In this document: positions 1 through 32,715 of the stretch, piece after piece
Position numbering within the stretch: position 1 is the first letter of the stretch
How the letters are laid out: each line of letters begins with the position of its first letter
DNA from: a plasmid
Reading direction: 5' to 3' (one strand)
NCBI RefSeq assembly: GCF_053078305.1
Contig: NZ_CP166878.1
Length of the DNA stretch: 32,715 nucleotides
The notes under the pieces: model-generated
Told to the model about the DNA's origin: nothing
The model's input: only the letters and a program-made list of their open reading frames with translations
The model's database searches: none
Program-made: the position numbers and the translations under genes

Positions 1-1866
1 ATGCAAGCAAATGATGAGTTTCTTCGCTTGGTTTTTGAAAACATATGGCCATGGTGGACATATGCCTGGGTTTTAGTTTTTTCTTTGTTATGTGTGTTTA
101 CATTTTCGGGTCATGCAGAAAAAAGTGGTGATAAGAGTACTCTGCGTTTCATTATTGAAGCAGCCAGGAAGAAATTACTTGTTGCATGGATTTTATGTAC
201 TCTTTTGTTCTTTCTATTTGTGTACATAATAGCGTGGAAACACTTTGGGGAAGATTCACATAAAGCATCACTTTATATGGAGTTATTGTATGAGCGGATT
301 GGTGACAAATCTTTCTCATTTGGTGATTATTGTGGTATAGCATTTGTGCTACTTTTTCCCTATGCCTGTCAGATAATTAATCGCCGTCTTATAAGACCAA
401 AACTATCATCATGGCTTCGTCGTTTTCGTGTGTCTCAGACCTCGGATACTATGAGTGATATTCGTGTTGAGAAAGGTAAATATTCGCCTAAAAACTTCAA
501 TCCTTTAGATTATTATAAGGATGGTCATTTCTTTTTAGGATTAGATGAAAATGATAAAGCAATCTACGTTACAGATGACTATTTGTCTAAAGTAAATATT
601 AAAATTTTAGGCGCAACGCAAACGGGTAAAGGTGTTATTCAGGGGGTTATTGCAGACCAGGCAATATTGAAAAATTGGGGTTTGTGGTTCTGGGATCAGA
701 AACCAGATAAATTTATTTACTCGATTATGAAACAACGTTGTGAGTCAGAGGGGCGAGAAATATATGAAGTTGATTTGAATGGTGAAGGTATAGGTGATTA
801 TGCGCCATTTAAGAATGGTACAAAACGTGAAATTTTGGATAGGTTTTTTAATGCGTTTTCTCTTGAGACTGGCGGGACTGATGCAGACTATTACAAAAAT
901 AATGCACAGGAGGTTATGTACTATATATATACTTTTTGGGACCGTTCGTTAAACGATTTACAAAAATTGTTGTCTGGTAGTGATGATAGAATACCGGAGG
1001 AAAAACAGGAATGGATAGCTAAAAATGGAGCTAATATTCGAACGCAGCTTAATAAATGGTTAGAGCTTCCTTGTCTATCTCCCGCTGATGGTCAGGGATT
1101 AAATGTAACTGAACTGGTTAAGTCAGGTGCGGTTATTTATGTAAAAGGTAGCACAAAAGATAAGGTTGTCAGGGCTGTCTTAAAATCAATGTTGCGTGAG
1201 TGGTCTGCGGCTGTTATTCGTGAACAACCAAAAAATCATGTGTTGGGGATAATTGATGAGGCCCGTTTTGTTATCTCGTCAGAGGTTGCTGATAGTCTGG
1301 CAACTATATTATCCTCAAATGCAAGTTTGTCTATTGCATATCAAGAGAGAGATGACCTTTTAAATATACCGGATGAAAAACCGCAGATTGCTCAGTCAAT
1401 AAAAAAAGGGACGGAAACAAATACCAATTTGACACTTGTTTATCGTTGTAATGACGAGACGGCTGAATGGGTTGCCAAAAATTCTGGTACAACTGCGAAG
1501 AGTCTGACAAAACTTGAAGAAGTCGAAACTGACGGTTATGGCGCGGAAACATGGAAGGGACGACGAATGATTGGACAGGAAGAGGATTACTATATACCAG
1601 TAAATACGGTTCTTGCAGTTGAAGAACGAGTTGGTATTATGCAGACTATGTTTGAACTCAGTCGGGTTTTATTTACATGCTGGGTTCCTGTTCAACGTTT
1701 TTATACACTTCCGGCCCGCCCTCAAACGGAGCACGATAATGTTCAGGATTGTATAAAGAATGATGGTTCAATTTCTCCGAGTGATGAGGATTACTTTAAT
1801 CCTGACATGATTAGTGATGAAGAGCTAGCGATGATAAATAAAACAGTATCGTCAGACAGTAAATAA
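1..1866 (+). CDS. virD4: Type IV secretion coupling protein (VirD4/TraG-family ATPase)
   Basis: 621-aa ORF with Walker A-like GATQTGKG and Walker B-like hydrophobic-DE (LGIIDEARFV), N-terminal hydrophobic segments. ORF begins at window edge, so the true start may lie upstream. Confidence 0.7.
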   Translation: MQANDEFLRLVFENIWPWWTYAWVLVFSLLCVFTFSGHAEKSGDKSTLRFIIEAARKKLLVAWILCTLLFFLFVYIIAWKHFGEDSHKASLYMELLYERIGDKSFSFGDYCGIAFVLLFPYACQIINRRLIRPKLSSWLRRFRVSQTSDTMSDIRVEKGKYSPKNFNPLDYYKDGHFFLGLDENDKAIYVTDDYLSKVNIKILGATQTGKGVIQGVIADQAILKNWGLWFWDQKPDKFIYSIMKQRCESEGREIYEVDLNGEGIGDYAPFKNGTKREILDRFFNAFSLETGGTDADYYKNNAQEVMYYIYTFWDRSLNDLQKLLSGSDDRIPEEKQEWIAKNGANIRTQLNKWLELPCLSPADGQGLNVTELVKSGAVIYVKGSTKDKVVRAVLKSMLREWSAAVIREQPKNHVLGIIDEARFVISSEVADSLATILSSNASLSIAYQERDDLLNIPDEKPQIAQSIKKGTETNTNLTLVYRCNDETAEWVAKNSGTTAKSLTKLEEVETDGYGAETWKGRRMIGQEEDYYIPVNTVLAVEERVGIMQTMFELSRVLFTCWVPVQRFYTLPARPQTEHDNVQDCIKNDGSISPSDEDYFNPDMISDEELAMINKTVSSDSK

Positions 1867-1872
1867 AATAAA

Positions 1873-1901
1873 TCTGGCATCTAGCTGATGCCAGATTTTT
1901 T
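1873..1901 (+). terminator. Rho-independent terminator after coupling-protein gene
   Basis: Hairpin TCTGGCATC-TAGC-TGATGCCAGA followed by TTTTTT. Confidence 0.75.
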
Positions 1902-1922
1902 AGTTAATAATATGGTGTACAT

Positions 1923-2987
1923 ATGGATAAAAAGACAAAAACATATCCTTTTGGTGACATTGAGTTTTTTGACCAGTTAGAGGAACATGCATGGGACCAG
2001 ATTCATGATGGTATGCTACCAATTATGGATTTGTATCTTGATCCGACAGTAACCGATATATTTATAAACAGGTATGACAATATATATACATCTGTCAATG
2101 GCAAGTATGTAAAGACCGACAGTTCCTTTTCCAGTGAACGGGCACTTAAAGCCTGGATTGATCAAATCGCAACGGTGTTGAGGCAGCCATTTTCAACGTC
2201 AGGAAACTATAAATATGGTGATGTCATTGAGCCTGTACTTGATGCCCGATTTCCCGATGGTTCCCGGTTGATGTGTACAGACCCGGTGATTTCACCGCAG
2301 GGTTCTACGGTAAGTCTTCGTAAAGTACCTAAGCAAATACTGGAAGAAAAAGATTTTATAAATTCCGGTATGTTGACGAGAGATATTCTTGATTATCTCA
2401 TTAGTGTTATACAAAAACGGAAAAATTTTATTGTTGCTGGTAATACTGGTTCTGGCAAAACATCACTTTTACGCTTGCTCGCCAGGTATATTGATACGAT
2501 GGAGCGTGTTATCACCGCCGAAGACACTCAAGAACTTCATATACACAGGTATTTTCCGTTAGGGATTGCTCTGGAAGCTGCACATCGTAAAGATGTGAAT
2601 GCGGATCTTCCTTCTCTGGTTCACCTGACTATGCGTGGTAATCCCGATCGTGTATGGGTTGGGGAGGTAAGAACGGCAGAGGCTATAGCTGCTTATTACA
2701 TGGTTCTGGCAAGTGGAACTATAGGTAATGCTACAACTCTGCACTCCGTTACCCCTATGGGGGCAATACGCAAAATGACCTGGCTTATGTCAAGCTATCT
2801 CAGTATCGATTTTCAGATAGCTCAGGATTTAATTATGTCAGAGGTTGACGTGATTATTCAGTGCCGGAGAACATCAAAGCATGGAAGAAGAATTACAGAT
2901 ATCGTCGAAATACGTGAAGGGAAAATTGTTCCTATATTCAAGTTTGATGAAGAGCAAGAAGTACATGTCAGGTTTGACAAAAAATGA
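1923..2987 (+). CDS. virB11: VirB11-family secretion ATPase
   Basis: 354-aa ORF; Walker A GNTGSGKTS, downstream ITAEDTQEL and conserved His-box region typical of VirB11/TrbB traffic ATPases; ATG at 1923. Confidence 0.9.
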   Translation: MDKKTKTYPFGDIEFFDQLEEHAWDQIHDGMLPIMDLYLDPTVTDIFINRYDNIYTSVNGKYVKTDSSFSSERALKAWIDQIATVLRQPFSTSGNYKYGDVIEPVLDARFPDGSRLMCTDPVISPQGSTVSLRKVPKQILEEKDFINSGMLTRDILDYLISVIQKRKNFIVAGNTGSGKTSLLRLLARYIDTMERVITAEDTQELHIHRYFPLGIALEAAHRKDVNADLPSLVHLTMRGNPDRVWVGEVRTAEAIAAYYMVLASGTIGNATTLHSVTPMGAIRKMTWLMSSYLSIDFQIAQDLIMSEVDVIIQCRRTSKHGRRITDIVEIREGKIVPIFKFDEEQEVHVRFDKK

Positions 2988-3000
2988 ACATTTAGCATTA

Positions 3001-3080
3001 TATGCTTATATGCTTATATGCTTATATGCTTATATGCTTATATGCTTATATGCTTATATGCTTATATGCTTATATGCTTA
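3001..3080. repeat. Perfect tandem octamer microsatellite (TATGCTTA x10)
   Basis: Ten uninterrupted head-to-tail copies of TATGCTTA directly readable in sequence, starting 14 bp after the virB11 stop. Confidence 0.95.
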
Positions 3081-3105
3081 TATCATTGTGTTTGTGTGAA
3101 ATATT

Positions 3106-3299
3106 GCTGTAACATCGACGGTCTACGACCACCTACCACCTGAATAGCTGTAGGTTCCGTGCGGTCAGGCTTGGCAGGGGGCTGACGCGGTTCCTGGCGA
3201 CATGAAACTCCCTGGTTAGGGGTATCGGCGCGACCTGGCATCTGTGACTCTATAAAGCCATTTTTCGCGCCTTCCATGCCGCTAAAGCGGCATATTCCA
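3106..3299 (+). repeat. 194-bp repeat family, copy 1 (upstream of ccdA)
   Basis: Near-identical to 18900-19093 and ~90% identical to 3962-4155; begins GCTGTAACATCGACGGTCTACG and ends with hairpin ATGCCGC-TAAA-GCGGCAT then ATTCCA. Confidence 0.9.
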
Positions 3300-3366
3300 C
3301 ACTTCTAGATCCGGGGTTTTGGGTATATGCTATGTTTATATGCATAATTTATGTGGGGGGCTTGTT

Positions 3367-3612
3367 ATGAGAACAAATGTGGCAGTAAAAAAACGTAGTA
3401 TAAACGTATACTTAAATGCAGGGTTACTTGAAGAAGCAAAAGATCTTGATCTGAATGTTTCTGCTATCTCTAACAAAGCTCTCGAAAAAGCGGTAAGGGA
3501 GCGTAAGCGTGAACGCTGGATAGAAGAAAACCGTGCTGGCATTGAGGCATTAAACCGTTTTGTAGAAGATACCGGGATTTTTTCAGATGATGAAAATTTT
3601 GGGGTAATTTAG
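3367..3612 (+). CDS. ccdA: CcdA-family antitoxin
   Basis: Recognisable similarity to F-plasmid CcdA (VNISxxxxxxxxEARRxRAERWxxEN...FADENRDW pattern: NVSAISNKALEKAVRERKRERWIEENRAGIEALNRFVEDTGIFSDDENFG); ATG 3367 preceded by G-rich RBS; stop overlaps ccdB start. Confidence 0.85.
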   Translation: MRTNVAVKKRSINVYLNAGLLEEAKDLDLNVSAISNKALEKAVRERKRERWIEENRAGIEALNRFVEDTGIFSDDENFGVI

Positions 3613-3929
3613 TGAAACAATTTTCTGTCTACAAGAACAAATCGCGAAATAAACAGGCGTACCCCTATTTTATTGATATACAGGCAGAGATGCTTGCACA
3701 CCTTAACACCCGGTTGGTGATGCCTTTAACGCCAAAAGATAATTCAAACTCGCAGGTAAAGACGTTAACGCCAGTAATAAACATCAACCAGGTAGATTAT
3801 GTGGTTCTGACTACTATGATAACGACAACGGATGCAAAAAATCTGAACTCTGATAATGTCGTTATGGATGCTTCATATTTACGAGATCAACTGGTTTCTG
3901 CAATTGACATGATGATTCTGGGTATTTAA
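3612..3929 (+). CDS. ccdB: CcdB-family gyrase-poison toxin
   Basis: GTG start overlapping the ccdA stop by 1 nt; protein begins MKQFSVYKNKSRNKQAYPYFIDIQ and ends MMILGI, matching the CcdB family pattern ([21 protein letters not shown] ... LMFWGI). Confidence 0.85.
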   Translation: MKQFSVYKNKSRNKQAYPYFIDIQAEMLAHLNTRLVMPLTPKDNSNSQVKTLTPVININQVDYVVLTTMITTTDAKNLNSDNVVMDASYLRDQLVSAIDMMILGI

Positions 3930-3961
3930 TTTTTGCAGGGTAGTAAATAGTAAAAAATATC

Positions 3962-4155
3962 GCTGTAACATCGACGGTCTACGACCACCTACCAGCCGAG
4001 TGGCTGTCTGTTCCGTGCAAATGGGCTTTGCAGGGGGCTGGCGCGGTTCCTGGCGACCTGAAAGCCCCTGGTTAGGGGTATCGGCGCGACCTGGCATCTG
4101 TGACTCTATGAAACCATTTTTCGCGCCTTCCATGCCGCTAAAGCGGCATATTCCA
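3962..4155 (+). repeat. 194-bp repeat family, copy 2 (downstream of ccdB)
   Basis: Same length and ends as copy 1; about 20 substitutions clustered in hairpin-forming segments, several compensatory. Confidence 0.9.
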
Positions 4156-4233
4156 AACTTTGGAGCAGTTCTGCAATGTTGTTTGAATTGTTTCGTAGTC
4201 GTATCATTATTTTTTATGTGATGATTGTTTTTT

Positions 4234-4560
4234 TTATGTGTCTGACATTTTTCCAATCATGATTTCTGTGAGATTTGTATCAGCAAAATCTCCTTTCCCC
4301 GATTCAGTGTCAAAGTCGCCTGGCGTGAACTTATGTACGTCTTGCCAGACTGCGAAGCAGGTAGGGCATGTTACAGGTAGTTCGCCCTCCGCTATCTTTT
4401 CACAACTTTCTACCAGTTCTTGTTTCTCGTTGTACCTGATGTTATAGCCGCTTGTGCAAAGCGTTTCATACCCGTGAGCGCCCGTCACTATATGTGTGGC
4501 GGTTCTTTCTGTGATTTTTCCATCAACTAATAACTGTTCATGCGTTGTGATCGTTTGCAT
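4234..4560 (-). CDS. Hypothetical Cys-rich protein (108 aa)
   Basis: ORF with CxxC-type cysteines (CTSGY...CEKIAEGELPVTCPTC); no family recognised; lies between repeat copy 2 and the virB3-like gene. Confidence 0.45.
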   Translation of the reverse strand: MQTITTHEQLLVDGKITERTATHIVTGAHGYETLCTSGYNIRYNEKQELVESCEKIAEGELPVTCPTCFAVWQDVHKFTPGDFDTESGKGDFADTNLTEIMIGKMSDT

Positions 4561-4704
4561 GTCTGTCTCTCATAATTGTTGGTTTATGTGATTGTTGGGG
4601 CGACCGTAAAAATATACGCCAGATGATGGGAGAGCATCTTATTTCGTATTGCTCAAAAAAACATATGACAAATATCACAAAAATGAAGTGCAGGTATTGA
4701 CATC

Positions 4705-4717
4705 GGGGGGGGGGGGG
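4705..4717. repeat. Homopolymeric G13 tract in divergent intergenic region
   Basis: 13 consecutive G read directly, 71 bp upstream of the virB3-like start. Confidence 0.9.
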
Positions 4718-4787
4718 TAACGTAAAGATTATAAATATAAATTTTACAAAACGTAAAAATATACTACGTCATTCGGTAAGAAATCAA

Positions 4788-5120
4788 ATGGCTGAAATAA
4801 AAGGAAAAATAACCAATCCCGCACTGGTTAATGCAAAAGTTTTTTACAACAGACGAACAAAGCTGGGGATACCTACAGAGGTCTTTTTGATCCTGATGTT
4901 CCTGAATGTTTTTGCTGTTGTGCTGTGTGTTATGTATTTCAGCACATTTTCCGTTATTTCGCTGATTTTATTTGTTCTGGTATCGGTTGTTCCTATGAAG
5001 TTCGTTTTTCATGGCGATCCCGATGCTCATAAAGCTTGGATTTATGGTTATTTGTCACCTTCCAGGCTGAACAATACCCACGCAGTGAAGCGTCGTATCA
5101 CATTTATAGACGCTATTTAG
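4788..5120 (+). CDS. virB3: VirB3-like small inner-membrane T4SS protein
   Basis: 110 aa, hydrophilic N-terminus then one long hydrophobic region (GIPTEVFLILMFLNVFAVVLCVMYF...); position immediately upstream of pilin and VirB4 genes. Confidence 0.55.
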   Translation: MAEIKGKITNPALVNAKVFYNRRTKLGIPTEVFLILMFLNVFAVVLCVMYFSTFSVISLILFVLVSVVPMKFVFHGDPDAHKAWIYGYLSPSRLNNTHAVKRRITFIDAI

Positions 5121-5149
5121 GGATTTAACCAGTAAAAGAGGTGTATACA

Positions 5150-5497
5150 ATGCTCAATCGCATTTCCAGAAAGATATCAACATTCCAGATAATGCTTTAC
5201 GTAGCATTAGTGACAGGAAGTGTCACACCGGCTATGGCTGCTGGTAATAGTACAGTTAAACTTCCTACGCCGGATGATAGTTTTTTACAGAAAATCGTTA
5301 ACTGGATGCAAAGTATTCTGGATCTGGTTGGTGGGGCTGGAGCTTTGTTCTTTGCGTTTGTCAGTGGGTTTGCTTGTATTGTGTTGTGGGGACTTGCACC
5401 GCAACAGAGCCAGGCTATCGGGAAACTGTTTCGTGCTGCTGTTGCAGCAATTGCAGCGTTTAACCTGGCGTTCTTTATTGCCTGGCTGCAAAAATGA
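5150..5497 (+). CDS. virB2: VirB2/TrbC-like pilin precursor
   Basis: Long signal peptide ending AMAAG, two hydrophobic helices (GGAGALFFAFVSGFACIVLWGL; AAVAAIAAFNLAFFIAWL); ATG 5150 with AGAGG RBS (ORF track extends to GTG 5141). Confidence 0.65.
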   Translation: MLNRISRKISTFQIMLYVALVTGSVTPAMAAGNSTVKLPTPDDSFLQKIVNWMQSILDLVGGAGALFFAFVSGFACIVLWGLAPQQSQAIGKLFRAAVAAIAAFNLAFFIAWLQK

Positions 5498-5508
5498 GGT
5501 GATCCACG

Positions 5509-8109
5509 ATGGGGCAGAGCTATAACGAACATCTGAATCTGGCAGGCATCGAACAACATTCCGGGCAGGTGTATACCTATACTGGAGGTGCTTTTGGTGC
5601 TATTGAACTGACAGGTGTTGATCCAACGGGTGTTACCCCTTCTCAGGGTAGCCGTATTTCTTTATTACTTCGTAATATCGTTCAGTTACTGCCCCTTTCT
5701 GTCACACTGACTCAGTATTATATCCATAATGACGGCGTTAAGATCCGGCTGACAGGGCGTGATAATCAACGCAGTCAGTTACTTTCTATGCGTCGCCAGG
5801 CATATCTTAATAAATGTCGTAATTTAAATGCCTCAAGAATTATATGGACGCTGGATGTTCACCCGGAAGAGAATATTAATCGCCTGGCATCTGCCGAGTT
5901 TTTAAAGAATCTTTTTAACAGCATGTTTGATGACACAGCCAGACGTAAAGTCAGGCTGGCACTGTCAAATCGCGAATCGTTTATCATTGAGCGTCAGGCA
6001 TTTGAAAAACAGTGCCTGTTGCTGAAAGAAACATTACGCGATCTGGACTTACGCCTTTCTTTTATTTCAGAAGATAACAGGATTCTTGATTCAGAAGGGA
6101 TCTGGCGATTACAGAAGTTCCTTGCAACATTTAATCACCATTGGCTGGCTCCACGCCGTAAGGTCACTGTACCCAATGATATGTGGGATTGTCTGGCGAT
6201 TGAAGGTGACGATATCGAGGCCATTACCTGGCGTGGCGTTGATATGTTGAAGATCCAGGGGGTACGGCCTGTTTATGTTCGCCTGGCCAGTGTGTTGAAA
6301 ATAGGCGATGAATCTGTACCGGAATGTGCCTGGGCGCTGACAAATGGCAGACCAGTTTTACAGCGGGGTAACTACGTTTACTTCATGCGGTTCACTCCCG
6401 CCAGTGCCTTTAAGAAGTCACTGATGATCAGCGGGAAAGAAAACGAACTTGTCAGGACTCAAATCAGTTTGAGCGATTTAATGACTGACAGTACGAGCAA
6501 AGATATTCTCGATGAAAAATTGCGCAGAAATTCACATCTGATGAAGATGCGCGAAGAACTGGAGAATATTTCATATTCAGATGAGCGCCTGGGGATCTGC
6601 CAGGCCGGGATTGCTGTATTTAATACAGATCCCGATAAATTACTTGAGACTTGTGCGGATATTAACCGTAGTGTCTCTCAGACCATGCAAGTTGTATGGG
6701 AGACGGTAGCACAACTGGATGCTTACAAGGTTATGCAACCAGCCTACTCACGCAATACATTTCGTGCATTACAGCTTAACGCATCTCAGATGGGGGCGGC
6801 ATCCTTGTTCTTTAAATCCCATCCAGGTATTCCTGAATGGGAGCTAAATGGACGCATGGAGGAAGCCTTCTATATTCTTGAATCAGATGATGGCGTGCCG
6901 TTTTTCTTTACGCCAAAAGTTAAAGAAAAGCTACTGCTTCTTGGTAATGGGGCGACCCGTGGCGGCAAGACTTTTATGAAAAACTGTATTGCCAGCCATT
7001 TTATTAAATTCGGTGGTCTGTATAACTGTCTGGATATCGATCCTGGCTCTATCCCAATGGCTAATTTCTTTGGGGATGATGGGGCAGCATTTACCCTTGA
7101 TAGCGATTTTCAGTGTGGTTTTAACATGTTCAGTATGGCGCAAAGCAAGGATGACAGGGTATTTCTTGCGCATCTTATAGAGCAGTTAAAAGCAATGGCA
7201 GCAGAAAATGACAGTGAGCAGGATAAATATTTAACGCCTGATGAACTTGAAAATATAACAGTGTGTGCGAGTGATCTTCTTGTACAAAAATTTTCGCCGA
7301 ATGAGGGGCGTTTAAGCTCAATCACGTTGTCAACGCTGGTTTCTAAGTGTGGTCAGAGCGTTAAACGCAAGTTAGCGCCATTTATTAGTAATGGTATTTA
7401 TGGACGTTTATTTGATAACAAAGAGGACGCGATTGGTGTTCTTGATAAGCCGGTAGCTGTTTACAACCTTTCAGGTGTGAAAGATAACCATAATCTTGCG
7501 CGGCTTGTGCACCGTGAAATCTTCTTTCGTGTCGTTCGTTTGTTTGAATCACCGGAATATCGCACGATACCAAAGTTTTTTGAAATAGATGAGGCACAGT
7601 ACACCCTGTCTGTACCACATGCCGCAGAGTTCGCTACACAGAAAGCCCGAACCTGGTTTAAGCATGGTGGGGGTATGGGATTCTGGACTCAGAACCCGGA
7701 GCACTATTCATCACTGGATGAGTGGACTACGTTACGTTCCTCGGCGTCGGTGTTTATCTTTATGCCGGATAATGAGGCAACAGTTAAAGCATTCCATGAT
7801 GCTTATGGCTTCGATGAAGAAGAAGTGAATATTATTCGCAGCCTTAAGGTAAAACAGCAGTCGTATATAAAGATCCCGGACATGCAGATTGCAAAAGTGG
7901 TGAATCTGTTTGTTGAGGCTGAACAGTATGCTGTTTGTACATCAACGTCTAATGAAGCAGCCCTGGCAGCGGAAATATGGAAACGTGAATCAGATCCCGA
8001 TGTTGCAGTGCGACAGATTGTAGAAGGTCTGATAACGAAGTGTAATAAGGACTTGATCCCAACGCCTACAGAGACTGAAAAGGATAAAACGGAGGGGTTT
8101 TTCTTATGA
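5509..8109 (+). CDS. virB4: VirB4-family T4SS ATPase
   Basis: 866-aa ORF, Walker A GNGATRGGKT, size and position typical of VirB4/TrbE; RBS GAGGTGA. Confidence 0.9.
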   Translation: MGQSYNEHLNLAGIEQHSGQVYTYTGGAFGAIELTGVDPTGVTPSQGSRISLLLRNIVQLLPLSVTLTQYYIHNDGVKIRLTGRDNQRSQLLSMRRQAYLNKCRNLNASRIIWTLDVHPEENINRLASAEFLKNLFNSMFDDTARRKVRLALSNRESFIIERQAFEKQCLLLKETLRDLDLRLSFISEDNRILDSEGIWRLQKFLATFNHHWLAPRRKVTVPNDMWDCLAIEGDDIEAITWRGVDMLKIQGVRPVYVRLASVLKIGDESVPECAWALTNGRPVLQRGNYVYFMRFTPASAFKKSLMISGKENELVRTQISLSDLMTDSTSKDILDEKLRRNSHLMKMREELENISYSDERLGICQAGIAVFNTDPDKLLETCADINRSVSQTMQVVWETVAQLDAYKVMQPAYSRNTFRALQLNASQMGAASLFFKSHPGIPEWELNGRMEEAFYILESDDGVPFFFTPKVKEKLLLLGNGATRGGKTFMKNCIASHFIKFGGLYNCLDIDPGSIPMANFFGDDGAAFTLDSDFQCGFNMFSMAQSKDDRVFLAHLIEQLKAMAAENDSEQDKYLTPDELENITVCASDLLVQKFSPNEGRLSSITLSTLVSKCGQSVKRKLAPFISNGIYGRLFDNKEDAIGVLDKPVAVYNLSGVKDNHNLARLVHREIFFRVVRLFESPEYRTIPKFFEIDEAQYTLSVPHAAEFATQKARTWFKHGGGMGFWTQNPEHYSSLDEWTTLRSSASVFIFMPDNEATVKAFHDAYGFDEEEVNIIRSLKVKQQSYIKIPDMQIAKVVNLFVEAEQYAVCTSTSNEAALAAEIWKRESDPDVAVRQIVEGLITKCNKDLIPTPTETEKDKTEGFFL

Positions 8110-8924
8110 GAAAACAACTTGCAGTAGTCTTGTTTTCTGTAATGACAGGATTGATTACAACACCTGCTATTTCTGGCGTTCCTGTTGCGGATGCTGCTCA
8201 GATTCTTGGTCAGGCCAGGGCTATGATGCAGGATATCAAAAACTATAAAGAATATATGGAACAGACAATTCTCAATAATAAAGAATTGCTGGAAGCATAT
8301 AAGCAATACAACCAGATGCTTGAGGATTATAAGCAAATTTTACGTGAGGCCGAAGGGCTGAAAGATAAACTTTCATCGATTGACTATAAGAATTTTATGG
8401 ATGAAATAGCCCTTATCTCTAACCAGTTCGATCCCGTTTATGGCGGGGGGCGTATGGTTAAAAATACGGGTAATGCGCCGTGGGATAAAGCCTATGAGCG
8501 TAATTTGTTGCTTAATGGCTATGGGCTTACAAACGAAGAATATGCCGAAATGCTGGCAGCGATACCATATACGAGTGATGACCGCGAACGTGCCCGGCAG
8601 ATGTTTGAATATAGGCAGCGCAGGGTTGTTGAAGGGATTTCAAAAGATGCCTTTGTTGGTGAATTGCAAATACAATTAAAAAAGCAAGGAAAAACTCTAG
8701 GGGAATTACAGGAAAGACGTTTAAGGTTAGGTGATAACGATACGACAGCCTCTATCCAGTTTTTAGCTGAACAAAATGAACAACTGTTACAACAAATTCA
8801 GAGTTTACAGTTACAGCAAGCAGAGGCGATGAAATATAGTGGTCGTCTTGAGGATCACTATTTTAACAAGCGAGCGCAACAGGAAGAATTAAAGGCACGT
8901 CAGTTACAGAGGGCATGGCAATGA
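8106..8924 (+). CDS. VirB5-like secreted helical protein (minor pilus subunit candidate)
   Basis: Start overlaps virB4 stop (ATGA); signal peptide; helical/coiled-coil-rich 272 aa; positional inference. Confidence 0.5.
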   Translation: MRKQLAVVLFSVMTGLITTPAISGVPVADAAQILGQARAMMQDIKNYKEYMEQTILNNKELLEAYKQYNQMLEDYKQILREAEGLKDKLSSIDYKNFMDEIALISNQFDPVYGGGRMVKNTGNAPWDKAYERNLLLNGYGLTNEEYAEMLAAIPYTSDDRERARQMFEYRQRRVVEGISKDAFVGELQIQLKKQGKTLGELQERRLRLGDNDTTASIQFLAEQNEQLLQQIQSLQLQQAEAMKYSGRLEDHYFNKRAQQEELKARQLQRAWQ

Positions 8925-9388
8925 AAAAATATCTGATTCTTTTCTTCATGATGTTTTCAGCCTCGGCAATGGCTAAGATTGGCTATGTTGATGAGCATCA
9001 AAAGGAAGTTGACCTAAAAATTGACGCTCTGATTTCTAAATATGAAAAAGAATGTGAAGGTAAACGCAATAGTAATATGTGTAAATCCCAGGCATGGGAT
9101 AAGGCTCATTTTGAATATGAAGATGAATTTAGAGGCGAAGATAAATATAATCATAAGCATTATGATGGCCTGACAAAAGATCAGGCAGTCGCGAAGTTAC
9201 ATGAACTTATTAAATTGCATAATATTGTTTCTAAAGATGAACGCAATCCTGAAAGTTGGCCTGGAAAATTAGACACACTAACTATTAATGGTGAGATTAA
9301 CTATATAGTTAGAAAACACTGGCCAGCATGGATTAATCCATGTGATAAGATTTGTGCGGAACTGTTACTTAGACAAATAGGTAAATGA
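8921..9388 (+). CDS. Secreted protein between virB5- and virB6-like genes (possible entry-exclusion protein)
   Basis: Signal peptide MKKYLILFFMMFSASAMA; the equivalent position holds eex in pKM101-type clusters; function is inferred only from position. Confidence 0.4.
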   Translation: MKKYLILFFMMFSASAMAKIGYVDEHQKEVDLKIDALISKYEKECEGKRNSNMCKSQAWDKAHFEYEDEFRGEDKYNHKHYDGLTKDQAVAKLHELIKLHNIVSKDERNPESWPGKLDTLTINGEINYIVRKHWPAWINPCDKICAELLLRQIGK

Positions 9389-9429
9389 TGTAGCGTTTAA
9401 CAGGCTATATCTTTAATTTGGGGGCTATT

Positions 9430-10419
9430 ATGCTTCGAGGATTCTTTTTGTCTTTAATTAACAGACTCTTATTTGTAGTCCTGTTTTTATCTGTCTCATT
9501 TTATGCCAGTGCAGAAACAGCTATGCGCACAAACTTTCAGAATGGCGTAAGTGAGATGGTTAATAAAATACTAAATAGCCCGGATAGTGATTTACGTGTC
9601 TGGACTATTGCCGCATCAACTTTCCTGGCTGCGGTAACGGCATTCGTCTATTTCTGGCGGTTCGTGGAAAATGGTGGGGCGTTAGTTGATTTATTCACGC
9701 TTGCAATCATGTTTATGTTATCAATGTCATTGCTTGCTTCTTACTCAATGGTTGTTGATACTATCACAGGCGCTTTTTATGCGATATCAAATACACTACA
9801 GAAACTGGCGTTAGGTAATATTAAGCCGAGTTTTCTGCAAAATTTTGTAGAGGGCGTGTTAACAAAGGCTATTTCAGCACCATCGGTTGATATTTTTGAT
9901 GGCATGAATATGGTTGGCATGGCGCTCTTGTGGGAAATATGTTCTGCTATTTTGTCTGTTGCTATATATCTTGCTGATGTTTGGATTGATGTTGGGACAG
10001 CAATAGCAAAAATTACAGGTGTTATGTTTATTCCTTTTTTGGTTGCGCCAGCAACAAGAGGAATTTTTGATGGATGGTTTAAATTCTATATTGGATGGGG
10101 GCTTGCAGCGGTTGTACTTAAAATAACATCTATTGTGGTAATGATAATGATCAGGGCATCAATTAACTCTGCGGGTAGTTTCCAGGGCGCTGGCGATGTT
10201 ATCGCGTCAGATGGTACTGTTAATGGCGTTCTTAATATAACAGCTAATAATATCAGCTTGTTACGTGATATTTGTGCATATTCTGTAATCGCTGCAATTA
10301 TGGTGTTCAGTTGTTTTATATTTGCGTACATGATTGGTTCTGGTGTCGGCTCTGCAAGTCAGGGTTTGAATAATATGGCAGTAAAACTAGCCAAGAAAGC
10401 GGCTAAAGCATTATTGTAA
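9430..10419 (+). CDS. virB6: VirB6-like polytopic inner-membrane protein
   Basis: About 330 aa with multiple hydrophobic helices; ATG 9430 after GGGGG RBS (ORF track starts at TTG 9418). Confidence 0.65.
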   Translation: MLRGFFLSLINRLLFVVLFLSVSFYASAETAMRTNFQNGVSEMVNKILNSPDSDLRVWTIAASTFLAAVTAFVYFWRFVENGGALVDLFTLAIMFMLSMSLLASYSMVVDTITGAFYAISNTLQKLALGNIKPSFLQNFVEGVLTKAISAPSVDIFDGMNMVGMALLWEICSAILSVAIYLADVWIDVGTAIAKITGVMFIPFLVAPATRGIFDGWFKFYIGWGLAAVVLKITSIVVMIMIRASINSAGSFQGAGDVIASDGTVNGVLNITANNISLLRDICAYSVIAAIMVFSCFIFAYMIGSGVGSASQGLNNMAVKLAKKAAKALL

Positions 10420-10428
10420 GGTGAACGT

Positions 10429-11148
10429 ATGCTGCTTGAAAAAAAAGAAGTCGAAAAAGTAAATCGCACAGCCTTTAAGGATCGTGTTGGTGAACTAAAA
10501 AAAGACAGAAATTTGTTTTTCTGGATTGCCTTGCTTCTTGCCGGGACGACGATATATCAGTCATATTCTGTTCAGGAGGCAATAGAGAAAAGCCAGAATA
10601 CTACAGAAGTAGTATGGGTGAAATTATTGCCTGATGGTTCACATAAAATATCACAATTTACGCCAGACAATGAGCAGCCTATATATACACCAACAGTGAA
10701 CTCATTGCTGTCAAAGTATATGCAGAAGCGCTATGGACAGTTAAAAGAGACTATAGAACGGGATTATGCAGAAGCGGCAGTATTTATGTCTCCTGTACTT
10801 ACAGGGGAGTTTGCCGATCCCAAAGGGTTTAATGTCGCTCAGAAAGTTGTGGATATTCAGGCCGATATGGCAGCAAAAAGGATTGATATAGAAATAAAAG
10901 ATATTGACCATTATGACGCGATAGAAGGTCAGTTTGATGGTGATGTCAAACCTGTAATTCGAACGCTTGTTACTTATCAGGAGATAACAAGGGATTATCA
11001 GGGTAAAGAAATTTCATCGGTTCAACAAATGAGGCGTCTTCAATGGACGTTGTTACAACGTAACGAACTTAGTAAACAATCGCTGGACTGGCTTAACATC
11101 AATCCGCTGGGAATCCAGATTATTGATGATAAATCCGTACAACAGTAA
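10429..11148 (+). CDS. virB8: VirB8-like bitopic protein
   Basis: 239 aa, single N-terminal TM (LFFWIALLLAGTTIY), periplasmic domain; position after the virB6-like gene. Confidence 0.65.
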   Translation: MLLEKKEVEKVNRTAFKDRVGELKKDRNLFFWIALLLAGTTIYQSYSVQEAIEKSQNTTEVVWVKLLPDGSHKISQFTPDNEQPIYTPTVNSLLSKYMQKRYGQLKETIERDYAEAAVFMSPVLTGEFADPKGFNVAQKVVDIQADMAAKRIDIEIKDIDHYDAIEGQFDGDVKPVIRTLVTYQEITRDYQGKEISSVQQMRRLQWTLLQRNELSKQSLDWLNINPLGIQIIDDKSVQQ

Positions 11149-11160
11149 AGGAACTTAATC

Positions 11161-11994
11161 ATGTTAGCGAAAAGAACTCTCTTATTTTCTGGAGTCCTGG
11201 CTGTTGTCATGACTACGTTCAGTGCAACAGCACAGCAATGTAGAGTGGTTAACTGGCGGCCTGGAACAATAGTTAAAGTGCAGTCCGCTTTATATCTGGG
11301 AACTCGTATAGAACTGCCGGAAGGCTCAATGTTATTAACGAAAGAACCCTTTTCTTCTAATGCGCTATGGGCCAGCACGGGAGCCGCAAATCAGGTCATG
11401 ATTCAGCCTACCAGCGAAGAGCCGGAAGGGCTGAAAACGATGGTAACAGTATTTATGACTAACGGGCAGACGCTGGATATTGAGGCTGTTCGGGTATCTC
11501 AGAACCAGAATCAACAGTGTGTTCAGATCCGTGGTGCAGGTATGCGTTCCGCAGACAGAAGTGCATTAAACACGGCTTACAGTATGGGAGCATCCGGGGC
11601 TGATGTGGCTCGTTTACAGAATGAAGTGAATACATTGCGGAGTAACAGAGAAAGCGAAGTCAAAAACGCAGTTCTTGAAGCTCTTCGTCGATACCGATAT
11701 TTCATTTATACCCGTTATAACTGGACGACAGGTAAAGGTTTTAGCGGAAAGAATATGATCTCTGATGTTTATGATGACGGGCGTTTTACTTATATCCGTA
11801 TCGCAAAACCGAATCGTGGATTACTTGCGGTACATGCAGATGTCGGAGGAAAACCAGCGGTTATTCCTACCAAGTACGACGATGCATATGCCATTTATCA
11901 TATGTCAGGGATATATCCCAAATTTACCCTTACCCTGGATGGCGTAAAGCTGGAAGTCAGCCGTGCGGATAATGCGACTGATGGGGAGAGCTAA
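11161..11994 (+). CDS. virB9: VirB9-like outer-membrane channel subunit
   Basis: Signal peptide, 277 aa, C-terminal beta-rich region; order B8-B9-B10. Confidence 0.7.
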   Translation: MLAKRTLLFSGVLAVVMTTFSATAQQCRVVNWRPGTIVKVQSALYLGTRIELPEGSMLLTKEPFSSNALWASTGAANQVMIQPTSEEPEGLKTMVTVFMTNGQTLDIEAVRVSQNQNQQCVQIRGAGMRSADRSALNTAYSMGASGADVARLQNEVNTLRSNRESEVKNAVLEALRRYRYFIYTRYNWTTGKGFSGKNMISDVYDDGRFTYIRIAKPNRGLLAVHADVGGKPAVIPTKYDDAYAIYHMSGIYPKFTLTLDGVKLEVSRADNATDGES

Positions 11995-11996
11995 TT

Positions 11997-13403
11997 ATGG
12001 AAGAACGTCAGGAGAAAGTAGAAGAAAAACCAGCTACTTACCGTAAAAAAATACAGTATTACGCTTTTGGTACTTTTGGTGTGATCCTGGTAATTCTTTT
12101 TATCAATATGGTGATAAGTATTGCCTCAAGGAACGAGGAAGAACCAAAGGAAAATGCGAAACAGGAAACTGCCAGCACTGCGCCAAATACAACGGAAAAG
12201 TTTAATGCGTTACTGAAAAACAGTGGTGCACGTCCTTCTGCCTCCGTTAATCAGGCTAATACGGTTGGAAATAAGGATAGTGCCAGTAATGGAAATCCGA
12301 ATAGTGAAACAGATAAAAAACCTGTTCACCCTTACAGCCGGGAAAAAGAGGCGTCTCAGGAGAGGGGGGCGAGAGCAAGTGATGCGGGGTCACCTGATGA
12401 AATCAGGGCACGCTTTAAGGCTGATGAGATTAACCGAGCACTGCGTGCCAGGTCAGATAAAACAAATTTTGACAGCACTAAAAATACGGTTGCGGGTAGT
12501 GGTAATGCATATGCCCCGGCAGCATCGTTTACCGGAAACCGGACTAATGCGCAGCGTATCAGCGATATAAACGCAGAGCAGAATGGATTGCAGGAACGTA
12601 TCCAAATGATGGAATCAAAAGTTCGTGCTGATGAAGCCGCTTTGCCTGGACGACTGGAAGAAGCCCGGATACGTGGGGAACAGCAATTTGCAGAAGCCCG
12701 ACAGGGTGGAGCAGGAAGTAACGCGACATCGGTAACTAAGGGGAGTACCCAGAGCGTACCGTCCGGTGTTGTGGGATATACAGCCAGTAATCCTTATGGG
12801 GCAAGTGTTGATGGAATGATGAAGTTGCCAGTAGGTACGGTCCTGAATGCCATTACCACATTTACGGCTATTTCTGATTATTCCGGCGGCTCAATGAAGG
12901 CCATGCTTACGCATGATATCTATGATGCGACGCATAGCTACATTCTTGCGCCTAAAGGAAGTGAGTTCGTTATCAGGGTCGTTAAAGCCTCCCAGGTAAA
13001 CGAAATCCTTCAAAGCCGTATTGGATTCCAGGTTACATGGCTTGTATTGCCTGATGGTAACAGGGTCGATTTTAAAACCTCGTCGTCTCTTGACCGAATG
13101 GGGACTCCGGCGGTTGAAGGCGATGAGGTGGACAGGCATTTGCTCGCTCAGTTTCTTGGCGTAGCGGCCTATGCCCTTGTGGGGACGAAAACCAGCTACG
13201 AAGGCTCAGGTGATAGTAACGAGAGTTTTGCCGGGAATTTTGGCGAAGGCGCTCGTACTCAGGCAGGAAATATCGCTCAAAAATACCTCCAGGTTGTGCC
13301 TACAACAACGTTACATGCGGGAGCACCGATCAGGGTCTTTACCGAAGATGAGATATACATGAAGCCGTGGAGAAATATTTATGAAACGGATTATACGGGC
13401 TGA
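11997..13403 (+). CDS. virB10: VirB10-like protein
   Basis: 468 aa, N-terminal TM, Pro/Glu/Ala-rich linker, C-terminal beta-barrel-like domain. Confidence 0.75.
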   Translation: MEERQEKVEEKPATYRKKIQYYAFGTFGVILVILFINMVISIASRNEEEPKENAKQETASTAPNTTEKFNALLKNSGARPSASVNQANTVGNKDSASNGNPNSETDKKPVHPYSREKEASQERGARASDAGSPDEIRARFKADEINRALRARSDKTNFDSTKNTVAGSGNAYAPAASFTGNRTNAQRISDINAEQNGLQERIQMMESKVRADEAALPGRLEEARIRGEQQFAEARQGGAGSNATSVTKGSTQSVPSGVVGYTASNPYGASVDGMMKLPVGTVLNAITTFTAISDYSGGSMKAMLTHDIYDATHSYILAPKGSEFVIRVVKASQVNEILQSRIGFQVTWLVLPDGNRVDFKTSSSLDRMGTPAVEGDEVDRHLLAQFLGVAAYALVGTKTSYEGSGDSNESFAGNFGEGARTQAGNIAQKYLQVVPTTTLHAGAPIRVFTEDEIYMKPWRNIYETDYTG

Positions 13404-13875
13404 AATATTGTTTTTTGCTGCATTCTTTGCATTTTCCTGTCAGGCAGCAAGAAGTCCTTTCCAGGTAGACAGGATGCGAGAAAGTGCGCCTGTTCAGATA
13501 TCACAGCAGGATGTGCATGTGCAGGGAAACTTTCAGGAGTTACAACCACTGGACAGGAACCAGAAAGATCCTCGCTGGCAGTATATCGATCCGTTGAGTG
13601 TTTACATGCGTACAGTTTGGCCCGATAACATCAGGACTATCAGAGCAGCGGTGAACTATCTCCTTGAACCAACAGGATATCGCCTGGTAACGAGTCATCC
13701 GGCACCGCGTGAGGCTTCCCTTCTTGTTGATAAGCCATTACCGCCAATTGCCAGAATGCAACGCACAATGCCCGTAGTTGATGCTCTTCAGTTGCTGGTT
13801 GGGCTTGATAATTATGTTGTTATTGATCGTGCCCACAGGCTGGTTTCATTTCAGAAAAATGGGGGCGGTGTATGA
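13381..13875 (+). CDS. Hypothetical exported protein within T4SS cluster
   Basis: Signal peptide MKRIIRAEILFFAAFFAFSCQA; 164 aa; overlaps virB10 end by 23 nt; no family recognised. Confidence 0.45.
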   Translation: MKRIIRAEILFFAAFFAFSCQAARSPFQVDRMRESAPVQISQQDVHVQGNFQELQPLDRNQKDPRWQYIDPLSVYMRTVWPDNIRTIRAAVNYLLEPTGYRLVTSHPAPREASLLVDKPLPPIARMQRTMPVVDALQLLVGLDNYVVIDRAHRLVSFQKNGGGV

Positions 13876-14096
13876 AGGAATGGTGTATGCGGATTATTTT
13901 TGTTGCTTTCCTGGCTATTGCAACGGTGATTCTTTGCTTATTTATGACGGGGTGTGCACAACGTTATGAGAGTGGTCATGATCAGCTTTTCGAACTGTCA
14001 GAACGCCATATCATTTACCGGGATCTGACTGTTCCGGCATCGATGAGCAATTTGCCGGAGAAGCAGCAGATAAGCGTACCGGGGATTGAGCCGTGA
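13872..14096 (+). CDS. Small lipoprotein (VirB7-like candidate)
   Basis: Lipobox LFMTGC after hydrophobic leader; 74 aa; start could instead be ATG 13887. Confidence 0.45.
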   Translation: MKEWCMRIIFVAFLAIATVILCLFMTGCAQRYESGHDQLFELSERHIIYRDLTVPASMSNLPEKQQISVPGIEP

Positions 14097-14770
14097 ACGT
14101 CCGGTTAATTTTCATGCTGGCGTTTCTGATATCTGGCGGTATCAGCGCATCAACGGATGAAGAAATTCTACTGGCGTCGATAACCGCGCCAGGAGTTACC
14201 AGCTTTACCGATGAATCACCTTCTTCGGAATGGATTACAGCGATGCAGGGACGTTGGGGGAGTACAACTGATATGAAGGATATGCGTAGTTTGCGCGAGA
14301 TAAGAGAAGCGGTGATTGCTGAAATTAATGCCGTATCAGAGCCGGTGGTGGAGAAAACAGGGCCAGAAAACAAAGAATCGACCACAGGAATAAAAATATC
14401 TGAAAAAATACAGGCGATAATCAATAAATACGCAGAAAAATATCAAATTAGTGAAACTTTGTTGAAAGCGTTAATTAAAACGGAGTCTGGATTTAATCCA
14501 AACGCTGTCAGCAGAAAAGGTGCAAAGGGACTGATGCAGTTAATGCCTGTACATACCAAAAGGCATAATGCTGATCCCTTTGATGTTGAAACCAATGTGA
14601 AAATTGGTACAGGGCATCTTTCATATCTTCTCGATAAATACGGGGATTTACGGCTTGCTCTGGCTGCATATAACGCTGGGGAAGGTGCTGTTGATAAATA
14701 TGGCGGTATCCCCCCTTATAAGGAAACACAACAGTATGTAAATAAGATCATGGCAATGTTAGGAGGTTAA
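14093..14770 (+). CDS. virB1: Lytic transglycosylase (VirB1-like, SLT domain)
   Basis: SLT catalytic motif region ALIKTESGFNPNAVSRKGAKGLMQLMP and AYNAGEGAV; GTG start. Confidence 0.8.
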   Translation: MNVRLIFMLAFLISGGISASTDEEILLASITAPGVTSFTDESPSSEWITAMQGRWGSTTDMKDMRSLREIREAVIAEINAVSEPVVEKTGPENKESTTGIKISEKIQAIINKYAEKYQISETLLKALIKTESGFNPNAVSRKGAKGLMQLMPVHTKRHNADPFDVETNVKIGTGHLSYLLDKYGDLRLALAAYNAGEGAVDKYGGIPPYKETQQYVNKIMAMLGG

Positions 14771-14772
14771 AT

Positions 14773-15132
14773 ATGACAAAAATAAAGATACTGATATTTG
14801 CAGCTTTTGTCTCATTTGGAACCGTGCATAGCGCCAGCGCGGAAAATGGAAGTGATGCTCTGTCACTGACAGGAGAATTTCTTGAGCAACCTGTTAACAG
14901 TAGTGATCCATGTACTGTTTTTCTCTGTATGGCTGGAATGCTTAAGGGGGAATCGCCTGGTGAATGTAGTGGGGCAAAGAAAAAATTTTTCAGCATTATC
15001 AAAAGGAAGCATGGCAGTTTTCATCCAGGAAGAACATTTAATGCCCGGAAAGCGTTTCTTGGTGATTGTCCGTCAGCACCTGGAGATATTGTAGGCAAGA
15101 TACTTGATAAATACGGAAAATTACGCTGGTAA
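14773..15132 (+). CDS. Hypothetical Cys-rich exported protein
   Basis: Strong AGGAGG RBS, signal peptide ending HSASA; 119 aa; unknown function. Confidence 0.5.
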   Translation: MTKIKILIFAAFVSFGTVHSASAENGSDALSLTGEFLEQPVNSSDPCTVFLCMAGMLKGESPGECSGAKKKFFSIIKRKHGSFHPGRTFNARKAFLGDCPSAPGDIVGKILDKYGKLRW

Positions 15133-15147
15133 CAGAAGGGGTAAACA

Positions 15148-15591
15148 GTGGCAAGAAAAGGTGTAAATGAAGTCACCCTAGTTGGTTTTGTTGGTAATGC
15201 TCCGGTGATATCTCAGGCCAGTAGCGGGGATAAGATCGCGGTTATTTCCGTTGCAACAACTGAAACATGGACGGACAGAAAGACAGGTGCTGAAAAAGAG
15301 AAAACCGAGTGGCATCGAGTTGTTATTTTCGGAAAAACAGCTGAGATAACGGAACAATATGTAAAAAAAGGCACATTGCTGTACATTCGCGGGAAACTGC
15401 AAACCCGTAAGTGGCTGGACCGAGACAATATAGAGCGTTACAGCACGGAAATTATTGTTAATCCGGCAGGGGGAGAAATGCAGATGCTGGGGAGTCGCCA
15501 GGATAAAGTAACCGGAGGAAAAGCCGGAAACGACATTCCTGAAAATGGCGCTGGCAGTACGGACAAGCAGCAAAGCAATGAAACCGACTAA
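15148..15591 (+). CDS. ssb: Single-stranded DNA-binding protein (plasmid SSB)
   Basis: OB-fold region matches the SSB family (MARKGVNEVTLVGFVG..., TEWHRVVIFGK, LQTRKW); C-terminus ends QQSNETD with no DDDIPF-type tip. Confidence 0.9.
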   Translation: MARKGVNEVTLVGFVGNAPVISQASSGDKIAVISVATTETWTDRKTGAEKEKTEWHRVVIFGKTAEITEQYVKKGTLLYIRGKLQTRKWLDRDNIERYSTEIIVNPAGGEMQMLGSRQDKVTGGKAGNDIPENGAGSTDKQQSNETD

Positions 15592-15611
15592 CGCGCCTTC
15601 GGCTTGTTCAA

Positions 15612-15665
15612 CCCCGGAGTCACTCAGAAGCAAGTTCCGAGTGACCCCGGCGTTTTTGGTTTTTA
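15612..15665 (+). terminator. Rho-independent terminator after ssb
   Basis: 12-bp stem CCGGAGTCACTC / GAGTGACCCCGG followed by CGTTTTTGGTTTTT. Confidence 0.75.
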
Positions 15666-15818
15666 CTACGGGGATGATAATACCCATGAGGTTGATACTT
15701 GGCAGAGTCAGCTTGTGGGCATTATCAGGGGACTATAAAAGCCCATTTAAATTGTATTTAAATCATCCGGTAACGGCAAGAAAAATAATGTGTCATTCAG
15801 GCATAAGTGCAGGGCCAT

Positions 15819-16787
15819 ATGATTAGTCCGGCAATTGATTATTTTGCGGCAAACTTGCCATACCGACCTTATCACGCGAATGAATTGCTCTATGGGCTTC
15901 GTATCGATAAGGCAGCTAAAGCAGTGCTGGCGCGTTATATACAGCATAATCCACCTCATGCAATGTACTGGCTTGTTTTTGACGTTGACAGGCCAGTTGC
16001 GGCGATTGACTGGAATGATCTTAATGCGCCCACACCTAATTTTACGGTCAAAAATCCGGTTAATGGTCATGCACACCTGTTTTATGGGTTAAAAACGGCA
16101 GTTCGTGTTGCCAAAGACGGTAGCATTAAGGCGATCGAGTTTGCTGCTGCGGTAGAGCGAGGATTACGTGACAAACTTAAATCAGATATCGGCTATGCAG
16201 GGCTGATCTGTAAAAATCCTCTCCATACATGCTGGCAGGTTGTTGAATGGCGTGGAGAACTTTATGAGTTAGCTGAACTGGCTGATTATGTTGATTTGTA
16301 CGCGTCAACAGCGGCTAACGATGAACAGGCATTCGATATCGACTTTAGTTATGGGCTTGGGCGAAATTGTTGGCTCTTCAATCTGACCCGTATCTGGTCA
16401 TATACAGCAATCCGGCAGGGCTGGCCTGATTTCCCGCAATGGAAAGAAGCGGTGATTCAGCGTGTCGAAATGTATAACGTGCAGTTAAGCGTGCCTTTGT
16501 CTCACAAAGAATGTGTATGCATTGGCTCCAGCATCGCCAAATGGACGCATAGACGCTTCACTGAAGCTGGATTTGAGCAATATGTAGCTGATACCCATAC
16601 ATCAGAAATTCAGGCTCGTAGAGGGCGTAAGAATCGCTCAGAAGTGCAGGCTGCTAAGGGGCGTAAAGGTGGGAAAATATCTAAAAGAGGGATTGTTGAG
16701 GATTCTGCGCGGAGTTTGAAACCGTGGGTAGAGTTAGGGATCAGTCGGGCAACCTATTATCGACGTAGGGCAAATGAGACCAAATAA
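15819..16787 (+). CDS. ColE2-type plasmid replication initiator (primase-type Rep, Replicase family)
   Basis: N-terminal region YRPYHANELLYGLRIDKAAKAVLARYIQHNPPHAMYWLVFDVDR is characteristic of ColE2-like Rep proteins as I recall them; basic HTH-like C-terminus; origin-like sequence overlaps the stop. Confidence 0.65.
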   Translation: MISPAIDYFAANLPYRPYHANELLYGLRIDKAAKAVLARYIQHNPPHAMYWLVFDVDRPVAAIDWNDLNAPTPNFTVKNPVNGHAHLFYGLKTAVRVAKDGSIKAIEFAAAVERGLRDKLKSDIGYAGLICKNPLHTCWQVVEWRGELYELAELADYVDLYASTAANDEQAFDIDFSYGLGRNCWLFNLTRIWSYTAIRQGWPDFPQWKEAVIQRVEMYNVQLSVPLSHKECVCIGSSIAKWTHRRFTEAGFEQYVADTHTSEIQARRGRKNRSEVQAAKGRKGGKISKRGIVEDSARSLKPWVELGISRATYYRRRANETK

Positions 16788-16815
16788 ACAACCTATATCA
16801 GATAACAGCACCGGA
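16775..16815 (+). promoter_or_regulatory. ColE2-like replication origin candidate
   Basis: GAGACCAAATAAACAACCTATATCAGATAACAGCACC resembles the ColE2 minimal ori (remembered as ...AGACCAGATAAGCCTTATCAGATAACAGCGCC), positioned at the rep stop as in ColE2 plasmids. Confidence 0.55.
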
Positions 16816-17015
16816 TCTTGATCCTTGCAGACAGATCCTTTGCCTTTAGTGATCTTCCGATTTTCAGGTATTGAGTCTTTTATGAGAGAGATGATAGCGC
16901 CCGCCGCAGCCCCAGCGACCGAACCGCCAGGTGAGCGAGTAGGCGAGGAGGCGCAAGGGAGTCAGAGGTTGATGTTTGCACTTACGCTCGATGTTTGAGC
17001 ACGGCAAGAAGACAA

Positions 17016-17291
17016 ATGGAGAGTATGATGATGGTCTGTATACTTGTTGTGTCAAATAACGGTCGGGAAGAATTGATTGATTTTAATCCCGATCATGATT
17101 TAGCGCACATTATCAAATCATACCGGACACCAGAAAACAGGATGGTATGTATTATCCAGGATGGTAAGCGCATTCTTCGTTGGGATCGCAGTTATGCTTC
17201 CCGTGCAAAAAATCACTGGCGTAAGGTAGATCCAGACAGTTTTGAGATTTTAGGGTCTGTTGAATATCTCCGCTATGTTGGTCAGGGTTAG
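17016..17291 (+). CDS. Hypothetical protein (91 aa)
   Basis: ORF from ATG 17016 (track begins at TTG 16995); no family recognised; stop abuts the Tn21-like repeat. Confidence 0.35.
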   Translation: MESMMMVCILVVSNNGREELIDFNPDHDLAHIIKSYRTPENRMVCIIQDGKRILRWDRSYASRAKNHWRKVDPDSFEILGSVEYLRYVGQG

Positions 17292-17293
17292 TT

Positions 17294-17340
17294 GGGGCGT
17301 TGAAAACGGAAAATAACCCACGCTAAGACTGTTTTTTAAC
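17294..17340 (+). repeat. Tn21-subfamily-like inverted repeat, left arm
   Basis: GGGGCGTTGAAAACGGAAAATAACCCACGCTAAG matches the inner 25 bp of the Tn21 IR (remembered ...CAGAAAACGGAAAATAAAGCACGCTAAG); inverted partner at 18563-18609. Confidence 0.6.
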
Positions 17341-17649
17341 CAGGCTATGATAATGCTATCTGTGACGGATGATGGTCGTTGCTCTTTTGTTAATGCTAAC
17401 GGATGCGTACATTAGCATTAACTTTTTGTGTTATGTTGCACGTGAATTTTTGAGTTTTAATATTTATATAATGTTATGAATATTAAAGATAAATGATGAA
17501 CATGCTTTGTGATGGCTTTTGGCGCATAGATTGATCTTAAGATCTGCGCATGTTATTTTTATGCGGTTTTGACGAATTTATAAGGGTAGGACGTTCCCGT
17601 AACAGCGTCCAGGGGAGGGGGTAGCGAATTTATAGCCCCCGGAATGCAA

Positions 17650-17710
17650 CAACCCCCTGATATCTCTCTTAGAGCTTTTGCGGGGCCAAAGAAGATAATC
17701 AGGGGGTCCA
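17650..17710 (+). promoter_or_regulatory. Long stem-loop in repA leader (candidate antisense-RNA target)
   Basis: Arms CCCCCTGATATCTCTCTT / AAGAAGATAATCAGGGGG around an 18-nt loop containing GCCAA (one base off the conserved IncFII/IncB loop hexamer); location upstream of leader peptide and repA. Confidence 0.45.
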
Positions 17711-17743
17711 AAGCAGGCTTTTGCCTGTAAAGGATTATAGCAA

Positions 17744-17800
17744 ATGCATTTTTCAATACAAGACTACTGCCCGGCAATAAGTGCGGGCGGTGGTGGCTGA
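17744..17800 (+). CDS. Leader peptide overlapping repA start (translational coupling candidate)
   Basis: 18-codon ORF MHFSIQDYCPAISAGGGG whose stop lies 17 nt inside repA, the arrangement seen for tap/repY-type leader peptides. Confidence 0.45.
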   Translation: MHFSIQDYCPAISAGGGG

Positions 17801-18506
17801 AAAGAACAATTCCTTAATCCCCCGCATATCGCCGTCAGGGGTGGCCAAACAAAGTCCATGCTATAACGTTGTGTCGCGTAAGCGACGCCGTTTCCTCAAT
17901 CGCTGGATTAAATCGCTGGCGACGGTCGCTGGGCGTGTCAAAATCAAAAACGAACTCCGCCGCCGTATCCGGCATAACCGATATTGGGTTAATGAGGCTA
18001 ACAAGTTTGGCATAGAGGCACTTTGCGAACTGATGTTAGCTATCCTGGATGATCTCGATTTACGCTCCTGGGAAACCAGGCATAACCTCGAAACACTGGC
18101 AGAACGTGCCGGACTGGTGACACGCAGTGACGCGGGGCGTAAATCTATTTCCCGTGCCAGTAGGGGATGTGATCGCCTGGTCTGGTTGAATGCGATCATT
18201 ACAGATAAAGCGCCGTTTAACCCCTATGATGCACGGTGTGCCTGTAAACACATTGAAGTAACCGAAGACTTCTTTGCCATACTCGGCATTCCGTTAAAAC
18301 TGGTTTATCGGGAACGTGCCAGGCTGTTAAAGGCAGATCCTAATGAAATGATTTACTCCGGGGATGCCAGACTGATAGCTATCAGAGTCCAGAACTGGAC
18401 ACGGAAAGCGGCAGCCGGATTAGCCCGGATGAAAGCGAAACGCGACGCAGCTCGACAACGCAAAAAAGAATATTACGCTCACCCACCTACCCCTATTCCG
18501 GTCTGA
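17781..18506 (+). CDS. repA: IncFII-family replication initiator RepA
   Basis: Segment LETLAERAGLVTRSDAGRKSISRASRGCDRLVWLNAIIT aligns with the RepA1 core of R100-type proteins (SITTLAIECGLATESAAGKLSITRATRALTFLSELGLIT); GTG start right after an in-frame stop. Confidence 0.75.
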   Translation: MRAVVAEKNNSLIPRISPSGVAKQSPCYNVVSRKRRRFLNRWIKSLATVAGRVKIKNELRRRIRHNRYWVNEANKFGIEALCELMLAILDDLDLRSWETRHNLETLAERAGLVTRSDAGRKSISRASRGCDRLVWLNAIITDKAPFNPYDARCACKHIEVTEDFFAILGIPLKLVYRERARLLKADPNEMIYSGDARLIAIRVQNWTRKAAAGLARMKAKRDAARQRKKEYYAHPPTPIPV

Positions 18507-18562
18507 TACAGGCTAACTTACCGCCTTATGGGGCGGTGTATCGCCACGTCCATAATAAAAAG

Positions 18563-18609
18563 CTGTACAAAAAATAGTCTTGGCGTGGGTTATTTTCCGT
18601 TTTCCATGC
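18563..18609 (-). repeat. Tn21-subfamily-like inverted repeat, right arm
   Basis: Reverse complement reads GCATGGAAAACGGAAAATAACCCACGCCAAGACTATTTTTT, matching the left arm over ~36 bp with 2 mismatches; outer GGGG is absent. Confidence 0.6.
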
Positions 18610-18659
18610 TCAGAAAAGAGCAGTTATAAGCTGTATCATTGGGTAAACAATGCACAGGT

Positions 18660-18668
18660 TGTGGATAA
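18660..18668 (-). promoter_or_regulatory. Consensus DnaA box (TTATCCACA)
   Basis: Forward TGTGGATAA is the exact complement of the 9-mer consensus; lies about 150 bp downstream of repA. Confidence 0.5.
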
Positions 18669-18705
18669 TCATACTTAAAGTGCAAACGATATGCCGCAAT
18701 TACTC

Positions 18706-18750
18706 TTTTGCTTCTCTTTTAGTTACTTACGTACTAAAAGAGAAGCAAAA
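18706..18750. repeat. 18-bp perfect inverted repeat with 9-nt spacer (origin-region hairpin candidate)
   Basis: TTTTGCTTCTCTTTTAGT - TACTTACGT - ACTAAAAGAGAAGCAAAA; no T-run on either strand, so not a terminator. Confidence 0.8.
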
Positions 18751-18899
18751 AAGAAAAACATTACTGTTATCCCCTTTAACAAGTGAATAACCTAAAAACA
18801 TCGGCGCAAGCGCCTCAAAAGTAGCACCCCTCGCAAGCTCGGGGCATTAGAAACAACAGCATCCCATCATCACAATCGAACTATTATTCATCTATCTTC

Positions 18900-19093
18900 G
18901 CTGTAACATCGACGGTCTACGACCACCTACCACCTGAATAGCTGTAGGTTCCGTGCGGTCAGGCTTAGCAGGAGGCTGACGCGGTTCCTGGCGACATGAA
19001 ACTCCCTAGTTAGGGGTATCGGCGCGACCTGGCATCTGTGACTCTATAAAGCCATTTTTCGCGCCTTCCATGCCGCTAAAGCGGCATATTCCA
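18900..19093 (+). repeat. 194-bp repeat family, copy 3
   Basis: Differs from copy 1 by only a few substitutions; same orientation; sits between the repA origin region and the next gene. Confidence 0.9.
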
Positions 19094-19196
19094 TAAGAAT
19101 TTACATGAGCGTATACTTTATAATCAGTATCAATGAAAGTTGCTTGTCCAAATCAGGGGCAACAATCGCATCAAATAACTTGCGCAGGTGAAAATT

Positions 19197-19505
19197 ATGG
19201 AGACTTTCGATACAGATAAATTTCGCTCAGAACTGGATCTTTTATCAAAAAAGATCATGCCTGGTTGTGGTCTTGTTTTTGAGCTGTATCAACGTCGTTT
19301 GAGCGCTGCGATTGATGAATTTGTCGCCAGATTGCCGAAAGAACAACATGCTCAGGCGTTTGAACTGGCTCGCCAGGAGTTTGATTATCTTTCTGCAGAA
19401 GAGATTGCAGATGAAATACGCCGAGACGCAGAAAAAGGCTATTGTTGCCACGGCATTGATCGCGATTGCTGCCCTCTTGGTTGCGGTGATTTAGATGATT
19501 ATTAA
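19197..19505 (+). CDS. Hypothetical protein with Cys-rich C-terminus
   Basis: ATG 19197 after AGGTGA RBS; C-terminus GYCCHGIDRDCCPLGCGD; unknown family. Confidence 0.5.
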   Translation: METFDTDKFRSELDLLSKKIMPGCGLVFELYQRRLSAAIDEFVARLPKEQHAQAFELARQEFDYLSAEEIADEIRRDAEKGYCCHGIDRDCCPLGCGDLDDY

Positions 19506-19570
19506 TTTAAAGGGATAAATATATTTACATACTGAAAATATAGGCTGTTTTTTTCTGGTGAAGAGGAAAA

Positions 19571-20221
19571 ATGATGGTTAATTCAAAAAAATTTGTGATA
19601 ATTGCGTTAAGTTCATTATTGTTGGCAGGGTGTGACTCATCGAAGGATGCCAATAAAGCAAACTTTGAAAAAGCGATTAATACGAAACTTGAGAAGGAAT
19701 GCATTACAATCAGTCCTCTTGGGAGGTTTGATAGTAAGCCTTATCCAGTTCAATTATCTGTCGCCCAAACTAATCGATATACATCTCAGGAACAGGCAGA
19801 CGAAATAAATACCAAAGAGTTTTCCATGTTTGATGCACTGGTTAAAGCTGGTTTATTGACAGTAAAAGATACCCTAGTTGATGAAACTATCGGATTTTCT
19901 AAAACAGGTAAAAAAGTGCCTGGGCGTGAATATGCTCTGACAGAGAATGGGAAAAAATATCTGAAATCTCCAGAGCGCCCTGATTTCTGTATTGGTCATT
20001 ATAAGGTTGATGAGATCATTGATTTTACTGAACCTGGTGATGCGATGGGAATGAAAATAACAAGGGTCAATTACACATTCAGTCCTACGAATATTGCTGA
20101 ATGGGCAAAGAGCGATGATATTCAGGCAGCATTTCCACTTCTTAAGTTTAATTTGAAAGAGAAACAGAAAAACCGTCTATCTCTGGTTTTGAAAAATGAT
20201 GGATGGTCCGCTGAACGATAG
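19571..20221 (+). CDS. Hypothetical lipoprotein
   Basis: Lipobox LLLAGC after hydrophobic leader; 216 aa; RBS GAGGAAAAATG. Confidence 0.6.
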   Translation: MMVNSKKFVIIALSSLLLAGCDSSKDANKANFEKAINTKLEKECITISPLGRFDSKPYPVQLSVAQTNRYTSQEQADEINTKEFSMFDALVKAGLLTVKDTLVDETIGFSKTGKKVPGREYALTENGKKYLKSPERPDFCIGHYKVDEIIDFTEPGDAMGMKITRVNYTFSPTNIAEWAKSDDIQAAFPLLKFNLKEKQKNRLSLVLKNDGWSAER

Positions 20222-20340
20222 GTAGATAAATGACGTTGCTACGTGGTCTCCCTCTTTTGCTGATTTCACGTAGCACTCTCACTCTGCCGCTACTTCTCGT
20301 TATTCTGAACAGATGATTGAAAAATAAGGAGAATCAAATA

Positions 20341-20379
20341 ATCTCTTGATTTTATAATCCTATGATTATAAGATTGTTG
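20341..20379 (+). promoter_or_regulatory. Operator-like block P1 (CTTGATTTTATAATCCTATGATTATAAGATTGTT)
   Basis: About 85% identical over ~38 bp to 23919-23956 and related to the TGATT-repeat region upstream of parA. Confidence 0.5.
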
Positions 20380-20387
20380 TGTATGAG

Positions 20388-20409
20388 TGTTTGGATAGAG
20401 AATTATTGT
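20388..20409 (+). repeat. GTTTGGATA(TA)GAGAATT motif, copy a
   Basis: One of three direct copies (with 21113-21130 and 22086-22109); this copy lacks the TA dinucleotide. Confidence 0.8.
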
Positions 20410-20431
20410 AATCAAGTGGGAGATATTATTT

Positions 20432-20920
20432 ATGAATAATTTACGTGATAAAAAATCAAATCCTGTTATTACATTAATTGTTGTTGTTATTTCTTTATTC
20501 CTCCTTCCTGCAATCGTCGCGGGACTAGGAACTATGGGAGTGATTTACATTGATGGTCTGCGAGAATTACCGTCTTTTTGTATAAAGGCAATAAGTGTAG
20601 CAATCTGGATGCTTGTAGTTGCATACCTGATGTGTCGTATCATGAAAGCTAAGAAAGATTTTATTCGCTTACCTGCAAAACTGACGCTTATTGGAGCAGT
20701 TCTCTTGCCTCTGATAAGCAGTTTTAATAATGTAGTGACTACTATGTCATCTCCAGATGTTTCCACCAGAACAGACTTTCATGCAGCACTTATAAAAGGT
20801 CTGGACACAATGGAAAGTGAATTTATGTTTATAGTACCTGCTTTATTATGTGCAATAGCTTCCATTATGCTGGCTGTTGGAATGATAAATATTTTACGTA
20901 ATCGTTATATGGGGCGCTAA
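20432..20920 (+). CDS. Hypothetical polytopic membrane protein (162 aa)
   Basis: Several hydrophobic helices; RBS GGGAG; preceded by block P1 and motif copy a. Confidence 0.55.
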   Translation: MNNLRDKKSNPVITLIVVVISLFLLPAIVAGLGTMGVIYIDGLRELPSFCIKAISVAIWMLVVAYLMCRIMKAKKDFIRLPAKLTLIGAVLLPLISSFNNVVTTMSSPDVSTRTDFHAALIKGLDTMESEFMFIVPALLCAIASIMLAVGMINILRNRYMGR

Positions 20921-20955
20921 TCTGATGTGCGGTGATTGTGAGGTTGATTATAGAA

Positions 20956-21127
20956 GGGATTTAATGTGGAACTGATAACAGATAATTTTTTTGAGTGGGT
21001 GGTGGCTCTCGCTATTTTGAATTTTATCGTCACGTTGAAATCTAAAGAGAAAATAACTTTGTTGTTAACGACGATAATTAGCCTACTTATTGCTTCAATT
21101 ATATTGAGGGCAGTTTGGATATAGAGA
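20956..21127 (+). CDS. Possible small membrane protein (56 aa)
   Basis: GTG-start ORF with two hydrophobic stretches; its stop codon lies inside motif copy b; weak call. Confidence 0.25.
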
Positions 21128-21130
21128 ATT
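21113..21130 (+). repeat. GTTTGGATATAGAGAATT motif, copy b
   Basis: Identical core to copy c; shares preceding GGG-CAG context with copy c. Confidence 0.8.
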
Positions 21131-21211
21131 TTACAAAATGAACTGTGCTATTTATCAATATCATTGATAAACACACTCTAATAATCACTCTTTACAGGAA
21201 ATGTACTCACT

Positions 21212-21529
21212 ATGATTATTAATCGAGAAAAATTTGAAATTATCAGAAAAATCATTCATGACACTCTGCTGGGTAATATTGCGCTCGTCGTTATTGCATT
21301 AATGTCTCCGGTTCTGTTAGATAAAATAGCGGAGCCTTTTAATATTATTATAGCTTCCGCCATGTCGATTTCCTTTATATTTATTCTTTGCTGGCTGGCT
21401 TCTTCAATCTGGTTGTACGCAGGAGAACTTGCGAAAAATAAAAGTTTAAGATGTACTCTTTTTATACTATGGGCACTGAGTGCTGAGGGTTCAATTATTT
21501 TAACTGCGAGAGATATTATTTTATGGTAA
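21212..21529 (+). CDS. Hypothetical membrane protein (105 aa)
   Basis: Two to three hydrophobic helices; no family recognised. Confidence 0.5.
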   Translation: MIINREKFEIIRKIIHDTLLGNIALVVIALMSPVLLDKIAEPFNIIIASAMSISFIFILCWLASSIWLYAGELAKNKSLRCTLFILWALSAEGSIILTARDIILW

Positions 21530-21583
21530 TGATCGTGGCGCGATTGCCAGCGAGCTAGGGGTTCCGTGGGAATTTCTGCGATA

Positions 21584-21621
21584 GGGGTTTGAAGCCCAAC
21601 CGTACGAAAACGTACGCTAAG
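21584..21621 (+). mobile_element. Tn1000/Tn3-family 38-bp terminal inverted repeat
   Basis: GGGGTTTGAAGCCCAACCGTACGAAAACGTACGCTAAG, close to the gamma-delta/Tn3 IR consensus (GGGG...ACGAAAAC...ACG.TAAG); a resolvase gene remnant ends 2 bp away. Confidence 0.75.
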
Positions 21622-21622
21622 T

Positions 21623-21862
21623 TCATTTCTTGAACAACCTGGCTGACTCTATGTATTTGTACAGCGTTGGCCTCGATATCCCCATCAACACACAAATCTG
21701 CGCAACGGTATGTTTTTTCTCGTTATAGAGTTGAACAGCAAGGGCCTGTTTATCCTTACTCAGTGTTTTCGGCCTGCCGCCCTTACGTCCTCTGGCTCGT
21801 GCTGCTTGAAGCCCGGCCTGAGTTCTCTGGGGGGTCGCGCCCATTTCCTCTAAAAGTCTCAC
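21623..21862 (-). pseudogene. Serine recombinase (resolvase/invertase) C-terminal HTH fragment
   Basis: 79-aa ORF containing GRKGGRPK...HTVAQICVLMGISRPTLYKY, the C-terminal DNA-binding domain only; the catalytic N-terminal domain is missing. Confidence 0.7.
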
Positions 21863-21885
21863 CTTGCTTAGGTAATTAATTGAAT

Positions 21886-22100
21886 TTATTTATAAAACAT
21901 TGCAATTTTAGCATCATTTTTTATTGTTCTTTTTAACCTGAAGTACGTCGATCGAGAGATACCTGTTTTTTCTGTCACACTGCCCAGAGATTCTCCCTGT
22001 GATATAAGCTCCAACGCTGTAGGCGTTCGTGGATGCTTCTTCCTGCCAAATTTTACGCCTGCGGCAAGTGCCGCTATTGGGGTCAGTTTGGATATAGAGA
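21886..22100 (-). pseudogene. Second recombinase-like HTH fragment (no start codon)
   Basis: Minus-strand frame encodes ...AALAAGVKFGRKKHPRTPTALELISQGESLGSVTEKTGISRSTYFR, resembling a serine-recombinase C-terminus; the frame runs into motif copy c with no initiator. Confidence 0.4.
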
Positions 22101-22109
22101 ATTATTGTA
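22086..22109 (+). repeat. GTTTGGATATAGAGAATTATTGTA motif, copy c
   Basis: Third direct copy; lies at the 5' truncation point of the recombinase-like fragment. Confidence 0.8.
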
Positions 22110-22404
22110 CGGCAAGCCTGTTTTTTGAACAGACTTACCTATCGCGATAGGGTGTACTCCCGTGCTATACGGCGTTTTCAGGGGCTTTGGCCTTAATCGG
22201 ATAACCTAAATGCGACATAGCAAGAGCGATAACTTAAAGGCGATAGCCGCTGATGTTAAATCAATACGTTAGAATCTTAAATTGATTAAATAATGCGCTT
22301 AACGTACAAAAATTTCCGTTTCCCAAACCGCCCCCATATTGTACGTTTCCCTAACCGACCCCTTACTGGTCGCGGAAAAATCCAGGTTTCCGGCCTGGAA
22401 CCCC

Positions 22405-22536
22405 TATACAATCACTTGATTCGATAATTATAAAATTAAGTGATTTTATGATTGCATGATTCTATGAGCATGGGATTATTAGAATGTTTGGCAGAGGTAC
22501 TATGTGAACAAAGGGGAGGGGAAAATGCCTAAAGTT
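22405..22536 (+). repeat. Orphan duplicate of par promoter-operator plus first 4 parA codons
   Basis: About 94% identical over 132 bp to 24844-24975, including RBS and ATGCCTAAAGTT, then diverges; the operator inverted repeat is degenerate in this copy. Confidence 0.85.
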
Positions 22537-22614
22537 GGAGCAGCGGGAGCGTTCGAACAGAGACTTACGGTTTCGTTCTTTGTGCAGCAGTTGAAACCGT
22601 AATTATTTGTTTTA

Positions 22615-22865
22615 GGGGTTTGAGGCTCAGTGGAACAATAACCGCCGTTAAGCGGTCATTTTAAATAGCCAAAAATCAACCAGCCAATTTACATCGTGAA
22701 TCTGCGTTCTTGGCTATCTGTTTTGGGGGGCCAAGTTGGCTTTACTCATCCTGGCCGTTTGCGGAACAAAAGACGTTGTTGATCTCAACAGATTGATTAA
22801 CCTGTTATTGACCATTCAATTGAACCGCTTAACCGCCTTTTGAGTTCCACTACTCCCCAAACCCC
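22615..22865. mobile_element. Miniature Tn3-family element (TIME-like), 251 bp, with 5-bp target-site duplication
   Basis: 38-bp IRs GGGGTTTGAGGCTCAGTGGAACAATAACCGCCGTTAAG (22615-22652) and inverted GGGGTTTGGGGAGTAGTGGAACTCAAAAGGCGGTTAAG (22828-22865); flanked by direct repeat TTTTA on both sides; no ORF inside. Confidence 0.8.
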
Positions 22866-22882
22866 TTTTATGCCAAGTAGAA

Positions 22883-23091
22883 GGGGTTTGAGGGCCAACC
22901 GTACGAAAACGTACGGTAAGAGGAAAATTATCGTCTTAAAAATCGATTAGTAGACAATGCCGTCCGTTAAGTGCCAATTTTCGATTAAAAAGACACCGTT
23001 TTGATGGCGTTTTTCTATGTCCATTATGTTTTGATATATCAGACAGTTACTTCACTAACGTACGTTTTCGTTCCATTGGACTTCAGCCCCC
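22883..23091. mobile_element. Second miniature Tn3-family element (TIME-like), 209 bp, with 5-bp target-site duplication
   Basis: IR GGGGTTTGAGGGCCAACCGTACGAAAACGTACGGTAAG (22883-22920) and an inverted IR at 23054-23091 that contains TGGAACGAAAACGTACGTTA; flanked by TAGAA on both sides. Confidence 0.75.
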
Positions 23092-23111
23092 TAGAATACG
23101 TCAGATGTGTT

Positions 23112-23333
23112 CTACCTAGATTGTAGAGACTGAATTAGTGCTTCTACTGCCCAATCAGGACAGGTTCTGGAGCTTGGTTTATCCGGGTCATTAATCCAGG
23201 AACGGATAGTTCTTACAGAGCATGGTCGGTGAGTGTATTCACAAATTAGGTTCGCGGCTTGCGCCTGGGTTAACCCGTTATCAGTCAGTAACGTTATAAA
23301 TGCGGCACGGTTATCTGACACTATAAACCCCAT
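23112..23333 (-). CDS. Small putative DNA-binding protein (73 aa)
   Basis: HTH-like segment LTQAQAANLICEYTHRPCSVRTIRSWIN; overlaps the end of the upstream membrane-protein gene by 23 nt. Confidence 0.45.
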   Translation of the reverse strand: MGFIVSDNRAAFITLLTDNGLTQAQAANLICEYTHRPCSVRTIRSWINDPDKPSSRTCPDWAVEALIQSLQSR

Positions 23334-23805
23334 CTTTTTTGAACGTAATGCTAACCTGCCCTTCTGTCGGAACCTCCATTACTTCCCGGATCTTTTTATT
23401 TATGGCAATTTCGGTAGCGCTCACAAAGATCGGAATCCCTTTTGCCGCTATGCTGATAGCTACGGCAATAACCGTCAAAGCAATACAGTAGTATGTTATT
23501 ACTCTAATAATTTCAGCTATATTCTCAGAGGGGGAGTTTCTTAGAAATGTTATTAAATGTATTAATTCTGCTTGATGATAAATAGAATAAAACATAATAG
23601 AGGCAATAAATATTGCGAAACCATGAACAAAATAATGCCAGAGTTTAAGGGGTATTCTCCAAGCAAATCCAATGTAACTGAAAACTGAAGCCACATGAGT
23701 TCTCCAGTCTTTTTTTACTGATTTAACTATTTCTTCATATTGTGATATTGGCATTGAGCCGACTTCAATATTATTGACTTTAACTATCGCTATGCCCTCT
23801 TGCAT
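23311..23805 (-). CDS. Hypothetical membrane protein
   Basis: Start placed at the ATG preceded by a consensus AAGGAG RBS (ORF track extends to 23898); three to four hydrophobic helices. Confidence 0.55.
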   Translation of the reverse strand: MQEGIAIVKVNNIEVGSMPISQYEEIVKSVKKDWRTHVASVFSYIGFAWRIPLKLWHYFVHGFAIFIASIMFYSIYHQAELIHLITFLRNSPSENIAEIIRVITYYCIALTVIAVAISIAAKGIPIFVSATEIAINKKIREVMEVPTEGQVSITFKKDGVYSVR

Positions 23806-23918
23806 GACTTTGTTCTCCTTCTGCCATGATAAAAGATCTTGTTTTACATACCATGATAGGCACATGTGCCTGTTTGGTGCAACATGCTTTACAAACATAA
23901 GAATAATAAAAGGATATA

Positions 23919-23956
23919 ATCCCTTGATTTTGTAATCATATGATTATATGATTGTT
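23919..23956 (+). promoter_or_regulatory. Operator-like block P2 in divergent promoter region
   Basis: ATCCCTTGATTTTGTAATCATATGATTATATGATTGTT, homologous to P1 (20341-20379); lies between divergently oriented genes. Confidence 0.5.
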
Positions 23957-23985
23957 TTTGAGCGTGAATTATTCAGGAGGGAGTT

Positions 23986-24261
23986 ATGAGCCAGTATCGT
24001 TTAACAGGAAAATCAGCATCGCGTAGTTATGAACTTCTGGTTGGCTGGGATACCCCGCTTTCCAGGTTTTTTCTTGTTATTGAGCCAGAACTTGACGAGC
24101 CGGTATATTCGAATATTTATGAGAAAGATCCATCATCTTTGACGCTTGAGTTTTTTCAGTCAGTTCTTGAACGTTACGGGATAGAGAATGTATCTCTGCT
24201 GCCTGGTCATGAGTCAGGTTTGTATGAGAAATTGCATGATGATAGAAGAAATAATAACTAG
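23986..24261 (+). CDS. Hypothetical protein (91 aa)
   Basis: Strong AGGAGGGAG RBS; no family recognised. Confidence 0.55.
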   Translation: MSQYRLTGKSASRSYELLVGWDTPLSRFFLVIEPELDEPVYSNIYEKDPSSLTLEFFQSVLERYGIENVSLLPGHESGLYEKLHDDRRNNN

Positions 24262-24293
24262 CGGTTTTTAATGGAATATGCAGGAATATTGCG

Positions 24294-24644
24294 ATGAAAA
24301 TAAAACTAGGGTCAGGTTCGGTATCTGTAAATGGTGTTGTGTATGAAGGAAAGGGGAAAATTATTTCCATATTAAATAATGAAGTCATTATTGATGGTGT
24401 CGTTCATGGGAAAGCCGTAGCTCTTCCTGAAATTACTGTTATTGTTAATGGTCATGTTGATTCATTACATACCGAGTTGGGAAATATAATCATTAATGGT
24501 AATGCTGGTATGGTTAAAACTGCATCGGGGGATGTTTCTTGTGAAAATGTTTCAGGAAATGTTGAGTCTATGAGTGGTAATGTTAATTGTAAAAATGTTT
24601 ATGGTGGAGTTAAAACATTATCTGGAAACATATATAAAGAATGA
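24294..24644 (+). CDS. Repetitive beta-strand protein (bactofilin-like?)
   Basis: 116 aa with recurring V/I-x-G-x-V and SGNV motifs typical of beta-helical repeat proteins; the bactofilin assignment is a guess. Confidence 0.45.
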   Translation: MKIKLGSGSVSVNGVVYEGKGKIISILNNEVIIDGVVHGKAVALPEITVIVNGHVDSLHTELGNIIINGNAGMVKTASGDVSCENVSGNVESMSGNVNCKNVYGGVKTLSGNIYKE

Positions 24645-24843
24645 GTTCATTAAAACCCCGTACAATATATTGTACGGGGGTAGTACAGAAGAGGTATTGG
24701 GTTGCTACATTTCCAGGTTATATGCAGAAACCATTTTTATTTTATCAGGTATTTATTTTTTCTTAATGAGATAGTTCACAAAATCATCAATCCAGGGACT
24801 GTTTTTCGTTATCTGCCGTATCTGCGTACCCCTGATTTTTTGG

Positions 24844-24963
24844 TATACAATCACTTGATTCGATAATCATAAAATCAAGTGATTTTATGATTGCATAATT
24901 TTATGAGTATGAGATTATTAGAATGTTTGGCAGAGGTACTATGTGAACAAAGGGGAGGGGCAA
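24844..24963 (+). promoter_or_regulatory. par promoter-operator (candidate centromere/operator)
   Basis: Perfect 12-bp inverted repeat AATCACTTGATT ... AATCAAGTGATT plus reiterated TGATT motifs directly upstream of parA. Confidence 0.6.
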
Positions 24964-25587
24964 ATGCCTAAAGTTATAGCATTTTTAAATGGTAAGGGGG
25001 GGGTGTCTAAGACAACCTCGGCAGTCAATATTGCTACTGCTCTTGCTCGTAAGGGATACAAAGTTGTCGTTGTGGATACCGATCCTCAGGGAAGTGTTAG
25101 TAACTGGTATGATGACAGTAAGTGTGTTTTTGATGTAGCAGAAGCTACGACAGAAAAAGAAATTTACCGTTTGCGGAAGGCGCTTCCTTTGCACGATTTT
25201 ATCATTATTGATGGTGCTGCGGCGATTTCGGCGATATCGGCAGCTGCTGTTATGGTTTCTGATCTTGTCATTATCCCAGTTACTCCTTCGCCGCTTGATT
25301 TTGCTGCATGTGGCGCGATATTGGCAGTGATAGAAGCTCGGCAGGATTTACGCCCGGTGATTGCTCGCTTTTTGATTACTAAAAAAGTACAGCAAACGCA
25401 TATGCTATCTTTGCTGAAAGAATCTATTGCAGAAACAAGCATACCAGCATTAAAAACAGGAACGTCGTACAGGCAGTCATATATAAAGTCTATGCTAGAT
25501 GGTGGTACTATATTTGATACAAAAGATAGTGCTGCTAAAGGTGAAATATCAGTCATTACAGAAGAAATACTTGGACTATTAAAATGA
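24964..25587 (+). CDS. parA: ParA-family partition ATPase (ParF-like)
   Basis: Deviant Walker [19 protein letters not shown]; ATG 24964 with GGGGAGGGG RBS (ORF track begins at upstream GTG 24943). Confidence 0.9.
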
Positions 25588-25793
25588 GTAAAATGAAACT
25601 TGGGAATCATAAGGCAACAAACACCGCTCTGGATGCACTAAAGAAACCTGCTGGAGCAACCAGGAAATTACAAATGAATATTCCAGAAGAGTTACACCTT
25701 GCATTTAAGTTAGCTTGTGTGGAAGATGGTGTCGATATGACACAGGTAAATATAGAACTAATTCAAAACTGGTTGAAGAGTCGTAACTTATAG
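25584..25793 (+). CDS. ParG-like ribbon-helix-helix centromere-binding protein
   Basis: 69 aa; start overlaps parA stop; C-terminal region [39 protein letters not shown] resembles ParG of TP228 as remembered. Confidence 0.65.
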
Positions 25794-25821
25794 TTTTTGT
25801 TATGATGCATATGGAGGATTT

Positions 25822-26313
25822 ATGGAGTATACACCAATAGCGTTAAGTCCAGGAGCTATGTTGCATAAAGGGAAATTCATTGGTTATGTCATGAAGATCA
25901 GATTTTCCGAGTGTTCTGGAGATCATCTTTTTTATTTGAGATATGATATGGTTGTTGAACTTGCAAGAGCATTAGCAAGAAAAACACACCAGATGTATCT
26001 TAAAGGGACTTTTAGTACAGATGAAAGTAGTCAGGCTACGTTAGAAATGGAAAAGGATTATAAGCAGCATGATATTCATTTAACAAGTGATGAAATATCG
26101 TCACCATCTGTAAATAACTTTGTTGCATTGTTAGATTATAATGTAAGGGATGCATCATTATTATTATCACTAATCAAAAATGATAATTCTAAAATTGATA
26201 TTAGTATACCAGAAGCAGCGGTGGAAATATTTACAGGTTATATGATGAATACTGTTATTAAGGCAGGGGGAGAAGCTTTATCTGAAAAACTTATATCAGA
26301 TATTGGAGTTTAA
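25822..26313 (+). CDS. Hypothetical protein (163 aa)
   Basis: ORF with GGAGG RBS; no family recognised. Confidence 0.5.
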   Translation: MEYTPIALSPGAMLHKGKFIGYVMKIRFSECSGDHLFYLRYDMVVELARALARKTHQMYLKGTFSTDESSQATLEMEKDYKQHDIHLTSDEISSPSVNNFVALLDYNVRDASLLLSLIKNDNSKIDISIPEAAVEIFTGYMMNTVIKAGGEALSEKLISDIGV

Positions 26314-26343
26314 TTATTGCTGCCAGGTAAACGCGAACGCTCA

Positions 26344-26370
26344 GAAAAGGGGCTTTTCGCCCCTTTTGAA
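26344..26370. terminator. Bidirectional terminator between convergent genes
   Basis: AAAAGGGGC-TTTTC-GCCCCTTTTG: hairpin with A/T runs on both sides. Confidence 0.75.
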
Positions 26371-26458
26371 CCAAATCTTAAAGGCCACTCGCTTTCCGGT
26401 AGGGGGCAACATCCAGGCTTAACCTTCCGTCCTCCACAACATCAGGCCATGGAGGATT

Positions 26459-26737
26459 TCAACCCTTTATAGACGAAGTGAAGTCAGACCACTGTTCAAT
26501 CCTGAATGCTCTGATATCCCTGACTGAATTTGGGAACCATTCAAGAGCTTTTAATGCGTTCATAGCCTGAAAAAGGTTTGCCATATTTTCATCGCTATTT
26601 GTGTACAGGCTTCCCTGGATTCGCTCAAATCCGTACCTTTTAAGGGTCGAACTTATATCGTTGTAAGCCTGTGACACGCCTTTCGGATGGTGTTTTTCTG
26701 TATCTGCAACGGTTAAATCAAATGATATTGCGTACAT
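26459..26737 (-). CDS. vapD: VapD-family endoribonuclease (Cas2-like fold)
   Basis: MYAISFDL N-terminus, QGSLYTN and SVRDIRAF motifs match VapD proteins as remembered. Confidence 0.85.
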   Translation of the reverse strand: MYAISFDLTVADTEKHHPKGVSQAYNDISSTLKRYGFERIQGSLYTNSDENMANLFQAMNALKALEWFPNSVRDIRAFRIEQWSDFTSSIKG

Positions 26738-26740
26738 AAC

Positions 26741-27031
26741 TTACTCTGCATCAGGATCTTGTAATAGTTTTGAAAGTTTGTACAACTCTTTCTCACCTGT
26801 CTGAACCAGTATAATGTTGACAAGAATATCACCATCAGGTAGTTCTTGGGCTGGCTCTCCTACCTCGTAAGGAATACCAAGCAGCCCGAATGTCTTAATC
26901 GTACCTGTTGGAATTTGCACTGTATTCATTGTTTTCGCTCCGATTTCCAGCCTCATCTTATCAGTCATAGCTTTGATAATAGCCTGACTGTCAGGTGACT
27001 GGGCCGCAATTACTTCTTCTAATGTTCTCAT
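26741..27031 (-). CDS. Hypothetical protein immediately upstream of vapD (possible cognate partner)
   Basis: 96 aa, 3-bp gap to vapD in the same operon; no sequence-level assignment possible. Confidence 0.5.
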   Translation of the reverse strand: MRTLEEVIAAQSPDSQAIIKAMTDKMRLEIGAKTMNTVQIPTGTIKTFGLLGIPYEVGEPAQELPDGDILVNIILVQTGEKELYKLSKLLQDPDAE

Positions 27032-27049
27032 CTGTTGATGCCCAATTTT

Positions 27050-27349
27050 TTACAGGTGGAAAGCCATACGCTTGCCTGTAGGCAATGTCACGTCCAGGCT
27101 TAACTCGCCGCCCAAAGCTTTTACATAACGTTTAAGCGTCGATATTCTCGGATCGTTGTCAGTTTGCTCCATCCTGGCAACTGATGGTTGTTTTACTCCC
27201 ATCATTGTAGCCAGTTCGGTTTGGGATATGTTCAGTTCATCACGTAAAGCACTAAGTGCGAGCTGAATGCTGGCTTTTTCAACTCGGTCGGCTACGTGCG
27301 CCTGCATTTCAGGACTCTCTTTAGCCAGTAGTTCTCTGTAGGTAGCCAT
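27050..27349 (-). CDS. XRE-family helix-turn-helix protein (HigA-like antitoxin/regulator candidate)
   Basis: HTH segment NISQTELATMMGVKQPSVARME and C-terminal LKRYVKALGGEL; start set at the ATG preceded by GGAGAAA RBS (ORF track extends to 27400). Confidence 0.65.
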   Translation of the reverse strand: MATYRELLAKESPEMQAHVADRVEKASIQLALSALRDELNISQTELATMMGVKQPSVARMEQTDNDPRISTLKRYVKALGGELSLDVTLPTGKRMAFHL

Positions 27350-27720
27350 GTTATTTCTCCAGTTTTGCAAGATGTTCACGGTATTCATTATATACTGCAT
27401 TATAACGAATACACTATAATTTCCAGAAGAACAGGGCTATTTAACATAATGGACGTTATCAGCACCACCGGATCACAGTTCGTTGTCAGATCTGAAAAAT
27501 CCGCTCAAAAGATCATGTTTTCCTGGGCGTTTTTCGTCGTTTTTTATGTTGCTTATTTGTTAATAAAATCTCGTTTCTTGTTTTGGCTGAATTTGGATGT
27601 GAAAGCCTTATATTTGCAAGTTATCCGGTGAAGGGAGGTAGCCGAGACTGAGGATTGATTGTTTTGTACAAGTTCTAATGCATAATGTGTACATATAGTA
27701 GCGTTAGCATAGGGCGTAGT

Positions 27721-28224
27721 ATGCACCAAGAGCAGGATATAGCAGATGCACTTCATGAATCCCTAGCCTATTTCAATCGATATTGTCGCTATTCGCTAAA
27801 AAGGCTTGCTGCGGATTATCAGGAAGAGATTGATAACTACCAGGATGATGTATGGGAGGCTCCGCAGCGCGCTGCGCGGTTAAGTGCAGCGGTAAAAAAC
27901 TATAAAACCTCACGGATGATTGAGTTTATTTTTTATATGGCTATAAAGCTCAATCTTGATTTAACCCCGCTGGTTGTTAAGCGTTTATGTTCTTGTCTTT
28001 TTCAGCGTACTGGTAGCCAGGAGCTTATTGTTGAGATTTTTGGAAAAAAGCAGCGTGTAAATCGTAGTGCTGATAATACAATGGAACGAATCAATGACGT
28101 GACTGAACGTTATCGTAAATCGGCCACAAGACATTGGCGTAAGACATTATCAGATATAGAAAAAGTTAAAAAAGGCTATCAGAAAGAAATACGTGCACGG
28201 AGAAAAAAGAAAAGCGGTAAATGA
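27721..28224 (+). CDS. Hypothetical protein with basic C-terminal tail
   Basis: ORF ending KEIRARRKKKSGK; start placement uncertain (ORF track 27685). Confidence 0.45.
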   Translation: MHQEQDIADALHESLAYFNRYCRYSLKRLAADYQEEIDNYQDDVWEAPQRAARLSAAVKNYKTSRMIEFIFYMAIKLNLDLTPLVVKRLCSCLFQRTGSQELIVEIFGKKQRVNRSADNTMERINDVTERYRKSATRHWRKTLSDIEKVKKGYQKEIRARRKKKSGK

Positions 28225-28350
28225 AGTGAACTCACTCACTACAAAGGTTGTGGGGGGAGAGTGGATATCTTTTAATCATTAGTGTATCTTTTTTCTGTCT
28301 GCGGGATAGGGAAGGGCAGACTGTAACCTATCATTAACCAATTCTCTGTC

Positions 28351-28384
28351 GAGGCAACGTTACGTTGCCTCTGGCAGCGTAACG
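28351..28384 (+). promoter_or_regulatory. Palindrome module 1 (GAGGCAACGT-T-ACGTTGCCTC + TGGCAGCGTAACG)
   Basis: 21-bp perfect palindrome followed by a conserved 12-mer, ending 26 bp upstream of ATG 28411; repeated at 28885-28917. Confidence 0.7.
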
Positions 28385-28410
28385 TGATCCTCTTGTTTGA
28401 GGTAAACGTT

Positions 28411-28761
28411 ATGAAAGACAATCAAAACCAATCACTCCAGGTAGGTGACGCAACTATTCGTATTGGTGACATTTTTCATACCCATTGGGGCTATGAGCAA
28501 ACTAATATCGAGTTTTATCAAGTTGTTTCACTACATGGAAAGAAAACAGTAGGGCTTCGGGAGATTGCTAGGGAAGTCGTAGAGCACACCAGTTGGTGTA
28601 GTGCAGAGATTCGCCCTGTTCCTGATAAGTTTATTGATGAAGCCATCCATAAACGCCGGGTTATCGCAAAATGGGGGTCTGTCCTTGTACGGTTCAGTGA
28701 TGTAACCAATGCATGGCGAACTTCACCAGAAGCTTTACACCATTGTTCCTGGGGATACTAA
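28411..28761 (+). CDS. Hypothetical protein (116 aa)
   Basis: ATG with GAGGT RBS; followed by a terminator; unknown family. Confidence 0.5.
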   Translation: MKDNQNQSLQVGDATIRIGDIFHTHWGYEQTNIEFYQVVSLHGKKTVGLREIAREVVEHTSWCSAEIRPVPDKFIDEAIHKRRVIAKWGSVLVRFSDVTNAWRTSPEALHHCSWGY

Positions 28762-28770
28762 ACGTTGTGA

Positions 28771-28796
28771 GAAGGCGCAGTTGCGCCTTCTTCTTT
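28771..28796 (+). terminator. Rho-independent terminator
   Basis: GAAGGCGCA-GT-TGCGCCTTC followed by TTCTTT. Confidence 0.7.
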
Positions 28797-28884
28797 ATGC
28801 GTGATAGATTGGTTCTGTCAGATGATGCAGCATCAATTTTGATGTTCTGACGTTTCAGCATCAAAGAACATTCACACAACTGTC

Positions 28885-28917
28885 GAAGCAACGTTACGTT
28901 GCTTCGGCAGCGTAACG
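28885..28917 (+). promoter_or_regulatory. Palindrome module 2 (GAAGCAACGT-T-ACGTTGCTTC + GGCAGCGTAACG)
   Basis: Same architecture and same spacing to the ATG as module 1, with a symmetric G/C to A/T change that preserves the palindrome. Confidence 0.7.
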
Positions 28918-28943
28918 CAGCTTCTGAATACAGGAGTCTGGTT

Positions 28944-29303
28944 ATGACTAGTGTTATAAACAATTTATCATCGTTAAACCTGATCCCTTGCAGATCTCCA
29001 TTTGATTCTGTAATGGGAGAACGATGCTATCAGTCGATTGTTTCTGTTGATACATTCACTGATTTCATTGTTGAGGCTCAAGCTGATGGTATGCTGAATG
29101 AATGCAATCTTCGCGAAAATGATAGGTATTCTCGATTATTGAGAACATATCTTTTCAGGAGTATGGCAGTTATTCATGCTGTAATTGATCTACGAGCAGG
29201 TATTGTTCATTTGATTGTATACTCGCTCGTGACAAATGAGATTACGGAGTTTGAAGCCGAATATTTCATTTGTCAGATTCGTCAGAATCTAGACCGTTAT
29301 TGA
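28944..29303 (+). CDS. Hypothetical protein (119 aa)
   Basis: ATG 28944 with AGGAG RBS (ORF track starts at TTG 28899 inside the palindrome); followed by terminator. Confidence 0.5.
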   Translation: MTSVINNLSSLNLIPCRSPFDSVMGERCYQSIVSVDTFTDFIVEAQADGMLNECNLRENDRYSRLLRTYLFRSMAVIHAVIDLRAGIVHLIVYSLVTNEITEFEAEYFICQIRQNLDRY

Positions 29304-29320
29304 TCTGATTCTGAACTGTA

Positions 29321-29349
29321 AGGGAATGCTATTGCATTCCCTTTTTTTC
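29321..29349 (+). terminator. Rho-independent terminator
   Basis: AGGGAATGC-TATT-GCATTCCCT followed by TTTTTTT; the convergent minus-strand gene's last codons overlap the hairpin. Confidence 0.7.
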
Positions 29350-29925
29350 TATCAGTGTTGAAAGTTTTTCGCTGTATTCTTTTCGATTATGATGTAATTT
29401 TAGCCTAACGTTAGAAAACTTTTTAAGAACAACTCTTCTATTGCTATAGAAGTCCTTTTTTGATATTTCTCCACAAAGATAAAGAATCCGTTGTTGCTTA
29501 ATGATGTTATCTGTAAGGGTGATAAGGGATATCATCATCATAACAACAGGCGATATAAGAACAGGTATTTTTATTTTTTTGTTATCATTATTTATATGGT
29601 TGTATATATCTTTATAATTTGGTATTTCTGAAACAGTTTGTTTTAAGTGTTCGTAATGCGACGAAAACTCATCTTTTTGAATACGGATAATTTCTTCTGC
29701 TTTTGGCAATAATGATTTTGCAACTATATGTTTTATATAGTGCTCTTTGTTTTTATAACGTTTTAGATTGCTTGATGTAAAAAGAATTTCAAGATATTTA
29801 ATTGTATTAATCGCATCGGTAACATGATGCTTGTGAATAAGTTTTTCACTATGTAATTTGTTGTCAATTTCTCCAATAAGAAATTGATCATTTATTCTTA
29901 AATTAAGTTGTTTTCTCTCCATCAT
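29329..29925 (-). CDS. Hypothetical protein with single central TM helix (198 aa), second gene of AT-rich operon
   Basis: ORF with AAGGTGG RBS embedded in the upstream gene's end; hydrophobic segment IPVLISPVVMMMISLITL; unusually AT-rich relative to neighbours. Confidence 0.55.
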   Translation of the reverse strand: MMERKQLNLRINDQFLIGEIDNKLHSEKLIHKHHVTDAINTIKYLEILFTSSNLKRYKNKEHYIKHIVAKSLLPKAEEIIRIQKDEFSSHYEHLKQTVSEIPNYKDIYNHINNDNKKIKIPVLISPVVMMMISLITLTDNIIKQQRILYLCGEISKKDFYSNRRVVLKKFSNVRLKLHHNRKEYSEKLSTLIEKKGMQ

Positions 29926-30380
29926 ATATACCCACCTTTTTCTTCAACTAGTGTCAGTTTATCAGTCGATGCGATTTTGTTACCACTCATAAAAAACATA
30001 CTGACCCATAAGTACAAATCTGATTCATAGTAAAATCCTTCGTGTTTTTTTAGTTTGCTTAAAGTGCTATAATGTTCATCCTTATTTTTTGCATAATAAA
30101 GTTTGACAATAAGGTAACACTCTTCCTGTGTTCCCTTTGATAAACACCAATCGAATATTCCATCCCATGAGATATTTTCTAAGCTAAAAAAGTTCTGTTT
30201 TCTTAATTTCTGGCGTTGTCTGTTTAAAAGAATGCTTTGTTGAGTATCGTTGTATTGCTGGGCACCAAGAACAGGATCTTCACAGCGAACGCCACGAACA
30301 GGGCGTTTGTCAAATGACAGTTCCCATAGGTTAATATCTGGTATGAACTCGTAATCTTCCGGTTTCGCCAGACGGAACAT
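29922..30380 (-). CDS. Hypothetical protein (about 152 aa), first gene of AT-rich operon
   Basis: Start set at the ATG preceded by AAGGA RBS (ORF track extends to TTG at 30449); stop overlaps the downstream gene start (ATGA-type coupling); no family recognised. Confidence 0.5.
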   Translation of the reverse strand: MFRLAKPEDYEFIPDINLWELSFDKRPVRGVRCEDPVLGAQQYNDTQQSILLNRQRQKLRKQNFFSLENISWDGIFDWCLSKGTQEECYLIVKLYYAKNKDEHYSTLSKLKKHEGFYYESDLYLWVSMFFMSGNKIASTDKLTLVEEKGGYI

Positions 30381-30460
30381 AACGCTATCCTTTGTCTGTT
30401 GTGTGTTCGGTAGTTCTGGTTTACCGTAAAACAAAAATTTTTTCAACAAAGGTGTTTAAT

Positions 30461-30676
30461 ATGAGCGATAAGATCCAAGAAATCACACAAAAAATTGAGA
30501 AATTGCAGATAAAATTGAGCAAAATTGAAGAGGAAAAAAACAAGATACAATCAAAGCTGGTTAAGTTAGAAGAAGAGAAAAAATCAATACAGCGCAAGCT
30601 GATTCTACAGGAGAAAAGAGAAGAGCTTGAAATGCTTTTAGACAAAGAAAGTTTTGATATTTTATTCAATAAATGA
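30461..30676 (+). CDS. Small coiled-coil protein (71 aa)
   Basis: Heptad-like K/E/I/L-rich sequence (IQEITQKIEKLQIKLSKIEEEKNKIQSKLVKLEEEKKSIQRKL); AAAGGTG RBS; divergent from the AT-rich operon. Could be a chance ORF in AT-rich DNA. Confidence 0.4.
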   Translation: MSDKIQEITQKIEKLQIKLSKIEEEKNKIQSKLVKLEEEKKSIQRKLILQEKREELEMLLDKESFDILFNK

Positions 30677-30692
30677 GCATGATTTTTGGGAG

Positions 30693-30721
30693 AATTGCCC
30701 TCTGATTATCAGAGGGCAATT
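30693..30721. other. 29-bp palindrome (AATTGCCCTCTGAT-T-ATCAGAGGGCAATT)
   Basis: Perfect 14-bp arms; weak T-run, so a terminator or protein-binding site is equally possible. Confidence 0.6.
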
Positions 30722-30974
30722 TGTCATTGGTAGTGCCTATTACCGTTAGTTATGATCACGAAAAACGCGATGATTGTTCATTACAATGCCCTATCGTTAG
30801 ACAGGACATGTGAGCGTTTTATCAACAACGTAAGCAGAATTTTTTGCAGAAATGATCCTGCATCAATACTGAAAATCGTTGTTGTCTTACATGTGTTAAA
30901 CATGATTTTTTAGTCAATTTCATAACAAAATATACCTACGTTTTTTTGGGAAGTCCTCTTACTGAACCAACAGA

Positions 30975-31885
30975 AAGAGGACGAAAAAGAGGAAACATGA
31001 ATGTTTCCTCTGCCATGTTACTACCGTGAATTTTCAGCTACTTATCTGTACTGGTTGCCTCCAGTATTTTCAGATTCATCTACAGACTTCGGCTATATCG
31101 TCTGTAGATTTTTGCGCCTACTCGTTCACTCTCCCACACTCAGGAATGTAATTTCGGTGCCACCCGAAATTTTCCAGAGTGCTTCCCACGTTAGCTGATC
31201 TTGTCGGGATAACCCGCCACTGGCTCAGACAAACTACTAGGCTACGCCTTACCATTTCTGGCTTTCAGGGGGCCGAGATTCCAAAGCACCTCCCTTACTC
31301 ATAATTTGCCGTCAACACCATAGCCAGACACTTAAGTCATGGCTGGTTATCACTTACCCGAATGCGACCTCTTCGGACGCAATTACAGGCTTGAGCTTTA
31401 CAGCGATCTGCAAAGGTTGCCCCTCACAGTACCGACGTTTCCAGGTTTCCCCTCAACGCCCTGACACCTCACGATGCCCTCAGCAGCCCACCTGTCGGGA
31501 ATATGTTGTACCTTCTCAAGCACCCCATATTCGGGATTTTCACCCGTTCAAGATCAACAGGGATCACGTAGTCACCTACGTTCCCGTTTCCGTGTCGCCC
31601 AGTCTCACGCTTTGGCGTGGATTGGGTCGGACAGGGGAGTTTCACCCCCGAACGCCCTTCGTAGCCGTACCAGCCCAATTACAGGCATACGGCTTCGGCA
31701 GTAACTGTTATCAGGGTTGGCAGTCCTGATAACTCACCTTCGTTTGGCAGACGAAGGCTTTTGGCTTTTTTCGTCTTTCGACTTCCCAAAAATGCGTCGA
31801 GAGTTGGCAGCTCGCAACGCACGTTTTGTTACGTAAGCGATGCTTGATAGTCCGGCGCCCGAAAGGCTCGCATCGAGCCGGACAT
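30975..31885 (-). ncRNA. Candidate ~900-nt structured non-coding RNA (unclassified)
   Basis: ORF-free, G-rich on the minus strand; minus-strand sigma70-like promoter (-35 TTGCGC, 17-bp spacer, -10 TATTAT at 31918-31890) and a minus-strand terminator (GAGGAAACAU-UC-AUGUUUCCUC then UUUUU) at 31003-30975; many internal hairpins. Confidence 0.3.
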
Positions 31886-31996
31886 CAGTATAATATTTAA
31901 CCTGTAAGCGCAGCGCAAGGAATCTCTTTATAAGGTATTCCCATATGTTGATTTCTTTTATGTAGCGGTTACTACATAGCTTTTATGAGGATTTCG

Positions 31997-32689
31997 ATGA
32001 TTTACCGTTTTAAAACCGATTTTATGCGTCAGATAGCCATGCTGTTTTCGCTGGGATATACAAGGTGGTTTGGTGGCGAAATTCCTCTAAACCCTCACTA
32101 TAAATTCGTGTCACTAAAAGCACGTTTTGATGAACTCTACGCTATCAATGCAACAGCACAACAACGTTTCAGGAGAAGAGAAAAAGGAGTAGCAAACTGC
32201 AAATTTCTTGTCTGGTTTGATGAAAAAAATGCAACTCTTTTATGGGTGTTACTTGCAACAGAAGGGGATGTATACAATGAAGAGAAATTTTATGATGGTA
32301 TGAATAAAAAAACTCGTATTTCTGTTTCAGGTTATGAACTAAAAACAGTTCCACATCGAGGTAGAAAACCTAGCGTTTCATGGGCTATGAAGAAAGAAAC
32401 TTATGAAAAGTGGCATGCGGATATAAAGAAGTCGATAAGAACAAGAAATGATGAGAATATAGAAAAATTATGGTATTCACTCAGGAGGGTGGCAGGGTTT
32501 AGTGAGTTACGTAGACAGGTATTTAAGTTACAGAGATATGCAATGACAGAGTGGAAACGCTCCAGAAGAGGTGAATATCCTTATGAGAAGATTTTTGTTG
32601 GATGGTTAGGACGATTTAAACAAAGTGAAACCATCACAGATGAAGAGCTTTTGTTAATATCGAAGTCAAAAAAAGCTGATATCTTTTAG
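31997..32689 (+). CDS. Hypothetical protein (about 230 aa), basic/aromatic-rich
   Basis: ORF with GAGGA RBS before ATG 31997 (track start 31985); preceded by inverted repeat ATGTAG-N6-CTACAT; no family recognised. Confidence 0.5.
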   Translation: MIYRFKTDFMRQIAMLFSLGYTRWFGGEIPLNPHYKFVSLKARFDELYAINATAQQRFRRREKGVANCKFLVWFDEKNATLLWVLLATEGDVYNEEKFYDGMNKKTRISVSGYELKTVPHRGRKPSVSWAMKKETYEKWHADIKKSIRTRNDENIEKLWYSLRRVAGFSELRRQVFKLQRYAMTEWKRSRRGEYPYEKIFVGWLGRFKQSETITDEELLLISKSKKADIF

Positions 32690-32715
32690 TTTTATCAACA
32701 TAGCGTGAGGTGCTT

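Follow-up and report, generated by a model that had tools for sequence, protein, structure and literature searches.

Inverted Tn3-family ends on both sides of an Escherichia coli plasmid repA gene are probably two separate remnants and not the borders of a mobile unit

The plasmid DNA studied here (32,715 nt from contig NZ_CP166878.1 of assembly GCF_053078305.1; "the window" refers to this whole stretch) contains a replication gene, repA, between two inverted sequences that resemble transposon ends. From the letters alone it had been proposed (the sequence-only reading) that this arrangement indicates mobilisation or capture of a replicon. A replicon residing inside a transposon would, if true, represent a route by which replicons hop between molecules. 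The evidence presented below speaks against it and makes it probable that the arms are not the two ends of one element but independent leftovers, no longer active, of Tn3-family transposons or their miniature derivatives, located near the origin.

A repeat search recovered the inverted arms at the positions originally given for them. The copy-control RNA and repA are enclosed by a 59-nt inverted repeat with arms at 17297-17355 and 18551-18609 that are 80% complementary and separated by 1195 nt, such that the repeat reaches about 15-25 nt further inward than the approximately 36 bp assigned to it before. A 28-nt core, GAAAACGGAAAATAACCCACGCTAAGAC, occurs twice in the whole 32.7-kb window, i.e., in the left arm (17302-17329, plus strand, no mismatch) and in the right arm (18577-18604, minus strand, one mismatch), while zero occurrences are expected by chance and none was found in 100 shuffles. 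The arms are in inverted orientation with their tips outward and their interior sides towards repA, which is the geometry of two transposon ends. Their decay, suspected earlier, is evident from damage to both tips. The left arm (17294..17355, plus strand) is a solo, shortened Tn3-family terminal repeat of 34 nt (17294-17327, GGGGCGTTGAAAACGGAAAATAACCCACGCTAAG) that starts with the tip GGGG at 17294, has CGCTAAG as its inner end and is followed by the inward extension ACTGTTTTTTAACCAGGCTATGATAATG; 4 nt of the canonical 38 are missing. The right arm (18551..18609, minus strand) is likewise a solo remnant of a Tn3-family end with an inward extension, ACTATTTTTTGTACAGC. Its IR-derived part (18579-18607), read as the reverse complement ATGGAAAACGGAAAATAACCCACGCCAAG, comprises 29 nt and indeed lacks the outer GGGG, so that full-length ends of about 38 bp with GGGG are not present on both sides. 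In complete agreement with the sequence-only reading, there is no 5-bp target duplication around the two-armed unit: TAGTT precedes the left arm, and the right arm is followed by GCTCA (by AGAGC, if the right end is taken as the full 38 nt). A consensus scan for promoters and terminators yielded nothing at either arm.

Both arms are homologues of real Tn3-family ends. With an IR profile, nhmmer detected the left arm at E = 9e-6 and the right arm at E = 7e-4. More than 5000 plasmids have a Tn3-family end that the left arm matches, and thousands of sites matched by the arms are adjacent to tnpA. The designation of the arms as Tn21-like holds as a statement of kinship, as the left arm agrees with the Tn21 IR at 31/37 positions (the Tn21 IR sequence used here is found without mismatch at the tnpA end in R100), but they are closer still to another Tn3-family subgroup. 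The latter is exemplified by an intact 12.6-kb transposon in the Vibrio furnissii plasmid NZ_CP040989.1 that has tnpA (encoding WP_004729615.1), tnpR and the target duplication TTATT on both sides, and ends reading GGGGTCCGCTTGGAAAACGGAAATTATCCCACGCTAAGACTxTxTTTTGTACA. Aligned with ends of this type over about 62 nt that take in the ACTxTxTTTTGTACA extension, the arms agree at 46-51 positions (46-50 of about 62 nt for comparison with the Vibrio element itself). The real ends of Tn21 and the Vibrio transposon are 38 nt long, carry GGGG tips and go along with tnpA, tnpR and a 5-bp duplication (TTATT), a set of features that the arms do not have. Because the similarity to bona fide termini runs about 17 nt past the 38-bp repeat in both arms, an interpretation of the repeats as origin or partition sites of the replicon family without any relationship to Tn3-family ends can be rejected. 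This alternative, named together with the original proposal, was correct insofar as the right repeat is conserved in position within the replicon family, and incorrect insofar as that repeat is Tn3-related.

The enclosed gene, repA (17781..18506, plus strand, 241 aa as a mechanical ORF), appears to encode a distant IncFII/IncL-M-type initiator. RepA matches Pfam IncFII_repA (PF02387) with 8.4e-7 over residues 74-204 and reaches 53.8 bits with NCBIfam RepA_IncFII_LM, under the cutoff of 70; its homologue in relatives is annotated as "RepA family replication protein", and relatives with 70-75% identity are typed as IncFII by MOB-suite. Directly upstream lies a full-length PK-repBA regulatory pseudoknot (17651..17778, plus strand; Rfam RF01089, 86.4 bits vs. 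a gathering score of 45), the translational control element of repA of the I-complex type. Taken together, the term IncFII-type is loosely right for a module with a distant RepA and I-complex-type control. Shortly after the repA stop codon, a GC-rich hairpin, ACCGCCTTATGGGGCGGT (18520..18537, plus strand), opens the spacer between repA and ori, and its core, ACCGCCTTA..GGCGG, is unchanged in 15/15 replicon relatives. The right arm lies inside this spacer. Outside the arms follows a block (18660..18850) that is conserved in all relatives and is presumed to be the origin based on the architecture of IncFII and I-complex replicons. It features a DnaA box, TGTGGATAA (18660-18668), followed by AAGTGCAAACG, an AT-rich palindrome (18700-18756) and a second DnaA-like box, AGTGAATAA (18782-18790); the hairpin, a 130-nt spacer, TGTGGATAA and the AT-rich palindrome are kept in 15 relatives. 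The spacer, which lies downstream of repA between a terminator-like hairpin and a DnaA box, corresponds in position to CIS of IncFII (R1) and I-complex (IncB) plasmids, and the likeness to the I-complex extends to control by the PK-repBA pseudoknot. The role of CIS and the idea of its distal part as a phase-dependent spacer reportedly go back to Masai and Arai in 1988 and to Praszkier and Pittard in 1999. A transposon end in the CIS spacer between repA and ori is not known to have been described.

Comparison with related plasmids established the borders of the replicon module. Positions 17390-19092 of the window form one alignment block, with 86.7% identity, with a whole plasmid of a group (group B) that does not have the left arm. 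The left edge of the module common to group B is a 32-nt palindrome, TTAATGCTAACGGATGCGTACATTAGCATTAA (17390..17421), a widespread operator-like motif, and the module ends at 19092 within one of three copies of a segment of about 195 nt (18900..19093, plus strand). Since group B homology spans this entire region, passing straight through the right arm and continuing 480 nt beyond, the right arm lies within the replicon rather than at its edge. The ends of the two-armed unit do not coincide with breakpoints of homology; contrary to the sequence-only reading, there is no support for the repeats as the borders of a module, and the presumed origin block is located outside.

These borders bear directly on the possibility that the pair represents a decayed non-autonomous Tn3-family transposon, similar to TIME-COMP or a cassette, that captured copy control and repA. 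Such an element would have inverted arms with tips out and interiors towards repA, and its cores could well be as similar as those in the window and in locus L001 (27-28/28 identical in this main lineage). The inward extensions differ (AACCA..GGCTAT vs. GTACA) with each matching its own natural end variant, a situation conceivable for the termini of a single element, and in TIME-COMP2 a plasmid replication system was carried and transposed (PMC4133298). Nevertheless, we regard capture as most improbable and as largely refuted by the module borders: backbone homology runs beyond the right arm, the presumed origin lies outside the arms, and a unit devoid of an origin could not have founded a replicon. 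Furthermore, the right arm appears to predate the left one, as the same site is occupied in group B and in a far clade, both without a left arm; there is no 5-bp duplication, the tips are shortened, and single ends are not complete TIMEs. In line with this, neither a TnpA nor a TnpR homologue is encoded in the window, and a profile scan found no partner IR near either arm.

The same rep unit at other loci with flanking 5-bp duplications, the observation that would have been expected for a mobile unit, was looked for in PLSDB, in 5,426 E. coli genomes and in one metagenome scan. In all three collections the two-armed unit is present in one genomic context with the same pilI junction, namely in 10 PLSDB records, 14 RefSeq E. 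coli plasmids and 2 metagenome contigs. The metagenome scan made use of the module-edge palindrome and, as this motif is widespread, the replicon was present in only 4 of 114 loci, adding two group A and two group B contexts (group A being the plasmid lineage of the window, see below). Occurrence of the right arm in lineages that never had the left arm, together with this single context, lends no support to the mobilisation or capture proposed initially. The statement that a replication gene inside transposon-like ends is unusual was likewise too strong, since TIME-COMP2 has a plasmid rep system between Tn3-type ends and transposed (PMC4133298).

The history of the right arm can be followed across the replicon family, which matched 2,063 records of PLSDB. 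The site holds a Tn3-type end at a fixed position in 13/15 related replicons (10 of these 13 without a left arm) from at least eight genera, with E. coli, Klebsiella, Pantoea, Pectobacterium, Shimwellia, Serratia and Erwinia among the hosts, while recognisable IR sequence has been lost in L009 and L010. An IR profile scan of the replicon relatives revealed no upstream left-hand end in loci outside group A. Compared to the full-length variants of L011 and L007, the right arm of the window has a 9-nt internal deletion of the outer domain. In its inner domain, the window-type remnant is identical to the contemporary end L004 at 24/26 positions and the far-clade remnant in the same spacer is identical to MITESen1 ends at 22/26, while the two remnants agree with each other at only about 15/26 (all manual counts). 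Simple decay does not explain these likenesses; therefore, some re-insertion or conversion must be assumed.

Given its persistence at one site, the spacer end (and conceivably the left arm as well) may alternatively have been kept because it is useful, either as a putative immunity decoy or as a length-constrained spacer for a cis-acting RepA. Apart from the fixed position in 13/15 replicons, it could be cited that the inner, transposase-binding part (alignment columns 1121-1160) is better kept than the tip region (scores of 0.92-0.95 vs. 0.84), that the remnant of each clade resembles contemporary mobile ends, and that spacer lengths of 130, 138-140 and 149-151 nt differ by steps of about one helical turn. 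TnpA mediates target immunity by interacting with IRs (PMC9579193 and its reference 27). A putative transposase-binding site, refreshed to match circulating elements, might accordingly shield the replication region from cognate Tn3-family transposons, an idea to which we give a slim chance; group A would then have gained a second such putative site across repA. The usefulness of the end in the wider sense is also unlikely. The element shows no conservation peak but is part of a uniformly conserved block from the 3' end of repA to the origin, for which reason no selection on it is claimed; between clades it is the most diverged piece of this block, and it is a hotspot of change between group B replicons otherwise 99% identical. 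The loss of recognisable IR sequence in L009 and L010, the variability of the inner domain of the left arm within group A, and the presence of a solo gamma-delta-type end and an IS101 insertion on the plasmid of the window, in whichever order they arrived, likewise argue against it. Should the immunity idea prove true, it would mean protection of the region where replication-coupled insertion is likeliest and most damaging, and an end fixed in the spacer constitutes a simple system for asking whether solo ends confer target immunity.

The left arm is confined to a single lineage, the group A plasmids, and its inner domain varies among their members. It starts 2 nt after the stop codon of a pilI-like ORF (16995..17291, plus strand) and is separated from the start of the common replicon module by a terminator-like hairpin (17362..17382, plus strand; consensus scan only) that is followed by TCTTTTGTT. 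An "empty-site" analysis proved uninformative: in each of the three backbones with the pilI-like gene, homology does not extend beyond the stop codon, and the junction is therefore silent on insertion. Situated 2 nt past this stop codon and about 60 nt before the module-edge palindrome, the left remnant therefore marks a rearrangement junction. An intermediate with a full transposon at the left arm was not present in the 5,426 E. coli genomes, and none with a complete transposon was found for the right-arm site either.

Inverted duplication or gene conversion of the right arm may also have produced the left arm when the replicon joined the group A backbone. The cores in the main lineage are identical or one base apart, and the common state AAAATAACCCACGC is absent from the right arms of group B. 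However, the left arm has the GGGG tip and the outer sequence GGGGCGTTG that are missing from the right arm, and it continues inward with TTTTTTAACCAGGCTATGAT, matching the natural ends L005 and L006, where the right arm has TTTTTTGTACAGC. In addition, 5 positions distinguish the two arms of L011, and in L067 and L127 there is no co-variation of the arms within the plasmid, which also rules out concerted evolution of the two arms. An origin by copying thus appears very unlikely.

On the basis of the preferred reading, i.e., two separate remnants, the following order of events is inferred. The right remnant would be old, its site between the terminator-like hairpin of repA and the DnaA-box origin being that of the whole replicon family, and repeated changes may have altered it since, among them a 9-10-nt deletion, substitutions and, probably, its replacement or conversion by related ends. 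The remnant on the left, at the rearrangement junction, is specific to the approximately 30-kb E. coli plasmid lineage of the window, and neither remnant would now be able to act as a transposition end with the other. That solo ends flank repA may reflect a preference of insertions for the replication region, where they are also tolerated. Insertion of Tn4430 needs replication of the target, with hotspots adjoining the rep operon and a unidirectional origin (bioRxiv 10.64898/2026.05.30.728999), and pLM8P2 harbors a TIME just downstream of rep (PMC4133298). Across different lineages, Tn3-type remnants occupy the repA-ori spacer, the stretch just past the origin and a position upstream of the rep control region. 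Replication-coupled insertion with hotspots beside rep and ori, as reported, would explain the pile-up of ends, and this distribution lends natural-history support to the recent proposal that replicating DNA close to plasmid origins is a target of Tn3-family elements.

Some observations count against separate remnants. In the main group A lineage, the identity of the cores at 27-28/28 positions is closer than would be expected of unrelated remnants given the variability of the right-arm site between and within groups, both interiors face repA in the geometry of a single element, re-insertion or conversion has to be assumed, and no complete-transposon intermediate was found at either site.

Several known systems are comparable. 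Many solo Tn3-family IRs have been reported (PMC4133298), and those in plasmids likewise consist of a single 38-bp-type end (GGGG...ACGYTAAG) without a transposase, the rest of the element having been lost. The window differs in that a whole replicon family has one remnant fixed in its repA-ori spacer and that another lies opposite across repA, mimicking a transposon. TIME-COMP2 from the Pseudomonas plasmid pZM1P1 also has a plasmid rep gene between ends of the Tn3-family type and demonstrates that such ends can mobilise a replication module, as it was caught transposing with 5-bp duplications (PMC4133298). It is bounded by two complete 262-bp TIMEs, whereas each arm in the window is one truncated end; the pair shows no duplication, occurs in one context and leaves the presumed origin outside. 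Inverted transposon-like ends are no evidence of a mobile unit unless borders, duplication and independent contexts agree, for which the locus provides a worked example, along with a replicon family of at least eight enterobacterial genera in whose repA-ori spacer a transposon end is a fixed component.

The named enterobacterial TIMEs IS101 and MITESen1 (Gomi and Yano 2026, PMC13367494) share the same family of termini, and the far-clade spacer remnant is MITESen1-flavoured (22/26), yet they are complete two-ended miniature elements while the arms are one-ended. Both occur in the window, where they served as positive controls: IS101 (93.8% over 209 nt) is intact with a perfect TAGAA duplication, and the MITESen1 copy matches at 87.5% over 257 nt. 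The window furthermore contains at least five more solo Tn3-family ends.

The repA gene and its copy-control region are enclosed by an inverted repeat whose arms, in a repeat search of the window, span 17297-17355 and 18551-18609 (59 nt, 80% complementary, spacing 1195 nt). The 32.7-kb window contains a 28-nt core, GAAAACGGAAAATAACCCACGCTAAGAC, at only two sites, one in each arm (0 and 1 mismatch), whereas none of 100 shuffles of the sequence contains it. The left arm comprises 34 nt, from GGGG at 17294 to CGCTAAG ending at 17327, while the right arm reads ATGGAAAACGGAAAATAACCCACGCCAAG on the minus strand (18607-18579), is 29 nt long and is devoid of GGGG. Both arms are real but decayed Tn3-family transposon ends. 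In agreement with the sequence-only reading, which had related them to terminal inverted repeats (IRs) of the Tn21 subfamily, the left arm matches the Tn21 IR at 31 of 37 positions; the Tn21 IR used here matched the tnpA end in R100 exactly. Matches to the left arm were found at the Tn3-family ends of >5000 plasmids. Closer than Tn21 is a tnpA- and tnpR-carrying element of 12.6 kb on Vibrio furnissii plasmid NZ_CP040989.1, which is flanked by the target duplication TTATT and has GGGGTCCGCTT[G/A]GAAAACGGAAATTATCCCACGCTAAGACTxTxTTTTGTACA at both ends. The extension of the right arm, ...AAGACTATTTTTTGTACAGC, corresponds to the post-IR extension of this element, and that of the left arm, ...AAGACTGTTTTTTAACCAGGCTAT, fits a second natural end variant (L005, L006). 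Overall, the arms are identical to these natural ends at 46-51 of ~62 nt.

The arms do not delimit a captured or mobile replicon. A replicon in common with the window, at 87-89% identity, is present on a second backbone, ~24-kb MOBC/MPF_T plasmids (group B), and whole-plasmid comparison places the common block at 17390-19092 of the window. This block begins at a palindrome ~35 nt inward of the left arm's inner edge, crosses the right arm and continues for another 480 nt; the left arm is absent from group B. Both tips are shortened, leaving ends of 34 and 29 nt and, as noted earlier, a 5-bp target duplication was not found at the arms (flanks TAGTT vs. GCTCA or AGAGC). No partner IR was found near either arm, each being a single end, and the window contains neither an ORF of transposase size nor a tblastn match to TnpA or TnpR. 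The two-armed form was always located behind the same pilI-like gene (10 PLSDB plasmids, 14 RefSeq E. coli plasmids and 2 metagenome contigs). Positive controls from the window itself, with reference sequences from Table S2 of PMC13367494, were IS101 at 22883-23091 (93.8% over all 209 nt, perfect TAGAA duplication) and a MITESen1 copy at 22079-22335 (87.5% over 257 nt). The segment was rejected as a mobile unit on every test run, i.e., by its borders, hallmarks, enzyme and contexts; the homology and positions of the arms, the borders and the lack of hallmarks were observed directly. From the sequence-only reading, the observation of decayed transposon ends around repA thus stands and the captured or mobilized replicon does not.

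Between the arms lie a terminator-like hairpin (17362-17382), a 32-nt palindrome (17390-17421), a PK-repBA pseudoknot (17651-17778; Rfam, 86.4 bits vs. gathering score 45), the RepA ORF (17781-18506, 241 aa) and, 3' of the repA stop codon, a strong hairpin (18520-18537). The designation "IncFII-type" was upheld in part: a Pfam match (8.4e-7) points to a distant IncFII/IncL-M relation, but the score against NCBIfam RepA_IncFII_LM (53.8 bits) is below the cutoff of 70, and RepA appears to be just a distant initiator of this type. In IncFII and I-complex replicons the origin is located downstream of repA, after the CIS spacer. By this established architecture, the block beyond the right arm, in which an AT-rich palindrome (18700-18756) is preceded by a DnaA box, TGTGGATAA (18660-18668), and followed by a second, DnaA-like one, is the presumed origin, which would thus reside outside the repeat-bounded segment.

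The region between the repA stop and the origin was aligned for 15 replicons, i.e., the window, two further members of its ~30-kb E. coli plasmid lineage (group A), two from group B, three replicons of 70-75% identity that MOB-suite assigns to IncFII, and seven loci obtained in a species-representative genome scan anchored on invariant replicon motifs. A recognizable Tn3-type end occupies the same position in the same orientation in 13 of them; in this replicon family, the right-arm site is of long standing. Groups A and B have versions of "GAAAACGGAAA" flavor, almost full length in the group A plasmid L011 (AGGAATCGCTTGG...) and in locus L007 (GGGAGCCGCTTGG...), and a 9-10-nt outer-domain deletion is common to the window, the compared plasmid L001 and the group B plasmid L002. 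More distant relatives from E. coli, Klebsiella, Pantoea, Pectobacterium, Shimwellia, Serratia and Erwinia feature ...TGGTTTGGATTTCGRAAATTATTGTACGTTAAGGCTGTTTTTTGTAC, a MITESen1-like flavor, and loci L009 and L010 retain the GTACAAAAAA part alone. The element does not form a conservation peak. It is situated inside an evenly conserved block between the 3' end of repA and the origin, is the most diverged part of that block between clades, and shows 16 differences over 50 positions in a pair of group B replicons with >99% identical repA. By manual counts of the inner domain, the two flavors agree with each other at ~15/26 positions and each with a contemporary mobile end at 22-24/26; vertical decay alone therefore does not account for this pattern, and related ends must have been re-inserted at the site or have converted it. 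In L011 (CP088859.1; 17921-18098), the sequence from the full-length right arm to the DnaA box is group B-like, which indicates that replicons of groups A and B have recombined inside the origin region. The distance between hairpin motif and DnaA box (18538-18659 in the window) forms three classes across the 15 loci, at 130, 138-140 and 149-151 nt; since these step by ~10 nt, about one helical turn, they suggest a helical-phase constraint on the spacer holding the transposon remnant. A retained function of the right-arm sequence, either target immunity or a length-constrained spacer, would fit the fact that a transposase-binding-type sequence has stayed in one place throughout a replicon family, with degraded tips and a kept inner domain, and is nevertheless judged improbable.

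The left arm occurs in group A only and starts 2 nt past the pilI-like stop codon. Homology of the pilI-like gene to two other backbones likewise stops at the stop codon, and the left junction is therefore uninformative. With regard to the cores, left and right arm agree at 27-28 of 28 positions in the main lineage, as would be the case if the left arm had been copied or converted from the right one. However, the left arm has a different tip, a different outer sequence and a different inward extension, the arms of L011 deviate at five positions, and co-variation is not seen in the compared loci L067 and L127. We read the left arm as an independent remnant and assign a lower probability to copying or conversion.

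Transposition of Tn4430 is reported to need target replication, and its insertions to cluster in the intergenic region by the rep operon or from a unidirectional origin to a nearby obstacle (Nicolas et al., bioRxiv 10.64898/2026.05.30.728999). Furthermore, a Tn3-derived miniature element (TIME) directly 3' of a rep gene as well as numerous solo Tn3-family IRs have been described (Szuplewska et al., PMC4133298), and the arms are the same kind of object as the latter. On this basis, the simplest account would be repeated landing near rep/ori: Tn3-family elements and TIMEs would insert again and again around this replicon's rep/ori, the bulk of each insertion would afterwards be deleted in these compact plasmids, and single ends would persist where sequence is tolerated, namely in the distal repA-ori spacer and at the edges of the module. 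What looks like a "transposon" around repA would then consist of two remnants juxtaposed by chance. Causation by a hotspot, the order of events and the present inactivity of the ends are what we infer here. A rep gene inside transposon-like ends, considered unusual at first, has a documented, functional precedent in TIME-COMP2, a TIME-bounded composite that contains the replication system of a plasmid and was seen to transpose (PMC4133298).

The window also carries IS101, MITESen1 and several solo ends, none with a transposase. A 38-mer at 21584-21621 has 92% identity to the right end of IS101. The adjoining ORF on the minus strand (21623-21862, 79 aa) weakly matches serine recombinases in their C-terminal DNA-binding part; another 38-mer (22615-22652) is more diverged and gamma-delta-like. 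Elements appear to be nested where the MITESen1 copy (flanks CTATT/ATATT) abuts a partial Tn3-type end (22336-22362). This 1.5-kb stretch of TIMEs and solo ends is a graveyard of Tn3-family ends. The same 209-bp IS101 pair of ends is present in L011 (21052-21260). In other lineages, further remnants are located just past the origin, i.e., GGGGTCAGTTTGGAAATCGGAAATT ~560 nt downstream of the spacer site in group B and the Tn3/Tn1-like CTCAGTGGAACGAAAACTCACGCTAA ~615 nt downstream in the more distant relatives.

Several other repeats were observed. A ~195-nt segment occurs in three direct copies (91-98%; 3106-3299, 3962-4155 and 18900-19093), the third forming the end of the replicon module common with group B; it matches many ~1.5-kb cryptic E. 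coli and Klebsiella plasmids at ~80-83% and may act as a signal for priming or single-strand initiation. The ~11 tandem copies of the 8-mer TTATATGC (2998-3085) directly upstream of the first copy are possible iteron-like or protein-binding repeats. Two direct copies of a 138-nt unit (93%; 22405-22542 and 24844-24981) with the internal palindrome ATACAATCACTTGATTCGATAAT... and a related inverted copy at 20332-20377 may represent partition or regulatory sites. The palindrome on the left border of the replicon module, TTAATGCTAAYGKAYGCGTACATTAGCATTAA, was found at 114 metagenome loci, 110 of them without this replicon, frequently just 5' of an ORF starting MRDKT..AMR.FLGGRCYTAE and at times as two inverted copies separated by ~540 bp; it resembles a widespread operator.

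Group A plasmids may contain two replicons, since a second initiator-like gene (15807-16787, 326 aa) is located 1 kb upstream of repA. Its relatives are annotated "replication initiation protein"; its nucleotide sequence shares ~65% identity with the rep genes of E. coli and Shigella plasmids of 5-7 kb, and it has no NCBIfam match. Between this gene and the pilI-like gene lies a sequence (16895-16956) that we take to resemble ColE1-type primosome assembly sites. Group B has two copies of such a sequence (L002, 3678-3765 and 5671-5758) as an 88-nt inverted repeat (89% complementary) that flanks the entire replicon, origin included, and is a second, unrelated instance of inverted repeats around rep.

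Follow-up and report, generated by a model that had tools for sequence, protein, structure and literature searches.

The DnaA box and the long AT-rich palindrome that lie downstream of repA very probably form the repA-proximal half of the replication origin (oriV) of a pCRY-type replicon of the IncFII superfamily, in its native place. The analysed DNA, hereafter the window, is one strand of a 32,715-nt plasmid stretch (GCF_053078305.1, contig NZ_CP166878.1), and both elements are contained in an origin module of ~200 bp at about 18656-18852. A preliminary description of this DNA had taken the region to fit an origin, and we agree: the module is kept downstream of repA family-wide and corresponds, element by element, to I-complex and IncFII origins that were defined by experiment. 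The underlying observations were also borne out, i.e., a consensus DnaA box (18660-18668, TGTGGATAA as written and TTATCCACA when read from the minus strand), an 18-bp perfect inverted repeat with a 9-nt spacer (18706-18723 / 18733-18750), and a location just past repA, the box starting 153 nt after the repA stop (TGA 18504-18506). The elements of the replicon and its surroundings are, in order of position:

17294-17355, plus strand: left arm of an inverted repeat flanking repA, a Tn3/Tn21-type terminal repeat relic (GGGG..GAAAACGGAAAATAACCCACGCTAAG) with tnpA-3'-end-like bases
17651-17778, plus strand: repA leader with stem-loop and pseudoknot, predicted I-complex/IncL-M-type translational control and antisense RNA target
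17744-17800, plus strand: leader peptide ORF (MHFSIQDYCPAISAGGGG), 18 codons, its stop overlapping the repA start region
17781-18506, plus strand: repA, replication initiator, a distant IncFII-superfamily member of pCRY type
18520-18537, plus strand: GC hairpin ACCGCC-TTATGG-GGCGGT directly after repA, conserved in alignment A1
18551-18609, minus strand: right arm of the inverted repeat, a fossil Tn3-family tnpA end and terminal repeat in the repA-origin spacer
18660-18668, minus strand: DnaA box 1, perfect TTATCCACA, at the repA-proximal origin edge
18677-18705, plus strand: putative RepA-binding boxes, AAAGTGCAA at 18677-18685 and ATGCCGCAA at 18691-18699
18700-18756, no strand assigned: AT-rich palindrome abutting the final GCAA box, proposed to serve in unwinding and hairpin formation
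18706-18723: palindrome left arm, TTTTGCTTCTCTTTTAGT
18724-18732: palindrome spacer, TACTTACGT
18733-18750: palindrome right arm, ACTAAAAGAGAAGCAAAA
18758-18790, no strand assigned: conserved block ACATTACTGTTATCC, holding degenerate DnaA-like boxes 2 and 3
18767-18775, plus strand: degenerate DnaA-like box 2, TTATCCCCT
18782-18790, minus strand: degenerate DnaA-like box 3, TTATTCACT
18803-18814, no strand assigned: GC-rich hairpin GGCGCAAGCGCC, conserved in A1, closing the origin module
18827-18844, no strand assigned: GC-rich hairpin CCCCTCGCAAGCTCGGGG, conserved in A1 and homologous to R64/pCT CTCCCACGCTAACGCGCGGGCCCC

We evaluated the initiator against protein families and individual relatives. 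RepA matches Pfam IncFII_repA (PF02387) at superfamily level only (29.3 bits, cutoff 22.9, E 7e-7), and it scores 53.8 bits against NCBIfam RepA_IncFII_LM (under the cutoff of 70) and 17.9 vs 446.9 bits against the TIGR03474 incFII_RepA equivalog. Pairwise, it shares 35% identity over 69 aa with IncFII RepA (best match) and has a marginal 37-aa local match to the 355-aa IncL/M RepA (E 0.001), while BLASTP against R64 RepA gave no significant match (best E 4.8); by these comparisons, the protein does not appear to belong to the I-complex or L/M clade. Identity to pCRY RepA is 84% across the C-terminal 200 aa, and relatives of RepA occur in 512 plasmid records. The leader upstream of repA matches Rfam RF01089 PK-repBA along the full model (1-124/124; 86.4 bits, gathering score 45, E 4e-18), and no CopA-family RNA was matched when the whole window was scanned at Rfam gathering scores, the leader being of PK-repBA type. 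An antisense-target stem-loop is present, and a simple promoter scan of 17200-19300 gave no sigma-70-like site on either strand. Because the stop of the leader peptide overlaps the repA start region (in-frame repA GTG codons at 17781, 17790, and 17793), the layout suggests that translation of the two is coupled. A second rep gene (15807-16787, PF03090) is found on the same plasmid, and given its presence the pCRY-type origin might be redundant there.

The exact DnaA box TTATCCACA occurs as a single copy in the 32.7-kb window, in which sites with ≤1 mismatch to the motif number 13 vs 9.8 ± 3.1 expected. Since the motif is not enriched, the significance of box 1 lies in its position and conservation, not in its count. 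Its distance to the hairpin centre is fixed at 63-64 nt in 52 of the 53 loci with enough flank, and the box itself reads TGTGGGTAA (n = 34), TGTGGATAA (n = 11), TGTTGATAA (n = 5), or TGTGAGTAA (n = 2). Strong DnaA binding is thus no family constant, as the commonest variant has one mismatch to the consensus.

The module is widespread. When 18507-18900 was used as a blastn query, 1186 plasmid records matched, with hosts in Klebsiella, Escherichia, Enterobacter, Citrobacter, Salmonella, and Yersinia. For distant relatives at 80-88% identity (pCRY and large Klebsiella, Enterobacter, Citrobacter, and Salmonella plasmids), homology covers 18656-18852, i.e., it starts at the DnaA box and stops at about 18852. 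In pCRY and in loci L004, L005, L006, and L008, the module lies 150-190 nt past a gene that is annotated as “RepA family” and shares its strand, and it is downstream of repA in every annotated relative examined, Yersinia pestis pCRY included; more broadly, among 55 homologous loci drawn from plasmids, genomes, and metagenomes, 44 have a repA ORF that ends about 150-176 nt upstream. Among metagenome pattern matches, 19 of 55 were chance matches without surrounding homology and were removed by eye. RepA and origin diverge together across the family (84% and 84% vs pCRY). In the 24-kb plasmid NZ_CP122934, the hairpin and the spacer-borne transposon relic recur alongside a perfect DnaA box, and the sole annotated initiator is a RepA 96.7% identical to that of the window. 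This sole initiator is evidence that the pCRY-type replicon works, as is the finding, among E. coli transconjugants, of plasmids for which IncFII(pCRY) was the only type assigned (PMC11863281).

Literature searches returned only typing and epidemiology papers and no functional dissection of any pCRY-type origin; the module was compared with the origins of R64 (NC_005014), pCT, IncL/M pEl1573, and IncFII pC15-1a. These follow the order seen in the window, i.e., post-repA GC hairpin, DnaA box, GCAA boxes, T-rich hexamer, one inverted repeat, ACTG block, and a GC hairpin homologous to that of the window. Their DnaA boxes lie 166-175 nt after the repA stop, compared to 153 nt in the window, and all have the opposite orientation to box 1; a single inverted repeat, of 7-10 bp, occupies the equivalent place in every one of these origins. 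The two GCAA cores are invariant across the window, pCRY, R64, pCT, IncL/M, and IncFII (alignment A4), although each window box is one base off the IncB/IncI AANCNGCAA pattern, and the window has the hexamer TCTTTT at the place of the I-complex TCTTAA. Within the family, the putative RepA boxes sit in blocks AAGTGCAAACGA and GCAATTACTC, conserved in all eight alignment-A1 sequences that retain this origin part (the IS26-truncated pT5282 is in A1 without it).

The I-complex (IncB pMU720, IncI1 ColIb-P9/R64, IncK pCT) resembles the window upstream of repA in its leader peptide, pseudoknot, and antisense control, and downstream in a post-repA GC hairpin, a ~150-170-nt spacer, and a DnaA box marking the repA-proximal edge; GCAA-type boxes come next, then a T-rich hexamer, a single inverted repeat whose arms are 9 nt apart, and a GC hairpin homologous to that of the window (..CCCACGCTAA.GCGCGGG..). 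For R64 specifically, the DnaA box lies 166 nt after the repA stop, the post-repA hairpin is AGCCCC-TCC-GGGGCT, and four AANCNGCAA boxes stand where the window has two with one mismatch each (AAAGTGCAA, ATGCCGCAA). Unlike in the I-complex, the DnaA box is reversed in the window and RepA is without significant similarity to R64 RepA, and whereas the I-complex inverted repeat is GC-rich, 7 bp, and 25 nt further on, the AT-rich 18-24-bp arms of the window abut the last box. Betteridge et al. 2003/2004 reportedly described the IncB origin in the order DnaA box, AANCNGCAA RepA boxes, and TCTTAA, together with the opening site, and the hexamer is said (Betteridge et al. 2004) to be essential for opening in IncB; the series of box, RepA boxes, and hexamer is also seen in R64.

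IncL/M plasmids (pMU604 type; pEl1573) have the nearest leader at the DNA level (~73% identity), a post-repA ACCGCC-GCCT-GGCGGT-TTTCG hairpin at the same place, two ..CTGCAAT boxes, and an AT-rich inverted repeat directly before a ACTGTTAT block with a TGTGGATTA box to its right. Their left-edge DnaA boxes, however, are reversed relative to the window, and the inverted repeat is short (8-bp arms) and contains GATC sites. The window hairpin at 18520-18537 is the counterpart of the terminator hairpin that opens the repA-origin spacer (CIS) in IncL/M and IncI1; it has no T-run and received no call in the terminator scan. For IncFII (R1, R100; pC15-1a), RepA is of the same Pfam family and the origin, 175 nt after repA, opens on TTATCCACA and continues through GCAA motifs and an AT-rich stretch to a GC hairpin. 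Differences are CopA/CopB/Tap control instead of the PK-repBA leader, the box orientation, and, for R1, the lack of a long palindrome in the AT-rich part, the sole inverted repeat being 10 bp and further downstream. In R1, it is RepA that opens the helix, and DnaA occupies its own box only when RepA sits immediately downstream (PMC5883639).

The IncFII(pCRY) type (Yersinia pestis 91001 pCRY, NC_005814, and relatives) is the same family, with the same element order and spacing and 84.4% identity between the pCRY and window modules over 197 nt. While box 1 of pCRY is TGTGGGTAA, the window subgroup combines a perfect box 1 with weaker boxes 2 and 3, which in relatives are TTATCCACG and TTATCCACT, each one mismatch off consensus. 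The arms read GCTTCTC/GAGAAGC in the window vs GGTTTATC/GATAAACC in pCRY, and the window subgroup differs further in what lies upstream and in having one more Tn3-end relic ahead of repA. Between the hairpin and box 2, the A-tract is length-variable, such that box 2 lies 40-48 nt from the hairpin centre. Outside the module, the 194-nt repeat at 18900-19093 was considered as a single long hairpin of single-strand promoter type and rejected, as both strands have only modest structure (z about -2.3); likewise, a coding reading of the region was set aside, the 46-codon ORF at 18650-18790 being annotated in no relative.

The palindrome occupies a GC trough (26-30% GC), its arms extend to 24 nt at 92% complementarity (18700-18723 / 18733-18756), and two extra pairs (A18725-T18732 and C18726-G18731) leave a TTAC tetraloop. 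As single-stranded DNA, it folds at -17.1 kcal/mol on the plus strand (z = -7.8) and -17.7 kcal/mol on the minus strand (z = -8.8), and none of 200 shuffled sequences folds equally well. All 11 arm variants fold as well (-11 to -17 kcal/mol, z -5 to -9.4), with 7 of the 18 pairs altered on both sides. The arm covariation score is 0.199 vs 0.076 for shuffled alignments (0 of 500 reach it) and 0.046-0.074 with slid partners, and 85% of cells in the arm alignment are paired vs 51-58% with slid partners. This 85% is conservative: the MAFFT hairpin alignment is ungapped and counts L005 and L006, which have a 2-nt insertion by the loop, as partly unpaired, although their own folds show pairing. Arm complementarity is under selection or otherwise maintained. 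Since templated (strand-switch) mutation can keep palindromes perfect without selection, covariation overstates function here.

The loop appears invariant as well, but this is partly circular because the scans that collected the loci required TTACTTACGTA. In an independently blast-selected set, the loop is identical in 8 of 9 sequences. A relative with 70% RepA identity, which carries ATTTACAT where the collection pattern had TTACTTACGTA, keeps the hairpin and the TTAC loop, with a compensated closing pair (C-G to T-A).

From this layout, we infer that RepA and DnaA bind within the module, that the duplex opens nearby, and that the palindrome takes part in what follows. Specifically, RepA synthesis would be under antisense-RNA and pseudoknot control, with leader peptide translation coupled to that of repA, and the protein would act preferentially in cis over the ~150-nt spacer that opens with the GC hairpin. 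RepA would then occupy the GCAA-type boxes at 18677-18705 beside host DnaA on 18660-18668, and the two could jointly melt the adjoining AT-rich DNA, i.e., the palindrome at 18700-18756, an unusually long one at the likely unwinding site. Each melted strand could form a hairpin of ~20 bp capped by a strand-specific tetraloop, TTAC or GTAA, which would keep the origin open and/or offer a structured entry site for DnaB helicase and primase; a CTG is found 14 nt 3' of the plus-strand hairpin. The far border of the origin would consist of the degenerate DnaA-like boxes and the GC hairpins at 18758-18844. It is possible, if doubtful, that pCRY-type origins have in this way replaced the plain AT-rich unwinding stretch of I-complex and IncFII origins with a structure-dependent element, such that folded DNA, beyond mere AT-richness, signals for the origin to stay open or for helicase or primase to be recruited.

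Alternatively, the palindrome of a genuine origin could act as double-stranded DNA, i.e., as a symmetric site for a dimeric protein (a host factor, or RepA dimers in, e.g., autoregulation, origin pairing, or initial docking), without being melted or folded, which we regard as rather unlikely. Each window arm does hold GAGAAGCAA, which resembles the putative RepA boxes in being a GCAA-type motif, two-sided arm changes would also be expected from co-evolving half-sites, and the region bound by R1 RepA reportedly has partially palindromic 10-bp recognition sites at its ends (Giraldo and Diaz 1992). However, the arm GCAA motif is missing in most relatives (pCRY arms have GATAAACC), one-nucleotide single-arm bulges that shift the half-site register are tolerated (L005, L018, L027), and the non-palindromic TTAC centre holds one orientation. 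The 11 arm variants also occur among RepAs with identical AAGTGCAAACGA/GCAATTACTC boxes, and arm sequences differ between RepAs 95-97% identical, although the relation of arm sequence to RepA identity does not decisively tell structure from protein binding.

It is unlikely, in turn, that the palindrome has no function of its own and owes its perfection to templated strand-switch mutation of an AT-rich quasi-palindrome, in an origin spacer for which only AT-richness and length would matter. Templated correction of quasi-palindromes is established biology, comparator origins manage with inverted repeats of 7-10 bp, and the free length of the right-hand A-tract (40-48 nt) indicates that this origin part tolerates change. 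Against this stand the ~20-bp hairpin with its TTAC loop, kept in all 55 loci and 63-64 nt from box 1 in 52 of the 53 with enough flank, its presence in the 70%-RepA relative too, and the single inverted repeat at the equivalent place in each comparator origin.

The preliminary description had also noted that box and hairpin lie outside an inverted-repeat-bounded rep unit and suggested that initiator and origin may have become separated. Under such a scenario, repA would reside in a transposon-like unit and the box and hairpin would be orphaned or foreign, unmatched to the initiator. The inverted repeat is indeed present (17297-17355 / 18551-18609, 59 nt, 80%), flanks repA and its control region with Tn3-family-like arms, and places the right arm between repA and the DnaA box. 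Still, both arms are, judging from their sequence, fossil Tn3-family ends, i.e., a 38-bp-type terminal repeat and the last tnpA bases, and both are copies of the same (tnpA-side) transposon end. Two intact 38-bp repeats are not present: the left arm has GGGG..TAAG but is 34 nt long, and the right arm is missing its outer GGGG end and, when compared with L004, is shortened by a 10-nt deletion. The left arm, which directly follows the pilI stop, is a junction scar outside the replicon and is absent from the 24-kb relatives and pCRY, whereas the right arm is homologous and more complete in L004 and the 24-kb plasmids, diverged in pCRY, and always located in the repA-origin spacer. Movement of the unit as a whole among sites was not seen, since the 24-kb plasmids and pCRY have a right arm but no left arm. 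No 5-bp target-site duplication surrounds the unit (TAGTT at 17289-17293 vs TCAGA at 18610-18614), a weak test since the right end is truncated. Because the arms are fossil, the right one is shared with plasmids that lack the left, the only replicon of the 24-kb plasmids has the same repA-relic-origin arrangement, and the spacer length is inside the family range, with RepA and origin diverging together, we consider a split origin very improbable and the arrangement native.

Finally, an RNA-level or transfer signal (terminator, small RNA, oriT, or relaxase-binding repeat) is next to negligible in probability, for although the hairpin is a long stable intergenic stem-loop on a plasmid with a VirB/Trb-type transfer system, no U-run follows the stem on either strand, the terminator scan made no call, the Rfam E-value scan gave only sub-threshold chance matches (miRNA and leader models, 20-29 bits vs gathering scores ≥40) that reflect no more than the presence of a long hairpin, and the hairpin belongs with the replicon rather than the transfer system because it accompanies repA in MOBC, MOBP, and MOBF plasmids with MPF_T, MPF_I, or MPF_F.

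Taken together, the origin is of an ordinary type from an undissected sub-family. pCRY-type replicons are widespread, many of their carriers being conjugative and some carrying resistance genes, and annotation pipelines leave their origin unannotated. Transposon scars in the repA-origin spacer can pass for mobile-unit boundaries. The element map, comprising the DnaA box, two GCAA boxes, the covarying palindrome, two weak DnaA-like boxes, and two GC hairpins, can serve mutagenesis. For replication biology, this is a modest addition, a further variant of the repA-spacer-origin design; if folding of the palindrome does prove part of initiation, it would represent a hairpin-dependent step in a theta-type enterobacterial plasmid.

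The preliminary description had placed a DnaA box and a perfect 18-bp hairpin just past repA, and both are present as claimed. The plus strand at 18660-18668 reads TGTGGATAA, i.e., the minus strand carries the consensus DnaA box TTATCCACA (box 1), starting 153 nt past the stop codon of the ORF at 17781-18506. This exact consensus occurs once in the whole window; because near-matches are not enriched there (13 vs 9.8 +/- 3.1 expected), the motif by itself proves nothing. The hairpin arms, TTTTGCTTCTCTTTTAGT (18706-18723) and ACTAAAAGAGAAGCAAAA (18733-18750), flank the spacer TACTTACGT, in which 2 additional pairs leave a TTAC tetraloop, and the inverted repeat reaches 24 nt at 92% complementarity. 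Folded as single-stranded DNA, either strand yields ~-17 kcal/mol (z -7.8 and -8.8), which 0 of 200 shuffles equal.

Using blastn with 18507-18900, we found matches in 1186 plasmid records. Homology in distant relatives (80-88% identity) spans 18656-18852 and therefore begins at the DnaA box. In all annotated relatives fetched, this module follows a co-oriented "RepA family" gene at a distance of 150-190 nt, and the repA ORF ends 152-176 nt upstream of it in 44 of 55 true homologues, gathered from two collection scans with the module pattern and from the plasmid loci above. Box 1 reads TGTGGGTAA (n = 34), TGTGGATAA (n = 11, the window's subgroup), TGTTGATAA (n = 5) or TGTGAGTAA (n = 2) across loci, and its distance to the hairpin centre is a constant 63-64 nt.

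Elements of the module, in order, from the alignments
18660-18668: box 1
3' of box 1: conserved blocks AAGTGCAAACGA and GCAATTACTC
3' of these blocks: the hairpin
3' of the hairpin: A-tract of variable length
3' of the A-tract: block ACATTACTGTTATCC with two DnaA-like boxes in inverted orientation
Module end: two GC hairpins

The DnaA-like boxes of ACATTACTGTTATCC are weak in the window and 1 mismatch from consensus in relatives. What survives of this origin in the IncHI2/IncR plasmid pT5282-mphA (~2436-2500) is a dead remnant: an IS26 end GGCACTGTTGCAAA adjoins the left hairpin arm, and its arrival has removed the GCAA boxes, box 1 and repA.

The ORF at 17781-18506 encodes an IncFII-superfamily RepA (Pfam IncFII_repA, 29.3 bits, cutoff 22.9) with 35% identity to IncFII RepA over 69 aa. 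It falls under the NCBIfam cutoffs, no significant match to IncI1 RepA was found, and it is distant from the classic groups. Directly 5' of repA, at 17651-17778, lies a full PK-repBA element (Rfam, 86.4 bits), the leader/pseudoknot region of IncB/IncI/IncL-M replicons, and an 18-codon leader ORF (17744-17800) ends within the repA start region. Relatives of this RepA were found in 512 plasmid records, Yersinia pestis pCRY among them, and the replicon is the type named IncFII(pCRY) in typing schemes. E. coli plasmids of ~30 kb match the window at ~98% identity; they encode a VirB/Trb transfer system and, besides repA, another rep gene unrelated to it. This second gene (15807-16787; Pfam Replicase PF03090, E 4e-43; without NCBIfam match) sits 1 kb 5' of repA, and the plasmid is therefore a two-replicon mosaic.

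We read or aligned the post-repA DNA of IncI1 R64, IncK pCT, one IncL/M plasmid and one IncFII plasmid, which share a common layout with the window.

Common order 3' of repA in R64, pCT, the IncL/M and the IncFII plasmid
GC hairpin right after repA
Spacer
DnaA box, 166-175 nt past the stop in R64 and the IncFII plasmid
GCAA-type boxes, with four matching AANCNGCAA in R64
T-rich hexamer 3' of the final GCAAT
Exactly one inverted repeat
ACTG block
GC hairpin, the R64 and pCT versions visibly homologous to those of the window and pCRY

Published descriptions agree with this layout. Together with the conservation of the module 3' of repA, it bears out the initial suggestion that the region fits an origin. 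The window differs from the compared origins: its DnaA box is inverted, it has two GCAA-type boxes instead of four, its hexamer is TCTTTT rather than TCTTAA, and its inverted repeat is much longer and AT-rich. The IncB origin, in work by Betteridge et al. from 2004, reportedly opens over one helical turn directly after the final RepA box; by analogy, the equivalent place in the window would be ~18700-18712, the outer part of the left hairpin arm. The hairpin lies in the region's GC minimum (26-30%). For R1, DnaA occupies its box only with RepA bound immediately downstream, the helix is opened by RepA, and the plasmid survives mutation of the DnaA box, with a higher copy number (PMC5883639).

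Several other readings of the hairpin were rejected: a terminator, since neither strand has a T-run and a terminator scan does not call it; a known RNA, since its Rfam matches are all sub-threshold; a coding role, since the small ORF overlapping it is never annotated; and a transfer-origin repeat, since it accompanies repA in plasmids with MOBC, MOBP and MOBF relaxases. Across ten distinct arm variants, 85% of alignment cells pair as in the window vs 51-58% with partners slid 1-3 columns, two-sided changes affect 7 of 18 pairs, and the covariation score is 0.199 vs 0.076 shuffled (reached by 0 of 500 shuffles). All variants fold (-11 to -17 kcal/mol), one arm tolerates single-base bulges, and arms are not the same between RepAs 95-97% identical. 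A relative with 70% RepA identity retains the TTAC loop on a hairpin of 20 bp, the closing pair changed from C-G to T-A. The hairpin centre is identical in 8 of 9 of the blast-selected set, and its apparent invariance is partly circular because the collection scans required TTACTTACGTA. Related sequences may exceed shuffles without constraint, and templated mutation can keep palindromes perfect. Weighing the pairing and folding results against these caveats, we consider it likely that the structure matters, and infer a role in holding the origin open, or in helicase or primase entry.

It had also been suggested that the origin, lying outside a rep unit bounded by inverted repeats, may have been separated from its initiator. 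Such a repeat does exist (17297-17355 vs 18551-18609, 59 nt, 80%), but both arms are scars of the tnpA-proximal Tn3-family end, aligning to the last tnpA bases and the 38-bp terminal repeat, and delimit no mobile rep cassette. The left arm, whose GGGG start at 17294 is directly 3' of the pilI stop, is absent from the 24-kb plasmids and pCRY. The right arm, within the repA-origin spacer, lacks its outer end; at the same place the 24-kb plasmids have a fuller version of it, and pCRY a diverged one. Flanking 5-mers differ, hence there is no target duplication. From this distribution and these flanks, the right arm is an old spacer scar of the replicon lineage and the left arm a later junction scar.

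Separation is further contradicted by NZ_CP122934 (24 kb), which has the same spacer scar, a perfect DnaA box and the same hairpin, with this RepA as its only annotated initiator, and by the recovery of plasmids typed only IncFII(pCRY) as E. coli transconjugants (PMC11863281). Thus, origin and initiator are not separated.

Further repeats were noted. Four sequences resembling Tn3-family 38-bp terminal repeats (GGGGTTTGA...ACGTACG.TAAG; 21582-21621, 22614-22652, 22882-22920, 23056-23093) form direct and inverted pairs at distances of 137-1436 nt; they have the appearance of miniature elements derived from Tn3, or of scars left by such elements. In Enterobacter asburiae p16773_3, the 70%-RepA relative, a complete Tn3-type terminal repeat GGGGTCCGCTTGGAAAAAGGAAATTATCCTACGCTAAG (2270-2320) lies immediately 3' of the origin, thus Tn3-family ends recur at varying positions around this replicon type. 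In a 24-kb relative (L004), an 88-nt inverted repeat (1232-1319 and 3220-3307, 89%) encloses control region, repA, spacer, origin and a 194-nt repeat, and might mark the edge of a module in replicon exchange. A single related copy is present in the window (16895-16956), with the second rep gene on one side and pilI on the other. The 194-nt direct repeat has 3 copies in the window (3106-3299, 3962-4155, 18900-19093; 91-98% identical), the third just 3' of the origin module and retained there in 24-kb relatives (84.5%). Its predicted structure is modest, its final ~28 nt resemble a hairpin that IncFII and IncK plasmids have 3' of their origins, and it may be a priming signal. Directly 5' of copy 1 and 3' of a VirB11/T2SSE-type ATPase ORF (1923-2987), a perfect tandem array of the 8-mer TTATATGC (2998-3083, 10.8 copies) could be iteron-, centromere- or operator-like. 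Recurring arrays of short ATAATC/TGATT-type motifs (20338-20378, 22405-22542, 23916-23956, 24844-24981), including a 138-nt pair at 93% and one array just 5' of a ParA-like ORF (24943-25587), are probably operator or centromere-like.

Box 1 and the hairpin belong to the origin native to a pCRY-type replicon, which falls in the IncFII superfamily and has control in the I-complex/IncL-M style. This origin is an uncharacterised member of a well-known kind of origin, mildly unusual in its inverted DnaA box and its long, covarying, AT-rich palindrome, which probably sits at the unwinding site.

Follow-up and report, generated by a model that had tools for sequence, protein, structure and literature searches.

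Phased GATT/AATC arrays as candidate ParG-type operators of the partition operon and two cargo operons of a plasmid

Partition proteins as repressors of several operons

The reuse of a partition-associated DNA-binding protein as repressor of several plasmid operons is familiar from KorA/KorB of the IncP-1 plasmids (RK2/RP4), where such reuse would give coordinated release on entering a new host. KorB, a large HTH protein of the ParB family, recognises a palindrome of 13 bp that occurs some dozen times over replication, transfer and maintenance operons, and it works together with KorA and also from a distance. A first-pass annotation of the E. coli plasmid DNA considered here (32,715 nucleotides in all, hereafter the window) had invoked a regulon of the KorA/KorB kind. 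That comparison found no support, as the candidate in the window is a ribbon-helix-helix (RHH) protein of 69 aa, whose three or four sites, clustered and directly over promoters, are made of phased tetramers. A ParB-type HTH protein would instead read a long palindrome, and annotation tables of related plasmids list no ParB-family gene.

The ParF/ParG system of TP228 (type Ib, with the operator OF and the centromere parH) is closer in its parts. Published ParG sites consist of tetramer boxes, direct or inverted, that each take one dimer and are parted by AT-rich spacers of an invariable 4 bp (PMC3130281, PMC3413123). The window likewise encodes a homologous RHH protein after a small ParA/ParF ATPase, with arrays of degenerate, evenly spaced boxes in both orientations over the par promoter. 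The two differ in the box (GATT/AATC here, ACTC in TP228), in the ribbon (RKLQMNIP against KRVNVNFD) and in the 12-box parH array, which is separate in TP228 and has no counterpart beside par here. Also unlike TP228, two five-box arrays lie on non-partition promoters further upstream, at distances of 0.9 and 4.5 kb (or 0.9 and 2.5 kb where relatives lack an insertion described below); no description of such arrays was found in the literature for TP228. A study of further ParG homologues found that the ribbon sequence sets the tetramer while the helical scaffold sets the 4-bp spacing, with boxes GA[C/T]A for ParG-Yp and CAT[T/G] for ParG-As (Zampini and Hayes 2012, PMC3413123). The same rule and the same in-silico approach, a search for phased tetramers upstream of a parF homologue, apply here, but the box is GATT, the ribbon KLQMNI and the arrays extend to non-par promoters.

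By analogy, the closest working counterpart of the arrangement is omega, the RHH ParB of the Inc18 plasmid pSM19035, and not KorA/KorB. One omega dimer binds each short repeat in either orientation, and the repeats form contiguous arrays that overlap several operon promoters and serve as operators and centromeres at once (PMC9499535). Contiguous arrays of at least four units over promoters of several operons are common to both plasmids, though the promoters here are predicted. Omega differs in its repeat, the 7-bp heptad WATCACW, which stands without spacers in arrays of 7-10 units, where the period here is 8 bp with 5-10 boxes, and in controlling copS (copy number) and a toxin-antitoxin operon, whereas no array lies at rep or toxin-antitoxin genes here and the extra targets are small genes. 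The protein of the window also matches Pfam ParG, and its host is Gram-negative.

Phased arrays in the window

The starting point was a pair of similar blocks which the first-pass annotation had placed at 20341-20379 and 23919-23956 with about 85% identity. A repeat finder confirmed their position (20338-20378 and 23916-23956) and gave a slightly higher identity, 37 of 41 nt or 90%, where none is expected by chance. The degenerate consensus drawn up earlier matched the two blocks and no other place, and allowing up to three mismatches added none; no match was seen in 100 dinucleotide-preserving shuffles, a comparison that is partly circular in that the consensus was built from the same two blocks. 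An independent criterion was applied to the whole window, namely at least four of five GATT/AATC tetramers in 8-bp phase. This search, a motif search of the kind that the first-pass annotation had recommended for the whole plasmid, found arrays at four places, all within one 4.6-kb segment: the two blocks (Table 1), 22410-22485 and 24849-24924. None was found in 300 first-order Markov resamples. Elsewhere in the window, outside 20332-24926, there was none, including at the RepA gene (17781-18506) and the PK-repBA element (17651-17778).

Each array is built from a 4-bp GATT/AATC box and a 4-bp AT-rich spacer in a strict 8-bp period, with boxes in mixed orientation and 5-6 boxes in register in blocks 1 and 2 and 10 in the par array. 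The spacers of block 1 are TCTT, TTAT, CTAT and ATAA (14 of 16 bases A/T), and those of block 2 are similar. The order AATC GATT AATC GATT GATT is common to both blocks, and the par array is also of mixed orientation. Block 2 contains a perfect 14-bp palindrome, TAATCATATGATTA, which recurs in block 1 with one mismatch and is itself an inverted pair of phased boxes. The resemblance of the blocks to the par operator, noted in the first pass, is real: 24847-24927 and its duplicate at 22408-22488 fall into the same repeat family at 66-71% identity, and the alignments between blocks and par operator step by 8-nt offsets between registers (repeat finder). Homology of the block and par modules reaches into the leader, GA[A/G]TGTTTGG..AG.G...GGGAG.

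Table 1. Features of the segment carrying the phased arrays (window coordinates)
Feature	Coordinates	Strand	Remarks
Block 1 array	20332..20375	+	six boxes AATC, AATC, GATT, AATC, GATT, GATT at 20332, 20340, 20348, 20356, 20364, 20372
Sigma-70-like promoter in block 1 (predicted)	20346..20374	+	TTGATT (20346-20351), 17-nt spacer, TAAGAT (20369-20374)
First gene after block 1	20432..20920	+	162-aa predicted membrane protein
Hydrophobic ORF, 52 aa	20966..21124	+	kept in relatives
Predicted membrane protein, 105 aa	21212..21529	+	found in some relatives only
Mosaic insertion between the two cargo operons	21562..23893	.	window-specific; coordinates approximate
Decayed par operator duplicate	22405..22542	+	93% identical; covers operator, leader and first four parA codons
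Block 2 array	23918..23953	+	five boxes AATC, GATT, AATC, GATT, GATT at 23918, 23926, 23934, 23942, 23950
Sigma-70-like promoter in block 2 (predicted)	23924..23952	+	TTGATT, 17-nt spacer, TATGAT; 9/12 to consensus (promoter scanner)
First gene after block 2	23986..24261	+	91-aa protein
Repetitive protein, 116 aa	24294..24644	+	second gene listed after block 2
Par operator array	24847..24926	+	ten boxes AATC, GATT, AATC, AATC, GATT, GATT, AATT, GAGT, GATT, GAAT at 24849 to 24921; followed by a leader homologous to that of block 1
ParA/ParF-type small Walker ATPase, 207 aa	24964..25587	+	NF041546 ParA_partition, E=5e-51, 173 bits (cutoff 180)
ParG homologue, 69 aa, ribbon-helix-helix	25584..25793	+	PF09274 E=1.7e-11; PDB 1P94 E=3e-7
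YjeJ-family gene	25822..26313	+	28 nt 3' of parG; probably in the par transcript

Promoters and cargo genes

In each block the five boxes cover a predicted promoter-like site, TTGATT-17-TA(A/T)GAT, which lies 27 nt (block 2) or 50 nt (block 1) upstream of a start codon with a good Shine-Dalgarno sequence. The block 1 promoter scores 8/12 to consensus against a scanner threshold of 9 and so went uncalled; it was read by eye and from its homology to block 2. Altogether, three operons have promoter-like sites covered by an array of at least five units, and one decayed copy comes in addition, the promoters being predictions only. A caveat that must be applied to this overlap is that it is weaker evidence than it looks, because three TTGATT/TATGATT units span about the distance from -35 to -10 and AT-rich 8-bp arrays thus yield a promoter-like pattern by construction.

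No family match was found for the 162-aa protein or for the 91-aa protein, and the sole match of the 116-aa protein, DUF4097, was sub-threshold (E=0.011). Alleles of the 162-aa protein fall into two classes, at 99% and 79% aa identity, both preceded by nearly the same block 1, which remains ~97% identical even ahead of the alleles that are just 79% identical. In the IncX3 plasmid pEC14_35 a 72% homologue of the gene sits inside the par operon, an independent link of this gene to partition control.

The segment between the two cargo operons is occupied by an insertion containing Tn3-family IR-like 38-mers, a resolvase fragment, a duplicated par operator and two minus-strand genes, for a 73-aa HTH protein (23112-23333) and a 195-aa membrane protein. 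It is context, outside the conserved system. The duplicate operator retains about seven usable boxes in 22410-22485 ahead of a stub of only 26 codons, and may serve as an additional binding site or a decoy.

The ParG homologue and its boxes

Residues 3-66 of the 69-aa protein align to 12-74 of PDB 1P94, its ribbon RKLQMNIP aligning to KRVNVNFD of TP228 ParG, and a Pfam scan returned ParG and RHH_10 only, with no omega-repressor family. Ten ParG loci were compared for ribbon and box (five with KLQ(M/T)NI, four with KRVNVNF and one with KRFIMNI). All five (R/K)KLQ(M/T)NI loci carry GATT/AATC at an 8-bp period upstream of parA: those of the window and of an IncF plasmid, and those of plasmids from Pantoea, Serratia and Erwinia, at ParG identities of 52-61%. 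Among the four loci with the TP228 ribbon, ACTC was the top phased tetramer in two, and ACTC/GAGT boxes were found by reading the sequence in the other two, while the single KRFIMNI locus has neither GATT/AATC nor ACTC boxes. Across these homologues the box type follows the DNA-reading ribbon. AT-rich spacers are not universal in the subfamily, as diverged relatives have ACAG or CTGG. The ParG-like protein named in the first-pass annotation is thus the best candidate regulator, being a ParG homologue in a group where box type tracks ribbon.

Conservation in related plasmids

The three arrays (blocks 1 and 2 and par) were present in every related plasmid examined, and all 12 of the 12 E. coli complete-genome plasmids carrying block 1 also have this parG; family members are 96-99% identical, and conservation and co-occurrence largely reflect shared descent. 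The last five boxes of block 1 are kept in all relatives, its first box being AATT in most. Across eight plasmids, blocks 1 and 2 varied at five positions, all of them in spacers, and their ten core boxes were invariant (Fisher p=0.027, a test resting on these five substitutions). Boxes of the par operator do vary among relatives, from GATT to AATT at three positions. Plasmid pMS20659, without this ParG, keeps a homologous intergenic region and leader from which 24 bp are missing, exactly three units including the -35, and the same leader stands ahead of an unrelated ClbS/DfsB gene. Deletions or fusions with end points at the arrays were seen in L013, AP046548 and AP042589.

No separate long parH-like array adjoins par in this plasmid family. 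In a Serratia relative a second array directly follows parG, between the 3' ends of two convergent genes; in that position it cannot be a promoter operator, so that not every array of this ParG subfamily is an operator. A Pantoea relative has four boxes after parG, and Erwinia pJE01 has 22 tandem GGGATTCT units 350-520 bp upstream of parA.

Proposed regulation and its alternatives

The explanation favoured here, which we consider fairly probable on the evidence of sequence, is that blocks 1 and 2 are ParG-type operators, and that ParG coats the arrays and co-represses par and the two cargo operons. The anatomy of the sites, their exclusivity in the plasmid, their conservation, the ParG homology and the covariation of ribbon and box are directly established. 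We infer ParG binding, repression, operon structure and the physiological rationale along the following lines. Each five-box array would exactly cover both hexamers, -35 and -10, of a sigma-70-like promoter into a small operon. The 69-aa RHH protein would bind cooperatively, one dimer per box, and would cover both block arrays as it would the ten-box array ahead of parA-parG, occluding RNA polymerase. By repressing its own operon ParG would limit its own concentration; the cargo operons would be kept at a set low level and, like par, would escape repression wherever ParG is lacking or thinned out, as in a cell that has just received the plasmid. Sharing of ParG across three promoters would extend a known mechanism modestly. 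By alignment the three promoter-operator-leader modules are paralogous, which suggests that the small regulon probably arose by copying of the par control region ahead of other genes.

One part of the first-pass proposal is retained here as likely, that several promoters, including that of the partition operon, answer to one repressor: the recognition unit and the phasing are the same, so that one protein plausibly reads both the blocks and the par operator. The other part, a plasmid-wide regulon, is not supported, the arrays being confined to one 4.6-kb segment, with none near rep, type IV secretion or toxin-antitoxin genes.

The block arrays may additionally serve as auxiliary centromere sites, since at least four contiguous units suffice for centromere function in a related RHH system. 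That they are parH-like centromere sites only, their position on promoters being incidental, seems unlikely. Array-bound ParG would then recruit or stimulate ParA and enlarge the partition complex, a centromere role as such being compatible with the main explanation. In its favour, the 12 boxes of parH in TP228 form an array of their own, yet the operator by itself is also active as a centromere (PMC3130281); in pSM19035 at least four contiguous repeats are enough to activate ParA (PMC9499535), and blocks 1 and 2 have five; the family here lacks a long parH-like array beside par; and same-ribbon relatives (Serratia, Pantoea, Erwinia pJE01) have extra arrays away from promoters. Against it, both arrays coincide precisely with -35 and -10 hexamers whose spacing to a start codon is normal, a transcribed leader that a pure centromere would not need belongs to the homologous module, and five boxes would make a weak centromere, to judge from the deletion series in TP228.

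It is quite improbable that the blocks are simply paralogous copies of one constitutive promoter cassette, alike by descent and bound by no plasmid regulator. The alignment of the three modules through the leader agrees with this, as does the reuse of the leader in pMS20659 for the unrelated ClbS/DfsB gene, and the rearrangements in L013, AP046548 and AP042589, in ending at the arrays, suggest that blocks act as recombination substrates. Descent leaves unexplained, however, why the same phased box stands ahead of parA in ParG loci of 52-61% identity with completely different spacers, and why every variable position of blocks 1 and 2 lies outside the boxes.

A different regulator reading the 14-bp palindrome, whether the 73-aa HTH protein, another HTH or antitoxin protein of the plasmid, a host protein or, as one version, a KorA/KorB-style global circuit, is very improbable: the palindrome, perfect in block 2 and with its one mismatch in block 1, has the classic shape of an HTH-dimer site and the window carries an HTH gene near block 2, but the palindrome is simply an inverted box pair with phasing running five or six units beyond it, no ParB/KorB-type protein was noted in the ORF and annotation tables consulted for relatives, and no sites lie near rep or transfer genes. 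The small HTH gene that the first-pass annotation had put forward sits with its 195-aa neighbour in the window-specific insertion, the right end of which is at 23893, and no complete relative with both blocks has either gene.

A possible portable control module

Beyond ParG co-repression of the three operons, the repeated operator-promoter-leader module might be a portable adapter and, because its copies are near-identical, a recombination substrate, forming a partition-coupled cassette platform with distributed centromere function. This wider reading is a speculative one and rather improbable. The retention of block 1 ahead of the 79%-identical alleles, the ClbS/DfsB leader of pMS20659 and the deletions at arrays are compatible with it. 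If it were true, arbitrary cargo cassettes would come under the control of the partition protein, and the near-identical copies would let cassettes be swapped, fused or deleted.

Phased box arrays in the plasmid

The first-pass annotation had noticed two similar blocks that share TGATT motifs with the par operator. The similarity was confirmed with a repeat finder (90% identity over 41 nt), and the consensus first proposed matched these two blocks only, with no matches in 100 shuffles. The repeat family also takes in the par operator and a copy of it, at 66-71% identity and with alternative registers shifted by 8 nt. In an 8-nt register the units of block 1 are AGAATCAA ATAATCTC TTGATTTT ATAATCCT ATGATTAT AAGATTGT, those of block 2 are ATAATCCC TTGATTTT GTAATCAT ATGATTAT ATGATTGT and those of the par operator are ACAATCAC TTGATTCG ATAATCAT AAAATCAA GTGATTTT ATGATTGC ATAATTTT ATGAGTAT GAGATTAT TAGAATGT. 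Each unit starts with a tetramer box, either GATT or the complementary AATC, and ends in a spacer of 4 bp that is mostly A/T, and box orientation within arrays is mixed; a 14-bp palindrome in block 2 (TAATCATATGATTA) is an inverted box pair. At least three of five phased boxes occurred at only four places in the 32,715 bases (Table), and at least four of five gave nine overlapping matches in the window against none in 300 Markov resamples. The TGATT motif is thus a single aspect of a phased array. Even at three of five boxes no further arrays were found in the window at the rep, type IV secretion, ccdAB or higBA-like genes.

Table. Features of the window and of other plasmids (L numbers are handles for fetched plasmids)
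Feature	Position	Remarks
Block 1 array	20332-20375	Repeat-finder match 20338-20378
Block 2 array	23918-23953	Repeat-finder match 23916-23956
par operator array	24849-24924	Repeat-finder match 24847-24927
Array of par operator copy	22410-22485	Repeat-finder match 22408-22488
Block 1 hexamers	20346-20374	TTGATT-17-TAAGAT
Block 2 promoter	23924-23952	TTGATT-17-TATGAT
par promoter, scanner	24840-24867	TTGGTA-16-GATAAT
parA	24964-25587	
69-aa ORF (ParG)	25584-25793	
Insertion	about 21562-23893	Mosaic
Tn3-family IR-like 38-mers	21583, 22614, 22882	In insertion
Resolvase C-terminal fragment	21623-21862	Minus strand; in insertion
IR-bounded element, 214 bp	22878-23091	In insertion; also in CP088859
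par operator, leader, first four parA codons, 93% copy	22405-22542	Cut off by transposon debris
PK-repBA pseudoknot	17651-17778	Rfam, 86 bits, E=4e-18
RepA ORF	17781-18506	
GC-rich repeat, ~195 nt	3106-3299, 3962-4155, 18900-19093	91-98% identical
TTATATGC tandem array	2998-3085	10-11 perfect copies
Pantoea (L007), 4-box array	41635-41662	Directly downstream of parG
Serratia (L008), 4-box array	12356-12391	Directly downstream of parG
Erwinia pJE01 (L009), 22 tandem GGGATTCT units	4723-4894	350-520 bp upstream of parA
pEC14_35 (L006), par genes	2246-4126	Minus strand; ParA/MipZ-like gene, 94-aa gene, 160-aa homologue, two more small genes
CP088440.1 (L013), deletion or fusion	3008-3812	
NZ_AP046548.1, deletion or fusion	21945-22033	
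NZ_AP042589.1, deletion or fusion	15561-15614	

Other repeats were also present. A tandem array of the octamer TTATATGC just after a VirB11/TadA-like ATPase gene has the 8-bp period of ParG sites but no GATT box, and its copy number varies among relatives (3, 8, 10 and 17), making it an 8-bp VNTR. The GC-rich repeat is a second, independent shared block before unrelated genes in the plasmid, two of its copies preceding ccdA and a gene annotated CcgAII in relatives; folded as ssDNA it gave z=-2.4, and it is reminiscent of the CUP repeats of IncN plasmids or of leading-region single-strand promoter elements. An Rfam scan of the window found nothing at the blocks and returned the PK-repBA element alone; its place immediately before the RepA ORF points to antisense-RNA control of replication as in the IncB/K/I type.

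A ParG homologue as candidate reader

The 69-aa ORF that follows parA matches Pfam ParG (E=1.7e-11) and the solved structure of TP228 ParG, 1P94 (E=3e-7, residues 3-66 against 12-74). TP228 ParG is a model for a ribbon-helix-helix (RHH) protein that is both centromere binder and autorepressor. Its sites are arrays of degenerate ACTC tetramers, direct or inverted, with AT-rich spacers of invariably 4 bp, and it binds cooperatively with one dimer per box, both to the 8 boxes of the OF operator and to the 12 of parH (PMC3130281). An eight-residue ribbon, KRVNVNFD in TP228, sets the tetramer and the helical scaffold sets the 4-bp spacing (PMC3413123). In the 1P94 alignment the window protein has RKLQMNIP in place of this ribbon. 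The window sites agree with ParG-type sites in every testable respect, with a new box (GATT) and a new ribbon class.

ParG loci were fetched from plasmids of other genera and the 220-nt region 5' of each parA was read. Ribbons of the form (R/K)KLQ(M/T)NI, found in the window, an E. coli IncF plasmid, Pantoea, Serratia and Erwinia pJE01, occurred with GATT/AATC at an 8-bp period; the Pantoea, Serratia and Erwinia proteins are 60%, 61% and 52% identical to that of the window. The ribbon KRVNVNF was found at four loci with ACTC/GAGT, the top phased tetramer in two of the four and visible by reading the sequence in the other two, and one protein of this class has what we take to be the sequence of TP228 ParG. 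Arsenophonus, with ribbon KRFIMNI, had neither box. Spacers differ strongly among the GATT-class arrays, e.g. eight tandem GGATTACA units in Pantoea, and thus it is the GATT box that is tied to this ParG subfamily; to judge from these loci, it goes with the KLQ(M/T)NI ribbon across backbones sharing nothing else. This covariation is the strongest argument for ParG, and not another protein, as the predicted reader of blocks 1 and 2. Pantoea, Serratia and Erwinia pJE01 also have additional GATT arrays away from the parA promoter (Table). The upstream-plus-downstream layout of arrays in Pantoea and Serratia resembles parC1/parC2 of pB171.

Predicted promoters and downstream genes

A promoter scanner called a promoter in block 2, and the homologous hexamers of block 1 scored 8/12, under the scanner threshold. 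In both blocks the boxes overlap the two hexamers plus the spacer between them, so that RNA polymerase would be shut out from an array coated with protein. The caveat is that three 8-bp units approximate the -35 to -10 distance, so the arrays look promoter-like partly by construction. Predicted transcript starts lie ~50 nt (block 1) and ~27 nt (block 2) 5' of ATG codons with good Shine-Dalgarno sequences. At par the scanner found a single match, the promoter expected by homology to the blocks being instead ATGATT-17-TGAGAT, which is poor. Alignment of all four modules runs beyond the array into the leader and they are therefore paralogous promoter-operator-leader cassettes.

Three ORFs on the same strand, mostly hydrophobic and 162, 52 and 105 aa long, follow block 1, and ORFs of 91 and 116 aa follow block 2. 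None could be assigned to a family in NCBIfam, PADLOC or Pfam, the 116-aa protein having only a sub-threshold match to DUF4097. A 160-aa homologue (72%) of the 162-aa protein lies within the par operon of the IncX3 plasmid pEC14_35; thus this small membrane protein travels with partition operons in two unrelated backbones and its location is, on gene order, an independent link to par. Upstream of the pEC14_35 par genes is a different repeat set, CTTTACA/TAAAGACAC.

Conservation and natural variation among relatives

The window belongs to a family of ~30-kb E. coli plasmids with a VirB-type secretion system and two rep genes, and every member examined has the three arrays (blocks 1, 2 and par) and no others. 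Across eight plasmids the core boxes of blocks 1 and 2, ten in all, are invariant, all five variable positions falling in spacers (Fisher p=0.027 for box versus spacer, in a small sample of close lineage). Three boxes of the par array vary from G to A, without box-specific conservation, and the conservation argument is therefore limited to the short arrays; the changes fit the degenerate boxes of TP228. Block 1 is ~97% identical ahead of 162-aa alleles that are 79% identical. It was present in 12 of 20,395 E. coli records, all 12 with this parG, a co-occurrence that reflects linkage and for which there was no counter-example. When each block was run by sensitive blastn against 72,556 plasmids, the 10-member family alone was found, the sole exception being a partial leader match in pMS20659. 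This plasmid, which is without this ParG, retains the homologous upstream gene, the intergenic region and the leader, now followed by a ClbS/DfsB gene, and is missing exactly 24 bp, equal to three units including the -35.

Three relatives have the DNA between arrays deleted or fused. In CP088440.1 the 162-aa gene keeps its first 70 codons, which run straight into the 116-aa gene, and in NZ_AP046548.1 block 1 and parA are ~150 bp apart; recombination seems to have had its end points in the repeated modules or next to them.

Upstream of block 2 the window carries an insertion missing from relatives; homology with them restarts at 23894, 24 nt ahead of the first box of block 2. Within it are 73-aa HTH and 195-aa membrane protein genes with no homologue in any relative. 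The HTH protein, initially considered a candidate repressor, was rejected because its gene is specific to this insertion and absent from the related plasmids that keep the blocks. The decayed par operator copy, seen in none of the related plasmids examined, could titrate ParG with the roughly seven boxes that it keeps, or serve as an extra centromere.

Proposed regulation

On the sequence evidence, ParG probably binds along the whole of each five-box array and represses the two cargo operons jointly with par. RNA polymerase would then be occluded at both cargo promoters, the targets would be kept at a set level because ParG would be autoregulated, and they would be released jointly if ParG were absent. 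The main alternative, which is not exclusive of co-repression, is that the arrays function as auxiliary centromeres. In pSM19035 at least four contiguous repeats are enough to activate ParA (PMC9499535), and the TP228 operator by itself has centromere activity (PMC3130281). Same-ribbon relatives also have arrays that are unable to be operators, lying between convergent 3' ends in Serratia and, as the long tandem series of Erwinia, far upstream of parA. That the blocks are a duplicated constitutive promoter and nothing more would account for the homology of the leaders and for the recombination scars seen in relatives, but leaves the phased cognate boxes unexplained.

Co-repression by ParG retains one part of the first-pass proposal, a single repressor for several promoters including par, in that cognate phased boxes are shared. 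Neither protein type nor site distribution fits a plasmid-wide regulon of the KorA/KorB kind, which was rejected: the candidate regulator is of another class, and the rep, transfer and toxin-antitoxin genes are without sites in the phased-box scan of the window. The proposed mode of action is like that of omega of pSM19035, an RHH ParB on repeat arrays over several promoters. However, the period is 8 bp in the window and a 7-bp heptad for omega, the window protein is from a different family and the window has no copy-number target; from these features the window system is not a member of the omega family. Coupling of cargo to partition is known for omega in Gram-positive Inc18 plasmids and for KorB in IncP-1. 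No report of ParG-family control of non-partition promoters was found in open-access text, where ParG is described at its own locus only.

With 12-16 of 20,395 E. coli records, this plasmid family is rare, and the practical importance is modest. If the proposal is true, a new pair, an (R/K)KLQ(M/T)NI-class ribbon with GATT, would join the ribbon-to-box code, supported by five independent loci, and four or five small uncharacterised genes would stand out as likely to act in maintenance or establishment. Expression of cargo genes would be tied to the partition machinery through a small regulon under a ParG homologue, and copying of the par control cassette would be a simple evolutionary route to plasmid regulons.

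What the first reader, a model, noticed from the sequence alone, without database searches (positions are those of the whole stretch)
20388..22109. Three direct copies of GTTTGGATA(TA)GAGAATT motif beside recombinase remnants
The ~20-bp motif recurs at 20388, 21113 and 22086, twice providing the stop codon of a short ORF and once lying at the broken 5' end of a recombinase-like fragment. It may be a recombination site for the now-fragmented serine recombinase or the boundary of small gene cassettes.
Basis: partly seen in the sequence, partly recalled or inferred. Interest (0 to 1): 0.45.

Follow-up and report, generated by a model that had tools for sequence, protein, structure and literature searches.

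The report
MITESen1 transposon end plus two relics
The repeated motif is the terminal inverted repeat of MITESen1, a known miniature Tn3-family transposon: one intact copy that broke a resolvase gene plus two decayed solo ends in the plasmid backbone, so it is ordinary mobile-element debris and not a site for the serine recombinase.

Summary
The three direct copies are real (20389, 21113, 22086) and far above chance.

**Copy 3.** It is bases 8-25 of the 38-bp left inverted repeat (22079-22116) of a complete 257-bp MITESen1-like element (22079-22335). MITESen1 is a Tn3-derived miniature element listed in ISfinder. At least 80% of the 267-bp query that starts at this element's left end is found in over 1,390 enterobacterial plasmids, with unrelated flanks in the loci read. 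Here it cuts off the 5' two-thirds of a Tn3-family resolvase gene, inside a nest of Tn3-type ends.

**Copy 2.** It matches positions 3-25 of the same repeat (22/23). It begins exactly where this plasmid lineage departs from the ancestral backbone. It heads a ~437-bp insertion that carries one 105-aa gene. Relatives still have the terminal GGGGG.

**Copy 1.** It matches positions 8-31 (22/24, with a 2-nt deletion) and has lost the outer GGGG. It sits in the probable 5' leader of a 162-aa gene and is the least certain of the three.

**Verdict.** The motif has no dyad symmetry and is not at a res position. It is a DDE-transposase end, not a serine-recombinase site. The cassette-boundary idea is loosely right for copy 2 only. 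This is known biology and of low interest. The side observations are three independent substitutions in the terminal G's of copy 2 and a possible one-ended gene capture.

The parts
20389..20416 (+). Copy 1: decayed solo inverted-repeat relic. It is equivalent to MITESen1 left-repeat positions 8-31, with a weaker match on to about position 38. The outer GGGG is absent. It lies in the probable 5' leader, 16-43 nt upstream of the ATG of the 162-aa ORF (20432-20920).
   Evidence: It matches 22/24 with one 2-nt gap. It is present in the family plasmids read, with one SNP in L003. A diverged copy without the gap (GTTTGAATATCGGAAATTATTGTAATCAAG) lies upstream of a different gene in pMS20659.
21106..21130 (+). 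Copy 2: solo inverted-repeat relic, equivalent to MITESen1 left-repeat positions 1-25. The outer end is mutated (GAGGGCAG here, GGGGGCAG in relatives L022/L023). It supplies the last codons and the TAG stop of the 52-aa ORF.
   Evidence: It matches positions 3-25 at 22/23. The synteny break with L002, L003, L010 and L011 falls at 21105/21106. The terminal variants are listed.
21106..21543 (+). Derived insertion of ~437 bp, headed by copy 2 and carrying one gene (105-aa ORF, 21212-21529). The backbone appears to resume at TTGCCAG (21544).
   Evidence: In the plasmid collection it occurs in only 2 other records; 5 further contigs came from the protein look-ups. The ancestral sequence TTGYCAGATAA is shared by E. 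coli and K. pneumoniae relatives. The homologue in L018 shares the segment only to about 8 nt past the stop codon.
22079..22335 (+). Complete MITESen1-like miniature element (257 bp, no ORF). Copy 3 of the motif is at positions 8-25 of its left end.
   Evidence: It is 87.5% identical over positions 1-256 of the ISfinder MITESen1 sequence given in Table S2 of PMC13367494. Positions 61-257 are 98.5% identical to a copy in L003. The same unit has unrelated flanks in other plasmids. At least 80% of the 267-bp query 22079-22345 is found in 1,394 plasmid records.
22079..22116 (+). Left 38-bp inverted repeat of the element: GGGGTCAGTTTGGATATAGAGAATTATTGTACGGCAAG (contains copy 3).
   Evidence: It matches the reference left repeat at 37/38. 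These columns are almost all invariant in the 5-locus alignment.
22298..22335 (-). Right inverted repeat of the element (reverse complement GGGGGCGGTTTGGGAAACGGAAATTTTTGTACGTTAAG).
21886..22078 (-). 3' remnant (residues 131-193 of 193) of a Tn3-family serine recombinase (tnpR), cut off by the MITESen1-like insertion.
   Evidence: It is 99.5% identical in DNA to intact 'recombinase family protein' genes. tblastn gives 98.4% over residues 131-194 of the query translation, which includes the stop codon.
21828..21885 (+). Right end of that transposon (called TnX here): a terminal inverted repeat beginning GGGGGTCGCGCCCATTTCC at about 21830, plus the spacer up to the tnpR stop codon.
   Evidence: Window 21828-22078 equals L003 19221-18971 at 99.2%. 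In L003 the whole transposon has a 5-bp duplication, ATGTT. The window has the empty ATGTT site at about 28840.
21623..21829 (-). 3' remnant (helix-turn-helix domain) of a second serine recombinase, interrupted by the TnX end.
   Evidence: It matches Gin/Hin-type invertases at residues 123-179. It gives a weak NCBIfam hit to the C-terminus of a serine recombinase.
21584..21621 (+). Terminal inverted repeat of the IS101 / gamma-delta type, belonging to the transposon that carried the second resolvase.
   Evidence: It is 92% identical to the right repeat of IS101. The inverted-repeat profile gives E = 2e-7.
21558..21583 (+). Truncated (26 nt) inverted repeat of another miniature element. The same repeat ends the ~220-bp element in L002, L003 and L008.
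22336..22404 (-). Other end of that miniature element (repeat GGGGTTCCAGGCCGGAAACCTGG... plus 30 nt of interior).
   Evidence: It is 96.8% identical to L002 5649-5710.
22615..22865 (+). A further 251-bp Tn3-type miniature element with a 5-bp target duplication, TTTTA.
   Evidence: The inverted arms are (I2). The empty site is in L019.
22883..23092 (-). IS101 copy (93.8% identical) with a 5-bp target duplication, TAGAA.

Best explanation
All three copies are versions of one sequence: the left 38-bp terminal inverted repeat of the Tn3-derived miniature element MITESen1.

**Copy 3** is a working-type end of an intact 257-bp element. The element has no transposase. It would be moved by a Tn3-family TnpA supplied in trans, which binds the 38-bp repeat, cuts at the conserved GGGG end and makes 5-bp target duplications by replicative transposition. 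The element landed in the tnpR gene of a resident Tn3-family transposon. That transposon had itself landed in the tnpR of another. A later deletion next to the element's right end plausibly removed the rest, leaving the two resolvase remnants.

**Copy 2** is a solo end of the same repeat type at the left edge of a ~437-bp, one-gene insertion into the 3' end of a small backbone gene. Its terminal G's have since mutated.

**Copy 1** is an older, more decayed solo end that now lies in the probable leader of the 162-aa gene.

**Shown:** the identity of copy 3, the mobility of that element family, the junction positions, and the ancestral state at copy 2.

**Inferred:** the order of events, the adjacent deletion, the origin of copy 1, and any present activity.
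For: - **Reference match.** The ISfinder MITESen1 sequence starts GGGGTCAGTTTGGATATAGAGAATTATTGTACGGTAAG. It aligns full length to 22079-22335 (87.5%), at positions 3-25 to 21108-21130 (22/23) and at positions 8-31 to 20389-20410 (22/24). Only these sites exceed the shuffles.
- **Mobility.** The same unit has unrelated flanks in Pantoea, Enterobacter and E. coli plasmids, and a 5-bp duplication AACTA in L005. At least 80% of the 267-bp query from its left end is in 1,394 plasmid records. A 191-bp query across its left junction hits 1,210 of 5,426 complete E. coli genomes, almost always on plasmids; the best hits cover only the element half of the query.
- **Copy 3 junction.** Resolvase homology ends at 22078 and the element begins at 22079.
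- **Copy 2 junction.** Nine related plasmid records match the window up to 21105 and no further. In the four relatives read, including a K. pneumoniae plasmid and an IncK2/Z plasmid, the sequence then continues TTGYCAGATAA, whereas the window continues into the repeat. L022 and L023 keep GGGGGCAG at the end.
- **Hot spot.** The region is a proven Tn3-type insertion hot spot. IS101 and a 251-bp element have target duplications here, and the empty site is in L019. Other miniature elements occupy the same gap in L001, L002, L003 and L008.
- **Literature.** The GGGGT box and the 38-bp repeat are the TnpA contact sites (PMC9579193). Solo Tn3-type repeats and one-ended transposition are described for these miniature elements (PMC4133298).
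Against: - The window's element has no target duplication (CTATT against CATAT), so its insertion is not seen in simple form.
- The tnpR/MITESen1 junction is found in no other record, so the intermediate stages are not documented.
- No transposase is present in the window, and I did not identify the autonomous parent of MITESen1.
- Copy 2 has no partner repeat, and only a weak hint of a duplication.
- Copy 1 lacks the outer 7 nt. Its inner part (TTATTGTAATCAAG...) also resembles the native leader of the homologous gene in IncX3 plasmids at about 66%. Part of its similarity to the repeat could therefore be native.
Confidence: 0.85

Rival explanations
1. The motif is the crossover or binding site (res-like) of the now-fragmented serine recombinase, and recombination between copies makes or moves small cassettes.
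For: Copy 3 abuts a resolvase remnant. The copies are direct repeats that bracket small gene sets.
Against: - The motif is part of the terminal repeat of an element found, without any adjacent resolvase in the loci read, in well over a thousand plasmids.
- It has no dyad symmetry (read from the sequence).
- It lies inside the 3' half of the tnpR coding sequence because of an insertion, not upstream of tnpR where Tn3-family res sites lie (established knowledge).
- MITESen1 showed no similarity to characterised res sites in PMC13367494.
- Relatives lacking copy 2 differ by an insertion that starts at the repeat's outer end, not by a reciprocal deletion between copies.
Confidence: 0.03
2. Copies 1 and 2 are native promoter-proximal or 5' leader modules of the plasmid backbone, shared by several operons, and their likeness to the MITESen1 end is secondary. 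Alternatively, the relic has been co-opted as leader sequence.
For: - Copy 1 lies between a GATT/AATC operator-like array and the ribosome-binding site.
- The leader is kept, with its 3' part nearly identical, upstream of a different gene in pMS20659, although the intergenic region is only 71% identical.
- The parA and 23916 leaders share short pieces (GTTTGG, GAATTATT).
Against: - The parA and 23916 leaders score within the shuffle range (12-16, against shuffle best scores of 20-31).
- Copy 2 is at a derived insertion boundary.
- No RNA structure is supported (z = +1.6 and 0.07).
- No promoter consensus was found at any copy on the motif strand.
- The pMS20659 version matches MITESen1's right repeat at 21/24, which fits descent from an inverted repeat (compared by eye with the sequence).
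Confidence: 0.1
3. The recurrence is chance in AT-rich DNA, or a duplicated coding segment.
For: The window is AT-rich. Copy 2 overlaps the last codons of a small ORF.
Against: There were no matches in 100 shuffles. The alignment scores exceed all shuffles. Copies 1 and 3 are non-coding. The overlap at copy 2 is a consequence of the insertion, because the ancestral ORF ends differently (...IIFAR* in L002).
Confidence: 0.01

Closest known systems
MITESen1 (ISfinder; a 256-bp Tn3-derived inverted-repeat miniature element first seen on a Salmonella IncX1 plasmid; PMC13367494)
   Same: It has the same length (257 against 256 bp) and the same 38-bp ends (left end 37/38). It is collinear over the whole length, has no ORF, is plasmid-borne and is often found truncating genes.
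   Different: It is only 87.5% identical to the reference, although 98.5% identical to a copy in the related plasmid L003. There is no target duplication at this site. Copies 1 and 2 are not elements, only partial solo ends.
Solo Tn3-family inverted repeats and one-ended transposition products (discussed for these miniature elements in PMC4133298)
   Same: Copy 2 is a single repeat whose outer end is the exact left junction of an inserted segment. The other end of the segment has no repeat.
   Different: There is no clear 5-bp duplication. The mechanism is not demonstrated. The terminal G's are now mutated in most lineages.
IS101 and other miniature elements; composite units bounded by two such elements (TIME-COMPs)
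   Same: The same region holds IS101 and a 251-bp element with target duplications, and hybrid elements with mixed ends occur in relatives.
   Different: The three motif copies are direct, incomplete and unpaired. They do not bound a composite unit with complete elements at both sides.
Tn3-family res sites (serine resolvase) and integron attC sites
   Same: The only likeness is that they are short repeated sequences near recombinase genes or at gene boundaries.
   Different: There are no dyad-symmetric subsites and no position upstream of tnpR. No integrase was noted among the window's long ORFs (the ORFs were not all annotated). The sequence is a transposase end.

Membership tests
MITESen1 / Tn3-derived miniature element (copy 3, 22079-22335) | Short (50-500 bp) element without a transposase gene | tested here: met
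   It is 257 bp. The only listed ORFs of 30 aa or more that touch it are short unconserved frames running across its ends (22033-22128 +, 22286-22411 -, 22293-22427 +).
MITESen1 / Tn3-derived miniature element (copy 3, 22079-22335) | About 38-bp terminal inverted repeats of Tn3 type (outer GGGG, inner ...ACG.TAAG) | tested here: met
   The left end is GGGGTCAG...GTACGGCAAG and the right end is GGGGGCGG...GTACGTTAAG.
MITESen1 / Tn3-derived miniature element (copy 3, 22079-22335) | Full-length sequence similarity to the reference element | tested here: met
   It is 87.5% identical over 1-256. This is below the roughly 95% usually used for an isoform (my own knowledge of ISfinder practice), so it is a divergent variant.
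MITESen1 / Tn3-derived miniature element (copy 3, 22079-22335) | The same unit at many loci with unrelated flanks | tested here: met
MITESen1 / Tn3-derived miniature element (copy 3, 22079-22335) | 5-bp target-site duplication | tested here: not met
   In the window the flanks are CTATT and CATAT. The feature is met elsewhere: AACTA in L005 and TATAA for the variant in L003. This is read as rearrangement after insertion.
MITESen1 / Tn3-derived miniature element (copy 3, 22079-22335) | Mobilisation by a Tn3-family transposase in trans | not testable with these tools
   No transposase is in the window, and the parent element was not identified.
Solo Tn3-type inverted-repeat relic (copies 1 and 2) | Significant similarity to a Tn3-family terminal repeat, in register | tested here: met
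   Copy 2 matches 22/23 (positions 3-25). Copy 1 matches 22/24 (positions 8-31). Both exceed the shuffles.
Solo Tn3-type inverted-repeat relic (copies 1 and 2) | The outer end coincides with a junction against an empty or ancestral site | tested here: inconclusive
   Met for copy 2. No ancestral empty site was found for copy 1.
Serine-recombinase res / crossover site | Dyad-symmetric binding sites around a central crossover, placed next to the recombinase gene's 5' end | tested here: not met
   The motif is asymmetric (read from the sequence). It lies at an insertion junction within the 3' half of tnpR. PMC13367494 reports that MITESen1 has no similarity to known res sites.
Integron-type cassette boundary (attC) | An imperfect palindromic attC at the 3' end of each cassette, plus an integron integrase and attI | tested here: not met
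   The motif has no palindromic structure. The window's ORF lists show no candidate integrase near the motif, but the ORFs were not all annotated.

The most novel reading that the evidence does not exclude
A solo MITESen1-type end acted as a one-ended 'gene capture' unit. Repeat plus adjacent DNA (the 105-aa gene) was inserted into the plasmid from a single end. The end was afterwards repeatedly disabled: three independent substitutions in the terminal GGG in different lineages. Copy 1 is an older product of the same process, now co-opted as a leader. Retained inner halves might also bind transposase and give the plasmid target immunity.
Probability: 0.15. Interest if true: 0.45.

Novelty: already known. 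Interest (0 to 1): 0.15.

Why it matters
Mostly it matters as a correction. Short direct repeats beside resolvase remnants on plasmids are easily misread as recombinase sites, when they are the ends of miniature Tn3-family elements that annotation pipelines do not mark. None of the copies read here carried an annotated feature for the element itself.

The locus is a clear natural example of a Tn3-type insertion hot spot, with nested elements, hybrid ends and solo ends. A recent survey (PMC13367494) argues that miniature elements of this kind move resistance genes and are overlooked.

The recurrent loss of the terminal G's at copy 2, and the one-gene insertion headed by a single end, are small testable leads on how solo ends behave.

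Tried and rejected
- **Literature search for the 18-mer:** no paper holds it. The identification came instead from Table S2 of PMC13367494.
- **Public genome scans:** two scans of species-representative genomes for the copy-1 leader, one exact and one degenerate, found nothing. No older history of copy 1 could be recovered.
- **RNA structure:** folding of the leaders around copies 1 and 2 gave no support for copy 1 (z = +1.6, and 0.07 for pMS20659) and only modest support around copy 2 (z = -2.3). The latter comes partly from a palindrome specific to this window.
- **Promoter and terminator scan of 20200-22450:** fewer promoter-like sites than in shuffles, and none at a motif copy on the motif strand.
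- **NCBIfam scan:** no family for the 162-, 52-, 105-, 73-, 195- and 91-aa ORFs. The PDB search found nothing for the second resolvase fragment; its identity rests on 99.5% DNA identity to an annotated gene.
- **Source of the 105-aa gene:** only near-identical copies in the same plasmid family, one 88% homologue on a contig cut about 85 nt upstream of the gene, and roughly 50% homologues in IncI/K plasmids without the motif.
- **Autonomous parent of MITESen1:** a plasmid with 5 matching places showed no Tn3 transposase in the 18 kb read.
- **Descent from the L003 plasmid:** the idea that the window descends from L003, which carries the whole TnX, was rejected because the window has the unoccupied ATGTT target site.
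Full report
**Observation.** The motif is present three times on the + strand: 20389-20404 (the short form lacking TA), 21113-21130 and 22086-22103. No match occurred in 100 dinucleotide-preserving shuffles. The similarity reaches beyond the reported motif. Copies 2 and 3 share 27 of 29 nt from 21102/22075. Copies 1 and 3 share ATTGTA after the motif.

**Setting.** The window is a roughly 30-kb E. coli plasmid of a small family that includes CP088859.1, CP061000.1, NZ_CP040266.1 and NZ_CP045715.1. It carries type IV secretion genes, two rep genes and parA-parG. Relatives are collinear on both sides of 21100-23900 but differ inside that interval.

**Copy 3.**
- The stretch 22079-22345 is found nearly full length in 1,394 plasmid records from many enterobacterial genera, always unannotated.
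- Alignment with four such loci shows a discrete unit. It starts at GGGGTCAGTTTGGATATAGAGAATTATTGTACGG and ends at ...CCAAACTGACCCC, and the flanks are completely unrelated. Searches give further examples in which it truncates other genes.
- A recent paper on Tn3-derived miniature elements gives the ISfinder sequence of MITESen1 (256 bp) in its Table S2, and that sequence begins with exactly this 38-mer.
- BLAST of that sequence against the window gives a full-length match at 22079-22335 (87.5%).
- Copy 3 is therefore positions 8-25 of the element's left terminal inverted repeat.
- A 98.5% identical copy of the same variant (positions 61-257) sits in the related plasmid L003. It is in the same intergenic gap, in the other orientation, with a different far end and a TATAA target duplication.

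**The recombinase remnants.**
- Window 21828-22078 is 99.2% identical to the right end of a complete Tn3-family transposon in L003. That transposon carries tnpA and tnpR, has 38-bp ends and a 5-bp duplication ATGTT.
- The coding part, 21886-22077, is residues 131-193 of its 193-aa serine recombinase.
- Homology stops at 22078 and the MITESen1-like element begins at 22079, so the element removed the catalytic two-thirds of the gene.
- That transposon's end (about 21830) in turn interrupts a second resolvase remnant, 21623-21829, which has an invertase-like helix-turn-helix.
- The second remnant is followed by an IS101/gamma-delta-type end at 21584-21621. Before that end lies a truncated end of yet another miniature element at 21558-21583, whose other end is at 22336-22404.
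- Four right-pointing ends are thus stacked, and only the innermost and outermost partners remain.
- One deletion extending from the right end of the MITESen1-like element would explain this. That is inference, and the absent target duplication (CTATT against CATAT) fits it.
- No Tn3 transposase is in the window.
- Two further simple insertions lie just downstream: a 251-bp element with TTTTA duplications and IS101 with TAGAA duplications. L019 shows the empty site for both. The region is a demonstrated hot spot for Tn3-type elements.

**Copy 2.**
- MITESen1 positions 3-25 match 21108-21130 at 22/23.
- Nine related plasmid records match the window up to 21105 and no further.
- In the four relatives read, including an 82%-identical K. 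pneumoniae plasmid and a fragment captured on an IncK2/Z plasmid, the sequence then continues TTGYCAGATAA... That form is therefore ancestral.
- In the window and its closest relatives the sequence continues instead into the repeat, starting at its outer end.
- The small conserved 52-aa ORF thereby lost its last residues (FAR*) and now ends LRAVWI* at the TAG in the motif.
- The derived segment carries one gene, a 105-aa membrane-type protein. Its ~50% homologues lie in IncI/K plasmids without the motif.
- The segment seems to end at 21543, where ATTGCCAG...AGCTA resembles the ancestral ATTTGCCAG...AGCTA. An 88% homologue elsewhere shares the segment only to about 8 nt past the stop codon.
- No partner repeat and no clear duplication are seen.
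- Among relatives the outer end reads GGGGG (L022, L023), GAGGG (window, L020, L021), AGGGG (L019) or GGTGG (L001, L008), while the next 20 nt are identical. The insertion therefore started with the canonical GGGG, and the first three bases have since changed three separate times.
- In the 365 nt compared around it, 17 sites vary. This clustering at the bases that the transposase needs for cleavage (box A, PMC9579193) is suggestive. It may reflect selection against a live end, but the same bases are also a codon of the 52-aa ORF, so I leave it as an observation.

**Copy 1.**
- MITESen1 positions 8-31 match 20389-20410 at 22/24 with a 2-nt gap. The following ATCAAG loosely matches the inner CGGTAAG. 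The outer 7 nt are unrelated.
- It lies after an array of GATT/AATC tetramers spaced 8 bp apart and 28 nt before the ATG at 20432. It is therefore probably in the leader of the 162-aa gene; the transcription start is inferred, not mapped.
- It is present in the family members read.
- A diverged homologue of the whole intergenic region in the IncF plasmid pMS20659 (71% identical) carries GTTTGAATATCGGAAATTATTGTAATCAAG without the gap. That is 21/24 to MITESen1's right repeat. It is followed by the same ribosome-binding site but a different gene.
- The repeat-like sequence is thus old and has been kept.
- Its origin from a Tn3-type end is the best reading, with roughly two-in-three confidence. 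Part of its inner half also resembles the native leader of the homologous gene in IncX3 plasmids.
- No RNA structure or promoter consensus explains its retention.

**Mechanism.** The sequence is a transposase recognition end.
- In the Tn3 family one large DDE transposase contacts the whole 38-bp repeat. It needs the GGGGT box for cleavage and strand transfer, makes 5-bp duplications, and also mediates target immunity through the repeats (PMC9579193).
- Miniature elements keep only the ends and are moved in trans. Solo ends and one-ended transposition are discussed for them (PMC4133298; PMC13367494).
- Copy 3 could still be mobile if a cognate transposase enters the cell.
- Copies 1 and 2 lack a canonical outer end in this window and are most likely inert.

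- The motif is not a resolvase site. It is asymmetric. It is found as the end of an element in over a thousand plasmids, with no nearby resolvase in the loci read. It lies within tnpR only because of an insertion.
- MITESen1 shows no similarity to characterised res sites.
- The cassette-boundary idea has a grain of truth for copy 2.

**Verdict.** This is a known element (MITESen1, divergent variant) plus two solo-end relics in a Tn3-type hot spot. Interest is low. The residual novelty lies in the one-gene insertion headed by a single end and the repeated mutation of its terminal G's.

Noticed in passing
window 21106-21108, compared with L001, L008 and L019-L023: The terminal G's of copy 2 carry three different single substitutions in different plasmid lineages (GAGGG, AGGGG, GGTGG, against GGGGG in L022/L023), while the next 20 nt are invariant. 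This may mean repeated inactivation of a live transposon end, or selection on the tail of the 52-aa ORF.
   Followed up: partly
window 20338-20378, 23916-23956, 24847-24927, 22405-22542: GATT/AATC tetramers occur at an 8-bp period upstream of three operons (the 162-aa gene, the 91-aa gene and parA). The parA promoter and first 13 codons are also duplicated at 22405-22542 (93%). The layout resembles ParG-type operator arrays, and a ParG homologue follows parA.
   Followed up: no
window 22615-22865 and 22883-23092: A 251-bp Tn3-type miniature element (duplication TTTTA) and an IS101 copy (93.8%, duplication TAGAA) are inserted 17 bp apart. L019 2680-2710 shows the empty site for both.
   Followed up: yes
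window 3106-3299, 3962-4155, 18900-19093: Three copies (91-98% identical) of a ~195-nt GC-rich element lie just upstream of genes, one of them a CcgAII-like gene. Folded as single-stranded DNA it is moderately structured (z about -2.3). It may be a conserved upstream or leading-region promoter element.
   Followed up: partly
window 2998-3085: About eleven tandem copies of TTATATGC lie next to the first 195-nt repeat. They could be iterons or a slippage array.
   Followed up: no
window 17297-17355 and 18551-18609: 59-nt inverted repeats (80% complementary) flank the IncFII-type repA gene (17781-18506). The arms resemble the inner part of Tn21-type terminal repeats, as if the replicon module were bracketed by transposon ends.
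   Followed up: no
L011 (CP088867.1, IncK2/Z plasmid) 2270-2760: A 270-bp piece of this plasmid family's backbone (the end of the 162-aa gene plus the 52-aa ORF) sits between a hybrid miniature element (MITESen1 left end plus another type of right end) and the end of the TnX transposon. Backbone DNA has apparently been carried to another plasmid by Tn3-type ends.
   Followed up: partly
window 21151-21171: A perfect 9-3-9 palindrome, TTTATCAATATCATTGATAAA, lies upstream of the 105-aa gene. It is created by two substitutions specific to this window, since relatives have ATTTTACAATAGCATTGATAAA. It is probably not functional.
   Followed up: partly

Follow-up and report, generated by a model that had tools for sequence, protein, structure and literature searches.

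Why does a single plasmid spacer carry so many Tn3-family transposon ends, and are the small units that some of these ends enclose mobile in their own right or the debris of larger transposons? The question arises from a ~30-kb E. coli-type plasmid (the window is the whole stretch of DNA analyzed, 32,715 nucleotides of NZ_CP166878.1), in which a 1.5-kb intergenic cluster is bordered by a 105-aa ORF and the parA operon. With a probability of roughly 0.9, we conclude that Tn3-family termini accumulated in a dispensable spacer and that two of the units, a 251-bp element and a 209-bp element assigned to IS101, are nonautonomous miniature elements (TIMEs), each the product of its own transposition event.

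An initial annotation had placed five Tn3-family inverted repeats (IRs) in 1.5 kb. All five lie where it put them, the last with the terminus TTAGT rather than TAAG, but five is an undercount, roughly half of what the cluster contains (Table 1). Eight Tn3-family elements are represented in 21558-23091 by pieces that together have eleven termini, and the pattern GGGG-N30-TAAG occurs five times in the window against 0.64 expected (five or more in 0/100 shuffles). Overlooked were a sixth GGGG..TAAG repeat, which forms the right end of a MITESen1-like element, the end of the transposon TnB with its own resolvase remnant (21829-22078), and truncated ends at 21558-21583 and 22336-22404. Judged by tblastn with three TnpA queries, the window lacks a Tn3-family transposase gene. 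Rfam gave no match. Scans for promoters and terminators returned counts not above chance; we therefore claim no regulatory role.

Table 1. Tn3-family features of the spacer, in window coordinates. IRs placed by the initial annotation are marked (a).
Feature	Position	Strand	Remarks
IR X, lone Tn3-family IR, outer 26 bp	21558..21583	+	GGGGTTCCGTGGGAATTTCTGCGATA; cut off by TnA
TnA 38-bp terminal IR (a)	21584..21621	+	TnA is a Tn1000-related 3,870-bp transposon
TnA resolvase gene, 3' remnant	21623..21828	-	last 67 codons and stop
TnB terminal IR	21829..21867	+	TnB is a 3,900-bp Tn3-family transposon inside the TnA resolvase gene
TnB resolvase gene, 3' remnant	21886..22078	-	last 63 codons and stop; cut off by the MITESen1-like element
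MITESen1-like miniature element, complete, 257 bp	22079..22335	+	IRs 22079-22116 (+) and 22298-22335 (-)
End fragments	22336..22404	-	IR-like piece of 27 bp (22336-22362), followed by the right end of a miniature element of ~205 bp (IR GGGGTTCCAGGCCGGAAACCTGGATTTTTCCGCGACCAGTAAG)
TTTTA target duplication of the 251-bp element	22610..22614 (left); 22866..22870 (right)		
251-bp miniature element	22615..22865	+	no ORF; 38-bp IRs 22615-22652 (+) (a) and 22828-22865 (-) (a)
TAGAA target duplication of the 209-bp element	22878..22882 (left); 23092..23096 (right)		
209-bp element, assigned to IS101 as a variant	22883..23091	-	reversed relative to published IS101; IRs 22883-22920 (+) (a) and 23054-23091 (-) (a)

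The right half of the cluster holds the clearest record of insertion. The two miniature elements described initially as ORF-less proved exact in size (251 and 209 bp) and are bounded by Tn3-family IRs; the only ORF of at least 40 aa that overlaps either one (23001-23126, 41 aa, over the end of the 209-bp element) does not encode a transposase. Perfect 5-bp direct repeats flank each element, and the chance of both pairs of flanks matching fortuitously is ~1.3e-6. The elements are separated by 17 bp, as annotated, which leaves 7 bp between their target duplications. The search for an empty site, proposed along with these claims, was positive. Exact-protein look-up of a neighboring 73-aa ORF (the same look-up with a 195-aa ORF gave no match) led to a relative (L023; GCA_005044695.1, RRGK01000044.1) in which the target is uninterrupted and reads TTTGTTTTATGCCAAGTAGAATACG / GTAATTATTTGTTTTATGCCAAGTAGAATACGTCAG / GAAACCGTAATTATTTGTTTTATGCCAAGTAGAATACGTCAGATG, with a single TTTTA, a single TAGAA, and neither element. 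This sequence is 100% identical to the window over 22537-22614 and 99.6% identical over 23092-26334. The empty site is represented by one contig, reported in two samples. With the target restored in silico as the query, PLSDB contained no empty site, and the PLSDB sequence closest to the right flank, at 71%, lies on a Serratia plasmid. RefSeq E. coli yielded no record with this arrangement or flank, and the junction pattern YYYSTTTTATGCCAAGTAGAAKRSG was absent from the GTDB genomes and JGI metagenomes scanned for exact matches. The locus provides an empty-site-verified example of two independent miniature insertions; it is ordinary mobile-DNA biology, cleanly documented, and leaves the accepted picture of these elements unchanged.

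The smaller element aligns with IS101 of pSC101 (NC_002056.1 positions 2024-2232; sequence in Table S2 of PMC13367494) at 93.8% identity over 209/209 bp. The two are alike in their length of 209 bp, 38-bp Tn1000-type IRs, res-like interior, and 5-bp duplication, and they differ by 13 substitutions. Judged by its sequence, the element, as a pSC101-collinear unit with both IRs and a putatively res-related interior, is IS101. Gomi & Yano counted IS101 copies at ≥95% identity, and relative to that cutoff this alignment identifies the window copy as a diverged variant. Local alignment of the interior to the res of Tn1000 scored 160, compared with 74 ± 12 for shuffles (z = 7.4), and the variant carries a predicted res that resembles the Tn1000 type. 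Passages in PMC13367494 and PMC4133298, each citing Ishizaki & Ohtsubo 1985, state that the Tn1000 transposase mobilizes IS101 in trans, and statements in the same two sources describe the IS101 res as functional. PLSDB contains 437 records of the 209-bp element at ≥80% coverage, and copies 100% identical to the one in the window are present in NZ_CP085077.1 and CP088859.1.

The 251-bp element belongs to a family found in 142 PLSDB plasmids (≥80% coverage, 76-99% identity), including the ColV group of avian-pathogenic E. coli. Its IRs match each other at 28/38 positions and can be extended to 62 nt at 71%; they follow the pattern GGGGTTTGRGG..AGTGGAAC..CGGTTAAG and are accompanied by conserved subterminal blocks of 40 bp. 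Conservation is concentrated in ~80 bp at each end (80-89%, compared with 68-77% in the center). Eleven sampled copies, the one in the window included, lie in eleven different contexts with different flanks. Perfect 5-bp duplications surround two further copies (ACGTT and GTTTT). Since 8 of the 10 sampled copies outside the window lack a duplication, much of the spread appears to have occurred through rearrangement or inheritance along with the host plasmid. The element has no sequence similarity to IS101, MITESen1, TIME244, or IMU, and a comparison with the res regions of Tn1000, TnA, and TnB gave nothing above shuffles. A parent transposon with matching IRs was not found; partial BLAST hits were followed and rejected as parents, being only broken copies beside IS elements or group II introns. 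The searchable literature offers no name for the family. The element resembles known TIMEs (TIME1-4 of Pseudomonas, TIME244, and IMU) in being shorter than 500 bp, lacking an ORF, and having GGGG...TAAG IRs, and it also has the 5-bp duplication, multiple copies, and long hairpin of TIMEs generally. It is probably a new member of this kind, from an apparently unnamed family.

Both elements combine a length within ~50-500 bp and no transposase gene with IRs of ~38 bp, a 5-bp duplication (rarely 6 bp among TIMEs) whose target is uninterrupted elsewhere, and occurrence in multiple contexts. That they are TIMEs, as first suggested, is supported by the empty site and by same-length units in many unrelated plasmids. 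An alternative is that they are full-length transposons that lost their interiors in place and never transposed as miniatures. Truncated copies of TnA and TnB do adjoin them, and the ends and predicted res of IS101 resemble those of Tn1000-type transposons. Loss in place does not, however, account for units of 209 and 251 bp with constant boundaries on hundreds of unrelated plasmids in differing contexts and with differing duplications, nor for the complete identity of the window IS101 to copies elsewhere; movement of IS101 as such is, moreover, described in passages of PMC4133298 and PMC13367494. We regard interior loss as highly improbable. Because same-length units with differing duplications recur in unrelated plasmids, the two elements are mobile miniature elements and not local debris. 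Both insertion products, their duplications, the empty site, the multicopy distribution, and the lack of a transposase gene in the window were observed directly.

The 251-bp element and IS101 each arrived separately in an AT-rich stretch; the acting transposase and the route of cointegrate resolution we infer as follows. The 38-bp IRs would be bound by a Tn3-family transposase supplied from another source in the cell, and replicative "paste-and-copy" transposition would then join the two replicons, donor and target, into a cointegrate in which both junctions carry the element. The IS101 cointegrate could be resolved by a resolvase via the predicted Tn1000-type res, while homologous recombination is the likely route for the 251-bp element because it has no recognizable res. 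The end product would be a simple insertion between 5-bp duplications.

The left block preserves older nested insertions, and its breakpoints are exact (21583/21584, 21828/21829, and 22078/22079). Its outermost piece, IR X, is uninterrupted (GGGGTCCGTGGGAATTTCTGCGATAACACCCGCTAAG) in the relatives L002, L004, and L023; the first 46-48 bp recur in many plasmids at 96-98%, and the inner part was not found anywhere in the window. The claim that an IR adjoins a resolvase C-terminal remnant is borne out, as 21584-21828 corresponds to positions 1-245 of TnA, which is complete on plasmid p948 of ETEC H10407, at 99.6% identity. The remnant was assigned by identity at the DNA level to a gene annotated "recombinase family protein," a tblastn match, and its translation; matches to the serine-recombinase HTH were weak. 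Adjacent to it, 21829-22078 corresponds to positions 1-250 of TnB at 99.2%, and the encoded remnant matches TnB TnpR residues 131-193 at 98.4% (tblastn). On pFHI_NMBU_11_03, which belongs to the same family of plasmids, TnB is complete and has the duplication AACAT on both sides.

The next unit, which shares both IRs with the 256-bp MITESen1 reference (the ISfinder sequence as listed in Table S2 of PMC13367494), aligns to it over the full length at 88% identity, is 257 bp long, and abuts the truncated resolvase gene. Because its full-coverage match reaches only 88% identity, compared with the ≥95% identity and coverage used for MITESen1 by Gomi & Yano, the label MITESen1-like fits it best. A target duplication is lacking; the flanks CTATT and ATATT match at 4/5 positions and were rejected as one because the right flank is not TnB sequence. 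Among the end fragments, 22353-22404 aligns at 90.6% identity with the right end of a 260-bp IR-bounded unit in L002. The distribution of that unit in L002 and L004 ruled it out as one element: it consists of a lone IR (positions 1-48) and a separate ~205-bp miniature element (56-260), which was found again in other plasmids. Each element of the left block lost its far side, and none therefore keeps a duplication. The loss likely occurred through adjacent deletions or inversions by intramolecular transposition or through recombination between related plasmids.

The description of the ends as Tn1000-like holds in part. Of 38 positions, the IRs share 27-34 (the TnA IR, 32) with that of Tn1000, for which the F plasmid copy served as reference, but no Tn1000 IR occurs in the window at ≤3 mismatches, which rules out exact Tn1000 ends and leaves related, nonidentical ones. 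The resolvase remnant belongs to TnA, so Tn1000 itself was rejected as its source. Compared with Tn1000 (gamma-delta), TnA encodes a TnpA that is 63% identical and a TnpR that is 33% identical, and it is a minimal 3.87-kb tnpR-res-tnpA transposon, whereas Tn1000 is 5.98 kb.

The two right-hand elements had also been read as marking an insertion hotspot. Differing sites in relatives and nests elsewhere suggest one, although these observations are not separated from selection, spacer tolerance, or recombination. In particular, there may be no hotspot at all: the spacer of a compact plasmid may simply tolerate insertions, and recombination between relatives may have stacked independent pieces. 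The left block, with one-sided ends and no duplications, fits this account, as does a 132-bp second copy of the parA upstream region inside the cluster, whose identity to the window's own is only 94.7%, suggesting that it came from a diverged relative. Sequence to the left of the cluster matches L023 at 96.4% identity and sequence to the right at 99.6%, and the spacer arrangement differs in each relative compared, except for the pairs L002/L004 and L006/L007. Two independent insertions 7 bp apart would nonetheless be improbable on a 30-kb plasmid, even if only a few kilobases are permissive, and similar miniature elements adjoin or nest on ColV, Salmonella megaplasmid, IncL/M, and IncF backbones. 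We give tolerance with recombination slightly less than an even chance.

Alternatively, Tn3-family ends could attract further Tn3-family insertions through end-like sequence or local DNA structure, which would produce nesting. The density of termini in 1.5 kb invites this idea, and TnA lies inside IR X with TnB inside TnA. Beyond the window, the 251-bp element is found inside a ~205-bp miniature element on ColV plasmids and between an IS101-like element and IR X on a Salmonella plasmid, and on three other backbones 56-970 bp separate MITESen1 from IS101. These examples come from a small, biased sample in which joined BLAST pieces rank high, favoring collinear neighbors, and the accessory regions of plasmids concentrate mobile DNA of all kinds. 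For the same reason, a composite unit of MITESen1 and IS101, suggested by their matching order and orientation on four backbones, was rejected: the search joins collinear pieces only. Under Tn3 target immunity, a replicon that already carries an end is protected from cognate insertions. For cognate ends, this predicts the opposite of nesting, a point also raised in PMC4133298, and we consider attraction by resident ends unlikely.

Immunity also bears on the preferred reading of separate insertions into a dispensable spacer. Counted against it, besides the missing parent of the 251-bp element, the scarcity of duplications in its family, and the single empty-site contig, is a TnA-type IR that matches the right IR of IS101 at 35/38 positions and lies 1.3 kb from that element. 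Target immunity of the Tn3 type, if applicable here, should have discouraged IS101 insertion near such an IR; recombination may, however, have brought the two halves of the cluster, left and right, together. The locus therefore bears on whether this immunity acts between related, nonidentical ends, and nesting, if true, would contradict the usual expectation. More speculative is the broader proposal that Tn3-family miniatures insert preferentially into or beside Tn3-family ends, giving recurrent "TIME nests" on unrelated plasmids. Equally doubtful is its combination with the view that the 251-bp family is a new widespread TIME whose ~80-bp conserved ends mark the helper transposon. Were nesting to hold, target immunity might broadly protect a small plasmid with diverse orphan ends from full-length Tn3-family transposons.

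Dense stacking of ends in one spacer matters for reconstructing plasmid history, yet standard annotation pipelines leave miniature Tn3-family elements unmarked: none of the copies whose annotation we examined carried a feature. According to PMC13367494, the MITEs from Enterobacteriaceae that ISfinder has registered number only three. The same 2026 survey reports that element pairs of this kind move antibiotic-resistance genes, such as blaKPC-2.

The two miniature elements in the cluster are independent insertions, probably the products of transposition in trans. Tn3-type termini (GGGG...TAAG) begin at 21584(+), 22615(+), 22865(-), 22883(+), and 23091(-), precisely where the initial annotation had placed them. 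There are five occurrences of the GGGG-N30-TAAG pattern across the 32.7-kb window against an expectation of 0.64, and all lie within 21584-22920. Element A (251 bp) and element B (209 bp) are separated by 17 bases and carry perfect 5-bp repeats, so the reported sizes, flanks, and gap were all exact (Table). As also described, neither encodes a transposase; the sole ORF of at least 40 aa overlapping either one (41 aa, 23001-23126) crosses the end of element B. Coincidental flanks are improbable: at the window's base composition, a chance match is expected at ~1/860 for one flank and ~1.3e-6 for both, and each pentamer occurs singly at an unoccupied site.

Features of the Tn3-family cluster, with identities of the ends to the Tn1000 right inverted repeat (IR)
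Feature	Coordinates	Size or portion retained	Flanks or context	Ends vs Tn1000 right IR
IR X	21558-21583	Lone IR	Interrupted by TnA; intact in relatives	
TnA remnant	21584-21828	IR and last 67 codons of tnpR		32/38 (IR at 21584)
Second resolvase remnant (TnB)	21886-22078	63 codons		
MITESen1-like element		Complete, 257 bp; 88% identity to MITESen1	Truncates TnB at 22078	
End fragments	22336-22404	Short IR-like piece and right end of ~205-bp miniature element		
Element A	22615-22865	251 bp	TTTTA on either flank	30/38 and 27/38
Element B (IS101)	22883-23091	209 bp	TAGAA on either flank	34/38 and 32/38

That site was located by exact look-up of the 73-aa ORF immediately right of element B, on a 35.9-kb NCBI assembly contig of the same plasmid family (L023; GCA_005044695.1, RRGK01000044.1). 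Its reverse complement reads ...GAAACCGTAATTATTTGTTTTATGCCAAGTAGAATACGTCAGATGTG..., matching window 22537-22614 at 100%, followed by TGCCAAG and then window 23092-26334 at 99.6%. Both elements are absent, and TTTTA and TAGAA are present in one copy each, the outcome sought by the empty-site check that the initial annotation had proposed. Because Tn3-family elements transpose replicatively, without precise excision, L023 represents the ancestral target, and elements A and B therefore inserted separately, with 7 bp between their duplications. No empty site was retrieved from PLSDB with the target sequence restored in silico as query, and exact scans of GTDB genomes and JGI metagenomes for the four possible junction states gave no further matches. 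The empty site supports trans-mobilized replicative transposition that leaves a 5-bp duplication, the textbook mechanism for the Tn3 family, and the original interpretation was right. The window contains no Tn3-family transposase gene, so any movement depends on a helper elsewhere in the cell; we infer both that helper and the route by which the two elements were resolved. Element A sits in a T-rich tail (AATTATTTGTTTTA) following a hairpin with an 8-bp stem (ACGGTTTC...GAAACCGT; window 22568-22614), an arrangement that resembles a terminator with a loop exceeding the scan's rule.

By sequence identity, element B is IS101, an already known element. It matches the pSC101 copy at 93.8% across all 209 bp (NC_002056.1; published sequence as reproduced in Table S2 of Gomi & Yano 2026, PMC13367494). 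IS101 occurs at ≥80% coverage on 437 PLSDB plasmids, and other E. coli plasmids hold copies 100% identical to that of the window. Its interior resembles the Tn1000 res region, taken from the F plasmid, far more than shuffled sequence does (z = 7.4), in agreement with published reports of a working IS101 res and of cointegrates formed and resolved with Tn1000 present (PMC13367494 and PMC4133298, both citing Ishizaki & Ohtsubo 1985). The right IR (23054-23091) is nearest to that of TnA, one of two Tn3-family transposons with truncated copies in the window (35/38), and the left (22883-22920) to Tn1000 (32/38). Since the IRs resemble different transposons and match each other at only 28/38 positions, IS101 may have arisen as a two-parent hybrid.

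Element A showed no similarity to IS101, MITESen1, TIME244, or IMU. Its family is found on 142 PLSDB plasmids (≥80% coverage, 76-99% identity), mostly from E. coli but also from Salmonella, Klebsiella, Enterobacter, and Serratia. Flanks differ among all 10 further copies retrieved, two of which have perfect 5-bp duplications (ACGTT, GTTTT) and eight none. In an alignment of eleven copies, with conservation computed among eight divergent ones, conservation is 80-89% over the outer 38 bp and adjacent ~45 bp of each end and 68-77% in the center, which suggests that ~80 bp at either end is required in cis. In the conserved right subterminal block, 22786-22798 fits the IHF consensus (WATCAANNNNTTR), a consensus match only. 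Three of the six such matches in the window fall within the cluster (also 22259-22271 and 22409-22421), one of them in the MITESen1-like element and one in this right block. Comparison with the res sites of Tn1000, TnA, and the second truncated transposon, TnB, detected no res-like sequence in element A. Folded as RNA, it forms a long hairpin typical of MITEs (-83 kcal/mol, z = -5.2). No name for it was found in the searchable literature, and the element appears to be an undescribed member of an established type. As of January 2026, ISfinder held only three Enterobacteriaceae MITEs (Gomi & Yano, PMC13367494). On another plasmid (L020, NZ_OP242220.1 24776-25312), a diverged 237-bp copy directly adjoins a resolvase gene truncated mid-sequence, recalling the window's two IR-to-truncated-resolvase junctions.

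The description of the cluster as Tn1000-like required narrowing. Scored against the right IR of Tn1000, which spans F plasmid positions 4191-10171, no cluster end came within three mismatches. The label suits IS101, the IR at 21584, and element A (27-34/38) but not the remaining ends: those of the MITESen1-like element, TnB, IR X, and the ~205-bp element share ≤20/38 positions with Tn1000 and thus belong to other Tn3-family lineages. The resolvase C-terminal remnant beside the IR at 21584 is real and is the end of TnA, whose first 245 bp match at 99.6%. Complete TnA (3,870 bp; IR - tnpR - res - tnpA - IR) resides on ETEC H10407 plasmid p948; it shares 63% transposase identity with Tn1000 but only 33% resolvase identity. 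From 21829, the match is instead to the first 250 bp of TnB (99.2% identity), indicating that TnB inserted into the TnA resolvase gene. TnB (3,900 bp) is complete, with AACAT flanks, in pFHI_NMBU_11_03 of the same plasmid family. Between 21558 and 23091 there are eleven termini from eight Tn3-family elements; the initial annotation had found five termini and overlooked TnB, the MITESen1-like element, IR X, and the end fragments. Neither the two truncated transposons nor the MITESen1-like element is itself out of the ordinary. The latter has no target duplication, and no left-hand piece keeps a far side or duplication, as would be left by adjacent deletions or inversions via intramolecular replicative transposition or by recombination between plasmids. 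In the backbone, 24-nt matches to the MITESen1 left IR at 21108-21130 (96%; also kept in relatives L001, L002, and L004) and 20389-20410 (92%) could be coincidental or could be remains of very old ends.

The window matches E. coli plasmids of ~29-35 kb at 97.5-99% identity, a family with RepA, a VirB-type secretion system, and a ParA/ParG partition module; its own arrangement was not found in PLSDB or RefSeq E. coli. The spacer between a 105-aa ORF and the parA operon differs among six relatives except for two matching pairs. L002 and L004 contain IR X and the ~205-bp element; in L001, a MITESen1-type IR is followed by IS101 (100% identical to the window copy, with different flanks) and then a ~205-bp element end; in L005, the order is inverted and the MITESen1-like copy, 99% identical to that of the window, is partial; L006 and L007 retain inverted fragments only. 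Window 22405-22536 (132 bp) repeats the parA upstream region and first four parA codons, with only 94.7% identity to the window's own version at 24844-24975, and is joined at 22536/22537 to unrelated sequence, yielding a 25-codon ORF (MPKVGAAGAFEQRLTVSFFVQQLKP*). This segment appears to have been acquired from a diverged relative. This copy and the unequal identity to L023 on either side of the cluster (96.4% left, 99.6% right) point to recombination between diverged relatives. Window 23097-23893, with two minus-strand ORFs (195 and 73 aa) lacking NCBIfam matches, is also present in L023, but every PLSDB and RefSeq relative lacks it, the spacer joining directly at 23894; its nearest DNA match is a Serratia proteamaculans plasmid (71%).

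The spacer may be an insertion hotspot for Tn3-family elements. A locally AT-rich stretch (33% G+C versus ~41% in the window) received two independent insertions 7 bp from each other, the Tn3-family pieces are polymorphic throughout the plasmid family, and such elements are nested or adjacent on unrelated backbones too. On ColV-type plasmids (NZ_CP022731.1), element A interrupts a ~205-bp element copy at position 246. On a Salmonella plasmid (CP022660.1), a 251-bp family copy adjoins an IS101-like element truncated at position 130, with a lone IR X 50 bp to its right. MITESen1 and IS101 are 56-970 bp apart in an IncL/M plasmid (standing for 25 same-pattern Klebsiella, Enterobacter, and Citrobacter matches), pR1282, and an IncF plasmid. 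Preferential nesting of TIME-type miniature elements is a possible but less likely reading. However, this sample is small and biased by the ranking of matches, compact plasmids tolerate insertions in few places, and part of the window's cluster was clearly built by recombination. Most TIMEs are single-copy per genome, for which transposition immunity has been proposed (Szuplewska et al., PMC4133298); the near-cognate TnA IR and IS101 right IR (35/38), 1.3 kb apart, need not contradict this, as that would depend on the order of events. In NZ_CP012498.1 (79121-80537), MITESen1-like and IS101-like elements enclose a DUF6710-family gene ~970 bp long, a unit that could be a composite (TIME-COMP-like) with unlike ends.

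Follow-up and report, generated by a model that had tools for sequence, protein, structure and literature searches.

Why should a plasmid carry, upstream of its partition operon, a second copy of the very beginning of that operon? The stretch of DNA analysed here (32,715 nucleotides, hereafter the window) belongs to a ~30-kb E. coli plasmid family with an IncFII-type RepA. Positions 22405-22536 and 24844-24975 align without gaps and are identical at 125 of 132 bases (94.7%), the two copies differing at the other seven; start to start, they lie 2439 bp apart. The length and identity of the match exclude chance. The initial annotation had described a 132-bp segment about 94% identical to the par promoter, ribosome binding site and ATGCCTAAAGTT, located 2.4 kb upstream, and this is borne out by the alignment, as is its statement that the similarity ends after the fourth parA codon: divergence sets in at 22537, which is also the start of a transposon inverted repeat (IR). 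A repeat search pairs 22405-22542 with 24844-24981 at 93%, but the six extra bases were rejected as true homology and are a coincidence: the IR begins GGAGCA where parA reads ATAGCA.

The downstream copy belongs to an intact locus, composed as follows.

24844-24975, plus strand: real counterpart of the orphan copy, comprising the box array (24846-24925), the proximal region, the Shine-Dalgarno sequence and the parA ATG (24964)
24964-25587, plus strand: ParF-like ParA of 207 residues (TP228 ParF structure PDB 4dzz, E 5.6e-71; Pfam AAA_31/CbiA)
25584-25793, plus strand: ParG of 69 residues (Pfam PF09274, 44.6 bits for a cut-off of 21.4; PDB 1p94, E 3e-7)

The ATPase, ParG and an array of tetramer boxes, the three features expected of a ParF/ParG locus, are all present, and the locus is a predicted partition operon of this kind (TP228-type, type Ib). 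The ParG protein of TP228 recognises tetramer boxes that lie upstream of parFG with 4-bp AT-rich spacers between them; the distal parH and the proximal OF are both centromeres, and OF is in addition an operator (PMC3130281). The resemblance to the parH-OF region of TP228 parFGH includes homologous ParF and ParG proteins and 4-bp boxes with an 8-bp period, some direct and some inverted, directly ahead of the ATPase gene. However, the boxes are GATT/AATC here and ACTC in TP228, about 10 units are present instead of 20, the partition genes do not follow the orphan array, and ParG binding is assumed here from the architecture.

The upstream copy retains much less.

22405-22536, plus strand: orphan par 5' sliver, delimited by alignment to 24844-24975, box phasing and the junctions in relatives
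22407-22486, plus strand: orphan box array, ten 8-bp units with phased GATT/AATC-type boxes
22513-22521, plus strand: orphan Shine-Dalgarno run GGGGAGGGG, preceded by the conserved proximal segment
22525-22536, plus strand: first four parA codons, ATGCCTAAAGTT, with divergence starting at 22537
22525-22602, plus strand: chance 25-codon frame, MPKVGAAGAFEQRLTVSFFVQQLKP followed by a stop, in which the four parA codons are fused to the IR (direct reading of the sequence)

No coding sequence follows codon 4 of the orphan, where the transposon IR takes over at 22537; the ParF-type ATPase gene is reduced to these four codons and parG is absent downstream. The peptide of 25 residues predicted from the retained ATG ends at a stop inside the IR. 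The RNA of the fused leader contains an 11-bp stem within the IR followed by a T-rich run, and overall it folds no better than shuffled sequences (z = -0.92). Both copies include ten phased 8-bp units, each carrying a GATT or AATC-type tetramer. Boxes agreeing with the consensus number 6 of 10 in the orphan and 7 at the real site (5-6 in other orphan alleles, 5-7 in real alleles). Since the orphan keeps phased boxes, ParG, if it is the protein that binds them, should bind there too, and the orphan array is probably still able to do so.

The term "par promoter" used in the initial annotation is only partly appropriate. The copy is indeed a par 5' end with its box array and ribosome binding site, but the real locus's sole good sigma-70 match loses its -35 hexamer in the copy. 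At a threshold of at least 9 of 12 matching positions, this match is TTGGTA-16-GATAAT (24840-24867), which straddles the equivalent of the orphan's left border; the corresponding -35 hexamer of the orphan is replaced by IR sequence, and the same scan identified no comparable match inside the sliver. We would rather call the duplicated DNA a putative ParG operator/centromere array with its leader.

What delimits this sliver? On each side it abuts the outer end of a Tn3-family IR.

22362-22404, minus strand: left solo Tn3-family IR, GGGGTTCCAGGCCGGAAACC...CAGTAAG, detected by a GGGG...TAAG pattern scan
22537-22614, plus strand: IR-B, the solo left end of a Tn3-family transposon, GGAGCAGCGGGAGCG..., recognised by homology to the pKPC_CAV1193 element

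The left IR has the properties required of such an end, namely a terminal IR of about 38 bp that starts with GGGG, ends with TAAG and has an inverted partner elsewhere. Its outer end, at 22404, directly adjoins the first base of the sliver (22405). It is found paired in CP061000, where it serves as the right arm in a miniature element of 205 bp (L001, 4623-4827; arms 4623-4646 and 4804-4827). In CP061000 and CP088859 its outer end adjoins the equivalent of window position 23894, the whole of 22405-23893 being missing. The left flank is not the same in all carriers of the sliver: it is this IR in the window group and an ORF155 element in L020 and L031, with the same junction base. The swap between the two carrier groups would need one more recombination step.

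A related junction occurs in another plasmid, pSK1402M2 (L048, NZ_AP046548.1), where the real par array (3480-3520) directly adjoins a truncated IR end of TIME type, and where a deletion has removed all DNA separating the 20338-type array from par. The junction, CCCC/GTATAC, lies 1 bp to the left of the position of the orphan's left border. We rejected pSK1402M2 as a recombinant of the two par copies: its IR is a different one and the junction is shifted by 1 bp, pointing to an independent event. From these two cases, the orphan and pSK1402M2, the array edge appears to be a recurrent Tn3-family junction.

Further to the left, 21555-22362 is a graveyard of Tn3-family remnants, with IRs at 21559, 21584, 22335 and 22362 and two fragments of resolvase C-terminal helix-turn-helix domains (21623-21862, with a Pfam HTH_7 match, and 21886-22014); compared with the window, CP045715 has parts of this region in inverted orientation. 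The larger region 21530-23900 includes at least seven IR fragments, and some relatives show inversions and swapped left flanks.

On the right, IR-B starts exactly at 22537, its subterminal sequence extends to about 22604, and the TTTTA at 22610-22614 is where the next element inserted. A complete transposon in pKPC_CAV1193 has a left end with ~87% identity to IR-B, the alignment running from the first base of that element, which carries 65-nt terminal inverted repeats, tnpR, a Tn3-family tnpA and a 5-bp duplication (ATCCA) on both sides. In Shigella plasmids, IR-B and the C-terminal end of a fragmentary Tn3-family tnpA overlap. The 77 bp that follow the sliver have no match in close relatives and recur at insertion edges in other plasmids. 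Their interpretation as a fragment of a DUF2726 gene was abandoned: the matches sat at the edges of transposon insertions, and this 77-bp piece was therefore identified as an IR. The two IRs bordering the sliver are of unrelated types and both are now solo ends, their partner ends having been lost.

IR-B occupies the same place in 27 of the 29 relatives that carry ORF164 (see below), with at least six different outer (left) flanks. Apart from the sliver, IR-B is joined on its outer side to a palindrome with CATA (11 loci), to another IR (3 loci), to the interior of a 216-aa ORF (2 loci) or to one of two singleton flanks. Across these 27 related plasmids (IR-B at 22537-22574 in the window; L020-L047 for the relatives), the inner side, ORF73/ORF164, is constant while the outer flanks vary. 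A fixed and mostly precise IR-B with many flanks is the pattern expected of repeated end-anchored rearrangements, and IR-B is, as far as these comparisons go, a hot spot for rearrangements that all share a single IR as their anchor.

The palindrome itself (32 bp, TTAATGCTAA...TTAGCATTAA, window 17294-17421) lies just inside an IR-like end at 17294-17327. Copies of it flank the 155-aa ORF of L020 (reverse complement, 3950-3982 and 4492-4524), and one copy adjoins IR-B in eleven relatives. It may correspond to a subterminal recombination site or an operator.

Between IR-B and the real par locus, the window includes two intact miniature elements and two reading frames.

22615-22865, no strand assigned: 251-bp Tn3-derived miniature element with 62-nt inverted arms, flanked by a TTTTA duplication (22610-22614 and 22866-22870)
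22883-23091, no strand assigned: IS101-like 209-bp miniature element, flanked by a TAGAA duplication (22878-22882 and 23092-23096)
23112-23333, minus strand: ORF73, between the par copies, missing from the complete-plasmid relatives, no Pfam match
23311-23805, minus strand: ORF164, between the par copies, missing from the complete-plasmid relatives, no Pfam match

The 251-bp element is inserted into the subterminal region of IR-B, and its empty site, TTTTA-TGCCAAG, is preserved in L020, L021, L022 and most other relatives. The second element is 93.8% identical over all 209 bp to pSC101 2024-2232, and its site is empty in L020-L023; IS101, a TIME of 209 bp, was originally discovered on pSC101 (PMC13367494). 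Unoccupied, the whole segment reads ...TTTTA-TGCCAAG-TAGAA-TACG... in the relatives. As the target duplications and these empty sites show, both elements are later insertions, which postdate the stump and did not create it.

An alternative start for ORF164, giving a 195-aa product (23311-23898), was rejected: a protein of 164 aa is called elsewhere, including in the source assembly, and no recorded protein corresponds exactly to the 195-aa product. The longer frame is probably the 164-aa gene starting at its Met32 (23805), which has a good Shine-Dalgarno sequence. Homologues of ORF164 (42-99% identity) are carried by ~30-50-kb plasmids of E. coli, Salmonella, Pantoea, Serratia, Yersinia, Proteus and Providencia, and no par link was found in the context of the distant homologues on Serratia and Morganella plasmids.

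How widespread is the sliver? In PLSDB and 5,426 complete E. coli genomes, the complete plasmids of the family all possess a single par promoter and all lack 22405-23893. Searching with the 164-aa ORF located between the copies led to many draft relatives that retain it, and 29 ORF164 loci were compared. Both junctions, CCCC/TATACAAT on the left and ATGCCTAAAGTT/GGAGCAGC on the right, are present in 8 of the 29 (the window's own contig, L020, L029, L031, L042, L044, L045 and L046). A ninth carrier, L021, exhibits the right junction only, its contig beginning inside the sliver. The same junctions recur in at least eight other E. coli assemblies and in a Logan read assembly. Judged by this distribution, the sliver with both its junctions is inherited in a sub-lineage of the ~30-kb E. 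coli IncFII-RepA plasmids.

No intact second par locus was found in relatives from PLSDB, complete genomes or drafts. Among the relatives we likewise found neither the predicted intermediate, a 2.4-kb tandem duplication, nor the product expected from recombination between the copies, in which the left IR would be joined directly to an intact par. An exact scan of genome and metagenome collections with an orphan-specific 28-mer gave no match; a degenerate version of the orphan pattern retrieved nothing from genomes and, from metagenomes, only three ordinary relatives with a single copy.

These comparisons bear on where the sliver came from. A spurious duplication introduced during contig building, the circumstance under which the initial annotation would have to be withdrawn, might be suspected since the window sequence is found in a draft contig (GCA_000736735.1, JPQG01000011.1) with numerous repeated miniature elements. 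However, the copies differ at 7 of 132 positions, the junctions are exact transposon ends, and they recur in independent assemblies and in the Logan read assembly; an artefact is hardly conceivable and is effectively refuted. Import of the sliver, together with the transposon ends, from the par locus of an unrelated or distant replicon would agree with the six private differences that separate the window orphan from the complete-plasmid relatives and with a best database match of only 95.5%, none being higher. In the wider sample, however, only two fixed differences between orphan and real alleles remain (a T in box 4 and a G in unit 9, both orphan-specific), and orphan alleles share polymorphisms with the real alleles of the plasmid family. 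The nearest out-of-family par promoter examined, that of pM172-1.1, is just 78% identical, and the exact-pattern scans revealed no source allele, all of which makes a foreign origin very improbable. Mean distances are 6.8 between orphans, 3.6 between real alleles and 8.9 between the two classes. Because of the two fixed differences, the shared polymorphisms and an orphan-real distance that does not greatly exceed the spread within classes, the orphan most likely derives from a par locus within this plasmid family.

Is the sliver maintained for a function? Selection might have kept it as an extra ParG centromere, as a repressor sink or as a ParG-controlled outward promoter, with a transcript extending into the transposon end and antisense to ORF73/ORF164. 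In favour of this, the 8-bp phasing and 5-6 consensus boxes are kept in five 132-bp alleles and one of 140 bp (L020) across at least nine assemblies, the L020 allele having eleven units with six consecutive GATT boxes, and the proximal 52 bp are almost invariant among orphans. Binding at several sites may moreover be normal in this plasmid, as arrays are also present at native promoters (20324-20390 and 23910-23970), and either half of the TP228 box array works as a centromere (PMC3130281). Against it, many close relatives lack the sliver and show no sign of compensation, the real locus's sole sigma-70 match of at least 9/12 loses its -35 in the copy, and the 25-codon frame downstream arose by chance when the parA codons were fused to the IR. 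Orphan variation comprises 14 sites in the array and 2 in the proximal 52 bp (binomial p ~0.02, from allele counts), which hints at residual constraint and would be equally explained by gene conversion or array hypermutability. Real and orphan alleles behave alike in that they vary only in the array, the proximal ~50 bp being nearly invariant; the real arrays vary in the same manner, and gene conversion or hypermutability accounts for the pattern without selection acting on the orphan. We regard selective maintenance as unlikely. A broader proposal, that the four arrays (20324, 22407, 23910 and 24846) would form one multi-site ParG partition or regulatory complex, with the orphan retained because an additional array, or ParG-controlled transcription running outward from it against ORF73/ORF164, would benefit the plasmid, and with array edges serving as preferred landing or deletion points for Tn3-family ends, is distinctly unlikely; its last element is suggested by the independent IR junction of pSK1402M2, 1 bp from the orphan's left border.

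We therefore return to the reading that we consider quite probable: the sliver would be a transposase-made relic of the family's par 5' end, caught between two Tn3-family ends, and now an extra putative ParG array that is dispensable. A plasmid dimer or a Tn3-type cointegrate could have supplied a second par copy originating from a family member. An end carrying IR-B would then have been joined to this second copy between parA codons 4 and 5, and a deletion anchored on the IR of the left element would have removed everything upstream of the array. This two-step path fits both junctions; the pathway and the former existence of a complete second locus are what we infer from them. The initial annotation had seen in the segment the stump of a second par locus destroyed by the adjacent Tn3-family insertions. 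It was right as to a par 5' end, which is bounded to the base by two IR outer ends. The intact miniature elements nearby came later and are not its makers, the flanking transposons are represented by solo ends, and the complete second locus is inferred.

The structure has counterparts among the deletions and slivers adjacent to Tn3-family ends (solo IRs and TIMEs such as IS101), with which it shares exact IR outer ends as borders and one end associated with many flanks. The miniature elements near the sliver, with their 5-bp duplications, are likewise typical of Tn3. It differs from the usual situation in that the right IR starts with GGAGC rather than GGGG and in that both flanking transposons are solo ends. 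The sliver is an ordinary rearrangement scar, a new example of a familiar kind.

As a relic rather than a working gene start, the sliver today most likely constitutes only an extra putative ParG-binding array in cis. It appears to encode nothing useful. Many relatives do without it, and it is therefore dispensable. The two effects put forward with its discovery, titration of the par repressor and seeding of homologous recombination, are plausible for the orphan.

Taken alone, the sliver carries little weight; it is a clean, datable scar of Tn3-family ends sculpting the backbone of a small E. coli plasmid. Short-read assemblies break at the two direct repeats of 132 bp, in which a Logan contig ends. 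Together with its junctions, the sliver provides a marker of the plasmid sub-lineage. If ParG binds the orphan, it would represent a natural second-centromere construct, for which the isogenic-like relatives without it offer a ready comparison of autoregulation and segregation.

More interesting are the ParG-type arrays at two native promoters and the repeated occurrence of Tn3-family ends at array edges. A phase-aware scan of the 32.7-kb window identified four arrays only, starting near 20324, 22407, 23910 and 24846, and none in 200 shuffles. The two that lie outside the par copies (20324-20390 and 23910-23970) consist of 8-bp-phased GATT/AATC boxes and are ~90% alike. The former lies upstream of a 162-aa ORF, the latter between ORF164 (minus strand) and a 91-aa ORF (plus strand). 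Their presence at native promoters suggests a ParG-type regulon or a multi-centromere arrangement. In pSM19035, the omega protein recognises, by a ribbon-helix-helix fold, the short phased repeats of parS1-3, which are located at several promoters and act both as operators and as centromeres. The parallel is an analogy only, one of the four arrays here being a transposon-bounded relic and ParG occupancy being putative.

The array of the real par locus is polymorphic, with 12 alleles among 28 loci and all differences within the first ~80 bp, and the 50 bp that precede the parA ATG are invariant in these 28 loci. Upstream of this array, a perfect hairpin with a 10-bp stem (CCCCGTACAATATATTGTACGGGG, 24656-24679) follows a 116-aa ORF. 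It was scanned as terminator-like on the minus strand only, where a T-rich tail (TTTTAATGAA) is present, the stem itself being palindromic. The core of the hairpin, GTACAATAT-ATTGTAC, is similar to the IR fragments that lie head to head at 22336-22362.

Follow-up and report, generated by a model that had tools for sequence, protein, structure and literature searches.

[quoted passage not shown] Toastrack domains, in their DUF4097, DUF2154 (LiaF_C), and DUF2807 forms, have a proposed role in protein-protein contacts (PMC11237479). In the TP228 ParF-ParG-parH system, the ParG sites O_F and parH are composed of tetramer boxes, separated by AT-rich spacers of 4 bp, that occur in either orientation and form two clusters (PMC3130281).

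Here we describe orf116, a gene that lies 5′ of a parA-parG operon on an Escherichia coli plasmid (NZ_CP166878.1); we refer to the whole 32,715-nt stretch of DNA analyzed as the window. The initial annotation described the orf116 product as resembling bactofilin-type polymer formers and as a scaffold that could be a partition or positioning accessory. We somewhat favor a different reading, in which orf116 is an accessory protein-binding module co-regulated by ParG and not a partition scaffold.

The orf116 gene, its repeat, and its predicted fold

24294-24644, plus strand: orf116, ATG start, 116 aa, characterized from the open reading frame list and by repeat, fold, and family searches

The 116-aa reading frame is exactly as the initial annotation described it, and an AGGA motif is positioned 9-12 nt 5′ of the ATG. 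It is a genuine gene rather than a chance reading frame, being conserved in its plasmid lineage and having many distant homologues; identity is 98.5-99.6% among 10 PLSDB plasmids, and of 5,426 complete E. coli genomes 13 carry the gene, each on a 29-35 kb plasmid. Val, Gly, Asn, Ile, and Ser are abundant in the protein, and Lys plus Arg (nine residues) are nearly balanced by Asp plus Glu (ten), giving a net charge of about -1; sequence analysis found no signal peptide, transmembrane segment, or hydrophobic segment. We considered the idea of a DNA mimic and rejected it because of this net charge.

The protein had been described as built of V/I-x-G-x-V repeats, which is fair, as there is a significant 16-residue periodicity: the BLOSUM62 autocorrelation peaks at an offset of 16, where comparison with 500 shuffles gives z = 7.0 over the full protein and z = 8.3 over residues 47-116. 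Repeat units start at residues 47 (ITVIVNGHVDSLHTEL), 63 (GNIIINGNAGMVKTAS), 79 (GDVSCENVSGNVESMS), 95 (GNVNCKNVYGGVKTLS), and 111 (GNIYKE), and the consensus is G-[DN]-[VI]-x-C-x-x-V-x-G-x-V-x-T-x-S. The overall layout is an N-terminal beta region of ~45 aa followed by ~4.4 turns of the 16-residue beta-solenoid repeat.

An AlphaFold2 model from an 11-sequence alignment is confidently all-beta (pLDDT 83.5, pTM 0.70), with five short strands in the N-terminal part (residues 2-40) and a regular succession of strands running from residue 48 to the C terminus; no segment has a pLDDT below 50, and ~3 residues extend beyond the last strand. Structural neighbors of the model are right-handed beta-helices, and include (scores in parentheses) the antifreeze protein MpAFP, 3p4g (8.5), a ‘Putative pectinase,’ 3lyc (7.6), Antigen 43, 7koh (6.7), Bactofilin, 6ria (6.6), MinC C-terminal domains (5.8-6.4), and structures named ‘Putative adhesin/lipoprotein,’ 3jx8, 3ljy, 3pet, and 4ygu (5.2-6.2). 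The model and its neighbors, together with the repeat, bear out the claim of a beta-helical protein, and the assignment to the fold class of small right-handed beta-helices is supported by structure prediction. A specific solved relative in the PDB was found neither by sequence profiles nor by Foldseek: profiles built from 11 (A1) or 95 (A2) family members retrieved no relative at E ≤ 10, and Foldseek returned no significant match, bactofilins included (best E = 0.74). Another reading is of a MinC-like beta-helix regulator that binds the ParA/MinD-type ATPase directly; we regard this as highly improbable.

We also modeled a tandem fusion of two orf116 copies joined by a 25-residue (GGGGS)5 linker, using a paired alignment of 36 family members. 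This crude, weak method gave a pLDDT of 61 and a pTM of 0.44, with pLDDT ranging from 38 to 61 across the five models. No confident self-association interface was present in the fusion model. We infer that the orf116 protein may not polymerize.

Membership of PHROG 3163 and distribution on mobile elements

Profile comparison places orf116 in PHROG 3163, a group of unknown function (E = 1.3e-24, 87.4 bits; residues 6-114 on profile positions 12-118 of 121), and homologues of orf116 match the same profile with E down to 1e-43. The match is full-length, and orf116 and the PHROG 3163 proteins are alike in being stand-alone and ~115-121 aa long; PHROG 3163 is a phage orthologous group, whereas the orf116 copy sits on a plasmid. 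An exhaustive HMMER search over 1.84 billion representatives identified 1,316 family members at E ≤ 1e-3 and 286 at E ≤ 1e-10, nearly all of them stand-alone proteins of 110-130 aa that align end to end. Near-identical folds are found in BFVD among nameless phage proteins (TM-score up to 0.91); BFVD matches also include some proteins of giant viruses and a single phage protein labeled ‘Bactofilin’ (E = 1.2e-4). The names of cluster members are uninformative, and literature searches returned nothing on the PHROG 3163 family or its function; the group is already catalogued yet uncharacterized, and the plasmid copy is one more member of it.

Glycines, the T-x-S-G-[DN] turn, and a cysteine that recurs at the equivalent place in successive turns are nearly invariant among family members. 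As these are the positions that define the repeat, the conserved residues probably maintain the fold and do not look like a site for catalysis or binding; we identified no conserved binding surface.

By sequence, the nearest named relatives of orf116 appear to be the Toastrack models DUF4097 and LiaF_C, with membership not demonstrable. The only Pfam match is to DUF4097 ‘Toastrack’ (E = 0.006, 16.4 bits against a gathering cut-off of 22.9 bits), NCBIfam gave noise only (LiaG, E = 0.18), and PADLOC gave no match. When 95 family members were compared with Pfam, DUF4097 was touched by 17 (best 6e-5), GXGXG by three, and Bactofilin by two (best 4e-4), and none reached a gathering score; longer family members score 19.3-20.0 bits with DUF4097 and 18 bits with LiaF-like_C, again below threshold. 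orf116 differs from Toastrack proteins in falling below every gathering cut-off, and it is only about half as long as the 247-position DUF4097 model. The Toastrack partners PspC, LiaI-LiaF-TM, two-component proteins, and PadR/HAAS were neither fused to family members nor neighboring them in the recurrent neighbor clusters and annotated regions that we inspected.

The bactofilin traits that we compared were the PF04519 gathering score, a right-handed beta-helical core of ~100 aa, variable flanks, and nucleotide-independent polymerization through the helix ends. We rejected a bactofilin identity: PF04519 has no match to orf116 at E ≤ 1, the family signal is confined to the two sub-threshold members of 95, and no solved bactofilin was recovered by profile or by Foldseek. 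Bactofilins have variable flanks, whereas the orf116 model has no low-confidence termini and its N-terminal 45 aa form a folded beta region; a further difference is that the orf116 family is carried by mobile elements, not chromosomes, in the phage, plasmid, and IMG/VR sequence examined. The claim that the protein is bactofilin-type therefore fails on the profile search, and what sub-threshold signal there is points to Toastrack. An NCBI label of ‘DUF342’ on a truncated orf116 copy was not reproduced by Pfam hmmscan.

Matches to the family by tblastn came from 124 phage records and 181 plasmid records, and IMG/VR contributed 42 further loci. The phages infect Vibrio, Klebsiella, Erwinia, Serratia, Acinetobacter, Aeromonas, Yersinia, and Escherichia, and have genomes from ~45 kb to the ~355 kb of jumbo phages. 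Genomic contexts are heterogeneous and include a series of small genes lacking annotation on a 294-kb contig of jumbo-phage type, plasmid-like contigs that carry genes for HigB, an integrase, a resolvase, and AcrVA2-like proteins, the replication module of a ~105 kb Acinetobacter plasmid, and a Serratia plasmid in which the family gene is directly 3′ of trbC and overlaps its end; a further example is a Vibrio plasmid that carries a terminase gene and is therefore probably a phage-plasmid.

These distributions bear on the possibility that orf116 is an anti-defense or establishment factor, acting as a decoy or inhibitor of a host immune or stress protein soon after element entry. The family was seen only on mobile-element-type sequence in the phage, plasmid, and IMG/VR material examined, and in accessory positions; AcrVA2-like genes lie ~3-4 kb from the family gene at two loci (L009 and L010), ssb and a CcgAII-like gene are in the same half of the window plasmid as orf116, and relatives on IncX4 and IncI2 plasmids are in blocks of small genes by the relaxase or the transfer region. 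Set against this are the lack of a PADLOC match, a literature that is silent on the family, and a net charge that does not fit a DNA mimic. As a reading in its own right we consider it possible, if on the unlikely side; it is nonetheless the leading sub-hypothesis for an accessory role, because the family is distributed on mobile elements.

The IncX4 and IncI2 relatives are 138 aa long and have a C-terminal solenoid in common with orf116 (44% identity over 70 aa); their gene block adjoins taxA/taxC in IncX4 and is near the transfer region in IncI2. They are annotated as ‘tail-associated lysozyme’ or ‘phage tail protein,’ labels that favor a virion or tail structural protein. We find this barely credible, since no tail genes are listed in those IncX4 and IncI2 plasmids or in the related annotated plasmid, and in Escherichia phage TL-2011b the family gene is on the strand opposite the terminase genes, between these and a block of unnamed genes. 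We suspect that nothing more than a similarity of repeats with beta-helical needle proteins underlies the tail annotations.

We surveyed neighbors by clustering the neighboring ORFs across all family loci. The top two ‘conserved neighbor’ clusters consist of antisense ORFs that overlap the beta-helix gene, and were set aside as artifacts. The commonest genuine neighbor is an R2K-clade ATP-grasp gene (PF18299, E = 5e-16), which is adjacent in 10 IMG/VR loci (L024, L032, L034, L043, L044, L046, and L048-L051; six of 41 non-redundant groups), 5′ of the family gene in some and 3′ in others, and a DUF3307 membrane protein is encoded nearby in L043 and L046-L051. This direct adjacency raises the idea that, for the phage branch of the family, the protein is a partner or substrate of the ligase. 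However, the ATP-grasp gene is absent from most family loci, and neither it nor a DUF3307 gene is present in the 32.7-kb window, so this would not be a general function; we judge it very unlikely.

The orf91-orf116 unit, the partition genes, and their shared box arrays

23923-23954, plus strand: orf91-orf116 promoter/operator, with -35 TTGATT (at 23924) and -10 TATGAT (ending at 23952), from a promoter scan
23986-24261, plus strand: orf91, 91 aa, with a strong AGGAGG ribosome-binding site
24656-24679, no strand assigned: hairpin, a perfect GC-ended 12+12 palindrome starting 12 nt past the orf116 stop
24849-24914, plus strand: par promoter array, operator or centromere-like, overlapping a -35 TTGGTA/-10 GATAAT promoter (24840-24867)
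24964-25587, plus strand: parA, a ParF-type small Walker ATPase, start taken from the NZ_CP045715.1 annotation (the longest ORF begins with GTG 24943)
25584-25793, plus strand: parG, a ribbon-helix-helix centromere-binding protein/repressor, annotated as ParG

The gap between orf91 and orf116 is 32 nt, and the two are probably co-transcribed. orf91 has no Pfam, NCBIfam, PHROG, or PADLOC match, and its homologues are confined to the plasmid lineage of the window, such that it is an orphan; in CP088440.1, orf91 is deleted and both orf116 and par are kept. In that plasmid (L059, region 2685-3389), the deletion takes orf91 and the 3′ part of a 162-aa ORF, leaving orf116 58 nt past a truncated 98-aa ORF. 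A conserved partner gene for the family was sought and rejected, as orf91 is an orphan and is unrelated to the genes 5′ of the homologues in L003 and IncX4.

Between orf116 and parA are the hairpin and the par promoter/operator, and the distance is 299 bp to the longest parA ORF or 319 bp to the annotated ATG. A 61-nt plus-strand segment that holds the hairpin (24640-24700) has a folding energy of -19.5 kcal/mol (z = -3.4). There is a T-tract beside the hairpin on the minus strand only, and because the plus strand thus lacks a U-tract, transcription read-through into par is possible. The suggestion that orf116 is in an operon-like position before the par promoter stands in part: the gene is indeed 5′ of that promoter, but it forms a separate unit with orf91, with the hairpin between and ~300 bp to parA.

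On the minus strand of this interval there is a possible RNA of ~80 nt within 24652-24766 (-25.2 kcal/mol, z = -3.4), with a promoter-like site, TTAAGA-16-TAAAAT with TG upstream, running from 24766 to 24739, and a terminator-like site, the only one in the region, composed of the hairpin read from 24679 to 24656 and then TTTTAATGAA. This candidate has no Rfam match.

The ParA protein matches NCBIfam ParA_partition with E = 5.5e-51 and 173 bits, just under the 180-bit cut-off, as well as Pfam AAA_31 and CbiA; ParG matches Pfam ParG above the gathering score (E = 1.6e-11). A 163-aa YjeJ-like gene (25822-26313, plus strand) begins 28 nt past parG and is a possible further member of the par operon; its Pfam YjeJ match is sub-threshold (E = 3.8e-4), and the RefSeq annotation is YjeJ family.

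With flanks of up to ~5 kb per side, a ParA-like ORF was found in three of 41 non-redundant family loci, and it is adjacent in just one, the window lineage. The closest independent homologue (P0015, 49-50% identity) has ParA and RHH genes 3.9 kb away, and several TGTATAACGTTATACA palindromes surround the par genes at its locus (L003), with none 5′ of the beta-helix gene. The IncFIA plasmid pM172-1.1 has a par operon that is 95% identical, without orf116. The rarity of ParA adjacency, the occurrence of the par operon without orf116, and the hairpin and promoter that lie between them mean that comparative genomics gives no support to a dedicated partition role; with the par-flanking palindromes of L003 absent 5′ of its beta-helix gene and no confident self-association in the tandem model, the proposal of a partition accessory is not supported.

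The same observations weigh on a bactofilin-like polymerizing scaffold whose role would be to position the plasmid or its ParA system. Its fold class, the adjacency to par, the boxes shared with the par promoter (below), and the Myxococcus precedent count for it, and the lack of any PF04519 match to orf116, the two sub-threshold members of 95, the absence of a solved bactofilin among the profile matches, the pTM of 0.44 for the tandem fusion, ParA adjacency in one locus of 41, and a par operon that exists without orf116 count against it. We think it quite unlikely.

The orf91-orf116 promoter contains four phased TGATT/AATCA boxes, at 23925, 23934, 23941, and 23949 (array 23925-23953), that overlap the -35 and -10 elements. 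The par array has six exact boxes at 24849-24892 with ~8-bp phasing, and degenerate TAATT, TGAGT, and TGAGA boxes continue to 24914. Arrays of exact pentamers spaced 7-9 bp center to center occur at three places only in the 32.7-kb window, the third being three boxes at 22441-22461 within a partial duplicate of the par promoter, and the orf91-orf116 operon lies between two TGATT-box clusters. A first-order Markov model predicts 0.035 arrays of at least three boxes per window, and arrays of at least four appeared in 0 of 200 runs; TGATT-N3-TGATT with at most one mismatch occurs 14 times, against 5.6 expected.

The 32-nt block at 23923-23954 is shared with 20345-20376, where all 29 specified bases are identical and none such is expected by chance (0 expected). 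This second copy is the promoter region of the 162-aa ORF (20432-20920); the two regions align, and degenerate phased TGATT-type boxes are included. The 162-aa ORF has no family match, and its promoter may belong to the orf91/par regulon.

There are clear parallels with TP228 ParF-ParG-parH in the adjoining parA-parG genes and in short boxes that recur with 8-bp phasing, occur in either orientation, and form two clusters. There are also differences: the TP228 ParG box is ACTC, whereas those of the window plasmid are TGATT/AATCA; the distal cluster, unlike in TP228, is ~900 bp 5′ of the par array and within the promoter of another operon; and no beta-helix gene has been described in TP228 at the orf116 position. 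By analogy we infer that ParG may bind both arrays, and the arrangement suggests either that orf91-orf116 is co-repressed with par by ParG or that the distal array is part of the centromere. Because the same phased boxes are in both promoters, a regulatory tie to par is plausible, and this is the part of the proposed link to par that survives; an accessory role in partition itself is not supported.

The partial duplicate of the par promoter (22405-22536 against 24844-24975; 132 bp, 94.7% identity) contains the promoter/operator and the first parA codons, is ~2.4 kb 5′ of the real one, and diverges after ATGCCTAAAGTT. The surrounding segment, 21105-23897, is absent or rearranged relative to the related plasmid NZ_CP045715.1 (L001). 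It also holds inverted backbone pieces, a recombinase-gene fragment (21828-22078) that matches L001 beside a Tn3 transposase, and IR-like GGGG...TAAG sequences at 21574-21611, 22615-22652, and 22884-22921, which we presume to be similar to Tn3-family terminal inverted repeats. The segment looks like the scar of a transposon insertion with recombination just 5′ of the orf91 promoter. A 195-aa ORF with hydrophobic stretches (23311-23898, minus strand) is divergent from orf91 and absent in L001, and has no Pfam, NCBIfam, or PADLOC match.

Several other features of the window are worth recording. Three copies of a 194-206 bp repeat with 90-98% identity are located at 3099-3304, just 5′ of ccdA, at 3955-4160, just after ccdB, and at 18898-19093, 5′ of a gene annotated as CcgAII in CP088440.1; they are reminiscent of the conserved upstream (CUP) repeats known from IncN plasmids. 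Directly 5′ of the repA ORF (17781-18506) is an Rfam PK-repBA regulatory pseudoknot (17651-17778, plus strand; 86.4 bits, E = 4e-18), and there is a second replication initiator gene at 15807-16787. Past the par operon, at 26459-27400 on the minus strand, are genes for a Cas2-fold ‘virulence factor’ (PF09827, E = 9e-7; possibly VapD-like), a DUF5397 protein, and an HTH_3 regulator, and this three-gene cassette may be a toxin-antitoxin-like module.

A putative accessory role for orf116

In the reading that we somewhat favor, the orf116 product would be a small, soluble, cytoplasmic, single-chain right-handed beta-solenoid, transcribed with orf91 from its own promoter in an E. coli plasmid lineage of ~30 kb. 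As par-type boxes overlap the orf91-orf116 promoter, ParG most likely represses it together with the par operon. We speculate that a rigid, flat beta-sheet surface of the protein binds a host or element-encoded protein partner, and that orf116 would act as an accessory, establishment, or host-interaction factor and not as a core or dedicated component of partition. Several observations temper this reading: all Pfam matches are under their gathering scores and Foldseek against the PDB gave nothing significant; the case for ParG binding to TGATT comes from architecture, and TP228 ParG uses ACTC; and the family offers no experiment or characterized homologue that gives a function.

A more elaborate version, which we consider doubtful, is that orf116 is a mobile-element mini-Toastrack that has been recruited into the ParG regulon as a new kind of adaptor, either tethering the ParA/ParG segrosome to a cellular landmark or tuning host stress or immune responses in step with par expression, in which case PHROG 3163 would more broadly define a novel class of beta-solenoid effectors of phages and plasmids.

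If orf116 is the accessory binding module that we favor, it would add little to partition biology as such. The shared phased arrays suggest either a role for ParG as a small global repressor in this plasmid or a bipartite centromere, like TP228 O_F/parH. More broadly, a reasonable target for functional screens, be it for anti-defense, establishment, or host takeover, is offered by the PHROG 3163 proteins, which are widespread beta-solenoids of mobile elements (1,316 representative clusters, with IncX4 and IncI2 plasmids included).

Follow-up and report, generated by a model that had tools for sequence, protein, structure and literature searches.

A canonical VapXD pair nested in a disrupted higA gene behind an orphan HigA: a probable mosaic of two type II toxin-antitoxin modules on E. 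coli plasmids

Three co-oriented open reading frames (ORFs) lie on the minus strand within positions 26459-27349 of the E. coli plasmid window (the whole 32,715-nt stretch of DNA that was analysed), and this locus is very probably a mosaic of two toxin-antitoxin (TA) modules of type II, with a canonical VapXD pair nested in a dead higA gene behind an orphan HigA whose toxin has been deleted. The ORFs encode a helix-turn-helix (HTH) protein of 99 aa (27349..27050), a protein of 96 aa (27031..26741) and VapD (26737..26459), with intergenic gaps of 18 nt (99-aa to 96-aa ORF) and 3 nt (96-aa ORF to vapD; 26741 vs 26737). This layout agrees with that given in an earlier sequence-only reading of the locus, which had also correctly recognized the first protein as an HTH regulator and the last as VapD. 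Of 5426 complete E. coli genomes, 8 had the identical three-gene block, which recurs in many E. coli plasmids of ~30 kb, and this recurrence excludes a chance pattern of ORFs. The commonest variant of the 96-aa protein was found in 1437 index blocks of assemblies, in every case on ~30-kb ParA/ParG/YjeJ plasmids; the toxin-deleted three-gene form is a successful one.

The toxin gene vapD (26459..26737, minus strand) encodes 92 aa and is, by homology, a Cas2-like endoribonuclease. The protein matched H. influenzae VapD (PDB 6zn8_A; 3.2e-39) with 63 of 91 residues identical (69%), and 6ZI0 and an H. pylori VapD fusion (3ui3; 4.3e-21) were also matched in the PDB search. Cas2 models were matched as well (Pfam CRISPR_Cas2 PF09827, 4.3e-7; PADLOC Cas2, 1.5e-15). 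The reading as a CRISPR Cas2 was rejected given the absence of a CRISPR array and of cas genes and the 69% identity to VapD. Asp7 is present (MYAISFD..., aligned to 6zn8_A), and a D7N mutant of a VapD homologue is inactive (PMC11980593). The score against the NCBIfam VapD equivalog NF041506 fell short of the cut-off (41.6 vs 100 bits), so the RefSeq name is merely "virulence factor"; this missed cut-off counts for less than the much stronger direct match to VapD of H. influenzae.

The 96-aa protein, held to be unassignable in the sequence-only reading, contains VapX. Residues 37-96 matched Pfam DUF5397 (PF17375; 1e-26) over model positions 4-64 of 64, and the same residues matched H. influenzae VapX (6zn8_C; 2e-21) with 39 of 59 residues identical (66%). 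NCBIfam and PADLOC returned 0 matches for the 96-aa protein and its identity was settled by Pfam and PDB; the profile and structure comparison with VapX proposed in that reading returned a standard VapX. VapX is an SH3-fold protein (PMC11980593) that enters the catalytic cleft formed by two VapD molecules, resulting in a VapD2-VapX unit (PMC8138530); it has the SH3 fold only and no DNA-binding domain. VapD would act as a dimeric Cas2-like nuclease toxin whose catalytic cleft is plugged by VapX, as in 6ZN8, and on a plasmid vapXD would most likely serve as an addiction or stabilization module. The pair resembles the H. influenzae system (HI0451/HI0450; 6ZN8) in the position of vapX directly upstream of vapD, in the identity of both proteins (VapX 66%, VapD 69%), in Asp7 of VapD and, if translation starts at M35 as is probable, in a small single-domain VapX (62 aa). 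Unlike the H. influenzae pair, the window copy is plasmid-borne in E. coli, is without the upstream region that once belonged to it and lies within a disrupted higA, its vapX ORF is lengthened to 96 aa by an in-frame relic of 34 codons, and its toxicity and neutralization are predicted.

The first gene of the block (27050..27349, minus strand) encodes a HigA-type antitoxin/repressor of 99 aa, with an N-terminal segment of ~30 residues and an XRE-type HTH at residues ~30-85. The protein matched Pfam HTH_3 (5.5e-11) and HTH_37 (2.4e-5), and its nearest solved relatives were HigA chains (6af3_B, 7ewc_A and 6lty_A; 3e-6 to 7e-5). The ATG at 27349 is preceded by GGAG and agrees with all annotations. 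A 116-aa ORF (27400..27050) was rejected as the HTH gene because its start lies inside the promoter/operator and is unsupported by relatives, and an apparent truncation to 85 aa in two loci (L029, L036) was a gene-caller choice only, the sequences being intact.

Loci that lack vapXD and carry the HTH gene (90-97% identity) were recovered by megablast searches of plasmids and complete E. coli genomes. In plasmid pEC2547-KPC-2 (L001) and in the chromosome of strain 2013C-3033 (L021) the gene is located directly downstream of one encoding a 116-aa "RelE/ParE family toxin"; these toxin-bearing relatives are 90-93% identical in nucleotide sequence and the L001 HTH protein is 94% identical in amino-acid sequence. 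The L001 toxin is a Gp49 protein (Pfam PF05973; 3.9e-22) and the gene order is that of an inverted higBA. The assignment of the toxin to a family rests on Pfam Gp49 and on weak matches to TIGR02683, as the PDB search found no solved relative of it. The Gp49 HigBA pair of pEC2547-KPC-2 (WP_094283547/WP_094283546) and the window have in common the antitoxin, the promoter, the palindrome described below and a V. cholerae HigBA2-like architecture of an N-terminal segment of ~30 residues followed by a C-terminal HTH, and they differ in that the window toxin is deleted (330 bp) and the antitoxin an orphan.

The extent of this deletion could be placed by blastn, in which window 26944-27386 corresponded to L001 2501-2931 and window 27382-27625 to L001 3262-3505. 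L001 positions 2932-3261 are missing from the window, which indicates a 330-bp deletion covering the toxin ribosome binding site (RBS), the start codon and all but the last 12 codons. In blastn and a three-way alignment the junction (27381..27387, minus strand) coincides with a microhomology of GAATA (vs L001) or TGAATAC (vs L021), and on the upstream side the break falls exactly where the right arm of the predicted operator has its outer end; the toxin appears to have been lost by microhomology-mediated deletion. What is left of the toxin gene (27351..27389, minus strand) is its last 12 codons and the stop, containing the GGAG RBS of the HTH gene, and in a tblastn search residues 105-116 of the L001 toxin matched window 27389-27354 with 83% identity. 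No other copy of a Gp49-type toxin was found anywhere in the window. By descent the HTH gene belongs to such a module, and it is an orphan because the upstream toxin is missing here and present in L001, L021 and a 78-kb E. coli plasmid (L008), and its product would be a HigA-type antitoxin and autorepressor that lost its Gp49/HigB (RelE/ParE-superfamily) partner through the 330-bp deletion.

Orphan antitoxins and TA decay are already well known, and orphan antitoxins and decayed TA loci have been surveyed in Enterobacteriaceae (PMC7192599, PMC10790755). The window locus is like these in that the toxin is lost and the autoregulated antitoxin retained; it is unlike them in that the deletion can be traced to its endpoints and its microhomology, in that intact precursor alleles are identifiable, and in that the orphan would end up driving a second, unrelated TA pair.

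The HTH ORF, its RBS and the operator were intact in 15 of 15 sister sequences. Amino-acid changes among the sisters affected residues 13, 18, 21, 22 and 95, and the core (residues 30-85) showed one synonymous change only. Two reports on V. cholerae HigA2 assign toxin neutralization to its N-terminal disordered region (PMC11006873, PMC5416850); homology of the orphan HigA to VcHigA2 was undetected in the PDB search at E<=0.01. The pattern of changes would fit retained DNA binding together with relaxed toxin binding, in numbers too small for a claim. Persistence of the HTH ORF and operator in very many assemblies could reflect selection for function rather than accident. The orphan HigA might have been kept as an anti-addiction (immunity) factor against HigB of competing plasmids or of chromosomal higBA, independently of vapXD, as close relatives of this higBA that still have their toxin are in circulation among the plasmids and chromosomes of E. 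coli, the orphan is both intact and widespread, and orphan antitoxins and anti-addiction have been discussed in the literature (PMC7354431, PMC7192599). We consider this unlikely, since the sister changes, few as they are, are concentrated in the N-terminal part, where contact with the toxin is expected, which fits relaxed rather than maintained binding; such a role is compatible with the mosaic of two modules and does not exclude it.

That mosaic involves a second higA gene, of which relics flank vapXD on either side. In L002 (CP088743), a plasmid with a sister backbone that is 98.9% identical to the window in the flanks, the position is occupied by another higBA allele, which is intact and lies between yjeJ and the downstream genes shared with the window. 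The 5' relic (26930..27031, minus strand; 34 codons in frame with vapX) matched L002 2784-2877 at 89% in blastn, with window 27037..26944 aligning to the first 88 nt of L002 higA. The 3' relic of the same gene (26371..26422, minus strand) is frameshifted (...LSLDV..PTGKR..), as window 26422..26371 aligned in blastn to the last ~50 nt of L002 higA with a 2-nt gap; it is also found downstream of vapD in L008. The relic N-terminus reads MRTLEEVIAAQSP(D/E)SQAIIKAM..., compared to MRTLEEVIAAQSPESQAIIKAMADEMILETG... in L002 HigA, and it also matched three further HigA proteins (P0044, P0047, P0048) in a database search. A search with the 96-aa ORF likewise returned HTH_37/HTH_3 proteins matching the first 38% of the query.

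The relics on both sides indicate that a vapXD cassette of ~520 bp (26423-26943) replaced the middle of the second higA, and the 34 codons remaining at the 5' end of the dead gene would be read in frame into vapX to give the apparent chimeric ORF of 96 aa. The fusion of two modules offered as an alternative in the sequence-only reading was therefore essentially right, with the twist that the toxin of the higBA module has been deleted and that vapXD lies inside the wreck of a second higA.

Elsewhere, VapXD is found mostly without an HTH gene at its side. Pairs of this kind occur on Citrobacter pMobC, on Providencia and Actinobacillus plasmids and on chromosomes of Pasteurellaceae and of Neisseriaceae (Stenoxybacter, Neisseria MAG), and a profile scan of genome contigs with a VapX alignment yielded 8 loci, which show the bipartite norm and are too few for statistics. 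Plasmid pJD1 of N. gonorrhoeae is a partial exception, with an "HTH domain-containing protein" encoded two genes upstream of vapX and in line with rep; this protein had no NCBIfam match. A four-gene form, consisting of a Gp49 toxin, an HTH_37 antitoxin, VapX preceded by the relic, and VapD, was carried by L008 and by chromosomes of ~4 Mb (L023, L024). Its vapXD DNA is 94% identical to that of the window, whereas its HigA protein is 46% identical to the window HigA and 86% identical to the L002 allele. The same vapXD thus follows a HigA of 46% identity with an intact toxin, which argues against an allele-specific partnership. Across the taxa examined, no regulator was co-conserved with VapXD among lineages, and the upstream HigA allele was exchangeable.

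These comparisons suggest that the insertion of vapXD into higA is old relative to these lineages, that recombination later put another higBA upstream of it, and that the window lineage then lost the toxin. The steps of assembly (insertion of vapXD within higA, exchange of the HigA allele and loss of the toxin gene at an arm of the operator) appear to be still legible in the DNA. The locus offers a clean, datable case of TA decay and recombination, in which a toxin would have been lost through a microhomology deletion bordering on its own operator, leaving an orphan autorepressor, and a second TA pair would have been parachuted into a dead antitoxin gene. It is not a new kind of system; two known modules are combined. 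In full-text literature searches, neither this composite nor the occurrence of DUF5397 on plasmids of E. coli was found described.

Upstream of the HTH gene, a relaxed sigma-70 scan identified a promoter-like site (27399..27425, minus strand; TGGAAA-15 nt-TATAAT or CTGGAA-16 nt-TATAAT), and a second TATAAT is located at 27392..27387. By alignment with L001 and L021, the site is homologous to the promoter region of the intact higBA. Both -10-like boxes are overlain by a palindrome (27381..27412; GTATTCGTTATA-N8-TATAATGAATAC) with 12-nt arms that are 92% complementary, which is conserved in the toxin-bearing L001 and L021 and is a probable HigA operator. The toxin deletion would have left the higBA promoter, the predicted operator and the RBS of the HTH gene intact. 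At the other end of the block, RNA folding revealed a GC-rich hairpin (26345..26367; AAAAGGGGC-N5-GCCCCTTTT) that is also found downstream of the intact higA in L002 and is a probable bidirectional terminator common to the vapD operon and the convergent yjeJ. A stricter consensus scan gave no promoter on the minus strand and missed the terminator hairpin as well, so the promoter calls, which come from the relaxed scan with RNA folding used for the hairpin, are weak evidence.

Neither the consensus nor the relaxed scan gave a credible promoter or terminator between the start of the HTH gene and vapX. The upstream sequence that came with the vapXD cassette amounts to no more than 14 nt. VapX genes elsewhere have promoters of the TTGACA/TTTACA...TAAAAA/TAAAAT type within ~70 nt upstream, and in the window this ~70-nt region is replaced by the higA relic. 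As vapXD is without a promoter of its own and no terminator precedes it, its transcription is probably due to read-through that begins at what was once the higBA promoter. Transcription would start at this putatively HigA-repressed promoter and end at the hairpin at 26345-26367, and the orphan HigA would incidentally set the expression of vapXD, giving an accidental three-gene operon. The sequence-only reading had also considered that the HTH gene might be unrelated and separately transcribed; it is unrelated in origin, but no promoter or terminator was found between it and vapX, so that co-transcription is likely.

Three-component TA operons with a separate regulator are known from PaaR2-PaaA2-ParE2 and omega-epsilon-zeta. 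The window block is like these in its order of HTH regulator, antitoxin without DNA binding and toxin, and in its probable co-transcription; it is unlike them in that the regulator is the antitoxin of another module, is not co-conserved and is a product of insertion and deletion. A tripartite toxin-antitoxin-regulator arrangement had been suggested in the sequence-only reading, and as an evolved system it is not supported, since the middle protein is a standard VapX, VapXD elsewhere is mostly without an HTH gene and the kin of the HTH protein have a Gp49/HigB toxin of their own. The HTH protein is very probably not a dedicated partner of VapXD.

A selected three-component system, in which the HTH protein has been domesticated as a dedicated regulator of vapXD in the manner of regulator-antitoxin-toxin operons, would account for a promoterless vapXD that follows the HTH gene with no terminator between them, for an HTH ORF, RBS and operator that are intact in 15 sisters with all amino-acid changes outside the HTH core, for a three-gene form that is very common, and for a VapX of SH3 fold only in which a DNA-binding domain is absent. 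It is nevertheless quite improbable, because the HTH protein shares 94% identity with a HigA located behind its own toxin, VapXD elsewhere mostly occurs without an adjacent HTH gene, the same vapXD also follows a HigA allele of 46% identity whose toxin is intact, and an insertion into higA together with the deletion accounts for the juxtaposition. A narrower proposal is tentative and still less likely than not, namely that the toxin-less HigA may have taken over transcriptional control of a promoterless VapXD, making the block a naturally occurring, recently assembled three-component TA system. If it is true that the orphan HigA controls vapXD, three-component TA operons can arise by accident, which is of specialist and modest interest.

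The mosaic of two modules also bears on where vapX begins. The antitoxin proper (26741..26929, minus strand) would comprise 62 aa from M35 plus the stop, with a GGAG RBS 8 nt upstream. VapX proteins of 61-70 aa whose start is the equivalent of M35 were found in Citrobacter, Providencia, Actinobacillus, Neisseria, Testudinibacter, Muribacter, [Haemophilus] felis and Stenoxybacter. The GGAG before the M35 ATG (26929) is conserved, and the ATG at 27031 is without a Shine-Dalgarno sequence. Between the window and the independent L008 copy there were 2 synonymous and 8 non-synonymous substitutions in the extension compared to 11 and 2 in VapX proper (Fisher p=0.003), the counts in this comparison being small. 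Among 15 sister plasmids, the density of variable sites was 6.9% in the extension (codons 1-34) and highest in the downstream higA relic region (8.9%), compared to 2.2% in vapX proper and 1.1% in vapD. Codons 1-34 change in the manner of non-coding DNA, and VapX proper is under purifying selection. The functional VapX probably starts at M35 with a length of 62 aa, and the 96-aa gene model would be 34 codons too long. The 18-bp gap between the HTH gene and the 96-aa ORF, on which the sequence-only reading drew, stands between the ORFs, but the true distance from the HTH gene to vapX would be ~120 nt, since vapX probably starts at the ATG at 26929.

Translation from the upstream ATG at 27031 may also occur, because the 96-aa ORF was open in every variant seen (>25) and is annotated at 96 aa in RefSeq. 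It is very improbable that the 96-aa ORF is a chimeric antitoxin in which the HigA N-terminal segment and VapX neutralize a HigB-type toxin and VapD, respectively: the fusion is in frame, open in all variants and 96 aa in several RefSeq records, it coexists with a HigB-type toxin in the four-gene form, and the V. cholerae HigA2 precedent (PMC11006873, PMC5416850) has an N-terminal disordered region neutralizing the toxin, but the extension is near-neutral (2 synonymous and 8 non-synonymous substitutions; site density 6.9% vs 2.2%), the 27031 ATG has no Shine-Dalgarno sequence compared to a conserved GGAG before M35, 62-aa forms are the rule elsewhere and homology of the HigA to VcHigA2 was undetected.

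The PGAP annotation of the gene is inconsistent, with 62 aa in one record and 96 aa in several RefSeq records. For this very common E. coli plasmid locus the annotation can be corrected, as the "DUF5397 family protein" and the "virulence factor" are a VapXD pair.

On pEC2547-KPC-2, an IncN plasmid, the same 5' relic of a second higA as in the window (positions 2501-2594 of locus L001) was found behind an intact higBA pair, with vapXD absent behind it. Since this plasmid carries the relic without vapXD, the junction of higA with a higA 5' fragment is, as judged from sequence comparison, independent of the vapXD cassette. Further orphan copies of the window HigA allele were found at positions 1982-2239 of L009 (pMS20659) and in H79/H80, with 93% amino-acid identity, annotated as 85 aa and located on E. 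coli plasmids of approximately 100-137 kb, with neither a toxin nor vapXD nearby. The existence of these toxin-less copies on other E. coli plasmids suggests that toxin loss is recurrent in this higBA family.

In the window, a hairpin with an 11-bp stem (UCCUCCAUGGC...GUUGUGGAGGA; 26430-26456, minus strand) was found in the sequence directly 3' of the vapD stop codon, inside the 36-nt cassette-specific 3' sequence. VapX was also encountered elsewhere. A 62-aa E. coli homologue (P0030; 77% identity) is encoded at positions 3001-3189 of L025 (contig AAWUXZ010000044.1), and may be an orphan VapX because no vapD was called downstream, the gene being followed instead by a convergent hicAB pair. On the gonococcal cryptic plasmid pJD1 (L007, 1948-2432), vapXD is preceded, downstream of rep, by two co-oriented genes encoding an 81-aa hypothetical protein and an 80-aa protein annotated as 'HTH domain-containing protein', neither of which had a match in NCBIfam. 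pJD1 is possibly an independent case of an HTH gene within a vapXD-containing operon.

Two ORFs on the plus strand (approximately 3367-3612 and 3612-3929) correspond in position to genes that NZ_CP196494, a sister plasmid with 99.5% identity, has annotated as CcdA and CcdB, and constitute a putative third TA module of the window plasmid, assigned by position and annotation only. Correspondence with sister plasmid annotation also pointed to a CpaF-like ATPase (1923-2987, plus strand) and a set of type IV secretion genes of the VirB4/VirB8/VirB9/VirB10 type (5509-13403, plus strand). No relaxase was annotated, and the sister plasmids are typed as non-mobilizable in PLSDB. A PK-repBA pseudoknot (Rfam RF01089; 86.4 bits, E = 4e-18) was matched at 17651-17778 on the plus strand, directly 5' of an ORF (17781-18506), which indicates that replication of the plasmid is under antisense-RNA/pseudoknot control of the IncB/I-complex type.
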